This document shows positions 1 to 64,000 of a stretch of 64,000 bases of DNA, in pieces. The DNA is taken from NCBI GenBank assembly GCA_903813345.2, contig CAIIXF020000001.1, forward strand, positions 12,400,001-12,464,000. Reading direction: 5' to 3'. The position numbers and the translations under genes were made by a program. The notes under the pieces are model-generated. The model was given only the letters and a program-made list of their open reading frames with translations. It did no database searches and was not told the origin of the DNA. This stretch comes from Owenia fusiformis (Eukaryota). Positions within the stretch are counted from its first letter, which is position 1. Each line of letters begins with the position of its first letter.

Positions 1-794
1 CATGCGCGTTTAATTAATAACTGATAGTGAGAATTTGCAACAAATGAAAGCATAGCACGGAAGTTAAACCCAATCACGGCAACAAGAACATTCAGATTGA
101 TAAATGAAAGCCGTGGTATTGGGTTTAACTTGTTGAACTAAAATAATGGATGAAAAGTGTATGAGTGTGTTTTAGTTTTTATACCTTGTATTTTTGAAGT
201 AAAACCATAACAGTTTTGATGCGAGAGCATAATGATTGGCTAATATTGACCATTGATAACTCTTTCTAAATTATAAATGCATTGATTCTGAAATGTCATA
301 CTTCTTTTTTGATTGATGTTTCAAAACAAATACATTAAGCTTAGATGAACTATGATCTGTCTGAAATGATTGGTTGTCTTAGCTTTTTGTTCTATCTTTG
401 GATCGATATATTATGACACCTACGACTTACATAAATATTGATATTGTATCGATGTCAATGGATACTGTGAGCTTTAAAAGGTTATTGAATTTCGAATCAA
501 TGTATCTGTATGGTATTAAATATACATATTGTGATCGGAATACAATATTTCTCGATCTCATCTGGCCTTTTGCAAACATTGTCCCAGACAGGAAATCAAC
601 ATATGTCTACTATTGTAATGTATTACAATCATATTATATACTTATTTACCTATTATGTAATAACTTGATTGATTATGGATGATATCTGCAGTTAGTTGGC
701 ACCGGAAACACTCAGAGGGAAATTGGAGTTAAGGTAAATTGGTTTCTGGAACAAAATCTTAAAATATATGTCAACACAATAGACATCTAGTTAC

Positions 795-1170
795 CCATAA
801 ACTCAATGGTACATCACTCAATATATATATCAAATCAAATGTATATCAACTCAATAATATCAACCCAATATACATCAACTCATGTATGCATCAATTCAAT
901 GGTGCATCAACTCAATGTGCATCAACTCAATTTATATTAGCTCAATATATATCAACTCAAGGGTACATCACTTCAATGGTGCATCAACTCTATTGTAAAT
1001 CAAAAGTAATCTACATTGGCTCAATTCAATAGAAAATCAACCCAATTGCACATCAACTCAATTATACATCAACTCAGACAACATCAACTCACACTATATC
1101 AACTCAAGGGTACATCAACTCAGACTTTGTCAACTCAATTGTACATCAACTTAGTGATCCATAAGCTCAA
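795..1170. repeat. Degenerate ~18-bp tandem repeat (core CATCAACTCAAT)
   Basis: Many imperfect copies such as tacatcaactcaat, gcatcaactcaat and tatcaactcaag. Confidence 0.85.
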
Positions 1171-1379
1171 TAAATCCTAATGTTGAGTAAATACAAATAC
1201 AGTTAATACACAGACAGATTACTTTTGCCATTGATCCTAAAGTATAGATTAATATACAATTTCTGATGTCACGCAACGCTGTGTACTAACAATTAATTAC
1301 TGAAGTGCATACTGACATTATTTTGTTTTATTTCACGATACATATTTTTTATAGTTAGGATAATTAATTAATAGGCAAA

Positions 1380-4300
1380 ATGGCTGCAAAAATGATACAA
1401 TCACTAACAAGGTATGTTTGACAGAATTAGTAAATATATATTTTTACTTATTTATTTATTTTATGATTTTATCTTGTATTATTCTGTTATTTGCAGTACA
1501 AGGTTTTCATGTGATAAATTTTATATTTTGTTACATATAGTATTGCACTTTGGTCTTTTGATTGCTTATTTTAGATTTGATTGACAGACAGAAAAAAGTG
1601 AAATAGACTATAGTATTGTTCTTTCTTTAAGCTTTGGTAAAATGAATAAAACCTTATCTAAATACACAGCGTGTTAGTTATCTTAATATTTTATCAGCCT
1701 ATAGGGCTTTAATCTTAAGTATTATCTAAATATGCCAATTGATCTGGTTTATAAGATCAAGGAATCCAATTCTTGAATGTCAGAGTGACCTTGTAATATT
1801 CTACTGCTGTCTTTATTGACCATTTCAGTTACATGATCTGATAAAACAGTCACTTTGGTAAGTGAAGAAGCATGTCATTTTAGTATTACAACATATGTTT
1901 TGCAGACTTCTAGTATCTTGGTACATTTTCCTTTATATGATTCAACTCTTAAGTAACAAGCCCCATGAAAATGAGCACCCAAAAATATTCAGAATTTTAG
2001 ATAAGGTCTCTGCAAGAAACATATTTGCAAAATAATTGAATCATCCATTTTGTGTCTGTTAGCAACATAATCAACTAATATTTTTGACCAATCAGCGAAG
2101 GGGATTGTTTCGGACCAATAAAATTAAAGTTCAGCGTTACTTGGAGATAAGGTCACAACAACACAATAGGAGGTTATTCTCCCTCTTATGTCAGGTTGAA
2201 CAAATTCACCATTTCTAAATCTACTTTAGAAAGTCATTCAATCATGATTTCCTAGTAAGTCTTAATCAATTCAGATCATCTGTACTTTAGTGACAGCTAT
2301 TTTGTATCCATATGATATGTGATATATGCCATATCCAATGAGCTGACTAAATTCTATATCTCCTACTCAATCCAGTGAGATATCATGTTTGCCTGCTTCT
2401 GTGAGTTAGTAGTATGCAACATCTCATAAGAGGAAAAGAAAAAAGATTGATTTAAATTATCGATGAAAATAATTTGTTATAGCAGATGTGACCACAACAA
2501 TTTGATGTTCATTTTTTCATTATCAGTCTTATAACAGTGATTTCAAAAATAAATAGCTGAGTAAAAGGCATATTCTTCAGGGAGGTATGGATATCTCCCT
2601 CAGGATATATCCAATTATCAATTTCAATATTCATATTTTGTATTGTTGAAGTGGCAAACCATTTATACCTACAGTTAGTCGATATTGTACTTTATAGCCG
2701 TGAGTCTATCCTTTGATGTTTTACTATTCATTCCATTATTTCTAATATAAATACTTTAATGCAAATTTCTATGACAGATATCCCGTTGGAAGGAAATGTT
2801 GAATTGAGAAATCACTGACACCATTAAGTACCACTTGTCTAATTTGCATATGACTTTATTAAGTACCATTTGTCTAATTTGCATATGACATTGGGTATGA
2901 CTCTGTTCCTCTAATAGGGTTTTATATCCAGGAAGGACCCTTGCATCATATGAACATTTTATTTGTATTTACTTGTACTATGTTTTCGGAAATGGTCCTA
3001 ATGTTGATAATATACAGCCTAGAGTATGTCTACAAGAAAACACATCCAACTTTAGAAAGTTGGTCTGAAAAAGGGTTGAATTTCCTGGTGATTTATCTTG
3101 GAGTAGCTGTGCCCAATTGAGTTTTGAATAGAATACTGATTTAAACTGGTTTGTAAATCTAAAACAATGGGCCCAGGTTATTGAAGAGGCCCTAATGCAA
3201 GGACATGATCCATAATCAATTATGTCATCAAAAACTACTTTTCTTTTAAATTTTTATTACTAGTAGTACATAAGTTATGTCAACCCATTCATTATACAGA
3301 ATTTAATTCGCTATGGCTCATAGGCCCAGTATTTATTTAATGCTGGAACATGAGAATATAGAAGCGGAGAAAATGATACGCTTTATACATGTGCACGCTC
3401 TTTGATCACATTGTAACCTATTCAGATAAGCACGTTAAAAATCACTAGAGCAGGATCAATTAATATAGAATAGTTAACATCTGTGTATATTTTATGGAAC
3501 GTTTAATTGTTGGTTCAGATACAATATTACTAGTTGAGTTAGTTTAGGAGGTAATACACAACATACATAGATGTATAAATAAGATATAGAGAGGAACGTC
3601 TCCACCTGCTCAAACATCAGTCCAGGTTATTGACAAAATAGTATTTTCAGATTGAAGTTATTACAAGTCACACAGATGGTACTTGGAGTAAGCCATTTAT
3701 AGAGGAATGATTCACTTAATATAGGAATATATGATTTAACTTAGTCATCTTGACAATGAACAAAGTAGAATTATTCTGCTAATTGCAATATCAGACATAC
3801 ATGTACATGCCCTGAACCTTCATAAGAACTACTAGATTCTAAGTAATTGTTTGCAATAGTCCCAATTGAGATATATTGGCACGTCTGGACAGGGGATAAG
3901 TTGGATTAAATACTTCAGCTGCTAACTGCAATGTTGCGGATAGGAATTAGGGATCTCTCAACGTAGGTAGAATTTGTTATAATGTTTGCGAGGCATATTA
4001 TATAATCTTTATGAAGTGTGTATCTTTTATCTACAGAGTAGAAATAACTTCAATATTTATTCAATTTTTAGAAACTAAAATCAGTATCAATTATCAATTA
4101 TGGAAATTTTTCTACTGTTCTAAGAAATTTTTTTAAATTGCCATTTAAAAGAGGTACTCAGGTAAAGCAGAATGCCATTTGAACTTCAAACTCAAATTTG
4201 CAAATTCTACATGGTACTATAAAACTTTGAAAATTTTTGAAAAAACTGTTTAATATTTTATATCAACACTACTATCACACTGAAAATGGTAAGATAATGA

Positions 4301-7300
4301 TTTTCAATTCTTCCACTGCATCTAGTTAGAATTTCAGGTGTGTATGCCATACCTGTAATTACTTCCATGTTATCTTAGCTTCTTAACAGAGGAAGCAACA
4401 ACCCCCTGATGAGGAAACTACTTGCACTTCACTTGTAATTTGTTACTAAGAAATGTACATAATGTTATTGTATATCAGGGAGAAAGGGAGTAAATAATTA
4501 GATTTCCAGCTTTAGGAAATAGCATTTTAGCTGTCATCAAAATAACATATATATTAAAAATCCTGGTGTTGTCTTCTTGGAGATTTTGAATAGTTTAAGT
4601 TTTAAAACTAATGAATCTTACTGAGGAATTTTGAGACAAAGTCTAGTAGAGATAATATTTGAAATCTGAGTTCAAACTTTTCCAGAAAATAATGATTAGA
4701 GAAATTGTAATTCTTATCATCCCCTTTTCACGTATGGTAATTATGTGAATGCCATCATGGGATTTCTTTTAATTTTCAGCACCAGTTCTCACCAAATTAC
4801 CAATACTACATAAAACAGCTTTGAAATGGACTCTTGTTAAGGATGTGTGTCATGTAATTGTCTGATTGTATTGTTGGGCTGGCAAGCCATAATTATTTTG
4901 TATTACGTCATTCTTGACGGTGATCGAGGCTTACGCCATATTGAAATAAACTGGACAAAGTCAGCCAATATATCTCTTAGTGTTATTCGAAATATAACGT
5001 AACAGAACAATGTGTAACATTATGCCAATGTATTATTGCGTGAGACATTGTTCATTCAGGAAATGCATCATTTAGGTACTTACCAATCAGGAGGCTTTAC
5101 AATATTTTATCATTCAAACAATAAAGTGTGTGTACATGTAATTTGTACTTAAATGTAAGCGAAATATTATTTTTTATAATCAACCAAATGTTTGGTCACT
5201 GACTTTATTTTTTAAACATTTTATGCTAATAAGTCGATGAAAACATGGAATGAGAATCGAGTTGCCTGTTTTATTATATGAGTTGTATTATGTTTTGTAT
5301 GAGTTGTCATATGAATATTCTGAGTTGGCCTATGCCTTAAAGATTGTATAAGCTGTGTTATATACAAAGTATGAGATGACTCTTTTACTTTAACAATTGT
5401 ATGAGTTGCCCTGTATATTCAAAGACTCCTTTGTATCGTGTGGGTTGTTAATGATTTTAAACGGATTCAATCATGGCAAGAACAAAAATCTGAGCTTCCA
5501 AAATACATTGTTTCCATTCGAAACGGAAATAGTGACAATAAAAGCAAGCTAATGCTCCATTATCAGGTTACCATACAAATGGCAATTTAACATGCAAATA
5601 TTGGGATTGCAGTTGATTGTAATAGAAGTTTCCCCCAAAATATGTGCTATGTCATTTACTTTTTTGTAGAGATCAATGGTAGTCTGGCGTAAAACCCTCC
5701 CCTTACCTACTTCACAAGGTTGTGTTGTGTGTTTGTGAAGGTGAAGTAGATTTGATGTACATTAGAAAAAATCTAGAAAACTAAATTTCTTATCAAATGC
5801 TTCTACTGGAAGACCAGTCATGCTGAAACGAAGACACAATGTCTTCATGCATTTCTAGTTGATCCCTAGTGGCATGGCTCAACTTCTGTTTAATAACCGC
5901 AGAATGCCATTTTGAAACCTTGTCTTGAAAAATAATAAAACACTGAAAATAGTACTCAATTTCAGGAAGTTAATAAATCATCTCATATTATGGGAATGTC
6001 TCTGGAGACTTTCACCTCCATATCATAACTTTTCTCTTAATGGACCCTTGGCACTTTTAACATTAGTTCATCTGTGAATTGGAGTGGATGTTACATGAAG
6101 AATCATTAAGCTTCCACCCTATGGCCAGTGTGGGTTATGCTGTATTGTATAAACCACAAGGATATGATTTATCATGATTTGATTGTCTGCTTCAGCTCAT
6201 TTTTCCCAATGGGGTTGGTGTTGCGTGTACACTTGAGTAATAATGATATTAGAAGGAATTCAGTTCAGGAGGGACATAGTGAAGCTTGAGTCTTATTCTA
6301 TCACTTAGTTCGTTCATTTGTTTTGGTAGACAGTAGTTCAAATATCAATGGCCCTATGATAATTATTTTACATGTATGTTATTTAGCAAAGAACGCGAAT
6401 GTCTATTGCATCCGTTTCTATATAAGTGGTCTACTAATATTTAGTGTATTGAAGTGCTTTAAGCCACAGGAAAAGAATATTGAATTTGTCCAACTCTCAT
6501 TTATTCTTTATATGTGTTCCAGACATATACAGCACTATATACAGCAACTTATTTCCTTGAATGCATTGTCATAATAATAATAATAAAAACATTTCAAAGA
6601 ATATTGAATGTAATGTGACACAAGCGCTACACAGGGAGATATGCCGAGTACTAAAATAGTACTCATGGCATATTAGTGCTTACAGAGTACTCATTTCAGT
6701 AAATATAAGTACTAAATGAGCACTTATGACATGAGTACCAATTTGTTGCATGTTTTAGTACTAAATTAGCACTCATGACATGAGTGCTCATGAGTGTACT
6801 TTTTCCAGAGTGATAATTTAGTACTAATTTTGTACTAATTGAGTAATCGGCATATCTCCCTGTGAATACTCCTGAAAACTAAATCCCTTTGTGAAACTCT
6901 TTTCCAACTCTATTCTAACTTGTTCTTTATATATCTGCTTTCAAGGAATATGCCTGCTAGCAGTTCAGGCTACCAGCCCGCCAGATCACACGCCTACACC
7001 AAATGGGACACAGAAAAAGATGAGGTCACCGTTGATTACAAAAAGGTCGGAGAAGATGGAGATGGAACTTGGTTCAGTGGACGTAAAGGTGCAATCATCA
7101 AGGGCCTTATCGTTATTGTTGTGTTCTTTGTCGGCCTTGTTATTGGCTATGTCATAAGAAGAGGAGTCCACGAAAATAGTTCCAAGCCTAATACACCATG
7201 CCTTTATGGTACACCAATGATAAAGGTGAGTATTCTATTGGGTTAGTTATTAACAAGATAAATTATATAAGTTTTACCCCATAATTAAATAGGACTGGGA

Positions 7301-10300
7301 ATGTCTGGAAATACTAAGAAAATTGCTTTAAGTTCAAATATTTTATTCATAGAATAGAGCTTTGATGTGTATATAGTATGGGCAGATTTTTCACTTTTCA
7401 AAAAGTCTTTATTATTTGGTGACACAAACTGCTCAGCCAGGATGTAATGCTCTATCTTGCCTGCTGTTAAATGAATAACATTTTACAAATCCACTTTGTA
7501 TGAGTATGTCTCAAACACATCCAAGTGTGGAATAAAATGTAATTTATGATATCTCTGTTCTGTTCTAGGACTTCTCAGATGATGCAAGTTTTGATCTTGT
7601 ATCAGGAATAGAGGCAAAGAGCATAGAGCAGGACCTCAAGTAAGTGCTAGAAAATACATCTAGGATTTCAAAAGTTTTATATTGAGTATTGCATTGGATT
7701 TCTGATCCTTTCTCAAGTTCCGCTACATTGTTGATGGAACAGAAGTAAGTTGATATAAAGGAAAATTCAGAAAAAACCTACTACTCATCTGCCAATTGTT
7801 GACGGACTGTCATCTGTCCGTCAACAATTTTAGGGAAAACTGAAAACTGCCATACATCTGAACAAATGCTCATATCCGTTTTATGGGGCTTCATGCTGGT
7901 AATTTACACCATTCATCCAACTCCAACTTTTCCATTAGGTTTCATCCCCATGTGAACCCAAGGAAAAGTACCATTTTGCAAGACTGTTACACTTCAAGAT
8001 ATTGAATTGAACCTTGTATGTACATACATGTATATATACATATATACAGTTATTGTACAGTACTGTGATACCTACCAACTGGAATAACTTTTTAGTCCCA
8101 TGACCTATACTTAATATTAATAAAACCTCATTAGTGGAACACATTTTTATGGAGCAAGGGTGTTCCACTTACACAGGTTTTACTGTATACTTATTATTTG
8201 CCAATTATATCAGTGCATACAGTGGTTATACCCTTTGCCATGCTACCATATTAAATACACAGTAGCTCTCCAATTATATCAGTACATACAGTGGTTATAC
8301 CCTTTGCCATGCTACCATATTAAATACACAGTAGTTCTCCTTGGATTATCATTTAGGTCTAAGGTTTGATATGAAATTTTGAGATATGAATGAAATTGCA
8401 CCCCTATTATAAGCCCTTTCATTAAATTACACTACTTGTAAAATATTATTAAATCTAATCAACTTTCATCAATTAAAAAAGTAAACTTTCTCAGTTTACT
8501 GTTTGTACCAATCTTGGCTAGATTTTCAGCTGATAATATTATTATTTTGCAAGAATAGGGATTGTGTTCTGACATTTCCTGGGAGGTCGGACGCTAACAA
8601 ATAAGATATGGCTGATAGGCCACTCTAAATGGATTCTTTTACCACTAGATTGAGTAGACTTGAATCACTAAAACATCAAACACAGAAATTAATTTGCCAT
8701 TTTCATATCTCTCTCTGATAAATATAAATGAATAATGGAGTTATAAGATGAAAAGAAATGTGTATGAACACTCATATTCTCTATTGTGATGTCTGATATG
8801 GACTCGGATAAAAGAGTTTTATATAGAAGTGTTTATGAATGAATTATTTTGTGATGGAGCACTCCAAATCTGGTCTCCATGGCTTCGACGTATAATGTCA
8901 GATACACACATCTCTATGGGTATTCCTTTATTTGAATAACCGATTCTGATGTCAATAAATCCTATTCCCATTTGAGCCTCTGACCTTTTGAATTGGCGAT
9001 AAACGTGAAAAGTTGTTTGTAACATCATTTATTTCATACCCTTACTGCTGAAACACAATCAAATATTTGATATTGTTCATATTTTTTTATTATAAAATGT
9101 ATACCGATATTCACATTTCCACCCTAATAAAATCACCAGAAGATTTTCTGTTGTCACCACCACAATTGGTGCCACATTGTCATAGTCTCCATCATTTTTG
9201 TAGATGGTATTCAGCAACCGGTGTTTGATGGTTGGTGTTCAGTGGTTGGTGTCTGTTACAAATGACAGGTGGTGATATTTTGCATGTTAAACCCTTGTTG
9301 TTGTATTATATGACATTGTGCTAACTTTATCTCATTTTAGAGAGTTTACTACAGCTGTTCATATAGCGGGAACTGAGAAGAGTAATGAGCTGGGGGACCT
9401 CATTTCCAGTATATGGAAGGAGAACAAACTCATGGAAGTTTCTAAGAAGTCATATGATGTACTCCTGTCTTATCCAGATTATTTGTAAGTAGGGTGTCCT
9501 GTATATGGGTTACTTTTGAAATTTGTTTTTTAATTTTTAAATGCCAATAGCTGTAATTTTCATCCTAAATAATCCTAGAATATCTTTTTTTTTGATATAT
9601 ATATTTTTTTATTTTTTTTATTTGATATATATAACTTACAAAATAATGTTACCAATCAATAGATACAGTGACTTGCATATACATTTTCTTTTCTGAAAAT
9701 GAAAAAAATCTTAGATAATTATAGAAGAGAAGGAAGGAAAAGTTTTGTGATTGTGCTAATGAAATAACTTTTCAAAGTCACTGTCTATTGTTTTTGAAAA
9801 TTTCATATCGTTATGATTTATTTAGGATGAGAATTGAATATTAGACATTTTAGATATTTTACAAAAAGTAAATTTACATTACATGTATATCATATTTTGA
9901 AATGCCGGTTTTTGATAAACAGATAATCCATTTTAACTGAGATGTAATTGTTGTCATAATATGTTTTATGATCACATATTATGAGTACAAAAATGATGTT
10001 TGTTCTTTATGAGAAATGTATTTCTTATGAGATGCACACAGAGTTATGTTAGTGTGCTAATAAAATATGCCCTCTAAGTAGAAGTATGACATTTTACATG
10101 TAAATAATATGCGCAACAGGTTTATCAGCTCTAACTGAAGTGTTTCTTCCCTTGATGTAACAATACACAACTGTAGTGTAGTTTAAATATCTATATTAAC
10201 AGGGGCAGATCTGAAAACTGACAGGGGGGACCCAATTTCTGAGCCCCTAAAACCCCAACATTTTTCTGAGCCCTGGGCCCCTCTTCTCAGATCCGACAGT

Positions 10301-13300
10301 GATGAATTTGGTTGTTTATAGATTGTTTATGCTTAATTGAGCTCATTTATTAAAATGGATGTTTGAGGTTGCTCATCATACTTGCTTACCATGATTTTCA
10401 GTGAAAACTTCATGTACCTTCTTAATCCAAGATAGTTTCTCATGGCTATAAACTATATTTGATGCTCAGGGAATGATGCTTTGGCATGTTTCAGGCTTAG
10501 TTGTGAACTTTTCCATTCTCTAGGGGTCGTAACTATTTAACGATTCTATTTCAAATAATAGATTTTCTTCTATACTTGTAGTGACAAGCCTAATAAGGTT
10601 GAGATCTTGGATGGAGCTGAGGGGGTTGTATACGAGTGTAACACTAAGGCACCACGTGATAGCTTCCATCCAGAACTGAGGCCTTTCAATGCATACTCTC
10701 CCAATGGAACTGCACAGGTATGTGACTACATAATATGGGAAATATTTAATTTACATACATTTATCTGAAGAATTATTAACCAGCAGGTATGTGAATACAT
10801 ACGGAAAATGTTTCAATTACATGTATTTTTCTCCTAAAGAGATGGCCAAAACTTTCCCTCTTTAATGATTTTCAAATTTTCACTTGAGTTCAAATAGATT
10901 TTTAACTGAATTTGCGGTTTTCAAAAATTTTGCAGAATTTGAGTTTCACTGAAAATTTAATTTTTCCAGTCAACCACCTCATCTCATCTCATATTTGTCA
11001 CTCACCTTGACACCTTAGACAGTCATTTGTCATCAGAAACTGGAGTTGTGAGGATTTCCATGGAGAATTGTGAAATACTTGTATGTTTAAAAATCTCAAA
11101 CTTCTGCCTTTTGCACTTAATAAAGATTACATCTAATATATCACGAAATTTGAATTCCCTGGAATTTTGTGACACTTCAGATGAAGCCATTGCAGAATTT
11201 ATCTTTGAATTCTGTATTTCATGCAGAAATTGGCGCAGAGTTTGACTTTTTCATGCAGAATTTCTGCCCAGAATTTGCATATTTCTCATGCAGAATACGA
11301 GGATGTGTGATTGTCACAATTGAATGCCATTCTCTATGGAGGATTCACCGTATACCCAAATTAAAATCTATTTATATCCACTTTTATATTCTATTTCAAT
11401 ATCATATTCTGCCCAGTTTTCTTTGTCAAGGTAGGTGAACTTAGAATTTGCACAAAATCTCTAGGGAAAGAATTTCATTTGTTTGAGAGGAGATTGCTCA
11501 GCTGTTTTGGTGTGAGTCTCTCAAGCAATGTTCAAGAAATAAGGCAACAACCACCTTTAATAAGTCTTGCTTCTTAGAATATGATGCTAATAACCATAAG
11601 GAAAGACATTGTTACTCTGAGACTTTCATTTGATATTTGTAAGCTTTATTAATGGCCTGAACTGTCTCTGAGGATTACACCATTATTATGGTCCATGATT
11701 AGTCAACTTGTTACAAAGTACTTGGTACTAAGCTAATATAATGTTATCCATACTTCAAAGTCATCTATTTATTCTGAATACATTGACTTCAGTCCAAATC
11801 TCTTTTTTGTAAGTGAAGTCAATCAAACCAAAAGAAATAATCACTCATCAGATATAATATGAAATATATACCCATATTTAGGTACTTTGACCGGGTGTCA
11901 CTGATTCCATGTGTGCTTTATTCTATGAATTTGACTCTTTTTTCTAGGGAGAGCTTGTATATGCTAACTATGGACGCCTAGAAGACTTTGCTCATATTGC
12001 TTCTAAGGGGGTGAATATCTCTGGAGCCATTGTAGTGATGAGATATGGCAAGATATACAGAGGAAATAAGGTTAGTCAACAATTTTACGTCATGTTCAGT
12101 TTTCTTACACAGCCACTCTACATCCATGTGGAACTTATGCTGCAAGGATCCAAGTGGATTTCATGTAAAAATCCTTGTAGAATCTGCATGATCAGATTGG
12201 GAGTGTAAATGTTTGATTTTTATTCAGTTTTATAAAACGAAATGCAGTGGCTTATCTTCTTTAAAGACCTCACTTTAGAATGATTTTTCGTATTTCCTAA
12301 CAATGTGACAAATAACTCAAACACAAAGAACCATTTATAGCATCAACTCATCCTTTGTCCAATGGTATTTCAATTTATTCCAAGAGCTGGGACAGTGAAT
12401 GCCCAATCTTGAAGGATGACATCAACTATTATCCTCGGTCTCTTTGTGTCATTTAGATTGATCACTGGTCAGAATATGTAGCAGGCCAAAAGTAGTTTGT
12501 TCACCACATACAACACGATTGGTTAACATGTAAATGTTAATCATATACAACTTAAAACATATTTTCAGAGAAATTATTACAAACTATTCACCTTCACTAT
12601 TTAAAGAGATATTCAGGTACAATAACTTACTATCAGATGCACAGAACTTTTCAACATGTAGAATTTAAAAATATCCAGTTCTATATTTTCAAGATGAATT
12701 CACAACATTTCAATGCTGAAATTTTGGTCATTGCAATATACAGTAAAGTTATAAACCCGTGACATGCAAGTCCATGGATCTACTGGTGAAATTGTTTTTA
12801 CAGCAGCTTTCCCTCAATACAAAATGAAGAGATACAAGATCGTTGGGGAAAAGTCAATGATTTTAATCAAGCAACACCATTAATCAGTGTTAAAGTGGAT
12901 CACAAGCTTATGTATCCCTGGGAATATCTATGAAGAATCAAATTAGGGGGATGCAGTCACCCTCAGAAAAGATTTACTTGACTAGCCATGCATCAGATAA
13001 CAGCCTGCGATCAAATGAGATTTTTATCACTTGATTTATTGAAGTATTTTGCTTCCCTTGATAAAATTAATTAATGAATTATCAATCTCTGTCATACTTG
13101 TACGTGATAATATACATCCCACTTGGTCCCGAGACATGTAAAATGGAGTTCAAATAGGTAGACAGATGAAACTCTCTTTTAAGGAGGTAAAATCAAAATA
13201 TTGAAAATGGAATAATAACTTGAAATTAAGTCATAATATCAATTTTTATATATTTTTCAGGTTCAGCATGCAACTGATCAAGGGGCTATAGGAGTTATAT

Positions 13301-16300
13301 TGTATTCTGATCCAGAAGACAAAGCCATGGACCCTTCTAAGCTATACCCTAATGGGTGGCTTATGCCTGATTATGCTGTTGAGAGGGGGTCTATCTTGCC
13401 TAGTATTACTGGAGACCCCTTAACTCCTGATATACCAGCAGTTTGTAAGTATAATTGCACTTATTCTATGAATCCGTTCATTTCAATAAATAAAACCAAA
13501 GGCAGGCCTGTAGCCACGGGGAGGGGGGGGGGTCTTTCAACATTTTGAACCATTTTGATTTTGGGCCAAAATTGTTAAATTTGAATCCCCTGGAATTTCC
13601 AAAAACTGAGCTTCCTTTGGCAAAAGTATTATATTAAGATGTTTTGAATAAAGGTTCTTTGTACTCTGTAATACAGGGTTTTACATGTATTTTTCAGCTG
13701 GTGCATACCGTCTTCCAATCTCTAAAGCAAACTTGCCCACCATTCCAGTGCAGCCTATTTCATATAAAGATGCTTATGCCTTGTTAAGGTAAGTGTTACC
13801 ATTGATTTGTCTCCACATCAAATAGCATTAGCATGGTGTAAAAAACATCAGCATCAGCATATTATATATCACTATGGGATGAGCAAAAGTCTGTATGAGT
13901 GCTATATACATGTGCCTAATATGTTACAACTCATGTAATTTTCCTCATAAAAATACCTGTTATACATAGTTATACACAAATGTTAGGAATAGTGGTTGAT
14001 AAAATCGATGCAATATCTCAAATAATTATTTGATAATTTCATTACAGTAAGATGTCAGGTCCGGCAGGCCGAGAAGATTTCCAGGGTGGCTTTAACTTCT
14101 CATACAACATTGGACCCGGGTACACCCAGCAGTATACTAACTGGTAAGAACTGAACTTAATACAACATACATGTAGAGATTAGAATCATATTTTGGTAGT
14201 GTTGACTTACAGTTTTTAAGAATATTCAACTGTTTTAAAAGGTCTGATCTGCATAAAGCTAGTTCACATGGCATTTTTATTAATATGATATTAACATTTT
14301 ACTGTTATTTTCAGGACTGTCAAACTTGAGGTAAACAATAAACTAGAAATGAGGAAAGTTACAAATATCATAGGTGTCATCAAAGGAATTGTTGAACCAG
14401 GTTAGTATAATATTATAATGAAACTGGGGTGTGTCAAAAATCAATGAATTATTTATTAGGTGTAGTAATTTTGAATTTCATGCATTTTCAGTTTTTTAAT
14501 GTGTGACATTTCCAGGGCAAAAATATCAATATTTATCCGATGGATACTAAATATATATGGGGATACCAACACAAGATGATTCTCGTATACGCCACTAAAA
14601 TCGTATCCGATCCATATGACGTGATATCCAATCGTATCCGACGGATACTATTTTAAAAAATATTTTGAAAAAAAATATTTGAAATATTTTAAATTTTGAA
14701 GAAAAAAATTTGAAAAAATTGAAAAAAAAAATTGAAAATTAATTCGGAAAAAAGTTTGAAAATTGATTTATAGCAATAAAAAAAATGAAAAAAATTGGGA
14801 AAAAATTGAAAAAATATTTAGAAAGAATTTGAAAAGTTCCAAGGTTATATGCTCAGTAAAAATGAGTTACATTTTTTCATGCAATCATTTTATAAAAATA
14901 AGGTCACAGAAAATAAAATGAAAAAATAGAATAGAATTAGAAAACAACAACTTTAGGTCAAATTATATGAAGTCCATAAAAAAGTAGCGACCATCGGATG
15001 AATATGATATCCTATGATTTTCTCGGCTCTCATTTTTATCCACTCTTGGATATCGCCGATCTCCACTCATTCGATGCGCTCACTCGTGGAGATGAGCGAT
15101 ATCCACTCATGGATAAAAATGGTATCCCTCAAAAATCATAGCATATCCTCTATTTACTCAAAAAATATTGTTATTTATCCCATATTCTCTGCCGAAATTT
15201 ATTTCACTCTTTCACCACTATTGGAATAAGATATATAGATATGGGATTAATATATTTTACATACATTTGTCTATGAACAGTCTTTTGTGGTCATGATTTT
15301 GATTATGATGTCACCATCAGAAGTAAGTGATGACATATTGTTACAATGTCAAACTTTTTGGTGGATCGGGTTGGTGTTCGGCGTTCTGCATCTGTCACAA
15401 ATGGCAGGTGGTGACATTTTGCCTGTTAATGCCTTGTTTTATATTGTAAAAAATGGTGATATATCAATTACACTTTATAATTCCAATTAATTAAAAACCT
15501 ATTTTAGATCGCTATGTTATTGTGGGTTGCCATCACGATGCTTGGACATATGGGGGAGTAGATCCAAACACTGGAACAGCCCTTATGTCACAGTTAATAA
15601 AGTCATTGGGAGAAATTGAAGATGAAGGTAAGATGTTCTGTTAATTTATAGGTTAATATACAATTCAAAGATAACTTTGTGTTAAGACTTTCTGGAAATT
15701 GTAACTGTTGATGGTACATGTAGATTCATTTTGAATAATATTTGAACTAAATTGCTTTATCAGGGGTTCCAAATTGATAAATAAAAATATATGTTATTTC
15801 TTCGTTCAGTATAACAAGAATACACATCATAGACTGCATTTTATTACCCACGGTTGCTCTTACTTATCCAAGTGTAAATAAATTATTTCACTAATGGGAG
15901 CTAATTGTGATCCCATAATTCTCCATACATGCCCCAACCATAAATTCACTGCTGATTTAAAATCCCCGAGATTAGACTAAATCAATAAACACAATTAAAT
16001 AAATACTACGTGTACAGTTTTTTTATTTGGCAAAATAACGCATCATCGTCTAACCTTGTAATTCAGTCCAATAATATTTTGATATGAAGATTTCATTAAT
16101 TGATTTATAGCTTATATGAAACAACTATGTGGAAAAACAATCAATTTATGGAACTTTTGATAAGAATAAAGACAATGAGGACACGGAGTCACGTAACATC
16201 ATGGGGATGTTTAGTTCTTGTGTGTTTGTTTCTTTTCATCTGCTGGATTAACATGGTAATCAAGCCACATACAGGTCAAATAATAAAAGCGAGCATCGAT

Positions 16301-19300
16301 GTTGATATTGGATGCTGGAATAAAGACTTCAGGAAGATTATTGGAAAAAAGTTTTTCCGCTGTCGTAAAGGTGTTACACCATGGACTAGAGATGATGTCA
16401 TAAAGGAGTTAGAAGTATTCAGAGATGTTTATGATAAGCGTCCTGAGCAGAATGTGTTTGGTACTGAAATCATGCAGCAGTTCACACTATGGATGATTAT
16501 ACGCCAACTTAACCCATTGTACATTATTGAAAGTGGAGTGAACTTTGGACTCGGGACATGGATGTTAAGGCAGGCAGCCCCTCTTGCCAGACTCATAATG
16601 ATCGATCCCCGTGAGACTGATAGACTCCGTTATAAAGACCTCATGTATAATAGTGTCTACCTTCACGGAATATCACATTTTAAAGATTTCTCCCAGGTTA
16701 ACTGGACTAATTACATCAACAACAGAGAGAAGACTCTAGTGTTCTTTGATGACCATCAGTCACATTATAAACGCCTTAAACAAGCCAAAGATCTCGGTTT
16801 CAAACATTTGGTATTTGATGACAATGGCCACCCAACGAAGGGTGACGTGTATTCTATAAACCATGCATGTGATGCTGGACGCTGTATCACAGATAGGATA
16901 GCACCACAGTCTAAACATACAATTGTGAAGGACAACTTTGGTACAGCTGAAGAAGCCATAACTGCTGATGATGCATTAGAGATGGCTCAGTACATTCATG
17001 ACTCCATTGAAATATACTATCAGTTCCCTCCATTGTGGCATATATTCGACACAACCAGAGTACAATATTTGCTGCCACATAAGATATCCTACAAGATCAA
17101 TCCTATCCCTTTGATGAACTTGAAGCAGGCAAAGCTGTACCAGAAAAACTTTACTCAGAAACTAAACATTGATGATTTAACTTCATATACAAATATGTGC
17201 TATGTTAAATTGAAATAGATATTTGGAAATGAAATACTGTGAAATCGGTTTAACCAGTATTTGAACATCTTTTATATTGAGATAATGGGCACTGTTCATG
17301 TTTTAACATCAAATACTCATTCAATGACATTCAGAAATACTCATTCAATGACACATAGTGCCAACAATAAACTCCACATTGCCTGCTTAAATCAGCATGG
17401 GGTATATTTGAACGCTTTTTAACACTTTTTAGCAGATTTTAATTAAGAGTTTTACTTTGTAGCTAGGCTTTTAAGGGTCAATTAAACTTTTTAAATATAC
17501 CAATGGAAGCACATAGTGTTCTGTATGATGTTTATATAAGTGTGCCTATATAAGCAGGTAAATGTAAATCTCTATTTAGAATGGGATCAATTGTACCTTT
17601 TTATATTAAAAAGCTTTAATGTATAAATATATAAATGTTAATTTAATCTGTGTTTACTCTCATTTATTGTTCAGATACATGTAGTGAATACTGAAGACAG
17701 TCTGTTGATATAGGAGTTATTAGTACACAATATTCCAACATTGCACATCATGGAAAACACTCATTTTTCTTCTACTCACTGATATACATGAAAAGGAGTT
17801 AAGATTTTGATGTTAGAACTATTCTTTTAGTTAAAAAAAGTATTTCGGGTCTGAATACTGAAATAAGAAAATAAATATTTTATATATGCTGGAAATATAC
17901 TTGTACCAAAAGATTTTAGTGCAGAGTGGGTAAATTACATTTTACTCTTCAAAGTGCAATGTTTATTACAGTGTGTCTTGTTATTTTAGACTGGCGGCCA
18001 AGACGTACATTGATATTTGCAAGTTGGGATGCAGAGGAGTTTGGCCTGATTGGATCTTATGAGTGGGTAGAAGATAACATGAAGCAGTTGGCCTCTAAGG
18101 CTGTGGCTTATATAAATCTAGATGGTGCCATCAGAGGTATTATTTTCCTCCTATTCAACTTTGTCAATGAGGATCCTCAAGTGTAACGTCAATGTGTAAC
18201 CTCAGGTGTAACGTCAATGTGTAACTTGATACTAATTGATCAATAACATCAATAAACATAAACACAAAAAACGTTGCTATTATGTAAACAGTGATATAAC
18301 ATATGATGTAAAAACAGAATTATAGCAAATAGATATGTTACAAAGAAACAACAAAAAACATCAATGTTGTTTATTATCCCATCGAACGAAGTTCGGAGGG
18401 ATATAGGGAACGCCTCCGTCCGTCCGTACGTACGTCCGTCCGTACGTACGTCCGTCCGTACGTACGTCTGTCCGTACGTACGTCCGTCGGTCCGTCCGGG
18501 CAATAACTCAAATACCGTTGGCCCGATTTTGTTCATATTTTGTACACATATACCCTATGGGGGTAGAAGTTCTGCTCGAAAGCCGATTTTCAAAATGGCC
18601 ACTCATTTCAAAATGGCGGCCATTTTAGTGCCGATTTTACAGTAATTTAGGTGCAATATGTAAAACTGTAATAGCAATATGTTTTAAAGGTAAAAAAATT
18701 ATAAAGGACATTAATAAAGCTACAAATGTAGATATTAAAAAAGCACATGGCAGCCATCTTGAAAAATGGCGGCCTTTACTCGTTATTTTACGATTTTTGC
18801 CATAACTCGAAAAGTAGTGGAGCGATTTTGTTCATATTTGGTATGTGAATACTATAAACATTGCACACTGTCTAAAGACACTTTTGGTAGAAGGCGGCCA
18901 TTTTGAAAAATGGCCGCCATTTTAACGTTTTTTACTATAACTCGAAAAGTAGTGGAGCGATTTTGTTCATATTTGGTATGTGAATACTATAAGCATGGCA
19001 CACTGTCCTATGACACTTTTGGTAGAAGGCGGCCATTTTAACATATTTTACTATAACTCGAAAAGTAGTGAAGTGATTTTGTTCATATTTGATATGTGAA
19101 AACTCTAAGCATGGCACATTGTCTAATAAAACTTTGGGGAGTAGTCGGCCATTTTGAAAAATGGCCACCATTTTTATGTGTGTTATTTTACAAGTACATG
19201 TGTGCGATTTTTCAAAAATTTTATAGGTGGCTTCTTAAAAGCATATTATTTCTTCTGATGACAACTTGGCTAGTGAGCAACCATTTTGAAAATGGTGGCC

Positions 19301-22300
19301 TTTCTGGTGTGTTGTTTTATGATATTTGCTATATATTTCGTTTGTAAAAATGCCAGCCATTTCTGTTCGATGGGATTCGCTACGCTTTGGCGTTGCCGTT
19401 GTTCTGGTTATTACATTCTCTAATGCTGACATACACTGTAATAATGGAATATTATCTCTGTGTATTTATTAGGTAATTACACATTCACAGCAAGTGCCAG
19501 TCCACTTATGCGTCATGTTTTGTATGACGCAACCCGCGATGTGCTCTGCGCTGACCAGGACCACCCCGACATGTCTGTATATGAAATGTGGAAGATGCAT
19601 GATCCAGTTAACAGCAGCGATCTCCACACATTGCCAAAGTAAGGAGTACCTCCCTGCATTGTATCTCGTAGATGCTATTTACACGTTTTTGCTTTATAAT
19701 ATAGTTAAAGGATCCAGGACTTTTATAGATGGCAGTTCACACTAATTTTCTCTTGTGGGTAGTTGTCACATATGTCCCATTGGTTTATGTGTAAATATTG
19801 CTGTCTTAAAATCCCAAATGCACTGCTTAAATCAAATTTATATCACATTTTCTCATAATGATTACAAACATGTTTTAAGTTTCAATATCATGAGACCTTG
19901 GATATTTTTATTGAAATTTAATTTAGGAGATTTTTGAAGCATTTTTACATGCTAAAGTAAAAGCCAATGAATTTTTCGCCATCTATTGACAGTCATTAAA
20001 GCCATTGGTTTCAATGTTTAGTTTCAATTTTATGTTTAGTCATATTTTTAAGCCTTGTTAGTTAATGAAGATTTTAATTTTAAAAAGTACATGATGAAGA
20101 TGAATAAAACAGAAAAGGGCATATGTTAAAGAAATCTTTGATTCTGTTATTTTAGGGTGTCTTTAATTGGATCTGGTAGTGACCAATCAGCATTTGTCAA
20201 TACATTGGGTGTGCCATCGCTCTGGCCTGTCTACAGACATAACTTCAAAGTAAGTCGCAATTGGCATTTTTTATAAAGTGGGAGCAGAACCATCAGCTTT
20301 TACCATATTCGCAGATTATATTATAAATGGTTGTGTAAGAATTACTTTGAAAAAATATTTATTATGGTTTTTGAAGATATGTTAAACCTCAGTCACATTT
20401 GCTCTATTGTGGCCCTAGCTTCACAAAATCGATATAGAAAATCCATATCTATATCGTATTGCTTATTGATATCATATCCCTATATTTTATGATGCATATT
20501 TTTTTTCTCTTTGGGAAGCTACAGCCGCTGTACCGTAGCCTTGATCAAATTTGACTAAAGCCTGAAGCATTGCTATTTGAATGTTCTTTTTAGGCCTACC
20601 CATTCCAAACTCCACCTGCCTACCACACTTCTCTCGATACTTATCGTTACGTGAAAAACTTTATTGACCCACACTTCATGATCCATGAGACAATGGGCAA
20701 AGTTGTTGCAGAGATAGTGCTGAGACTGGTGGATTCTGCTAAGCTTCCTGTAGATGTTCGAGACTATAGGGATACTGTTTGGAAAGCTTATAATGACACT
20801 AAAGATCAATATGCAAGTCATCTTAACAATAAAAACATCAAATTAGGTAATTTAATGACATTTTTTCACATGAGTTGATTTTTGCATTAGTTCACAAAAG
20901 TGTACAAATGATAAACTGCCAAAGTTTCATAAAACATTAATTTTATTTTACAATTTAATGAAATCCTGATTAATACTGTGAATTTTTATGTGGATCTGTG
21001 TTATCATTTTTTGCTTTATACCCAATGATTGGTTAAATGTTCATGTACATTTAGTATTTAGTCATCTCAGTTATTATGTCACGCTTTCTATTGCAAATGA
21101 TTTTTTACATTGATTGAATATTATCTGTCATTGTAGATGGTCTGTATTCTGCTGTCAGAGAGTTTGGTGTAGCTGCAGATATGTTTGCCATTAAATATCA
21201 GAAACTTTCTATCACTAAGTAAGTCCTTTCCTATGATCCAGGGTATGAGAAAATGTAAGATATGCGAATGTTAATGGTTATGTATGGTTATTTCAATTTC
21301 ACCATCTTTGTTTTTGATCGGAAATCACCATCAAATGAACAACAATTTGTTGGAAGTTAACTCATACGTTGAAGTTACAACATAACATAATGAAACAAAA
21401 TCAGAAACTTTTGCACTCATTAATCAGATATGAGAATTGTGATTTTGAAGAACACATTGTTGAGTAACAGATTGCTTCTAACATTTTACACATATCTTTT
21501 GTTGCCCCTTGTAGTATATATTACTAGTTAATAAAAATGAAACAATTGTGTTGCAGAACTCTGGAATTACGGAGGCGGAATGACCAAGTGATGCTATTAT
21601 CAAGGGCATTTATTCTCCCTTCTGGCCTGCCTGGCAGACCTCAGCTCAAGTAAGCTTTACCTCATGACAACATGACAGTTGTCATGACAACATGACAGTT
21701 GTTATGATGACATGACAGTTGAAGAATGGAATTGTAGTAAACAAGTTTTTGATTCACCCCCTGCAGGAGTTTAACTCCCAAAATATGAAATATTTGGAAC
21801 ACACCAAGGGGCTGTGTACCAGGTTTCAGAAAAAGGGGCACAAAGATTTCAAAAATTTGCGAACTCTTCGAGATTTCACAAATGTACAGTATGCTTTTTC
21901 AATGTAAATTGAGGGTTTTTAACAGTAAATTTTATTTCCTGACATGATTCATGAATAATTTGTTCATTTGGGACATGTTTTCAAAATTTGAAATAATGAA
22001 TATTTGAGACTAAAGAATGTGAAGATACATTCGATATAACTCATCGATGAATATCTAATGATGTTTCGACCATTGCTTTGTAAGAATGAAAACCAACAAA
22101 AGATGTCACCTTCATATGACATACATATTAGGAGCATTGAATAGGAATATAATGCTTAATGAGTAGGCTAGTTCATTAGTTAATATCATTATTTGATGCA
22201 TTTCAGGAATCTATTGCTTTCACCAAGCTCATACAACACATATGGTTCCTCCCTGTTCCCAGGCCTATCAGATACAATCTATGAGGCAACTACATCAGGG

Positions 22301-22390
22301 GATTGGGAACCAGTGAAACAACAGCTCTCAGCGCTTATCATAGCTTTACATTCCGCCAGAAACATTCTCAGTGAGGAAACTCTACCCTAG
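1380..22390 (+). CDS. Glutamate carboxypeptidase II / NAALADase-like M28B metallopeptidase, type II membrane protein, 18 coding exons
   Basis: Phase-consistent GT-AG exons: 1380-1411 (least certain), 6946-7225, 7569-7639, 9341-9484, 10582-10717, 11948-12070, 13261-13444, 13698-13788, 14048-14143, 14315-14400, 15508-15627, 17990-18136, 19473-19638, 20156-20249, 20594-20846, 21137-21218, 21557-21649, 22207-22390 (TAG). TM helix [21 protein letters not shown]. Motifs: [15 protein letters not shown] domain [14 protein letters not shown] / [11 protein letters not shown] / LYSDP / [52 protein letters not shown], and the C-terminal helical domain with NDQVM and FPGLSD. All zinc ligands and the catalytic Glu are present. 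FOLH1/NAALAD2/NAALADL1 family; exact orthology not resolvable. Confidence 0.95.
6630..6864. mobile_element. MITE with 18-bp TIRs, CAC...GTG ends (CMC/CACTA-like)
   Basis: cacagggagatatgccga (6630-6647) and tcggcatatctccctgtg (6847-6864), with internal repeated gagtact/gtactc motifs. Superfamily assignment is tentative. Confidence 0.75.
8201..8335. repeat. Two-copy tandem duplication, 69-bp period
   Basis: ccaattatatcagt(g/a)catacagtggttataccctttgccatgctaccatattaaatacacagtag at 8201 and 8270. Confidence 0.9.
9150..9298 (+). repeat. Dispersed ~130-bp repeat family; other copies at ~15310-15436, 24265-24385, 24720-24832, 48190-48310
   Basis: Shared consensus tcaccaccacaa...gtctccaacatttttg(t)ggatggtgttcggc...tctgt(n)acaaatggcaggtggtgacattttgcatgtt(g/a)atgccttgt. 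Confidence 0.75.
14531..15156 (-). mobile_element. Non-autonomous hairpin + split-IR element, reverse orientation
   Basis: IR pair atttatccgatgg (14531-14543) / ccatcggatgaat (14991-15003) abuts a ~150-bp imperfect palindrome (15002-15156). Its terminus, reverse-complemented (taaatagaggatatgctatgattt), matches 61995 onward. A-rich body. Confidence 0.75.
16100..17218 (+). CDS. Nested intronless ORF: predicted type II membrane class I SAM-dependent methyltransferase-like protein
   Basis: 372-codon open frame inside intron 11 (15628-17989) of the peptidase. Single N-terminal hydrophobic segment ([20 protein letters not shown]), motif I-like [13 protein letters not shown], acidic strand end IMIDP, later strands VFFDDH and LVFDD. 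AATAAA at 17366-17371. True start uncertain: first ATG at 16128, or a splice acceptor at 16109-16110. Confidence 0.85.
   Translation: MIYSLYETTMWKNNQFMELLIRIKTMRTRSHVTSWGCLVLVCLFLFICWINMVIKPHTGQIIKASIDVDIGCWNKDFRKIIGKKFFRCRKGVTPWTRDDVIKELEVFRDVYDKRPEQNVFGTEIMQQFTLWMIIRQLNPLYIIESGVNFGLGTWMLRQAAPLARLIMIDPRETDRLRYKDLMYNSVYLHGISHFKDFSQVNWTNYINNREKTLVFFDDHQSHYKRLKQAKDLGFKHLVFDDNGHPTKGDVYSINHACDAGRCITDRIAPQSKHTIVKDNFGTAEEAITADDALEMAQYIHDSIEIYYQFPPLWHIFDTTRVQYLLPHKISYKINPIPLMNLKQAKLYQKNFTQKLNIDDLTSYTNMCYVKLK
18370..19412 (+). mobile_element. Non-autonomous Helentron-associated element (HINE / DINE-1-like)
   Basis: 5' subTIR tcccatcgaac (18377-18387) with adjacent IR, (CCGT/ACGT)n microsatellite 18415-18498, internal repeats starting 18802, 18937 and 19053, 3' subTIR gttcgatggga (19365-19375), then a short stem-loop and a T-rich flank. 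Confidence 0.85.
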
Positions 22391-22912
22391 TTATTACGAT
22401 GTTGATTTCATGTGGTACATCACTGCTGATTGACAATCGATGATAAATAAACGCCTGCAGGACTTGAAAATTCCTCTTTGTGTCATTGGTATGGTAAGGT
22501 CAAGTCAAGGATACCGAAATGTATTGTGCATAAAGGAGAACTTTCCATATATGATTAGAGACTTAAAAATTGGCATATTCACTTTATCTGAGTTTCCAGT
22601 TTCCTATCTGATGTATATGTGCAGGTCATATACAAGTTAGCATCTTAATTAATGAAGTGAGCTGATTTTATAAATCTTGCTCCTTAATGTGTATTGCACA
22701 ACAATGTGGCAACAAGATTGATGGAGTTGCATCTATTAGCTTGTGGCAGTGACACAGTGTCACAACACTGTCCAGGCATTAGTGTAAAAAACAATTTGTC
22801 ATTCCTTGAACATTCATCTTTTAAATATTGTACATTTAGACTGTTGATGCTGGCCATTTTGTCAATTTGAAAGAGATGTATGTACAGTATATAGTAATTA
22901 TTAGTCAAAGTA

Positions 22913-23061
22913 CAGTAAAACCTGTATATTCATCTGAATGCTTTCTCTGGTCTTCTACCTTTTTGTCCAATTGAACTACATGTTTAAAAAAATTGAAATA
23001 TGAAATCATTCAAACACTTTTAGCTGGTACCAGTGGTTTTCAGATTGAACATGTTTTACTG
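22913..23061. mobile_element. Tc1/mariner-like MITE (CAGTAAAAC TIR, TA flanks)
   Basis: ta|cagtaaaacctg...catgttttactg|ta. Same terminal family as 59074-59753 and 63218-63397. Confidence 0.75.
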
Positions 23062-26046
23062 TATTAATATGCTTATATTTATTATTAAGTACTCGTATCA
23101 TATATGATGATGTAATATTTTGTTCAAAGGTAATTACTTCCCTAAATATGAGTGAGAACCAGTTTTTACATTTCTAAAACTGCCTTATAATCTCTCTGAG
23201 GCGTCAAGAGATTAAACTGAGTACAACTTATGGTTCTTTATCCACCAATTAAAGAAAATAGAAGGAATGTGGAGTTTAAAATTTTCGGATGCAACCTTAC
23301 CAAAAAATCATGTCATCGTTTTCCTTACAATCCTTAATTTTTCTTTCTGAAAAAAGAATTGAGATATTTAATCAAATATAATTACAGATAGTGTTTATTG
23401 AAGATTTAAGATGCAAAAATGTCCAAAATTAGAAGATCCTTTAAATCATGAAACAAGGAAATTGTTTGGAGCTGAAGTACAGTTATACCATGTAATTTAT
23501 CAAAAAACTTGATATTATTTTAGAACTAATAACTCAGAGAAAGAGAAAAATATTTTTGTTAATTCATTCCATTTTGATGTTAAATTTTGCGTTCATATTT
23601 TTAGTTTCTTTTGAATGTTGTAACATGTGAACGTTTTTGATATATTGTCATTATAATGCTTCCAAGTTTTTTTGCAAAGCTGCTAATCATGTACAAATTG
23701 CTAGTTTCGTTTTGAGTAAGCAAAATTGTACATTCACAAGGAAATAAACAATTGTGTATTCGACGCTATGAATGTTATTATTGTGGTAGAACACAGTAAT
23801 TTGATATGATATATAATTATATGTACAGCATATAAATGTACATATATTTATATCATACAGCATATGTTTATGTAATATGTATATGAAATATGATACATTT
23901 TAGAAAGGATGCCATAATTGTTCATACATGTGTATTTATATGTAGTAACATGACTCACCAGTATTCATTTATGATCGTTAAGAGTAAGAGGGTCTGTCAC
24001 ATGAGTGTGTTTTATGACTACAAGGTTCTATCATGTCAATATATGAGGGTCTTTAATATCAAGAACAGTAAGTGTCTGTTATGATCATAAGGGGACTATC
24101 AATTAAAGAGTGCATGTACATCTGTATTAATACACATGCCACCTTTGTTTTTAATATTTTTTATTTCAGAAATGTGAATGTTTATTTGCTGTGTATATTG
24201 CAAGGAGTTTAAACCAATAGTTGTACATAGATTCGAGATAACAGATATATGAGACTCTTTTTATGACACCACCTCAAGTTGTGAAATATTGTTATAGTCT
24301 CCAACATTTTTTGGATGGTGTTTGGTCTCTGGCATTTGGCATCTGAAAAAAGGCAGGTGGTGACATTTTGTATGTTGATGCCATTTATTACAGTGTGTTT
24401 CATTTTGGATGTAAATGATTCTCAGTTGTTTTATGATATTTACTAAAACATTCAAGTTGATATAATGGAAGATTGATGATCTGTATATTTAGTATTGATA
24501 TTTAAAATCTCAAACAGTGATCTTAAAGCTATGTGTGATATACAGTCTAAGTCTAAAGCACAGCCAAAGAAAATGGCAGATGAAGTATTACTGGTTCATA
24601 TTTTGTCTTAAATTGTATGTCAGACTGTGAACATAAAGCTGTGTATTATTCAGCACAGGTAAGTTGTTAAACATGTGGAAAATATTATATTTATTGAGTT
24701 CCATTTCTATTGTCGTCATGACAAGTGGTGAATGGTGTTCAGTAGATGCTGTTCAGTGTCTGATGTGGAGTGGTCAGCATTTGGCATCTGCAACAAATGG
24801 CAGGTTATGACATTTTCCATGTTGATGCCTTGTAGTTCATTATACTTGTCACTGGTGCTGCACTCTTACAGTAGTGACATCTTTATGAGAAGCAAAACTG
24901 AATCCTCGCTTCGTTGATAGGATGTTTTGTATATTTATTGTTTTGTTTACAGCAATTGTATTGTACATATTTAAGGGGGAGGGGGGTAGACACATAGTTT
25001 GGAATTAATTATTTCATGTAAAAATACACCTTACTACAATTTAAACAATAAAGTGACTCTCCTCCAATTTATTTATGTACAGTACCTGTATTTGGAATTG
25101 ATACCTACATGAAGAATCTCTTAATTATGACCAGATAGGACTACATGTACCAGGTATATGGCTTCTTGCCTTCATTTGTATACATATATCATGTATATAT
25201 GTACTTTACTCATCCATATATTCATCATTTTAAATTAATATATATTCAATATACTCATAAATATAAGCTAAATGCAACATAAAACTGAATTTGTACATGA
25301 TAGAATTTTATTCATCTCCCTCACACTAATACTTAATATATACAAGTTGTATTGTATCATGCACTAAGAAAAATAGTTTACATCATTTATAACTGTACAG
25401 TATATAACATTGCATATTTTTAGTGATCTATGAATATGAATGTGGCATAAAATATTTTCATCTCCAGAGAGAGAGATCTTACACATTCATATTCTAAATA
25501 TATAAAATATGTGGATTACAATTAAATGATTTGCATGTTTGACAAAATAAAAGTTCAAAAGAAAAAAGCAATACTATTGAAGACTAAAATATCCATACAT
25601 TTTAAAAACCTTTTTAAGGTTGACTTTTGAAGCTTAGCTTCCTTGCTTTTGAAGTTACAGAAATTGCATATTATATTAAAGTTACGTAACCTGCATTGTC
25701 CTTGTACACTATCATGAGATTTCATTACATCACCGGTAAAGCTTTTAATATGATAGTGTTTTTATTTCACATACTCTGGAACACTATCATGTTGTTACTG
25801 ACCAGATCTTCTAAGGGGAGCCATCAAATCTCCCAACTAAATATATATGTGGTTGCGAGGTTTTCTAACTCAAATGAGTGTTTAGCATTCCATTGATGTA
25901 CAATCAATATTTAATGTGTTTCAAGCTTTCCATTGATATATCAACAGCTTCTAAATGGGTTTCAAGCTTTCAAATGGTATACTACTCTTTTTGAGTTGAC
26001 ACTTTTAGGATTATGACTACAAGTTTTAGCTCATGCAAAAAAGCTT

Positions 26047-26478
26047 AGGCCATAAGAAGTAGATTCTTTGTTTTGCGTCCCCTTGCTTGCACGATTTTGA
26101 GTAAATCAGAAAAAACAAACACATTCATAGCAATCACAAGGATCTGAATCAGACGTCAATCAGAATCAGACGAAATGGCAGATAATTTGATGTGCATCAA
26201 AATTGACAGTGGTATTAATAAGTTTGGCATACATAGTGTATTTTCTTATTTTTTACCCTTGAATAATAGCTATGTTTAAATATATTATATAAATGTATAG
26301 ATATGTGTTTGTTATCACTACAAATTGGTATGTCATCCCTTTTTATGCCCATAAAATGTATACAATTCTCAGCAAACAAGTTTGTGTTTTTTCTTGAGTT
26401 TGTGTTTGTTTTCCTTGTACCCTTGTATGATTTTGATTTTGCCAGGACGCAAAACAAAGAATCTACTTCTTATGGCCT
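26047..26478. mobile_element. MITE with perfect 34-bp TIRs, Kolobok-like
   Basis: aggccataagaagtagattctttgttttgcgtcc (26047-26080) and its exact reverse complement (26445-26478). Flanks ctta/ttaa resemble a TTAA target. Confidence 0.85.
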
Positions 26479-26928
26479 TAACTGTTCCTTACCATGGTTG
26501 GCATTTAGGCATTGGAGTTACCTGTTTGAGTAGCATTCCATTGGGGTAGACTTATCCTTTCATGCCCTCAAATTAGTCCTACCTGTGTTATAAGTATATA
26601 CTAATACATATTATATGCATTGCACTAATGTAATGAGTATGTATCAACTAATGGTATTGGCTCTTCATTTTGTTACCATGGCAACTAAAATCAAAATGTT
26701 GTAATAGATTGTTGTCCATTGTGTTTGGTATTGAAAAATCATATGATATTGTGCAATAGTTCTCTGAAGGGTGATTATCATATATATAATAACCATCATT
26801 CTCTTGTGGTTCCATCATTGTGCGCAATGTGAATGAACTTCCGATTCCAATAGTATCAACTGATCACGATTACTTATATAGATGCGAGCTAATGAATTTG
26901 GTATTTAATTAACAAACAATAAATGTGT

Positions 26929-29900
26929 TTAGTTCATCATAAGCTCTTCTTTACATATGTGATCCTTGCAAGCCTGACAGAGTTCTTTGTCATGTTGGTT
27001 TCTTGGTTTTCCAGTCCGTCGGTCAACACGCAGAGGAGGTCTGTCAAACCCATAATACACCTGGCCTATCCTGTTGTACACATTACCCAGAACCTACAAA
27101 TTAACTTTTTGATTTAACATGTAATAACAATTGAGGGTAAGGATGGTGAACAATTGACACATCAAGTGTGTTATTCTTTTCGGTCTTTTTATTCAAGGCT
27201 CTCGCCACTACACGCACCTATTGGAGCACATGTACATACACTGTAAACTTGATGCAATAACCTGGTTAATTGGACAAGTTCGAATGTTTTTCTCTGGTTT
27301 TCAGATGTTTCCCTTTGTGTCCTCTGATCAAAGACAGGAAATGAGTAAGTAAAGGGTGATCCAAAAATACTTTAACATTTTTTACTCATTTCTCATGTAA
27401 ATAATTCTTTGGAAGCAAACACAAATTGCTTCCAATTTGGGAAGCATAATATTCTTATTTTTTATGTGTTCTTTTTTAGTGTTATCTGAAGATTTTGCTT
27501 ATTTTGGACCACCCTTTGCATTTGCGTTAAAGTTACCCTGCGCACAGAGTCTAGTTATAAGATGAAGCTCTCTTTTAAGAAGCTAGGTTGAATGGATACA
27601 AAGGGTATTAAGTATTGTTTTACCTTTATAACCTCTTCTGGGTACCACATGGCATGTTCATAGCTTCCATTTTGACATCTCCTACACTGCTGACCATAGA
27701 GCTTGAACATCACCCACCCGTGGCTTGGACTGTATGGCGATGTATACATATTGTACCAGAACACAACTCGACCTTTCATTGATGTCCATCCATGTCCGCA
27801 TTGCTACAACAAAATGGAGGTCCATAAAATGAAAGTATTTTCATGTGATGATGACCTCATCAAGTTACCTCATCAAAAAACCAAGGTTTCCACGGAGCAA
27901 TAGATTGATGAATTAAGTATATGGATGTACATGAACTTTGGTCATCAAAACTGTACATTGACTGATCGTGCATGAAGCCACCCCACCCCCACCCTCTTTT
28001 GCTATAGTCAAGTATATTGAAAGCAGGGAGGTAAATCAATGCAAGGGAGACATTGAATGTGAATCTGGAGCCTTGAATTAGGCAAATGTATTAATTCACA
28101 TGCTTTTACAAAAAGGCATTAGAAAATGAAATGTTGCATTAAATATATGAAATGCACTCAAACATATGAATTTAATAAACATAGGTAACATATTATATAT
28201 AAGCATGATTCCTGAATAATAAATATTAACTAACATGCAATGGTTCTCCCAAGTGATTAGAATTGTCATTCTTCCCTACCATGCAATTTTGATATTTTTA
28301 TAATAAGGGGATGTTACATGTTGTATTGAGCAAATGTAACTTTATACCCCATAACTTCCGATTTTGAACAACTGAGATAAAGCTTCATTTTCATACTTTC
28401 CTATTGATCATAAGATGTATATGGACAGGGTATAGATATTCACTAAAGAGATTCAGTGGTCAGGTTACCCTAATCCATAGAGAATGTTCTCCGTTACAAT
28501 ACCCAAATAATGTTGATGTTTCATTTCTGTGGCCCAGAGACACCATCATTAGACAAGTTTTTTCAGGTAGTGAAAGTAACAACATTTTCGTCTTGAGTAG
28601 ATGTTAATGTATGGGAAGAGGACTAGCTATTTATGAAGATGGATTAGAGAACTATGTTTTGTGAAGATGAGGTAGCCAATACCAATACCAATATTAAGTA
28701 TTTTGAAGGTTGGATATATGATTAGATATTACGAAAGTGGGGTAGGGGACTCGGTATTATGGAGGTGGGGTTGAAGACTAGGTAAAAGATGGGGTAGAGG
28801 TAGATAACTAGGTATTATAAAGGGGGGGGGGGCTAGATATTATGTAGGTGAGGTAAATGACTAGGTACATTTGAAGGTGGTGTAGAGGACTGTATTTTAA
28901 AGTGGGGTAGAGGACTAGGTAGAAGGAGGGGTAAAAGCCCGGGGGTAAAAGAATAGCTACTATGAAGGTAGGTGACTAGGTATTATGTAGGTGGGATAGA
29001 AGACTATGTATTATCATGGGCATTCAATAGAGGGGGGTAGATGACTAGGTATTATGTAGGTGGGATAGAAGACTATGTATTATCATGGGCATTCAATAGA
29101 GGGGGGTAGATGACTAGGTATTATGTAGGTGGGATAGAAGACTATGTATTATCATGGGCATTCAATAGAGGGGGGTAGATGACTAGGTATTATGTAGGTG
29201 GGATAGAAGACTATGTATTATCATGGGCATTCAATAGAGGGGGGTAGAGGACTAGGTATTATGTAGGTGGGATAGAAGACTATGTATTATCATGGGCATT
29301 CAATAGAGGGGGGTAGATGACTAGGTATTATGTAGGTGGGATAGAAGACTATGTATTATCATGGGCATTCAATAGAGGGGGGTAGAGGACTAGGTATTAT
29401 GTAGGTGGGATAGAAGACTATGTATTATCATGGGCATTCAATAGAGGGGGGTAGAGGACTAGGTATTATGTAGGTGGGATAGAAGACTATGTATTATCAT
29501 GGGCATTCAATAGAGGGGGGTAGATGACTAGGTATTATGTAGGTGGGATAGAAGACTATGTATTATCATGGGCATTCAATAGAGGGGGGTAGATGACTAG
29601 GTATTATGTAGGTGGGATAGAAGACTATGTATTATCATGGGCATTCAATAGAGGGGGGTAGAGGACTAGGTATTATGAAGTTGTGGTAGAGGATTAAGTA
29701 GAAGGTGATGCAGAGGTAGAATATGTATAGTGAAGATGAAGTAAGAGAGCTATGAGGAGCTAAGTGAAGTGGACGACTAGTACACGGTGTAAAGGACTTG
29801 GTAATTTGAAGGTGAGACGAGGGGCAATATATTATGAAGGTACACATAGGGTGTTTGTGAAATTATAAAGATGGGTAGGATTTTGAGGTGTTAATCAGGG

Positions 29901-32900
29901 TTAGCCTTGAAGTTTGGATAAAGGTAAAGGTGCAGAATGAAATATGCTAGATGACATACCTGACATGAGAACCTGACTTTGGCACTGTCTTTGAATGTTC
30001 TACAGTTCTCTTGTGGGCTGGGTGCTATGAAGGTGGGGTATAGGTCCCAACGGTGAGGAGAATACTGATTAAAAAGCTTGTTGAATTCGCCATGCCATAC
30101 AATCTCCATCCTGAAAACAACATACCATTAATTAAAGAAGTACATTGTAAAATGATATTAATGCGTCTCTTGTAATAAACACTTGGTGGATGACCACAGA
30201 TTATTCGATTAAAAATATTTGTAATCTATACTTATTACTGGTACGCTATGATAAATCTAGTTTTTATGTCATTACTAGAAGTGATGCCATTGTTAAAGTG
30301 TCATCCTATTTTGTAGATAGTGTTCTGTGGTTGGTGTAATGCATGCCTTACTTGTATGTTGCAGTTCTTTTCAATTACTGAGTTTAAATTGATGATAGTT
30401 GTGCTCATTTATATTTTGGTTGAATCCTGTATTTTTAATAGTCTTGCCTCAAGACCCTGCACCCCCCCCCCTCCCCCTATCTTCTTTTCAGAATGTGTTG
30501 GAGAAGCACTCGTGAAGCATGGACTTCAAATGACTAGAAGTCCATGCTTGAAGCAAGACAATGTTTTTAAGTATTGAACTATATGCTTTATCTGTCATGG
30601 ATTGTGTTTCTGGAATATTCTACAGTAGTCAAAGGGAGGGGTGAATTTTTCTGGAGATTTTTTTAATAAATCATCTAAAAATTATAATAATTGTTCAGAG
30701 GAAATGTCTATGTTAGACAAATGACTAGTTTTCGAATCGGAACGATGTTGAAGTTCTGGAGGAATTATCTATATTGTATGGAGAGAAGGGGTTCGTATTT
30801 CCGGTTCTTATATCATCTTCTGAAAATTATAAAGGAGAGTTGAACACTGAACTAAGAGGAAGGACACCGGCATTGTTGAGATATATCTTTTTCTGGCTTT
30901 CTAAAACTCTTGAAGATGTAATGAAAAATACAAAAAGAATCTTTGGCTTTAGTTTAGTTGTAATGGGTTTTACTTTTGTTGTCTCCTGTTATGTTGTTCA
31001 TCTGTTATATTGTTACATTAATCAGCTTTTTATTAGCATTTAGTTCAATAGGCTAAGATGGCATATCCAGTGTTGGATTTCGATGTAATTGTTGTGTTAT
31101 ATCGTATTGAATTCTTTAGTATATACATGTAGCATCTATCATCGAAGTGATGAGGAGCGTGGCTGTAACGTGACGACGCCTTAATTAAATAAATAAATGA
31201 CTGTTGCAAAAAGACAAAACATTTAAATGTCCACAGTAGTGTATATGACGAATATTGCAAACAACATTATTTTAAAACAGCAGTATACATAAATGTTTTA
31301 TTGTATTTACACAGACTACAATTGAATTGACAACAGGACGAGCATTTGAATTCCTGAATGTATCCCTATTGTTTCATTTCGTGTTTAATCAGCAGGTAGA
31401 TTGAATGTCTGAGTGTCAGTTACTCATGTTTATAGTTTGTAGTCAGGTATGATGATCTATGGAGTTAATTAATTTCTACATGTACTGTATACATCCCTCC
31501 ACGTGTTCAACAATTACATTGATTTTCATGTATTATTTCGTTTTGATTAATTTGAGGTGAAGTTAGTGGTGACTTCTCTTATTTTTAGGTTTATGGGTTG
31601 AATTTGATACAAATGGATTTAATGTTAAATATGCCACGCCCTAGTCATATATTCCGTTCTCTGTGCTCAATGTTGTTCCCATTTTCTCAAAAGTCCAACA
31701 ACGATTTTTGAAATATTTCATAAAAATCTCTTGATTTTAAGAGTCATTGGTAATAGTTCTAAAACTTTACTTTTTCAATAACGTTAAATATGGACACTTC
31801 TTGATCTTAAATTTCTAGTTATTCCTATTTTGATCAGTTATCTCAAATCCTTTTAGTATTTTGGGGATTGCAAGAAGCACTTTATCGTACAAGTATATTC
31901 AGAAAATTGCTACAAGCAAGTGACAAATTATTTTTTCCTTTGCTGCCACATAAAGCATGCTGAGTGAAGAGGGAGACTCACAAATCTTGAGAAAATGTTT
32001 TTGGACTGAATATGTTTTTTCTGAAAGAATACTCAGAGCCAAACTTACGAGCCCAAAATTTTCCTTTAAAATGAGTATGTTTCGTAAAAGTAAAGCCACG
32101 AGTCTCTAATTCGAACTCAGATGTTTTAAAAAATTGGGTAATCTTCGAAAACTATTGAAACGTTCATGATTTTCAGATTATGGCAAATTCATCGACATGG
32201 GGCATATGATTTCATTTGAGTCAATTTTGCTTGCTCGCTCTGATATATTATGACCACCGTCTATGGGTTTAAAAATTAGAGGCAAGCAACGATTTCAATT
32301 GACCACAATCCTACCGAAAAGAATGCACTTTCTAAACCATAAATAAAATATGTAAATCGTACCATTTTGTCTCCATTGATTTAGAATACCTTTCCAAAGC
32401 ATATCAATGTCGAAATCCGAATCGTATCAAATAATTTTCTTCATGATGCACAGTGAAAAACATATTCTAGTAGCCGATAGCCTGTTTTCTCAAGTTAGAC
32501 GATCTTATTGGAGGATACAATGATGAGCGGAATTAGTCTTCCTGGTTTCCAAGTTAAGATGATAGTTTCTAATTTACACATATTAGTTGCAGTTTCGATG
32601 TTGGTTGCTCCGGAATTTCGTAAAAAAGGAGAGTACGGAGAATTTTTTTCTGGCTCGTCTAACGAACATTTAAATTCATTAGTACATATATGTACATGTA
32701 CATATACATGTAGTTTGATAATAGTCTACAGTTAAGGAATACCGAAGATTTTGTCCTACTATGTGTATCTGTTAATGATCAACAGTGTAGCGTAGCAAAA
32801 TGTATCTTAACAAAATGGCGACTTTTCAAAAACTTACCAACGTTCGCTGTATAACAAAATTTCTTGAGTGTTTGGATCCAAAAAGGCTGCACTTGCCATA

Positions 32901-35900
32901 ATTTGTTATAATTCCAAGATTTGTTGAAATATACAGATTTACATCCTTTGTGGAAGATTGTCAGCCTTGTTATATCGACATAAAATGCCTTTATGAGCAC
33001 TTTTTCAGATTTGAATTTGTAGGCTATATTTCGTATTAAATGCAAATATAATTGATATGCTCTCTAATATGTTCTTCGATCATGACATAAGATCTGCGAA
33101 TATTCCAAAACATTCTAGGAATTGTTTATATATGAGTACCTTATAGTTTAGTTTCACAAATGGCGGATGCTATTTAGTTCAAATCCAAAAACCAGAATTT
33201 CTCTCAGTTTCGATGAGTCGGTAACTGCATATTATCTCTTAAGTGACGCAAAATATCCTAAAATTATAGTATGTACTTAAAATAGTGAGTCTGCCCCGAG
33301 TGTCCCGATCATTTCCTTAAATCCTTCAATCAAGCAGTCAATCGTTGTATTATATTAGGTACGTACCGGTTGGTAACTTTACTTTAAATTCTATGAATTT
33401 TAAAAAAAGTTTATAGAATCTCTCCCTTATAATAACCGAAATACCAAATAAAGAATGTTTAAAGTTCAATAGCTGGTGTGTTATCAAATTCATTTTTCTT
33501 GGAATATAACAATTATTGATTTTAAGGTCAATCTGTTCAAGAAAATATGTTTTTATATCAATATAAACACTGATAACAGGTTCATCTAGTTCTTCTACCA
33601 CCCCACTGATTGCGAATATATGAATATAATAGAACCATATTGCAAATATAAGTCTATACTTATGTAAAATAATCATATAATAGTTTATTTTTAATTAAAA
33701 GTAGTTTTAATATAAGAATATAAGTAAGTCACACACGTTTTTCAAAAACAACACGTCATTTCAGAAGTAATTTCTCCACTTCTCACGAGAGGGCCTCTAG
33801 CCTGTGATTTAGAAATAAAACCTGTGGGTAACAATCAGTTCTAAACCAATACATTTCAATTATAAATTCCGATTTTGTAATAATTATACGAGCTTTAAAA
33901 TCAATGTATTTATATATGTTGATACCATGATAATATGGAGTGCTATTTCATATTATTATTAAATTATTGTAATAATATTGTGCTTAGAACACTTATGATA
34001 TGAGGGTATGAGATGTGACTGATGGTGGTAGTATCATTGCTTGCCAACTCCATGGAGCCATGTGGCAGGAGTAGATGGCCAAACTTTTTTCCAATTTTTG
34101 CAATGCAAATTATGGCTGCTAATCTTTTGAGAATTCAGTCTTTTCATGGGCTTTCTCTAATTGAAAGCCCATGGTCTTTTTGATGATTTGTAGACCCCAA
34201 GAAGTAAGTAAAACGGTGCTTATCACTATGTACACACATAATATGTGATTTCAGTTATAATGAATCAGAATGTTGACAAACAAATGGAGGGGTGGGATAC
34301 TGTGGATGTTTGGTCAGTGCTATTTGTTATACGATTGTCTTTCTCAGAACAAAACTACGATATGAACATATTACAACTGACACATGCATGTGATACGATT
34401 AGATGAAGGAGTGGGCTATATCAGATAAAATGGAAATATTTTTAAAAATGGCATAGAGTGGGCTATAGTGGAGATTATAGAGATAATGAGAATAATTTGA
34501 AATTAGTACAGAGTGGACTAAATCAGGTAAAGCCAGAGATTAGACGAGGATAATAATTTGGAATAATTTTAAATACAAAGTGGGCCAGGTTTTAGGAAAT
34601 GATTTGATATTACAATAGAGTGGGCTAGAACAGAAAATATTGACATTTGTACAGAGTGGTCTAGATTAGAGATGAATAGAATACTTTAACATGAGTACAG
34701 AGTAGGCTGAATCAGGGATGAAGAGATTAATTAAAAATAAGTAGTACAGAGTGGGCTACTGAGATCAAAGATAGTGAGAATTTATCATGAGCACGGACTA
34801 GACCGAACTAAATTAGAGATAACAAGAGAATAATTTAGCATAACAGAATGGACTAAAAAGAGAGAAGAATAATAGTACAATAACGTCATTTCTAAGGGCA
34901 ATATAGTGAAATATTGGACCGAGGGCCGAAGGCCCAAGGTCCAATATTTCACTATATTGCTCGCAGAAATGACGTTATTAGTATTATTACCACCGTTAAC
35001 GACCAGGGCTGAAATAGCAAGAAAATCTTACGCACTGAACGATATCTAATTTCCCGGGGAAAAATTGCCGGTCCAGAATATATTCTAGAACGGTCCATAT
35101 GGACCACCACTATGACGTCACACATTTCTCAGGTCGATATAGTAAAATGAACCACTTCTAAACTAGCACTAAAACCCCTAGAACTGGCCCGGCAAGGTGG
35201 TAATAATACCGAATAACTGAATGGGCTAAATCAGATTTGAACATAATAATTCAATTATAAGTACAGAGTGGGCTACATAAGCGATAAAGAGAATTATTAC
35301 CACCTTGCCGGGCCAGTTCTAGGGGTTTTAGTGCTAGTTTAGAAGGCTTGGCAAAGGTGCTCAAACTTTGGCCAAAGGTGTTTAAAAGTTGGCCAAAGGT
35401 GTTCAAAATTTGGACAAAAGTGTTCAGATTTGGACTTAGGTGTCCAACATTTTGAAGTCACTCATATTAGGTGGTCCCAAGTTGACAGCCCTGGTACTAT
35501 TGTTGCTAGATGAAGAGAATTATTCCCGTATTACATATTTCTCATGGGTTCTCAATTGCAGCTTCTACGAGTATACAACTGCATACCCCCACGCCGTTTT
35601 ATACAATAATAGTAATACACCTGTATATGGCATATTATATAGCAAAACATATCTGTAGACAGTTATAAATCCATCAATCCCTGGCTATTTCTGGTTACCT
35701 GATCTAGCAATTAACCAAGCCCTCATTAATTAGTTGAACAAAGCATGGGTAAATCCCTCGTGGATTTGGTCGCCAGACCTCTGTCCTGCGTCCCCTGGGA
35801 TAGCCCTTAATAAAGATTTTCTCCATTATGATTTCCCTTGCATATATTCCTCTGTGGTAGTCATAAACATGCCAAATGATCCTTCAGTCGCTTCTAGCAT

Positions 35901-38900
35901 TGCACTCCAAGTTTGCATCCATGATAAATCAGGGTTTCTAATGGGGATGTTGTGTTAGCGTTTTTACTTAATTAGCGAGGTACTCGAAGATGAGTGCGAC
36001 GTCATGTTATACACGATGTGATAGCCATTTGATTGAGACGTTCATAACATATCAAGGATAATTAGTTGCAATCCCATCAAAAATTCCCCGAAACACCAAA
36101 AAGCATTCCCAGATAATTTTTTTCTGTAATATTAATGTTTATTGCAAACTGACAACCAATGGTCTGGACATGCGCAAGGATAAACGAACATTGAGAATAA
36201 ATTGACACAGCTTTAATTCATATGAACAAAGCAAGTCTTGGCTCAACCAGGGGCAGTAAGTTCCTCTTAACAGGGGACTATAATCCATGGCTGGCCATAA
36301 TTTCTCCCACATCTATCACAACGCATGGGTAGTACAATGGAATAGAAAAAGAACACAATATCCTCACAGTGCTTTCCAAAATAAAAATGAAATACATACC
36401 CATAGTTACCAGGTACGAAAAAATACACCATCTTCATTTTATTGTTTGATATCCAATATCTTTTTTAACTTCAGAAAACGGAATTTAGAACTATTTTTAA
36501 CTTCTCTAGATACAGCCGTTATACTGTTTCTTTGCCATTTTAGTTGGGTAGCTAGGGCAAGATACAAACACAATGTTCATCTTGCTGTTGTCATTTTATG
36601 GTTGTTACCTGGCAACAGACTTCGACAGTTGCCAGGGGCAACACCGGTAAAACGTCAATCATACTCAACTAACTACCGATGACATGTAGTAGTTGTGTTG
36701 AAAGGGCATTTATGAATTGTCGATTTGCATATATAGCATTAAATAGTTTGGTTGTTCAATATTCGAAAAACATCTTCGAATTACATTTCAGTCCCCTTTC
36801 CCTAACTAGGGCCATTTTCGTTAACGCCCCAATACCCCAAAACTCACACTTTCTTTTTAAAGGAGTGGTATCGATATGGAGAACTTTTTGAACACACGTT
36901 TCTCTTAAACCAGTCATAGAAAAAATCTAAAAATTTATCACATCGTCAATTTAATGGTCATCTTTTGAATGGTAACAATATAGTTTGAAAAATATATATA
37001 TATACTTTCATCTATATTGTTTTAGAAAACACATCAAACACTTGTTTTGTTCTTGGTATCATGTTTCCAGAGTGAAATGAAACATCTTTCCGAACCTAAT
37101 TGGAACAAAACGACATAAACACAACATGTTTAGGTCTCTCAATATTGTAATTGTACAAAGGAAATTTTGGTTGATTTTAAAAAAGTATCTTGTTAATGAA
37201 ATAAAAGGTTTATCTTGATTTTTATCTATTTTGGGGGGATTTTGTTTTAATTTTTTGAATACTTTTTTAAAAAACAACCAAAAATTCCTTTGTATAACTA
37301 TAATATTGAGAGGTCTAAAAACATGTTGTATATGCTATTTTGTTCCAACAAGGTTCGGAAAGACATTTTATTTCTATTCTCAAGAATTGGTAGAAATGAG
37401 CAAAAACAATTGCACTAAAAAAACAAAAAATGTTAACAAAAACAGTTATATGAAATATTTCTAAATAGTTTTCGCATTAAATTGTTGTCAATCAGTCAAC
37501 ATTACATAAAATAGCGTGTTTTTTACAGAATGTTTTCAATGATTGGTTTAAGAGAAAAACATCGTTGAATTCAGTTCTCCATATCGATACCACTCCTTTC
37601 CTCGGAGGAGAAACAATATTTGATTTGCACTTCATTTTTTGGTCTTTTTCAATTATACAATATATATTTCTCAATCCCTGGACGACAAGATGTGGCATAT
37701 ACATATATACTTGCATATATTCATGACATTATTTAATTATAAATGTTTAGACTAGTTGGAAGGATTTGTCAAAAAGGATATTTATATTTCTAGTAGGTGT
37801 TTATCGTGCTCTGTATGATTGAACTTGAACCAATTTGACTTGCTCTTTCGACAGAATGCACTATTCATTATGGCTTATCCGACTTCCACTTTAAAATTTG
37901 TCGTTTTATGTAGAGTACTTTTGCTTTGTGGGTTTTGTACACTTGGCTGTGGTGTGTCATCTACAGTATTACCGTTCAGAGTATTTCCATTAAATTGTTG
38001 GATGGTGTTATTTGTAATGTCGTAGTTAAATTAGTCGCAAATATCTATATGTGATCTACCTATTGTTTTCTCTATATCATTACGTTTACGTTCAGACATC
38101 AGTCAATAAACTTGTCATTTGCACCGGTCAAAAGTGTTCAGTTGGCAGGTGTTCACATTACGAGGTTTTAACACGTGGTAGATTGCACTGGAAAAACGTT
38201 CACATCAAGAGGCGTTCATACTTGAGAGGTTTTCGGAGGTTAGGATACGCTGACATGATTTAGATACACCCTATTATTTACCCATTTTGAATTCACTATA
38301 GAATGCAATTACACCGTTGCTCGTAAGTTTGGAGTATTTGTCACTTCACAAAAATCAGAAGAACTATAAAAGCATTTATTTTTACTCTCGGTACGTGTAG
38401 TGCAAAAATGTAGCTCCACTATTCTTGGCATGTTTGTAAACATAAAACCTCCGAACATTGCATAGTACATTGAAACTTGAAATCGCTAGAATGCATGTAT
38501 ATAACGATAAACAAGAGCGTATACACTATTACTGTGACAAGCAATTAATCGTTTTGATTAGAAAATCTTGAGACATTGAATGCTGACCGTATAGATATAA
38601 ATCATTTATCTTTTTTATTTTATGGACAAAGTCCAACATTCTTGCCGTCCACCAATAAATATTTTGAATTCTATGGGGTAATTTCTCAAACGACATACAA
38701 AAAATTTCCGTGATACAATTTTGATAATTACGAAAGAGCATAATCAAAATGAAACCTTCAATTGAATATCAATTCTAATGTGAGTTGGCTTCTTAGGGAC
38801 TCTTTTACACCCATATTGGATTCACAATTTGTAGTTGATAAACAGTTACAATTTCTTGCGTCATTACCTCTCGGACAACAAATTTTAGTAAAATAGTTAA

Positions 38901-39745
38901 AATATATTCCGTCGTTCAATAATGAATTAAGAGAAAATTGTTTCCAAAATTACGGAAGGGACTGTATTTGCATCTAGATTTTCATTTTGTTCACACACAC
39001 CTGAGCAGTGTTTAAGATAAAACAATTACATCCCTCGACGATTTGATGGTCTGCACCGAATTGACGACAGAGACTTCTTGAATTTCCCTTATACAAGTGT
39101 ATTTTATTTTATTTGTGTCGTTTTCTTTTTGAACATTTTGTTGTTTGTTTGTTTGCTTGTTTGTTTTTTGTATATTTGACGTACTACATTATTTGAAGTA
39201 ATATTTGCTATTTCGAGTTTTTTTCGCGTTTTTCAACACGCCACTTAATGCTCTAGCTATCATGAATTCTTAAGTTGTTACTGATTAAGATTTACTCATT
39301 GGAAAGCATGTACATAATTACTGCATTTTGAAATGGAATAACTTATCATCATCGAAGGTTGTATTTAATTGAATAACACTGAGTTTATGATAATCTCGAG
39401 AATAAAATCTGATACAAAATATACTTACTGTGTTGTAATAGATTGACCAGGTTTTGGTATTATAACCGGAGAAACACACCCACTAGGCACAGGAGCAGGT
39501 GGCGTGGGGACTAACTGGCCGGAAACGGGGACCAATTGACCTGGGACTCCTACCGCGGGGACTATATAACCTTGTGAGGCGGGTGGTACTAACGCAGGTA
39601 CGTTGCTGCCAGTTGGTGAAGAAACAAGCGATGAAGATGCAGAATCGAATGTCTGTGTTTCCTTTAAGGGTACATTTGCCTGCACAATCACAGGGTCACC
39701 TTTAAACCTCCTCTCAACCGCCGTATGCTCTTGACTGGGGGGCAT
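26929..39745 (-). CDS. zf-3CxxC zinc-finger protein (receptor-transporting protein RTP / ZAR1-type domain) with Pro-rich N-terminus
   Basis: Exons 39745-39429 (ends CA|gtaagt), 30110-29960 (starts ttttcag|G ATG), 27803-27624, 27093-26929 (TAA). Joined protein: ...MEIVWHGEF...AKVRFSCQQCGHGWTSMKG...KLYGQQCRRCQ...HDKELCQACKDHIC, i.e. three CxxC pairs plus a His, as in zf-3CxxC. The first-exon link spans a 9.3-kb intron and is phase-compatible but inferred. Confidence 0.88.
28974..29677. repeat. 69-bp minisatellite, 10 nearly identical copies plus a partial copy, in a zf-3CxxC intron
   Basis: Unit gactaggtattatgtaggtgggatagaagactatgtattatcatgggcattcaatagaggggggtaga(t/g) starts at 28974, 29043, 29112 ... 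29664. Confidence 0.97.
34405..35290. repeat. Degenerate tandem repeat with core TACAGAGTGGGCTA, interrupted by an inserted element
   Basis: Recurring gagtgggcta/gagtggacta roughly every 45-60 bp on both sides of the 34871-35208 insert. Confidence 0.7.
34871..35208 (+). mobile_element. Non-autonomous hairpin + split-IR element
   Basis: ~100-bp palindrome 34879-34979 with gggccgaaggccc apex, immediately followed by tattattaccacc (34982-34994), whose reverse complement ggtggtaataata ends the element (35196-35208). Confidence 0.8.
36859..37599. mobile_element. Foldback-type MITE with 27-bp TIRs and internal inverted repeats, Kolobok-like
   Basis: aaaggagtggtatcgatatggagaact (36859-36885) / agttctccatatcgataccactccttt (37573-37599). 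Inner inverted pair ~37075-37185 vs ~37265-37370. Confidence 0.85.
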
Positions 39746-41044
39746 TTTTAAATTCAGATCTTTTAAATCACTCGAACTGACCAATGTATAGATATGATGA
39801 CACTCCTTGATTATTTTCAGATCCGAGTGCATATCAGAACTTTCGATAAGCATGACACAATAGTTCGGTGTTGGTATTTCCTTAATTGTTACAAAAGTCT
39901 TCCTGGTCGAGACTAATTTCCTCAATCACGGCAATCCTTATCAAATAAGCTGGTTTAACCTCGTGCTTGATGGCGAAATACTTTATTCTGCGTATCCGAG
40001 CTTTCACTTTCGGTATCCACGTGAATCGATGTCCAATCCAATCATTGATGGGTAGATTCAGATTCTGCAGGCTTTCAGATATAACTTATATACCCATATT
40101 AATAATCATAATCGTCATCAATATCACTGCATTAATGCCTTTATTTGCTTCTATATAAAAAACAAATTGTAGTTGTAATTATTGCATTTCTCGTGTGATT
40201 ATCCATTGAAATTAAACCAGATGATTTAATTTTTGCTAGCTGAAATGATACGTATATATAAATCTATTCAAATATCAGCTGAATATAAAATACAACACAA
40301 TGCTGGTTTGGCATTATGTTGTGGTATGTTGCATTAAATATACTATAGTTGCAGGTAGCTGTCGTGTTTACTTGGCATCAACTTAAAGTTTTTCTAAGAA
40401 TTTGTTCCCTATACGAATTCGCGAACACATAGTTAAACATTAAGCTACTTCATGGTTAATATTTACCATTTCAAAAAATGAAAAATGTTATTCAAACATA
40501 AAATCGAAATTAATCTTGAATACAAAGACTTCAAGTAGAACTGCTCGTCGCGTGTTTGTTTTTCATTTTCTAGGAATCCAAATTTTGATTTTTTTATAAT
40601 AAAAGCATTCTTTATTTCTAATTACAACAAAATATGGGCAATTTATGATTTAATTTACACTAATTGGAAAATGTCACCGTAACATTGACATTAATCGTCA
40701 ACAAATTGTCAACTCAAATTGTAAATATTGTCAAAATTGTAAATTTGAATTGTAAATATGTACTACAAAAGGTATGTTCAACGTCTACATGTACTTGAAA
40801 CAAATCTGATCAAAATACACAAAAATGAGCATGTTAGAACCCCTCCCTCCTGGGGAAGAATAAGGAGAACATTCGAATCACGTCGTTGATTTACAATACA
40901 TGAGACCTTAAGAATGGATGCATGTAAGCAACACGATTAATTCATATAGTATTCTACGAAATATATTCACAACCTGACTTCATAATACATAAATGTGACA
41001 AACTTGATAAATAACACAACAAAAGGTATGCACGCGTTCAATTT

Positions 41045-41299
41045 GAAGCAGGAAGTAAATTTTTCTATTGGCTGTTAGGCTGACCCAGCCCTAAATTCTT
41101 TTAAGTTTGATTCCTTGAAACCAAATTTATAAAGACATACATAAATGGCTAAATATTTACTATTTACTAATAAACACATCTGGTTAGTATATAGGTATTT
41201 TAGAACTATAACTTTATACTCAGAACTTGGCATATCTGTTACGATAACGTCCGTTAACGAAACATTCACAAACTCTTCTAATATGGCGGAAAGGTAAAT
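41045..41299 (+). promoter_or_regulatory. Candidate promoter and short first exon on the + strand
   Basis: ETS-like caggaagt (~41049), reverse CCAAT (attggc ~41066), YY1-like aatatggcgg (41280-41289), then donor AAG|gtaaat at 41293/41294. Confidence 0.4.
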
Positions 41300-42914
41300 T
41301 TTTTGCTCAACAAAGTTTGTTTTTCAGTGCTGAAATAAAGAGATAATAATTTCAAAAAGCTTCCGATCTCTTGGCTGATTCTGATATGTACAGGGTGACC
41401 CAAATATCAGGCCCTGTCATTTTGGAACAACTTTTAGTTTGCCTTTTGTCAACCTGTAGCCAATGATGCAATGTGACCAGGGTTCGACCTCGGTTCAGGG
41501 ACTTTACTTGTTGCTAGAGTACAAACGACTGTACGTGGCTGTACATAGGGCTCATTCTTCTTAGGGATTTCTGAGCCTGTCTTCCAGTGCTATTTGGAAT
41601 TGTAGTAGCCTACTATACATTAACATGTGTAATGCAAACTGTCTTGCATAAAAAAGAGGTGAATAAGTCAATATACAGCAGACATTCATACATGTTATAA
41701 GTCATCCAGGTATTCGTTTGGCGCACCTGTGTCTTCCTAATTACCCCAGGATATATATCCTTCGGGATCGGACTTCATTGCTATTGAAAGAAGTGAAATA
41801 CCCTTGGACCAAGGATGTACACTATTCACCACGGGAGCTGTACCAGTTACGCGTGGTTGATGAACGCACGGGGCTAGGCAAAACGAGAGGGGGGAAATTG
41901 AAATAAACAGAAGTTTTCATCGATGTAGGAATATTTAGTTTCTACAGATTTTTGTACTTGCATTCCATAAGAAATGTCCTTATAGAATACTCATAATGGT
42001 GGTATTTTTCATGATTAAATTAGTGTTCACAGTTCAATTCTGTTCAGTTCTTCTCAATGACAATGATGAAACATTTAGTCACACCCCACTTCAAAAGTTC
42101 TAACGTATACACTAGCCATATGCGCTCCATTTGGGTTTGGTTTGTGGTTACAAGTGACTTTCTTAATTAATTTTAGGTGCGATGATGAAATAAAAGCCGA
42201 TGACAAAAACATCTTATTAAGAAACAATCCTAAAAATAGTTATGGAGACTTTACTTGTATTCACGAATGCAAATAACGTCTACCTGATTAACCTACTATT
42301 TTATGAGCAACTTGTTTATGAAAAATACCTGCCACAATTCCATTCATACTTAAATGGGTTGGTCATAAAATAGTAGTTTGATCCGGAAGCCGACAGCCGA
42401 AAGTTGCATTCGCGAATACAAGCTTAGATACGTCGTGAAATCACGGTGAAAACGCAACGTTACGCTGATTAATCATTTAGCTTTGAAAAAAGGGTTGACA
42501 AAGATTGAATATTACCGTTGATGTTTACTGTAAAATGAACTTGATATAATTTTGTAAATGAACGTAAACTAGGGCTGATGCACTTTCGCTTACTCTTCAA
42601 TCGTTCATGGGCAACGGAAATTGACGTTTTAAGAGGAATTTAACTGGCATTTCGAAAACGGATTTATCGAATTATTTTTTTGTAAACCCTGATTTTTCTC
42701 CCGAACTTTTTTTAGCCATCCCAATTTTCCCCAGATTATTTTTTGTGAGGCCCGGTTTTCTTACGATTATTCTTAGCAATAATTCTTAGATTATCCTAAG
42801 ATTTTTTCGAAGTGTAGATTATCTTCCAATTTTTCAGAAAAAACGATTTTCATCCCGATTTTTATTTACTTTCGCTCATGAAATGTAGCCCACCGTTGTT
42901 GTGAAAAATGAAAC

Positions 42915-43285
42915 AAAACAATAAAAAAAAATAAAAATAAAACTCAAAAGGCAAGTCTTTTCTGGGTCAAGGCCAATGGCATGATTTCCTCAAGTCTCTT
43001 CAATTGCTATGCAACCATACTGGGACCGATTCGTGTCGTTCCACTACTGCCCTTGGTGGGGGCTCACTACCATACTGTATGACTCCCGGAGTCTAATAAA
43101 GCTCGTCAGTGGAGGAACCAACCACAGTCTCACAATCTGTCTCCGAAGAGAACCGACCCAAGCCAAGTGCCGGAGGTTGGACCTTCGGACCGGGTGTCCT
43201 GTAGTAGCAATGATCAACGACTCCGTACCTGGGGCTCGAACGCGGGACCTCCGTATCCCACTACGTTCAACTACGTGTCAGAACT
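42915..43285 (-). mobile_element. Probable tRNA-derived SINE
   Basis: On the minus strand, a tRNA-like head with B-box stem-loop ggaggtcccgcGTTCGAgccccagg (~43228-43253), a GC-richer body, and a tail ending in cttgccttttgag followed by a T-rich run. Confidence 0.55.
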
Positions 43286-44782
43286 CTTAAAAAGTAATGT
43301 AGTTGTTATAATTATTTGCTTGAATAAACGTGATACAAACATTTCTTAATTGATTAATCCCATTTAGTTGAAATCGCAGTTTGACTAACGATCAGGTCCT
43401 GAGCAGGAATCCAAAATCCGTACTTCAAGAAGATAATAGGGAGTTTAAGCTTGCATATAAAATCGAAACGCCAACCTATACATATGACCAATCGCCCATA
43501 CACATGCATCGCTTAAATATCTTCCGTTCGCGTTTAGGTTGTGAAAAACATCACAAGCTTAAACTCCCTAAAATGGATTTTGAAGCCCTGCGTACGGAGG
43601 ATGGTCCCATTGGTGTTCGGATTTGTTCGGATACATTATAGTTACTGTACAAAGGACGATCAAGTAAACGCAAACAACTCTTGCAAATGTGTACGGGAGT
43701 TACAAAGTCTGCAAAGTCGATAATGAATGAATCGGGTTCAATGTTTTTTTAACATGATATCAATTTCCAACGATATGATCACGAATATCAATAAAAAGCG
43801 TCCCGGCGTGCGAACCAACATGTTTCAAACATAGAACATTGCATTAACTCTGAAAACAGACTTTGGAACTCGAAGATGCATCAATTGTCAATTTCAAATT
43901 CAAAGCTACAATAGAAACACCTACCACATAGCAGACTCTGCGCGCAGGGTAAAGGAACAGAGAATCATGTTCTCTTTCAAGAAGCGAAGTCAACGAATGC
44001 AAAGGGTGAGTATATTGCTTTTTCGATACTCATACCCACTTTGTCTTGTTTCCTGAGCAAGTGGTATATAAAAGGGGGTCTAGTTGACCAAAATACAATT
44101 GCCAGTTATCACTAATTTAATTGATGGTATTTTAGGGAAGCTTTGTTTCTTACTTATCGTACACTGGAAAAACATTTCACCAAAACAAAATCAATTGAGA
44201 AAATAAAGAAACCATTGTTCGGTGGTATAAATACATTTATTTACGACTACCCGAATTGAAATGTTTGTTTCCAATATTTGCACAACGTAGGATAATTTCT
44301 TGAATAAAATGGTATCATGTCCTCCCTCCATTGTTCCACGATGTTATTTGCCTACTATAGGCTTGTAGTACATCTATTTTCAACAATCAGACTACGATAG
44401 TCATATGTAGACCATCAGTGTGTAGACCGATAGTTAAGTTTTGAAATATATAAAAGCTCATCATTTTTGTTTTATCATTAGTCCATTGTCACTAAAGTAT
44501 AGTTAAATTGTGGCGTAAGAAACTTGATTTCAAATTACAATAACACATTTACATATATATGAGGAAAGTCTTCACATCGAATTCGTTGGTTTCGGTTTTA
44601 AAGAATATTATGCGAAGACGGATGTAGAATAATATTATTCTCAGTTTTATTTTCAGGCCAGCTCATCCTTCAACATCAGCATCACAAATCAAGTAGAATT
44701 GCGAAAACTGACAATCCTCGCCGGCTCGGCTAAGTATCCCATTGGCCAACACGGTGGTTTTTAGAATTGACGAGCACGCCGA

Positions 44783-45556
44783 CTATCTATTGATATCATA
44801 ACTTCTGGCACGTTTGCTGAAGCACATCATGATAGCAGCAATGTAGGTGATAAGTTGAATCCCAGCACAAGCGAATCCGCAACCAATGAGCACAAAGCAA
44901 AACTCAACGTACCACCGTGATATCTGCCTGTAACATCCACTCCTGAAGGCGACTGTTGTAAGTTTCCCAGCCGCGCATACCTCGGAGAATTTGGGTTTAG
45001 GGTTCTTAGGTTTGATACAGCAGGAGATGGGGAATAGTTTCCCAGTATCCTCTGACCATTTGGTCGTGTTAAAATCGTGCACACTGTCCACCCCGCAGCA
45101 ACTATATTGTTTCTGAATGACATTCCAGCCGAAACTCTTACGCTCGGTGAACTTATTGTAAAGGTTGTTATGGAGGGTGGGGTGAATGTTATCCGCCAGA
45201 GCCCGAACGCCGAGCACTCCTACTACCACATATCCCGTCATTACAACCGTCAAAAGACAAAGATAGCCCGCCAGCATCATCCTGCTTTTAATAATCACTC
45301 CACACACTCCATACATGGCAAAGCTCACATGGGTGACGGCCCCTAATAACATGAGGAATATCTGCACGTATGATGCCATAAATTTGCTAACATCGGAATT
45401 TGGCTCAACGACATATCTTTCCAAATTTAACCGTGTTTCATCCAGAAGTCGCCATATTCCTATACCAAGTAGGGCGGCACCGCCAATACTGACCATGAAG
45501 TTCAAAGCATAAAGGATATATTTTCCACATGATGTATGTATAACCGCCCGAGTCAT
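44783..45556 (-). CDS. Tetraspanin family protein, single coding exon
   Basis: 257 aa with four hydrophobic helices, N-terminal CGKYILYALNF, and large-loop motifs IQKQYSCCG, FPISCC and SGCY before TM4. In-frame TAA upstream of the ATG. Confidence 0.93.
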   Translation of the reverse strand: MTRAVIHTSCGKYILYALNFMVSIGGAALLGIGIWRLLDETRLNLERYVVEPNSDVSKFMASYVQIFLMLLGAVTHVSFAMYGVCGVIIKSRMMLAGYLCLLTVVMTGYVVVGVLGVRALADNIHPTLHNNLYNKFTERKSFGWNVIQKQYSCCGVDSVHDFNTTKWSEDTGKLFPISCCIKPKNPKPKFSEVCAAGKLTTVAFRSGCYRQISRWYVEFCFVLIGCGFACAGIQLITYIAAIMMCFSKRARSYDINR

Positions 45557-47270
45557 TTTCCTGTTTTTCCAGAACGAACTTAAAGTACTGTCAAGAGCTT
45601 GTTGATATTGTGTTCTTTGTTGTGAGCAGAATCTAAGATGTTCTGTTCAATCAAGTGTTCACATGGGCTCGTATCCTAAACCTGATATTTGTTGCTCATC
45701 AGTCCGGACGTCTTGTATCTTTCTTGTTCCCTTCACGATTCAGTAGATCTTGTTATTGTTGGTGTCGCATTGTTTGGCGCCATATCCTTTTTCATATAGC
45801 TAATATATATAACGAGTCAATTAATACTTGACATTACCATCTAAGGAAAGGAAATCAGCAATTGTTTTGTTTTTCTTTCATATCCTGTTATAAATTAATT
45901 ACAAACAGTTACGTTAACTTTGTGTATATTCGATGACTCTTAATGTTTATTTCATGATGTTATACAGTATCTTTACTTTTATTCTTCGCGTCCAACTCAG
46001 CTATTCATAGCATTTCGCCACATCTTAATGTTCTCCATTGTCTTGTTGATACAAGTAAATTCAACATTAACATCGGACCAAAACTTGAGAAGAAATCAAT
46101 TATATGTTAGAAGCTCATGAGTCATCCCAATATACCAACAGTTTACTTCTATTATTGATGAACTTTTGCTACCTGGTCACGCAAATGTAGCATCACTTGA
46201 GACGCTGATTTCTAATCCAACGCAATAACTTTAAGCGCTTCGTTTCTTCCTTCGATTTACATTATTCATTTACAATGACATCGTAATTACTAATTATTTT
46301 TTAAATCAGTGTCCTCATAATGTTCGTTTTATTTCTTTATTATATCGTTCTTCTAATTATCACCAAGGTTCGATTTAAAGTAAAACATGCGGCTGGCCTT
46401 TGGCATTAGCATTTTCTTTGACATTTACGACTCTCTATGCAATATACAGTAAAACACATGAATGTCACACTGTGAGGTGATAAAATAAATTGGAGTTTCA
46501 AGTCATTCAACAACACTACGGTAACATGACAGATGTTTCTAATGGTTATTTTCCTCAATGCACCTTTATTACTTTGTGCTGAGGTTTAGTGATCGATTCT
46601 TTTAATTTATTTATGTTATAATTTGAAATAATTAGGAGATGTAATCAAGGAACCGTCCAATCATTTCGTATTCGGTATTACTAATTTTTGATAAACTTGA
46701 ACAAAACCCGTTGTTTTGTAACTTTAAGCAGTGGTGCACTATACACGATGAAGGATTTTATGAAAAATGGTTTCAATAATTCCAACTCAAAGAAATCATA
46801 TTTGATAAAACGCTGACACGTTCGCCCATTAGCTGCATTTGAGAATAAAAATCGTCTTCAACCTAACTCTTGTTATTTGTTTGTCACTTTGTTTATTTGT
46901 TCTTGTTCTCGTTCGTTAATACTAAACATACCTCTCTCTGTCTCTTTGTTAATAAGTTGATTTTCAAAGGTTTCATCTTATCTTGAAGATTAACTTGACC
47001 CCATTCTACACCATTCATTGTCGGCTACTTACTGTTTAGCTAAGATTATTCCTGTTATATACAATACACTTCGTACAACACACCAGGCTTGAGTTCACCA
47101 AGGTTGTTTTTATGCATGTAACTCAGAGGAATAACATAAAAGTCATTTTTGGATATCATTTAGATTGAACAGAAACTTTGCTAAAAGTGATGAATTCCAA
47201 AACGAGGACATAGAAATGTCAACTGAACACCGGCGAAAAGATAAGATAACCTTCTTTTCCAATAACAAAA

Positions 47271-49910
47271 ATGACAGCAAACAAGAAAAAGATAGCTCAA
47301 AATGGCATTTTTACAAATGTGGATTATATGGAATTCGTGATAGGTGGCGCTGCATCTTGTGGGGCCGTCTGCTTCAGTAACCCATTGGAAACTGTTAAGA
47401 CTCGGATGCAATTACAGGGGGAACTGAAGGCAAAGGGACATTATGCAGTCACATACAGGTAGTATTTGTGTATCCTGAATCATCAGCATTTCAAAGATGT
47501 CCTGTCCAATGTATTTCAAGTATACTGCCCAGACTGCCACCACTATTATCAACGTGATCATTGCACCTCTAACTTAAACCATTGCACCACCTCTAACGTG
47601 AATTAGATTATTCGTAATATGATTGCTATTAGTGATGATTTTAGAGTAATTTGTTCTACAATTTGGATTTGAAACTGTTTATAGAATCTTGTTTGAGAGT
47701 GCTTTCTGTTTTCTGTCTACTCCAAGGGAGAGTAAAGGCTGTTGATCCCACAGTGCCAGAGTACCAACACATGATTCTCATGCACCTAGTCGGTCTTTTG
47801 TTGTATGATGTTCTATCATTTTCTTTATACAGGAATGTATTTGATGCATTCATAAAGATTGGACGACATGAGGGATTGAGGTCTCTCCAAAAGGGCCTTT
47901 CCCCTGCATTAGCATATCAGTTATCACTGAACGGCACACGAAGAGGCATATATCAGGTATTTCTCCCACATCGAGAATGATTTTGATTTAGACAGATTTT
48001 TTCATAATTTTATAAATTAGGATAACATGTATTATGTGAACATTAAAACGACTACAATCAATTTTGAATTTTCTGAATATTTTGATTGCTCGTGTAAGAT
48101 ACTTGCATAGATACTATCACCGATCCGTATAATCTATTTTTGGTGCCATATACGTGAAATCAAATTAAACTATAACACATAATTTCTACGTCACCACCAC
48201 AAGTGTTGACATCTTGTCAATATAGTCTCCAACTTTTTTGTGAACGGTGTTCGGCGTTCGGCGTCTGTAACAAATGGTAGACATTTTGCATATTTCGTAT
48301 ATGCCTTGTAATCTTATTTGTTTCTAGGCAATAGTAAGCGCTGGTTTCGTAGAGACCAAACCTGGAGGTGGCACAAACTTGTGGGCTAGTACGATGGCGG
48401 GTGGAGTCGCAGGATGTATTTCAGCGTGTATTTCTAGTCCTTGGTTTATGGTATGGCTTGTTCATTATTCCTTAGATACAGACACATTATCAAATCATAA
48501 TCAGTGATAACATTTAAAAAGTTTTGGCTTGGAAAGTGGTTCCTCTCATAACTATATGTGTTCGTTACCAGTCCTAAATATCTGCATTTCAAATTGTCTA
48601 TCACCTGATCAATTGACATCTTGTGCGTCCTTAATCCCTCATCAGAAATGTAGACGCCATCGACAATGATTGCACGTGTAGCGTGCACTGTAGGGCCGCA
48701 CGTTGTAGCATCTTTGTTCCATTAACAGAGGTGTTACACTTTACAGGTTTTACTGAATAACTATGATTATGTCTTGCGTTGTGATGCCATCTATATTTTG
48801 CCCAGTTCAAGACCCAGTTCCAGAGTGAGGCTGCGTCTGCGATAGCAGTTGGTCACCAACGTCATTACGCTAGTCTCAGACAGGCTGTAGCTCAAGTGGT
48901 CCGAGAACAAGGATTCAAGGTGACTTACCTACTGGATTCATATTTTAAACTTTACGTAAATAAATGCAAAGAAACTTGTATCAACCTTTTTTTAAACACT
49001 TAATAACATTATATTACTACTATGAAGTTAGAGTTTTGCTTTTTTGGGATGCTGGGGATTTTCTTCCTTTCGACATGTTGTACTCAATTGTTTCTTTTCT
49101 TTTTTTCTTTACCCTTGTGTTGAGTCTACATTTCCATTAATTAATATTGAAATCAATTGTTTTCAAGGGGCTATACAGGGGTGCGACTGGCATCACCATA
49201 CGAGTAACATGTGGTTCTGCAGCCGAGATGCCATCTTTTGCCCTCACCAAAGAATTCTTGGACAAATATCAAGTAAATGCAAATTCATTTGAACTTCATA
49301 GAATATTGTGTACTAGTATTGCATTGGGTGAAAATGCGATAATGCTGGTGTATTTATAATAAAATCTAGGCATATACTCGTTTGTCGGGTCTTGAAATCC
49401 AATGATTAAAGAAATACGCTATCTGTGAATATAAAATGTCCAATATTCAAGAACGCTTTAATTCAAATATAAATTATAATTATTCAAATATAAAAATACA
49501 ATCCCTGCTCAGTTGTCCGAAACAGTATTTGAATAAAATATATTTGATTAACTCCATGTTTTCAGATTATGGCTAAAGGTACTTTCATGAACGCGGCAGT
49601 ATCAAGCATCATTAGTGGAATAGCAGTGACTGTAGCAATGTGTCCTTTTGACGTGGTGACAACAAGGCTGTATAACCAGGGGCTGGACGCCAAGGGAAAG
49701 GGACTTCTATATGACAATTTCTTTGATTGTGTATGGAAAATACTCAAACAAGAGGGGCCATTTGGGTTTTATAAAGGATTTGGTGCTCTGTTATTTAGAC
49801 TTGGACCTCATACTTTACTTAGTTTAATGCTCTGGGACGCGATGAGAGTTCGATACAACAGATACAAATTACGTGACCTACCTTCAGAAGAAATCAAAGT
49901 AAAAATTTAA
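47271..49910 (+). CDS. SLC25A35: Mitochondrial carrier, SLC25A34/SLC25A35 (yeast Oac1-like) subfamily, 6 coding exons
   Basis: Exons 47271-47458, 47833-47956, 48328-48450, 48806-48919, 49168-49272, 49566-49910, all phase-consistent. Carrier signatures [40 protein letters not shown]; subfamily-like [23 protein letters not shown]. Confidence 0.92.
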
Positions 49911-50674
49911 AAATGTCTCGTTCGTTCGTTCTCTTATTACGTGTATTCAAATATACATGAATTATTCCACTATACTTTAAGGATATTGTAAACGATTTTA
50001 AGCCATCACAATAAATAAATAGATGTCATGTTTGTTTGGTCATATGCTCAAAAAATAATCAATGCCAATTAAATCCTTTGTTACATGAATTTTTTAAGGT
50101 GTGTCGTCCGACTGACTTCAAGATCCCCAATTTTCGAAAACTCGTTTATAAATGCTATTTGAAGCAGGAACAATTTAGAAACTGAATACAAAATCTGCAA
50201 AGCATTTAATAATAAGGTCAAACGCGGAAGGACAATAGATTATTGCAGAACCCAGCGTAAAAATATGAGCCATAACACTTAACGCATAACACATACCAGT
50301 CATAACACTTTTTTAAATTACACTCCCCTCCATAAGTTTGACAACCTTAGCTCCCTCATTGAACTACGTGTTAAAGCCTCTTTACGTTTGAATTTTTATT
50401 TACTTAACCGGCGATGAGATAACTTGACTTTATTTTTAGACATGAGATAGAGAGAAGTACAAAATATGTTCAATTCTATAGCCTATCCCGGTGCGGATGT
50501 TCGAAAAGCGGGTTGATGACGTCTTGGAATTCCTGCTATATATAAGACAATTTTCATTTTACAAGAATTAATATTTATTGTCATTCCAGTAAAATTATAT
50601 GGGTTTTGACTGTTAGTGAGACTATCCTGACTTGTTTTGTCCCTGAGGTAACATGACCATTCCCCTGAGAAAGA

Positions 50675-53600
50675 CTATTTGACACATTGAATTTTACACT
50701 CTGTTACGACCTTTGTGTTTCTACCAAGAACCCACGCGGAGAATTTCAAGATTTGGGGTCCTACTTCAGCACACTCTATAGTTGTTGTGTATTTTTTTCC
50801 TTTATCCAACCAGTTTGTCAGGCTCCCAGGGCTGTCTGTGGACGCTCCTTCTACATTCACCTTCATGTTTTTACTGGTTCCATCGATTCCATCCATCCTG
50901 TTAAAGGGAACTTTTCATAGGATTATCGGCGACAGAAATAATTTCTCAATAAAGATGGCAGTGTAGTCAATCTGTTCTGCATATCATCATTCTCCAAAAG
51001 AGAGAATACAATAGAATTCTACCACTGCTGCCATCTTTATATCAGACTAAAATATGGAATTTATATGATATTCTGATACAAGAACGGGAATTTGTGTTTC
51101 TTTTTTCAGCCTCTTACCATATGTGATACGTCAATGGTTTATCATTGGGACAGGGGTTTGTGAATCGATATTTAAAGTCAATTGCGAATGGAGCCTCTTG
51201 TCCCAATCGTACCAATCCTCTCTTGCCTTTACCACAGGATTTTAACTTTGCTTCAAATTCTGCGATGACGCAATCATCTGTAATAAAACAAATATTTACA
51301 TCTATTCCAACCACATACGTGAATTGTTTGCCCGGCAGATCCACCACCTTGGCTAGTGCAGTAAAACAACGCTGACAACATCCAGGAAACTGATGTGTGA
51401 GTAGCTTCAAGTTGAGACGTTTACTGAGGTTTTGTGTTTCTAACTTAGACTATGATCACTAAATACCTTTTGTGGTATCCAAGCAAACAGTCAACCCGTC
51501 CCCACTCCACTTCCCGTTCTCTAAACACGTCCTCTCCGAAACACCGGTTAGCAAGTAACCATCGTTGCACGTATACGTGATGGTATCTCCCGTTGCCCCT
51601 GTGTGTGCAGAGACTGACCCATGCATTGGGGGCTCCATCTTCGGACATCCAAATGCTGCATATTGAGATACGATTGCAATATTTAATAAAACGTACTCAA
51701 ATGACATACTAAGCTAATATAAAAAATAGGGAGGTAATGAGAAACACCTTTACTTTTTTCTTAGTGTACGTGAAAAAAGTGTACATTGAAAATCGTAAAA
51801 GAAATTGCAAGAGGTATCTGTACGTACAGCAGCCTAACTTCTCGTCACAGAAGTTCCCCAGATCCTTTCGTTTGCAAACGGTTGCGTCTCCAGAAAATAT
51901 ACAGAAGCGTTCCGCCCCGTCACACTTTGTCTCGCTCTGACAATTTGCCTTTTGTAATCCCCCGGATAACTCGAAGCATGGATCGCAAGTATATTTCACT
52001 GTACACACATCTTCTTTGCAGTCATATTTCATCTTTCCGTTCTCCGGGTCCGATGGAACGTGGCCTTTTGTCCCTGGATATAGTACACAACTTACATATG
52101 CTATGTCAATCGAATAGGTAAAAAATTCTCATTTTTGAGGATCTTTATTATTGGACGTTAAAAGGATTACCACCCCCTTCTAAATTCGTTTTTCCAGGTA
52201 CCGTATTAACTGTTTTCGGGTAAATGAATACTACGAAGGGGAGAAGTAATCCCCAGAAGATCATAATTTTATGTGTTCACGTCATTCCTCATGAAATATG
52301 TAGCCTCGCCACAACTTTCGAGAAAATCATTTTTAGGTGTTCTTTAACTGAATCTGGGAAATATGCTCCTGTAGAATTTACCTGGTTTTGGTCGACTTGT
52401 TGGCCTCGGGGTAGTTGCCGTGAGAACATTATTTGGGGTAGCTGGTGGTACGGTAGCGTACCTTTTGGGTTTTAGAGGCATAACCCAATTGGCGAACTCT
52501 CCAATGAAGTTTCCAGGGGGAGAATATTCACAACACACAACGTAAGTGTTCAGTCCTCCCTGAAGACCTTGACCCCACCCACACCCCAACTTGATGGATT
52601 CTGCCCATACGACCTAAAAATTGAAGAATGAAATGATTTTCCTTGGAGCATGTGCCCAGATGTATGTGGATAGTATCCTCAGTTTGTTTTAAGTGCAGAT
52701 AGTATCCTTAGTTTTTCGCATCACGATAAACCATGACATCTCATTTCTTCTCAGCCCTGAGTTTCAGGTGAAACAGAAAGATGCTATGAGTATCAGAATG
52801 AGTTTCTCGGGCTCGGCCTGGTTCTTTCGGACAATAAAGGAAGAGTCATCTACACCCCTCAATAAAGGACGATTCTCGGTTTGGAGAACGAAGTTCATCA
52901 ATATAAATGAGCATTATCCCTGCTTCGGACAAATTTGATTTTTTTTACATAATATAGAGTTGAAGGTCTTCTTTTGAATGGTCATAATTTAATTTGGGTA
53001 ATATTTCTAGATTTTTCGCAAAAAAATATTAGCGCAGTACACTTATGAACTTTTTTCCCCAAATCGAGACTTGTATTTTATTGAATCGGTCTAATTGATC
53101 GTTATCCCTGCTTCAGACCAATTTGTTATTTTTACATCTTGTAGATTTAAATGTCCTCTTTTGAATATTCATAGTTTAATTTGGGTAATATTTCTATATT
53201 TTTCATGAAAAAAATTATTAGCCCAGGAGACTGTTCTCCAAACCGAGAATCGTCCTTTGGCAACCGAAATTGGACGTCCGATTGTCAAGCTTTTCGAGGG
53301 GAGTGTAAGTGCAGAGCCAAGAGGAACATAGTATTTTAGCAGGAAGTTTTTTAACATCAATAACAATTTGCTGACCTGCAGACCACTTTTCCTTTCTTAT
53401 GATTACATTCAAATAAATTGAAGAAGCGATATGTCTATGAAAAATTGTTTTCAAGTCAGAATTACAAAATGTACATTTGATGACATTAAATTGGTTGAGA
53501 AATATTGAAATGGCAGACCAATTCCTAGATCTTAATGATCACCCTGTATCGTACACAGAAGTGCGTGGATATTACCAACCTGAGTAAAATGTCCGGTTCT

Positions 53601-55398
53601 TCTGTCAAACTTTGGGTTTCCGTACTTGTAACTACTTATTTCATCGTACCTACAATAAGTAACCGTATTTAGATTTGATTCAAAGATTTTTGGGATTACA
53701 TTGGGAAATCGTATTTATATTATATAATGCCTATGACAAATGGTGAGCGCATCAAAAATGTTGGAATTCATTTTATTTACAAGAATAGTGTAAACGGGAA
53801 AACATAAACAATTATCCATACAGCTTTCAACATCTTTTAAGAACATACTGTGTTTCAAGAGGGAAATATAGATTTATACATCTGATCAAATATCGAAGTC
53901 AGTGAACAAATGAAAAAAAATAAGATAAAGGAAAAATCAATACAGATATAAGGAACAAAATTAGGCCTTTTATTGCTCTTTTCAAAATATAAAATAAATT
54001 TAGTAAAGTGATTGGTTTATCATCTATTGTTTGAGATGGTTCACTCCGAGGACCATGACATTACTACAAACTGAAGAAACTCGTGTCAAATAAGTACATG
54101 TTCCTGTGAATGACTAGCTTTTACTTTTTTAGGTTCCCCATACTCACCAACTTTGTGTTGCTTCGGCCCCTAGGTTTTCCAATTCTGATAAGCGAAGTGG
54201 TACAACTTCTTTAATTTTGTATAAATTCTCCCCAGCTTCGTCAGGTCGAACTCTCCAATTTGAGTGATCTAATCTACAGAAACAATGGCCAGTTTGTTTT
54301 GTTTGTTGGTTTGTTTGTTTTGATATATTGATCGATTTCTTGATTGGTCGGATTGATTGATTCTTTGATGGATTTTTATCAATATATCAATAGGTCATTT
54401 ATTTGTATGTCTATCAATTTGTTTTTGTTTTTGTTTACTGGGATGACAATAAATATAAATTCTTTTAAAAATGAAGATATTGTTGTTTAAAGATATTTCA
54501 GATTGCATCACACACGCAGCATCGTTCTTTACTGCCAAAGAATCAATCAAACAATCAAACGGTCAGGAAAATACTGAATAGCTGATAATGCTTTATATAG
54601 TTTGAAATCGTCGTTTTAAATAACTACGTTTACGTCCGCATTGTTAATTGTTTTATTTGAATAATCCAATTAATGTAAATGATGTTAATACAAGAGAGTG
54701 TCACCTATTTTAATCAAAGTTTAAACAATATAAAGTAAATAAAATGGGATGTACCAACTAAATAACAATACGATTATACGTTAAACCAGGATGCTGGTCA
54801 TTATAACGTTTAGTATTGTATGATATGAATTATATTTTAAATTATTGTATACCGTATGTAGAACTAAATAATGAAACGACGACCCTTTGAACGAGGATAC
54901 TTTTCATCATACTTTTTATTATTGACTGATGTGAGTGTATATCGGAAATTCTTGGAATGAATCTCAGAATCTCGTTATTTAGCCCAAGGGAGTTACATTA
55001 AAATAATTTTTCATAAAGATAGACAAAAATATGATGTAGAAGAAAATTCCAAAATGACCGATATTATAGTAAAACAAAGCATTATTGTATATGTAAATGT
55101 AATTACAGATTTTTTATCAATAAACAAGTAATAAGTAGACATAGACTTGAAAAGGTATATAGGCTACTATTCAAAATCAAAATTTATTAACTTACGTATT
55201 TGTTGCTGCTAGATGTTCACACCATTTACTTGCAAAGTCAGCTAATTCAGTGTCCCATGTCATCGGAGGAGTTCCCACATGTAGAGCCCTTAATTGATTA
55301 TTTCTTAATAATGTCGCCTCTTCAAATGTTAAAGTATCTCCTAATATCAGCTGGCATAGAAAAATGTACAGACTCGTGATTTGTACATTAAAGTACAT
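50675..55398 (-). CDS. Secreted CAP (SCP/PR-1/CRISP) domain protein with Pro/Thr linker, two Sushi/CCP-like modules and an unrecognised C-terminal domain, 8 coding exons
   Basis: Exons 55398-55196, 54273-54148, 53649-53580, 52613-52382, 52100-51828, 51655-51467, 51352-51118, 50897-50675, all phase-consistent. Signal peptide MYFNVQITSLYIFLCQLILG. CAP motifs LRALH, WDTELA, DHS, GENLY, WYDE, GHFTQVVW, LGCG, CEYSPPGN. Sushi motif CPKMEPPMHG...YTCNDGY...RTCLENGKWSG...C. Confidence 0.9.
52864..53258. mobile_element. MITE with 26-bp TIRs and an internal ~190-bp direct repeat, in a CAP gene intron
   Basis: aaaggacgattctcggtttggagaac (52864-52889) / gttctccaaaccgagaatcgtccttt (53233-53258). ttatccctgcttc(g/a)gac... 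occurs at ~52914 and ~53102. Confidence 0.85.
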
Positions 55399-58300
55399 TT
55401 TCTGTCTTTGACATGCGTTTCTTGTACTCCTGAAACTGTACACATGAGTGCTTTTATTGAAGTGAGAAATGTAAATTGAATAGCATGCATATTTATCAAT
55501 AATATTACAAATATTTGACAGCAGCGCTTATACAAAGCATATCCACCGATGTATTTATCACAAATGTATTTACCTGTCCAGGGCAGTAAATGCTCAGCCT
55601 CCCCAATCCATCGGATAGACAAAATTTATCCTTCACGATCTTGGCAAATCAAAAGTTGACCAACTTAGCAACTCGTTGTCTTGACAGTTAATAAGAATAT
55701 TTTTCTCAAAACCTTTTAATCGACCTGGTAACTTTTTTAAAATACATCACTTTGTAAATTCGTTATCAATCATCTTATAAATATAAAAGACTTAAATAAT
55801 ATTGTGTTTCAAGACATCTCGATCTACGAAGGTTGTCCCAGAAATAGTGCATTAAGGTGCTCCAAATGACTAAATTGACAGATGGCTTTAATGCTTCAGT
55901 CACATTTGATCTACGGCAACCGTCTGGCGGGCGTAGCTTCCCAAAATCAAAAGAAATGTGCAGCGTGAAATAAAGGGTTAAGCAGTGCAATGTAGATTTT
56001 CTATATCAATTTTGTGACGGCCACCGAACGCCTACCGTAGAGCAAACGTGACCGAGGCTTTCGTTGGGATATTAACTTTCAATGTTAGGAAGTAAAATGA
56101 GAAAATGATTTTTCTCCAAAGAATCATACTGTTAAACCAGTGTATTCCTTCAGTCATAATGTATTTACTTTGTTAGATCAAGATACCAGAGAATATTGTT
56201 GACTGAAAATCCTAAGATAGTCTAATGCTAGGATTTTCAAAATGAGTCTTGCCAATAACCTACAAATTCCTTGTTCACTGCGTTTCTTGATTATCTTGAT
56301 GGCCAGAAAAGACTTTTTCCCTGGCCTTACCAATGTCCGTGACCTCCTTGCCCACGTGATGGAAATAAAATTGCCGTCTATGATTCCAGCATGAAACCTT
56401 TTTGGACACAATGAATATTTACCAGAAATGACAAATAGTAGGATTTACATAAATAAATCATCAGGTTTATTCACAAAAGGAATCCTTATCTACGAGCTTA
56501 TTCAATTTCTTTTTCTTAACAATTACATCTGCATAATCCGGATACTTCGCCTTTTAATTTAATCTCTTGTCGAAGCCAGAGATTATTCAATAAATAACGA
56601 ATTTAAAAAGTCATATTTCATTTAAATAAAAAAATATTTTCATACATCTAGTTAATGAGCCTAACGGATGAAAGAGCTTACCAGAGGACAAATGATGACC
56701 TTGCTACTGTTGGTATATAATGCAAAAATGTAATCCATTGTAAAGTGCAGATATAAGGAGATCAACTGTTTGATCGTCTGTCTGGAATTTGGAACTAAAT
56801 GGTATGACCTCAATAATAGTACTAATGAAATATTTTTGTAATTGGTCATCTTACAGACGATGTGATTATAAAGATCTGAAAGTTTTGTTTTAAAGAAAAA
56901 TTTGTTTTAGCGCCCTGTCGCCCATTTTCCACGTTGTACCAAGACAAGTCAGTGATGTAAGAACGTAGAAGATTTCGTGTTTTCGCTATTTTCTTCATTC
57001 ACGTTTGAATATCGTCGACGATTCATAGTCCAAATCCATACCTTATGTTAATCCTATCATTCAAAAATTAAAATCTGTCGTTGGCAATATGAAAGACATG
57101 TTATGGTGATCCACATCAAAATTAGCACATATATACGGGTCATTCAGGTAAAAACATTATTGTTGCTTAGACAAATGAAATATGGCAAAAGCAGAAGTGT
57201 TGTTTCAGTTTTAATTGACTGATGTTCAATCAGAAATCAGACACAACTGAAATGTTTTATAAAATTATGAGTTCAATCTTAAGTCAGATTTGAACTTCTG
57301 AGAACTTGTAGCTGATCTTGAAAAAACTTTGGTTATTTGAAGCAAGTATAAAAATACCTTTTTGACTTTGTGAGGGTCATTGAAGATAAAATCTCATATC
57401 TCAAGTCAGATTTGATTGGTCAATTTGAAGCAAGTTGAAAAAGGACCTTTTTGACCTTGAGAAGGTCAAATTTTAAATCTAAAGTCAGATTTGCAGTCAG
57501 ACTGCTGGTGAACTTGAACTTGTAGATGATATTGAAAAAACATTTGGTCAATTTGAAGACTGCATCATTTTTTGTAAAATTCAAACAAATCTTTCTTTGG
57601 CTCGATTATGCCACAATCGCACCCGCCCCCTGACTGGAAACCAATTTATTTGGCGATTGCACCCCCTGACTGAAAGCTGGCTTCACCCCTGCACAATGTC
57701 TGTTACATGTATTAATATCATAGAATCATATTACAGAATAAAATTATGTATTCACAATAAAAGCCACAAAGCGCTTATTTCATTGTTTATACTTTTATTT
57801 CAATATTGTCATATCATATAAAACCAACTGTGTATCAAAGTAAAATGCACTTTTATCATTAAACTATTAAAGTTATAAACATGATTAAAGACAATGCCTA
57901 CTTAACTTGAAATAAAACTGTCCATATTAAGTACAATAAACATTAGTTTCAAGTCAAAATTGGTTGAATATTAATGAATCAAAGCCACACGGATGTAAAT
58001 GTGTATTGCTTAAACTTTCCCTGAACAATTGTGTACTTTTTTATTTTATACATCTGTACATAGTGGAATGGAATCTAACTATACTTTTTAAACAGGGGGG
58101 GGGGGCTTTTATACAGTAAAACCACTACATGTGAACACTGTTCCCTATAAAGTGAACACTGTCAGCTCAATTGTGAATTGGCTGATCTAATATGTCTATG
58201 GGGAGCATCTCAAATAAACATGTCCTAAATCTTACTTTATGAATACTTTAAAGAGAGTGAATATAATCTCCACGCCAAAGTAAAGGATGACAAAGGGTGA

Positions 58301-59073
58301 CAAAAATCAAATAAGAATAGCACCACTGAACTGATATGACCTCATATCCATAGCCATTTCTTATCAAATGATGATTTATAATGGGAGATGATTTAAATTG
58401 TATCGTTAAAGAACTGTTTCATCACAACTACCCGTTTGAATACATTGAAAACACATGACATGCATCATTTAATATCTACTACTTATGAATTTGCATGGAA
58501 TCTAATATAATTATCATCTAGTACTATACAAAGATGACTAATAAAATAAGTTGTGGTATTTTTGTCGCCTTTTCTCATTCTTTACCATTTCTATTTCTGC
58601 TCACATTTTATTGGTTGATAAGGCAGGTAAGGGCAACACTTTTCCATGCATTTTTCAGAAATATATTCACTCAGACATGGATCTGTGAAAATGCACTTTA
58701 CCTCATTGTTTTTCAATTGCCACTGGCTTTTGGTTATTTTGTATGCCCTAGCTATTCCCTTGTATACATGTATAAGTTTCACTCTATGTACATTTCACTG
58801 AGAAACAGCACACTTTAGAACAAAGGATATATATTATATGATCATGTATAAACCCTGATAAAATAAGTAAAACCGATGGAAACGGAAGAGATTAGAAAAT
58901 ATTGGAAAATGTTCAAGTTGGTTTATTTATGAATGTATGCTTTGTAAATCACATATATTAAAGAAAAAATAATGCTTAAAATAATGCTTTGCTTGTTGTG
59001 ATAATATTGTTTGGAATCAATAATATTGTTTGGAATCACACATTCCAACTTTCATCCTATTCAAGATAACATA

Positions 59074-59753
59074 CAGTAAAACCTGTGTATATTGAACATT
59101 TTTTGCTGAGAAAATGCTCAGTGTTGGTAGGTAGGTGTTCACTAGAGAGAGGGAAATTTATATAGAAGTCAGTAGAGTATGTGCTGAGGAAAGGTAGACA
59201 GGTGTTCACTACAGAAATATGGTAATTTATACAGAAGTCAGTAGAGTATGTGCTGAGGAAGGGTATCCAGTAGAGACAGGTGTTCACTAGAGAGAGGTAT
59301 TCACTAGGGGTACCGCGAGCGCTCGAGTGCTCGAGCAATTCACCTCCGATACGAGCTGTATCGATACATAAAATGAATATCGGTCGTATCGTTTTTTGAA
59401 AAACTCAGAGGTTAGAGATGACAGACAGTCATAGTTACGTATCTTGCTTGCCGCCTTCGTTTGCCCCGATAGTTCCCGAATACCACACGTCGTTTAGATG
59501 TTTTAATCGATGTTAGCAATTAGCATATTTTACAACTTTCTTTGTCGTGATGTGAAATAAACGTAATCTGGCTGAAGTACTTCCGGCTTTACAAGTTTGA
59601 AAAATTAGCAAAGTTAAGTTTTACTTCAATTTACGCTGTATCATTGTATCGTATCGTTCGTATCGTATCGCGAGGTCAGTATCGTAGAAACGTATCGATA
59701 TTAAATTTATTATATCGTGGTACCCCTAGTATTCACTAACACAGGTTTTACTG
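59074..59753. mobile_element. Tc1/mariner-like MITE hosting a nested hAT MITE
   Basis: cagtaaaacctgtg (59074) ... cacaggttttactg (59753), with an internal duplicated agaagtcagtagagtatgtgctgagga. Confidence 0.8.
59305..59728. mobile_element. hAT-type MITE with intact 8-bp TSD
   Basis: TSD gtattcac at 59297-59304 and 59729-59736; TIRs taggggtacc(g/a)cga; subterminal gtatc repeats. Confidence 0.92.
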
Positions 59754-60469
59754 CAGTGAATAAATGAAGTATGAAATGCCACATTACATTGTAATTACTA
59801 ACAATACCATATTTCATCAGAGCTTCCATCATATTATATACATTCTCCAAATTGTTACTAAATAGAACTGTTATAACATGATGCTATATCTATTTCATTT
59901 CTACATACATATGTAGATATAAAACAGGGTTGCTAAATATCCTGTTATATTAACATATCAATATAATAAATCAGACAGGAATTATATTTTGGATAATTGT
60001 TTTTATTCCCTGGCTAAAGGACTTAACACTGTCTATATTTGGCAATTTTTTGTACAATCCCTCTTTAACAAAAAGGATGGATAGATTATGTACACTGTAT
60101 TGTAATGTATATTCTATTCACACAAACCTCTAAGTATCACATATATACCTCATTATCATTTTGAATAAGTTCTAAAATCACTCTTAGATAGTGTATAAGA
60201 AATTGTATTTGTACTGTCCCATATGTGCAAAATGGCTCATTTGGCATTGCATACACATGGAAATAATTAACAAGGCATTAATATGACAAAATGTCACCAC
60301 CTGGGTGCAATAACATGTATATAAGTGTAACCTGGCTTAGCTACAGATGCACCACACCACACCACAAATACCAAGGGATATTTAAATAGTGGCTTTAACA
60401 ATTCGACTATGCCAAACTGCTGTAATCTCCATAGACAGTGTGTATTTGAATTTTCCAGATCTTTCTCTG

Positions 60470-60856
60470 CCACTATAATACCATACATCTGTCACAAATA
60501 CTCTCTGTCACTATAACCTCATACCGGTCACTATAATATCATACCCCAGGTAGATAATATCATATTCATCTATAAGTATAAGTAAAATATCAAACATACA
60601 TATCATCTGTCAATGTACTCACAGATCTCTAACACTATAATCTCCCATATTTAAAATGTGTATGTACATCATATACTATAATATCACAGATCCATCACTA
60701 TAGTATCATACACACATATGTCGATATGATATCTGTGTCACTATAATATCATACTTGTCACTATAATATCATACCAAGGATACTATAATACCAGATCTCT
60801 CTCACTACAAGCTCACACATCTATCATAATATCATACCTCTGGTACTACAATCTCA
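60470..60856. repeat. Degenerate tandem repeat with core CACTATAATATCATAC, downstream of the FN3 stop codon
   Basis: Repeated cactataatatcatac / cactataatctc variants. Confidence 0.7.
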
Positions 60857-61066
60857 ACATTATATTTAAATTGCCAACCATTCACAATTGTCTATTCAAT
60901 CTGAACAAATCTTTCAGATTCCTGTTACTATGAAATATTTTGAATTCATGTATCAATATGCAGGACTCCATTGCATAATTGTCTATTCAATCTGAACAGA
61001 TTTATCAGATCTCAGTCCCTATAAATCATCATTCTGTAGGCCTATCACAATCTCTGTCTCCCAATC

Positions 61067-63685
61067 TCAGTATGCTGATCTCTGTGTTGAAAGTGTAGAC
61101 TGATTAGACATGTGGCATTCTCCAATCTGATTACAAGCAAGTATCAGGAAGCTATATTGAGTGTCTGGTTCCAGCCCAAACACCCTGTGCGTGTCTGTCT
61201 TGTACGTAGGGGTGCTTTTCCACACCTTTGTACCTGTGGACTCCCGATAGAGTAAATAGTGGGCGGTATCCTCGTTACTCTCTGGAGGACTGGGACTGAA
61301 GATCATTATTGAGGTAGTGAATGACTGACACATTGAACGCTCAATTTCAGGCACTGAAAATAGAGTAAAATAAATAATATGTGATATCTATAAAAACTAC
61401 AGAATCATATCAAGAAAACAAGGCCCTGTCTGATATTCAAATTTCAAATATTGAAATAAATAGACTACAGCCTTCAAGGATTTTGCTTTATCTGTGTTGA
61501 CCAAGAGTTCTCTAATACTGACTATATATAAGGGTTATGTACTAGGAGGTTTTGGATATGGGGTTTATCCAGAGGGAGATATGCATATCTACCTGAGGGA
61601 CCGTAGGGACCGAAAGTAGATGTGCATATCTCACGAGGGATGAACCCAATATCCAAACCGACCGTACATAACTGCTTTATCCTATACCAAGTAGAGTTTT
61701 CTAATTTTCTTTCAATTTTTTCCAATTTTTTTTTTATTTTTTCAATTTTTTCACATTTTTTCATTTTTTCTATTTTTTCGATTTTTCTTTCTTTTTTCAA
61801 TTTTTTATTTTTTTCACATTTTTCTCATTTTTTCTTTTTTTTCAATTTTTTCTTATTTTTCAAAAAAAAAATTCGAAGCGGGAAGATATGCCCTGGGGCG
61901 GGAGATATGGAGGTTCAGGATATGGAAACCTCAAAATCAGGATACGGGATATATCTTACCAACTTATCTCCCTAAAACTCTACTTGGCATAGGATAAATA
62001 GAGGATATCCTATGATTTATAAGTGATATGATTTTTATCCACGAATGGATATGATATCTGCACGAGCGAGCATAGCGAGAGAGTGCAGATATCAATATCC
62101 ATGAGTGGATTAAAATCATATCACGAGTAAATCATAGGATGTTCTTTTTATTCCATAGTTAAAGTCATCATCAGAATCGTCGGAAATTAAGCTATTTAAT
62201 TCGAATTTCCAAACGATCCGGCGATGTTGACACTTAGCCTCGTTTTGAGTCTGAAGTAGCAAAAATCCATAAACCATCGCATACGACGTCGTATGTCATG
62301 GCTGAAAAACCGTATGTTATGGTTAAGTGAAAATTTGTCAAAAATATCATATTTTACCACTGATTACAAAAATACCGTTTTTATTTTCACATGTTATCCT
62401 ATGAATATCATGCTAACTATGGAATAAATAGAGATTATCCTACACTTAGTGTACTAAATGTATAATAACATGAAATTATCCTATATGACGTTCAGGATAT
62501 TGGGATTATCCCGAGGCAAATATAATATATTTGCCCGAGGGCCGCAGGTCCCGAGGGAAAATATATTATATTGACCAAGGGATAATCCCAATATCCTGAA
62601 CCGACTATAGGATAATATGTTTATCCCATACCAATCTTGGTCATCTGGTTCACATTGTTCAATCGTGGAAACATTTTAGAATATTCATGTCCAGTTTTGT
62701 TTTCTTGGCCATGGGGGGACTTTCCTGTTCTCTCAAATATTCCCACATTTATTTTCTCGAATTTTTTGATTGATTAAGTGGATGCTCCTTCCCTTCTTTA
62801 AACCATCAAACAGATCCCGATAGTCTGTGTTTTCTCCATTGTCGTTTACAGTCATTACGCAAACGTTACAAATTATGAACAAATAAGCGAGCGGCGATTA
62901 TGACGTAGCGGGCAGATATACTATATCTGCCCGCTCGGAGCGGGACGTAAAGCTATATCTGCCCGCTGATGAAAATATAAGATTTTACAAACCGGCTTTA
63001 TGTACCTGTAACACGTCCAAGTATGGGATAAATCGAGTTATGTTTTTGTTATCATACCAAAAAAATATGCAATATCAAGTCATTGAATTACGCATGACCC
63101 AATCCAATTAGTGTAAAGTTAAATTCAATTCTCCTTCTAGTTTCATTCAGTGCATTTCTTCTTCCTCTCTGCAGACCCTTGAAATGACAACATTTTGTAT
63201 ATTCAAGAAACAAGGTACAGTAAAACCTGTCTAAGTGGAACAACAGTGGTACCTCTAAAAACGTTCCACTTAGGAATTATTCCACTTATAGAGGTTCATT
63301 AAACATTAAGTCAGTTGGTCTTGGGACTATGATGTGCAGTGTTCCACTAACAGAGGTGTTCTGCTTCTAGAGGTGTTCTACTTCACAGGTTTCACTGTGT
63401 GGAATACCCCAGAAAGTAGGAGGCAGGATTGCACCGAATGAAATGCTTGGAGATTAATTAAACTGGCAATTATGTACCTGGCACTCGACTCTGGTTTTTA
63501 GCCATAGTTGTACAGTTGATGATATCAGAGTTACAGCTGTCTCCCGCCCCATTGCTCGCCATGACGCAGAAATAATACAGTGTATCGCTCTCCAGGTTAT
63601 TCACAATGAGGCTGGTAGCAGTGTTGTGAGCCTGGCTGTAGCCAAACTTACGCTCTTCCAGAGGTGTCTTGAATGTAACAATCTC
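61067..63685 (-). CDS. 3' end (last two coding exons) of a fibronectin type III repeat protein; gene continues beyond the window
   Basis: Exon 63685-63478 (…NNLESDTLYYFCVMASNGAGDSCNS…) splices in phase 1 to exon 61353-61067 (…FGLEPDTQYSFLILACNQIGECHMS…TGA). Both carry the FN3 L-x-P/S-x-T-x-Y-x-F-x-V/I-x-A-x-N-x-x-G pattern. Confidence 0.88.
61528..61998 (+). mobile_element. Hairpin + split-IR element, copy A of the tandem cluster
   Basis: Palindrome 61534-61672, then tttatcctataccaagtagagtttt (61676-61700) pairing with aaaactctacttggcataggataaa (61974-61998). T-rich body. Confidence 0.8.
61995..62428 (+). mobile_element. Hairpin + split-IR element, copy B of the tandem cluster
   Basis: Palindrome ~61995-62150, then ttattccatagtta (62148-62161) pairing with taactatggaataa (62414-62427). 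Confidence 0.8.
62465..63032 (+). mobile_element. Hairpin + split-IR element, copy C of the tandem cluster
   Basis: Palindrome 62475-62616 with cccgagggccgcaggtcccgaggg apex, then tttatcccatac (62620-62631) pairing with gtatgggataaa (63021-63032). Confidence 0.8.
63218..63397. mobile_element. Tc1/mariner-like MITE
   Basis: ta|cagtaaaacctgt...acaggtttcactg|tg with internal (ag)tggaac/gttccact repeats. Confidence 0.7.
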
Positions 63686-64000
63686 CTAAATGTTGGAAAC
63701 AAATAAAGAGGTAAATACTGTTTATGACTCCAAGTATTAAATCAGCAGCTTAACTTATTATTTCCTGTGAATGGTAATCAGGGGGGTAGGGTAATCAGGG
63801 GGGGGGGGTAGCGTAATCAGGGGGTAGCCAGGGACCAACAAAAACAGTTGAGGCATTATATAAGTGAGGTAAAGTTTCAGCCAAAGAAGATACTACAGGG
63901 TGTCCTGGATAAGCTTTAAAATAATATATGACACATACAAAAGGTTGCAATGTCTTTCTTAAGAAATTCAATGGTAAATGACTTTCAATTTTGATATTAT

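Follow-up and report, generated by a model that had tools for sequence, protein, structure and literature searches.

Near one end of a 64,000-nucleotide stretch of Owenia fusiformis DNA (contig CAIIXF020000001.1, positions 12,400,001 to 12,464,000, forward strand; here called the window), three long imperfect hairpins follow one another, each with a short arm directly after it and the partner of that arm at the far end of the unit. The folding z-scores of the hairpin DNA relative to shuffled sequences are -8.7, -15.4 and -12.3 for the units called A, B and C, respectively. What kind of elements are these, what moves them, and why do they stand head to tail? Element ends were fixed by comparing the flanks of fetched copies (30 loci per family), which yields the following features for the stack and its surroundings.

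61070..61387, minus strand: open frame with a host fibronectin type III exon (Pfam fn3 at E 1.6e-8, which passes the curated threshold).
61524..61527, plus strand: left half of the original site, consisting of ATA and one further base, with the insertion point after 61527; read from the window sequence.
61528..61997, plus strand: element A, non-autonomous; ends from copy comparison.
~61534-61673, 61676-61700 and 61974-61997, plus strand: hairpin, internal arm and partner arm of A.
61998..62427, plus strand: element B, internal-deletion derivative of a 2.37-kb CryptonA-type element.
~62005-62143, ~62146-62161 and 62414-62427, plus strand: hairpin, internal arm and partner arm of B.
62167..62427, minus strand: remnant of the parent's upstream region and first recombinase codons; from translation of the B consensus.
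62428..62434, plus strand: first 7 bp of element C; the same bases stand directly before the hairpin in 29 of 29 other C copies.
62435..62475, minus strand: right end (41 bp, inverted) of a fourth family, D, at the position where the bottom strand is cut in the C left junction.
62476..63031, plus strand: remainder of element C, from copy comparison; whole C is 62428-63031.
~62475-62616, ~62620-62633 and ~63018-63031, plus strand: hairpin, internal arm and partner arm of C.
63032..63041, plus strand: right half of the original target, seven bases and then TAT; read from the window sequence.
63500..63690, minus strand: probable second fibronectin-III-like exon; translation judged by eye.

The initial annotation, made from the letters alone, had described three different elements with one shared design, and this description holds: hairpins and split arms are present in all three, and each belongs to a separate high-copy family. 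Some of its limits have moved. A and B had been thought to overlap at TAAA, whereas they abut, with 61997 as the last base of A and 61998 as the first of B, and C had been placed at 62465-63032, whereas copy comparison starts it directly after the end of B at 62427. A stub following B had been taken for another left end, which is true of its first 7 bp, the start of C itself. The remaining 41 bp are instead the inverted D right end, which matches D right ends at L060, L172 and L200; the remainder of D, a family of ~420 bp when whole, is missing. An order of insertion in which A was followed by B, then by C, and then by D into the C left junction fits the window, and alternative orders are possible. 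The stack probably lies inside an intron of a minus-strand fibronectin-III gene, between the two exons listed, with the exon at 61070..61387 downstream of it in the gene sense. Just left of that exon, positions 60480-60860 hold degenerate 20-bp tandem-like repeats.

Several other details of the window may be recorded here. The body of A (61697-61863) is a T-rich low-complexity tract of very variable length among copies; the distance between anchors in A copies ranges from ~330 to 575 bp, yet both ends are ~99% conserved. Inside C, positions 62907-62967 contain two small nested inverted repeats, and C copies at L067 and L084 are inserted in the equivalent part of C-like elements, where target-like sites occur. 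A further hairpin and split-arm element of ~330 bp with the same apex type lies at 34880-35210 (plus strand), adjoined by an inverted piece of the same family at ~35250-35370 (minus strand). An older hairpin resembling those of families B, D and K (76-81% identity), which probably belongs to another family, lies at 15009-15153 (minus strand).

A, B and C are real, young, high-copy elements. A first look at the animal's own genome (500 Mb) gave 1910 candidates for A, 1437 for B and 1904 for C, totals that are not equal to copy numbers, and the best copies among the 40 candidates scored per family are 96-99% identical. Hairpin and far arm travel together: a search with only the left 173 bp of A as the query recovered copies in which the right end is in place in 26 of 29 cases other than the window copy. 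The two parts, whose possible independence the initial annotation had raised against its own proposal, are thus not independent in A.

Two simpler accounts of the stack or its hairpins were rejected. A composite A-B-C unit is ruled out by the other neighbor orders that exist (B-A, E-A, K-B, D-B, E-C, A-C). Flip and flop of the apex, as in rolling-hairpin replication, is not seen among the A, B and C left ends, of which 103 are forward, none is reversed and 8 are unreadable. Two de novo structure scans proved noisy, with reverse-arm and tandem artefacts, and were replaced by a library of 11 families.

Target sites were read from 84 of 90 loci, after removal of the three window copies and of three A copies whose right end could not be used (L007, L014, L023). 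ATA occupies positions -4..-2 in 64 of the 84 copies and TAT positions +7..+9 in 59, compared with at most 12 for TAT at any other offset from 0 to 39. These copies show that the empty site is ATA-N8-TAT and that insertion takes place one base into the 8-base spacer, on either strand. Insertion of A-, B- and C-type elements without target-site duplication, which the initial annotation had noticed in the window, is confirmed by an overlap between flanks of 0-2 bases in 77 of 84 copies and by 15 clean empty paralogous sites. The latter come from 84 modeled empty sites, 31 of which had a spanning match; sorted by eye, these comprise the 15 clean sites with no gap near the junction (two are mutual duplicates), three sites gapped at or near the junction (L039, L041, L049), and 13 self, neighbor or low-complexity matches. 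In addition, a contig of run X1 joins both flanks of a parent copy, which is consistent with an empty allele.

The same geometry is visible in insertions of opposite polarity. Elements inserted on the opposite strand sit at the mirrored position, as tail-to-tail pairs separated by 6 bp (L048, L074); an inverted element lies 7 bp inside a left junction at L073 and, at the identical offset, in the window, where it is D. loxP has this geometry too: in both systems the arms end in ATA and start with TAT around an 8-base spacer, the cut lies one base in and the stagger is 6 bases. loxP, however, needs 13-bp arms and spacer identity, whereas the targets here conserve only 3 bp per arm and leave the spacer free.

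This target also explains the stack. The right end of each element terminates in ATA plus one base, and the target's N7-TAT then follows. The right junction is therefore again ATA-N8-TAT, and stacking results because each insertion rebuilds the site at its right end, where later elements of any family can be added head to tail, or in tail-to-tail orientation at a distance of six bases. In agreement with this geometry, 14 of 84 copies abut a library element at the exact predicted distance, as eight different-family pairs, five same-family pairs and one mixed case. Among left-end matches, a right end lies at distance 0 in 18, at 1-20 bp in none and at 21-300 bp in two. For the counts by family, 23 reverse-arm matches were first removed from 173 left-end matches. 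The adjacency counts are lower bounds, as the library holds 11 families. Random sequence (200 kb from four chromosomes) contains 236 exact target-like sites and 2 right ends, a background so small that the expectation is uncertain, at 1.7-6%, and the excess of adjacency has p = 2e-10 to 5e-4 across that range (1.7% to 6%). The proposal in the initial annotation that such elements preferentially insert at each other's ends is thus borne out as an excess of adjacency, although the self-targeting appears to be largely a by-product of target rebuilding.

The question of what moves these elements was approached through a DUF3504 search of the animal's own genome, which gave 34 matches. Five loci (L103, L105, L106, L107, L109) carry a 2.36-2.38-kb element with the ends of B, two of them (L106 and L107) as a head-to-tail pair. 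Positions 1-167 of B equal positions 1-167 of this parent (98.8% for the window copy, 100% for the consensus), and positions 170-430 of B correspond to the last 262 bp of the parent at 92-94% identity (93-94% for the consensus). B is thereby shown to be an internal deletion of a 2.37-kb DUF3504 tyrosine recombinase element of the CryptonA type. The deletion joint is also present in contigs and RNA reads of other runs, and the recombinase start codon near 62225 has been lost in the B remnant.

The parent's recombinase gene lies on the strand opposite the hairpin-first strand and has two exons, across which the R, HxxR, H and Y motifs are distributed; the protein matches PF12012 (E 1.7e-12) and PF25561, with a piece of PF00589 in exon 2. 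An intron-like interruption is kept in 5 of 5 copies, and the parent has no long frame besides the recombinase and no reverse-transcriptase-sized frame. The B parent is young and weakly transcribed: RNA run X21 gives low one-strand depth (0.25-3.5) over the recombinase exons and zero in two intron bins, and run X22 a weaker signal over the gene, whereas run X24 covered neither the gene nor the unique flanks. No splice joint for the parent gene was present among the RNA read matches listed, and no RNA data set was listed for the flank query. The view of the initial annotation that these are non-autonomous tyrosine-recombinase elements is supported by this parent with the same ends, and the long copies that it suggested looking for number five for B, with none found for A or C. 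Of the two groups that it had named, DIRS and Crypton, the tyrosine-recombinase type stands, and the group is CryptonA (DUF3504), not DIRS.

Other families repeat this relationship. A second pair of mini-element and parent is formed by family K and the recombinase element at L156 (100% and 95%), and L095, which represents a recombinase-carrying sister family, is 82% identical to A over the left 161 bp. For A and C themselves, no parent turned up at the loci inspected, which were 30 from the DUF3504 search, 30 from PF00589 and 30 of the 112 from a protein search. At least seven families carry such ends around a recombinase gene, each with its own end version, and pairwise recombinase identity among six families is 24-59%. 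End similarity and recombinase similarity are correlated (rho 0.77 over 15 pairs that are not independent), though the correlation owes its strength to a single family. Of 29 DUF3504 loci, 15 have a hairpin of 95 bp or more in the 1.5 kb downstream and 5 have one upstream, several of these loci being copies of one family; the random background is 10 of 120 tiles.

The R-H-R-Y motifs are also present in families G, H and I, and HxxR and H..Y in L213, whereas sister families E and F gave no match to the catalytic motifs of the second exon. The predicted structure of the sister recombinase at L093 (pLDDT 69.9) matches QRICH1 (E 1e-8), followed by Tre and Cre (E 1e-6), with integron integrase in 25th place. 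Among named proteins, the closest come from corals and bivalves, are labeled KIAA1958-like or ZMYM2-like, and show 41-50% identity. A distance of 2.4 kb separates two distant recombinase matches (G000:C9:15806877 and 15809281), which are probably another head-to-tail autonomous pair. At many PF00589 loci (L121-L148), a recombinase is accompanied by an 82-96 bp near-perfect inverted pair overlapping a ~115 bp imperfect hairpin; these pairs look like DIRS ends with an internal complementary region (ICR).

The ends themselves contain a further regularity. When right and left ends are joined, they form an arm, nine bases and an arm in 11 of 11 families of this genome, and the internal complement forms an arm, seven bases and an arm, likewise in 11 of 11. 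The internal complement is two bases shorter than the joint in every family, with a mismatched center in most. The initial annotation had equated the internal junction with the complement of both ends; the complementary stretch is present, but it is inexact, with seven bases against nine. On the hairpin-first strand of 18 representatives, G·A mismatches outnumber C·T mismatches 90 to 15; because the families are related, neither this ratio nor the 11 of 11 is a set of independent counts. One representative, L211, departs from this pattern: the inner part of its hairpin is inverted compared with related hairpins, so that C·T mismatches lie on the hairpin-first strand. The same representatives contain 29 tandem GA/GA mismatches, with TC/TC outside the twelve commonest tandem classes, and a GNA-type loop at most apices. 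Tandem G·A pairs and GNA triloops stabilize DNA hairpins.

The junction products are one-sided. Among 78 left ends near the family consensus, chosen without regard to their first 7 bp, these bases are the family's own, exactly in 70, with one change in four and two changes in two; the remaining two are interrupted by inverted insertions. No family heptamer was found at any of 147 right ends without a following element. Seven of the 147 are followed by a heptamer-like sequence without a known left arm, of which three are interrupted or diverged neighbors and four are imperfect and retain the target's spacing of 8 bases. Of the two products that a two-strand exchange lacking spacer homology would leave, just one is therefore seen. 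A two-strand exchange resolved by replication should yield both products, and the single junction type thus favors the exchange of one strand.

We consider it probable that A, B and C are non-autonomous CryptonA-type transposons that use a folded single-strand substrate of which one strand is exchanged. They would be moved in trans by the DUF3504 tyrosine recombinases of 2.3-2.6-kb parents. The hairpin-first strand would fold such that the internal complement pairs with both termini, and this fold would form the recombinase core, in which the 9-base spacer faces the 7-base spacer. The recombinase would then exchange the hairpin-first strand alone, so that a single-stranded circle is released or inserted and the junction is left for host replication to resolve, as in integron attC x attI recombination; transposition by such a folded strand would be replicative. 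The single-stranded fold and the exchange of one strand, which we infer from end design and junction types, are likewise somewhat more likely than not.

The strongest competitor is the model in print for Cryptons (PMC3212892; PMC13565253), in which the element leaves as a double-stranded circle and both strands are exchanged at a short repeat, here ATAN. The ATAN at the left flank and at the right end can indeed be read as a 4-bp imperfect direct repeat, double-stranded left junctions with the 9-base spacer sometimes serve as targets, and the clean excisions reported for CryptonF-1_cRei (PMC9977147) also fit a double-stranded circle. This model must face a joint spacer of nine bases where targets have eight, and a reciprocal junction type that was not found, although biased repair after two-strand exchange would also produce the observed junction pattern. 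Moreover, self-pairing of one strand is the only arrangement that makes sense of the strand-biased G·A mismatches and the constant 9/7 register. No intermediate was seen, and a circle joint looks the same as a genomic tandem. On balance we regard the double-stranded model as unlikely, if well worth keeping in mind, and extend the same doubtful standing to its corollary that the hairpin and internal complement have another role, for example as accessory binding sites, as a cruciform or in circle replication.

It is far less probable that these are Helitron2/Helentron-type elements moved by a RepHel protein, with the recombinase gene as captured cargo. The layout of a terminal arm, a subterminal partner arm, a hairpin and no target-site duplication is like that described for Helitron2 (PMC3627910), and this genome has 63 Helitron_like_N matches, many on small contigs, with intact RepHel frames of 2500-3260 aa at L281-L286 (G000:C5, C6, C1). 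However, the 20 kb around each of three RepHel loci (3 of the 63 matches) match none of the 11 families, and such cargo would have to be present in the at least seven families that each have their own version of these ends around a recombinase gene. The hairpins here measure 110-190 bp, whereas the 3' asymmetric terminal inverted repeat (ATIR) of Helitron2 is described as lying 20-30 bp from the end (PMC3627910). The target bears on this comparison as well. We know of no Helitron with a two-sided palindromic target and mirrored insertion points.

Least probable, and largely refuted, is a reading as non-autonomous DIRS-like retroelements in which reverse transcription would be followed by templating of the ends from the internal complement. 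In its favor, DIRS elements are recognized by an internal region that complements both termini, DIRS-1 cDNA is reported to be single-stranded (PMC7192593) and recombinase loci with an 82-96 bp near-perfect inverted pair occur in this genome. Against it, the B parent combines its intron-like interruption with the lack of an RT-sized frame and of long terminal repeats. The internal copy, moreover, cannot act as a template for the joint, since the two disagree in both length and letters in 11 of 11 families, whereas the ICR of DIRS-1 is described as exact (PMC7192593).

Relatives in metagenomes can carry the same layout. A scan with a profile of relatives, from which 80 of 253 loci were kept, shows a hairpin downstream of the gene in 22 of 42 loci with at least 1 kb of sequence there and upstream in 9 of 39; a single-protein metagenome scan and a viral scan gave no relative. 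Six complete metagenome elements share the layout, with a 7-base internal spacer in 6 of 6, and TAT is present at +7 in only one of their six targets. In one group, the hairpin is upstream of the gene and GA/GA is still on the hairpin-first strand, which hints that the G·A bias may follow the DNA ends rather than transcription.

Comparison with known systems places these elements closest to CryptonA. A single DUF3504 tyrosine recombinase without a C-terminal extra domain in an element of ~2-2.6 kb, the absence of a target-site duplication and abundant non-autonomous internal-deletion derivatives are all features described for that group (PMC3212892). What sets the present elements apart is a terminal hairpin of 110-190 bp with a split inverted repeat rather than classical TIRs, an internal stretch complementary to the joined ends, and ATA-N8-TAT as a palindromic target. 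Kojima and Jurka (2011) describe animal Cryptons as lacking terminal repeats (PMC3212892), the supplement of that paper gives terminal repeats as n.d. in two medaka rows of its 8 CryptonA rows, and a 2026 CryptonA paper reports no detectable repeats around its elements (PMC13465315). We read this published absence as descriptive and not as defining. A literature search with subscription journals, Repbase Reports and Dfam outside its scope returned no hairpin ends or palindromic target for CryptonA, and a prior description is possible.

With integron attC x attI recombination, as described by Loot et al. (2012), these elements share a tyrosine recombinase, head-to-tail arrays and, in the mechanism proposed here, a folded strand with an unpaired center of which one strand is exchanged (PMC3458562). 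Integrons differ in being bacterial, in having cassettes without an enzyme gene and in their dedicated attI platform (PMC3458562), whereas here targets are genome-wide and the folded site would be assembled from three separate stretches. The one-strand mechanism has been shown for integrons, with CTX phage cited as a fellow folded-strand case (PMC3458562), and is only proposed for the elements described here.

DIRS-1 resembles them in its adjacent internal copies complementary to both termini, its tyrosine recombinase and its tendency to insert into pre-existing copies (PMC7192593), and differs in its RT/RNase H, its long inverted terminal repeats and its exact ICR that restores the ends, none of which occurs here. 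Helitron2/Helentron elements fit in outline, with asymmetric inverted repeats, a hairpin and no target-site duplication, and differ in their RepHel enzyme, short hairpin and one-sided T-rich target (PMC3627910). According to a 2026 review, the Crypton mechanism has not been demonstrated experimentally (PMC13565253). Active Cryptons of the fungal/algal type are reported to excise cleanly and yet rise in copy number (PMC9977147), a combination that a replicative single-strand route would explain.

The elements of this window are a CryptonA variant with a defined target and end design. Animal CryptonA transposons are the source of the ZMYM, KCTD1 and QRICH1 genes, and we lean, by a narrow margin over an even chance, toward regarding them as a eukaryotic counterpart of integron cassettes, with single-stranded circles, a folded site, a minimal lox-like target and mixed arrays. 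If this is true, many marine-invertebrate repeats filed as Helitron2-like or unclassified would belong with CryptonA. The element ends are now known exactly, as are the target and where each strand is cut, and a young parent has been paired with a matching 430-bp mini-element; together these supply what is required for a cell or in vitro assay. Should the folded-strand model be true, a eukaryote would be using a recombination mode demonstrated to date for bacterial integrons and CTX phage, and the enzyme would be a compact integrase for which a short target suffices. Should that model fail, the end design still provides a rule by which abundant repeats that are easily mistaken for Helitron2 can be classified.
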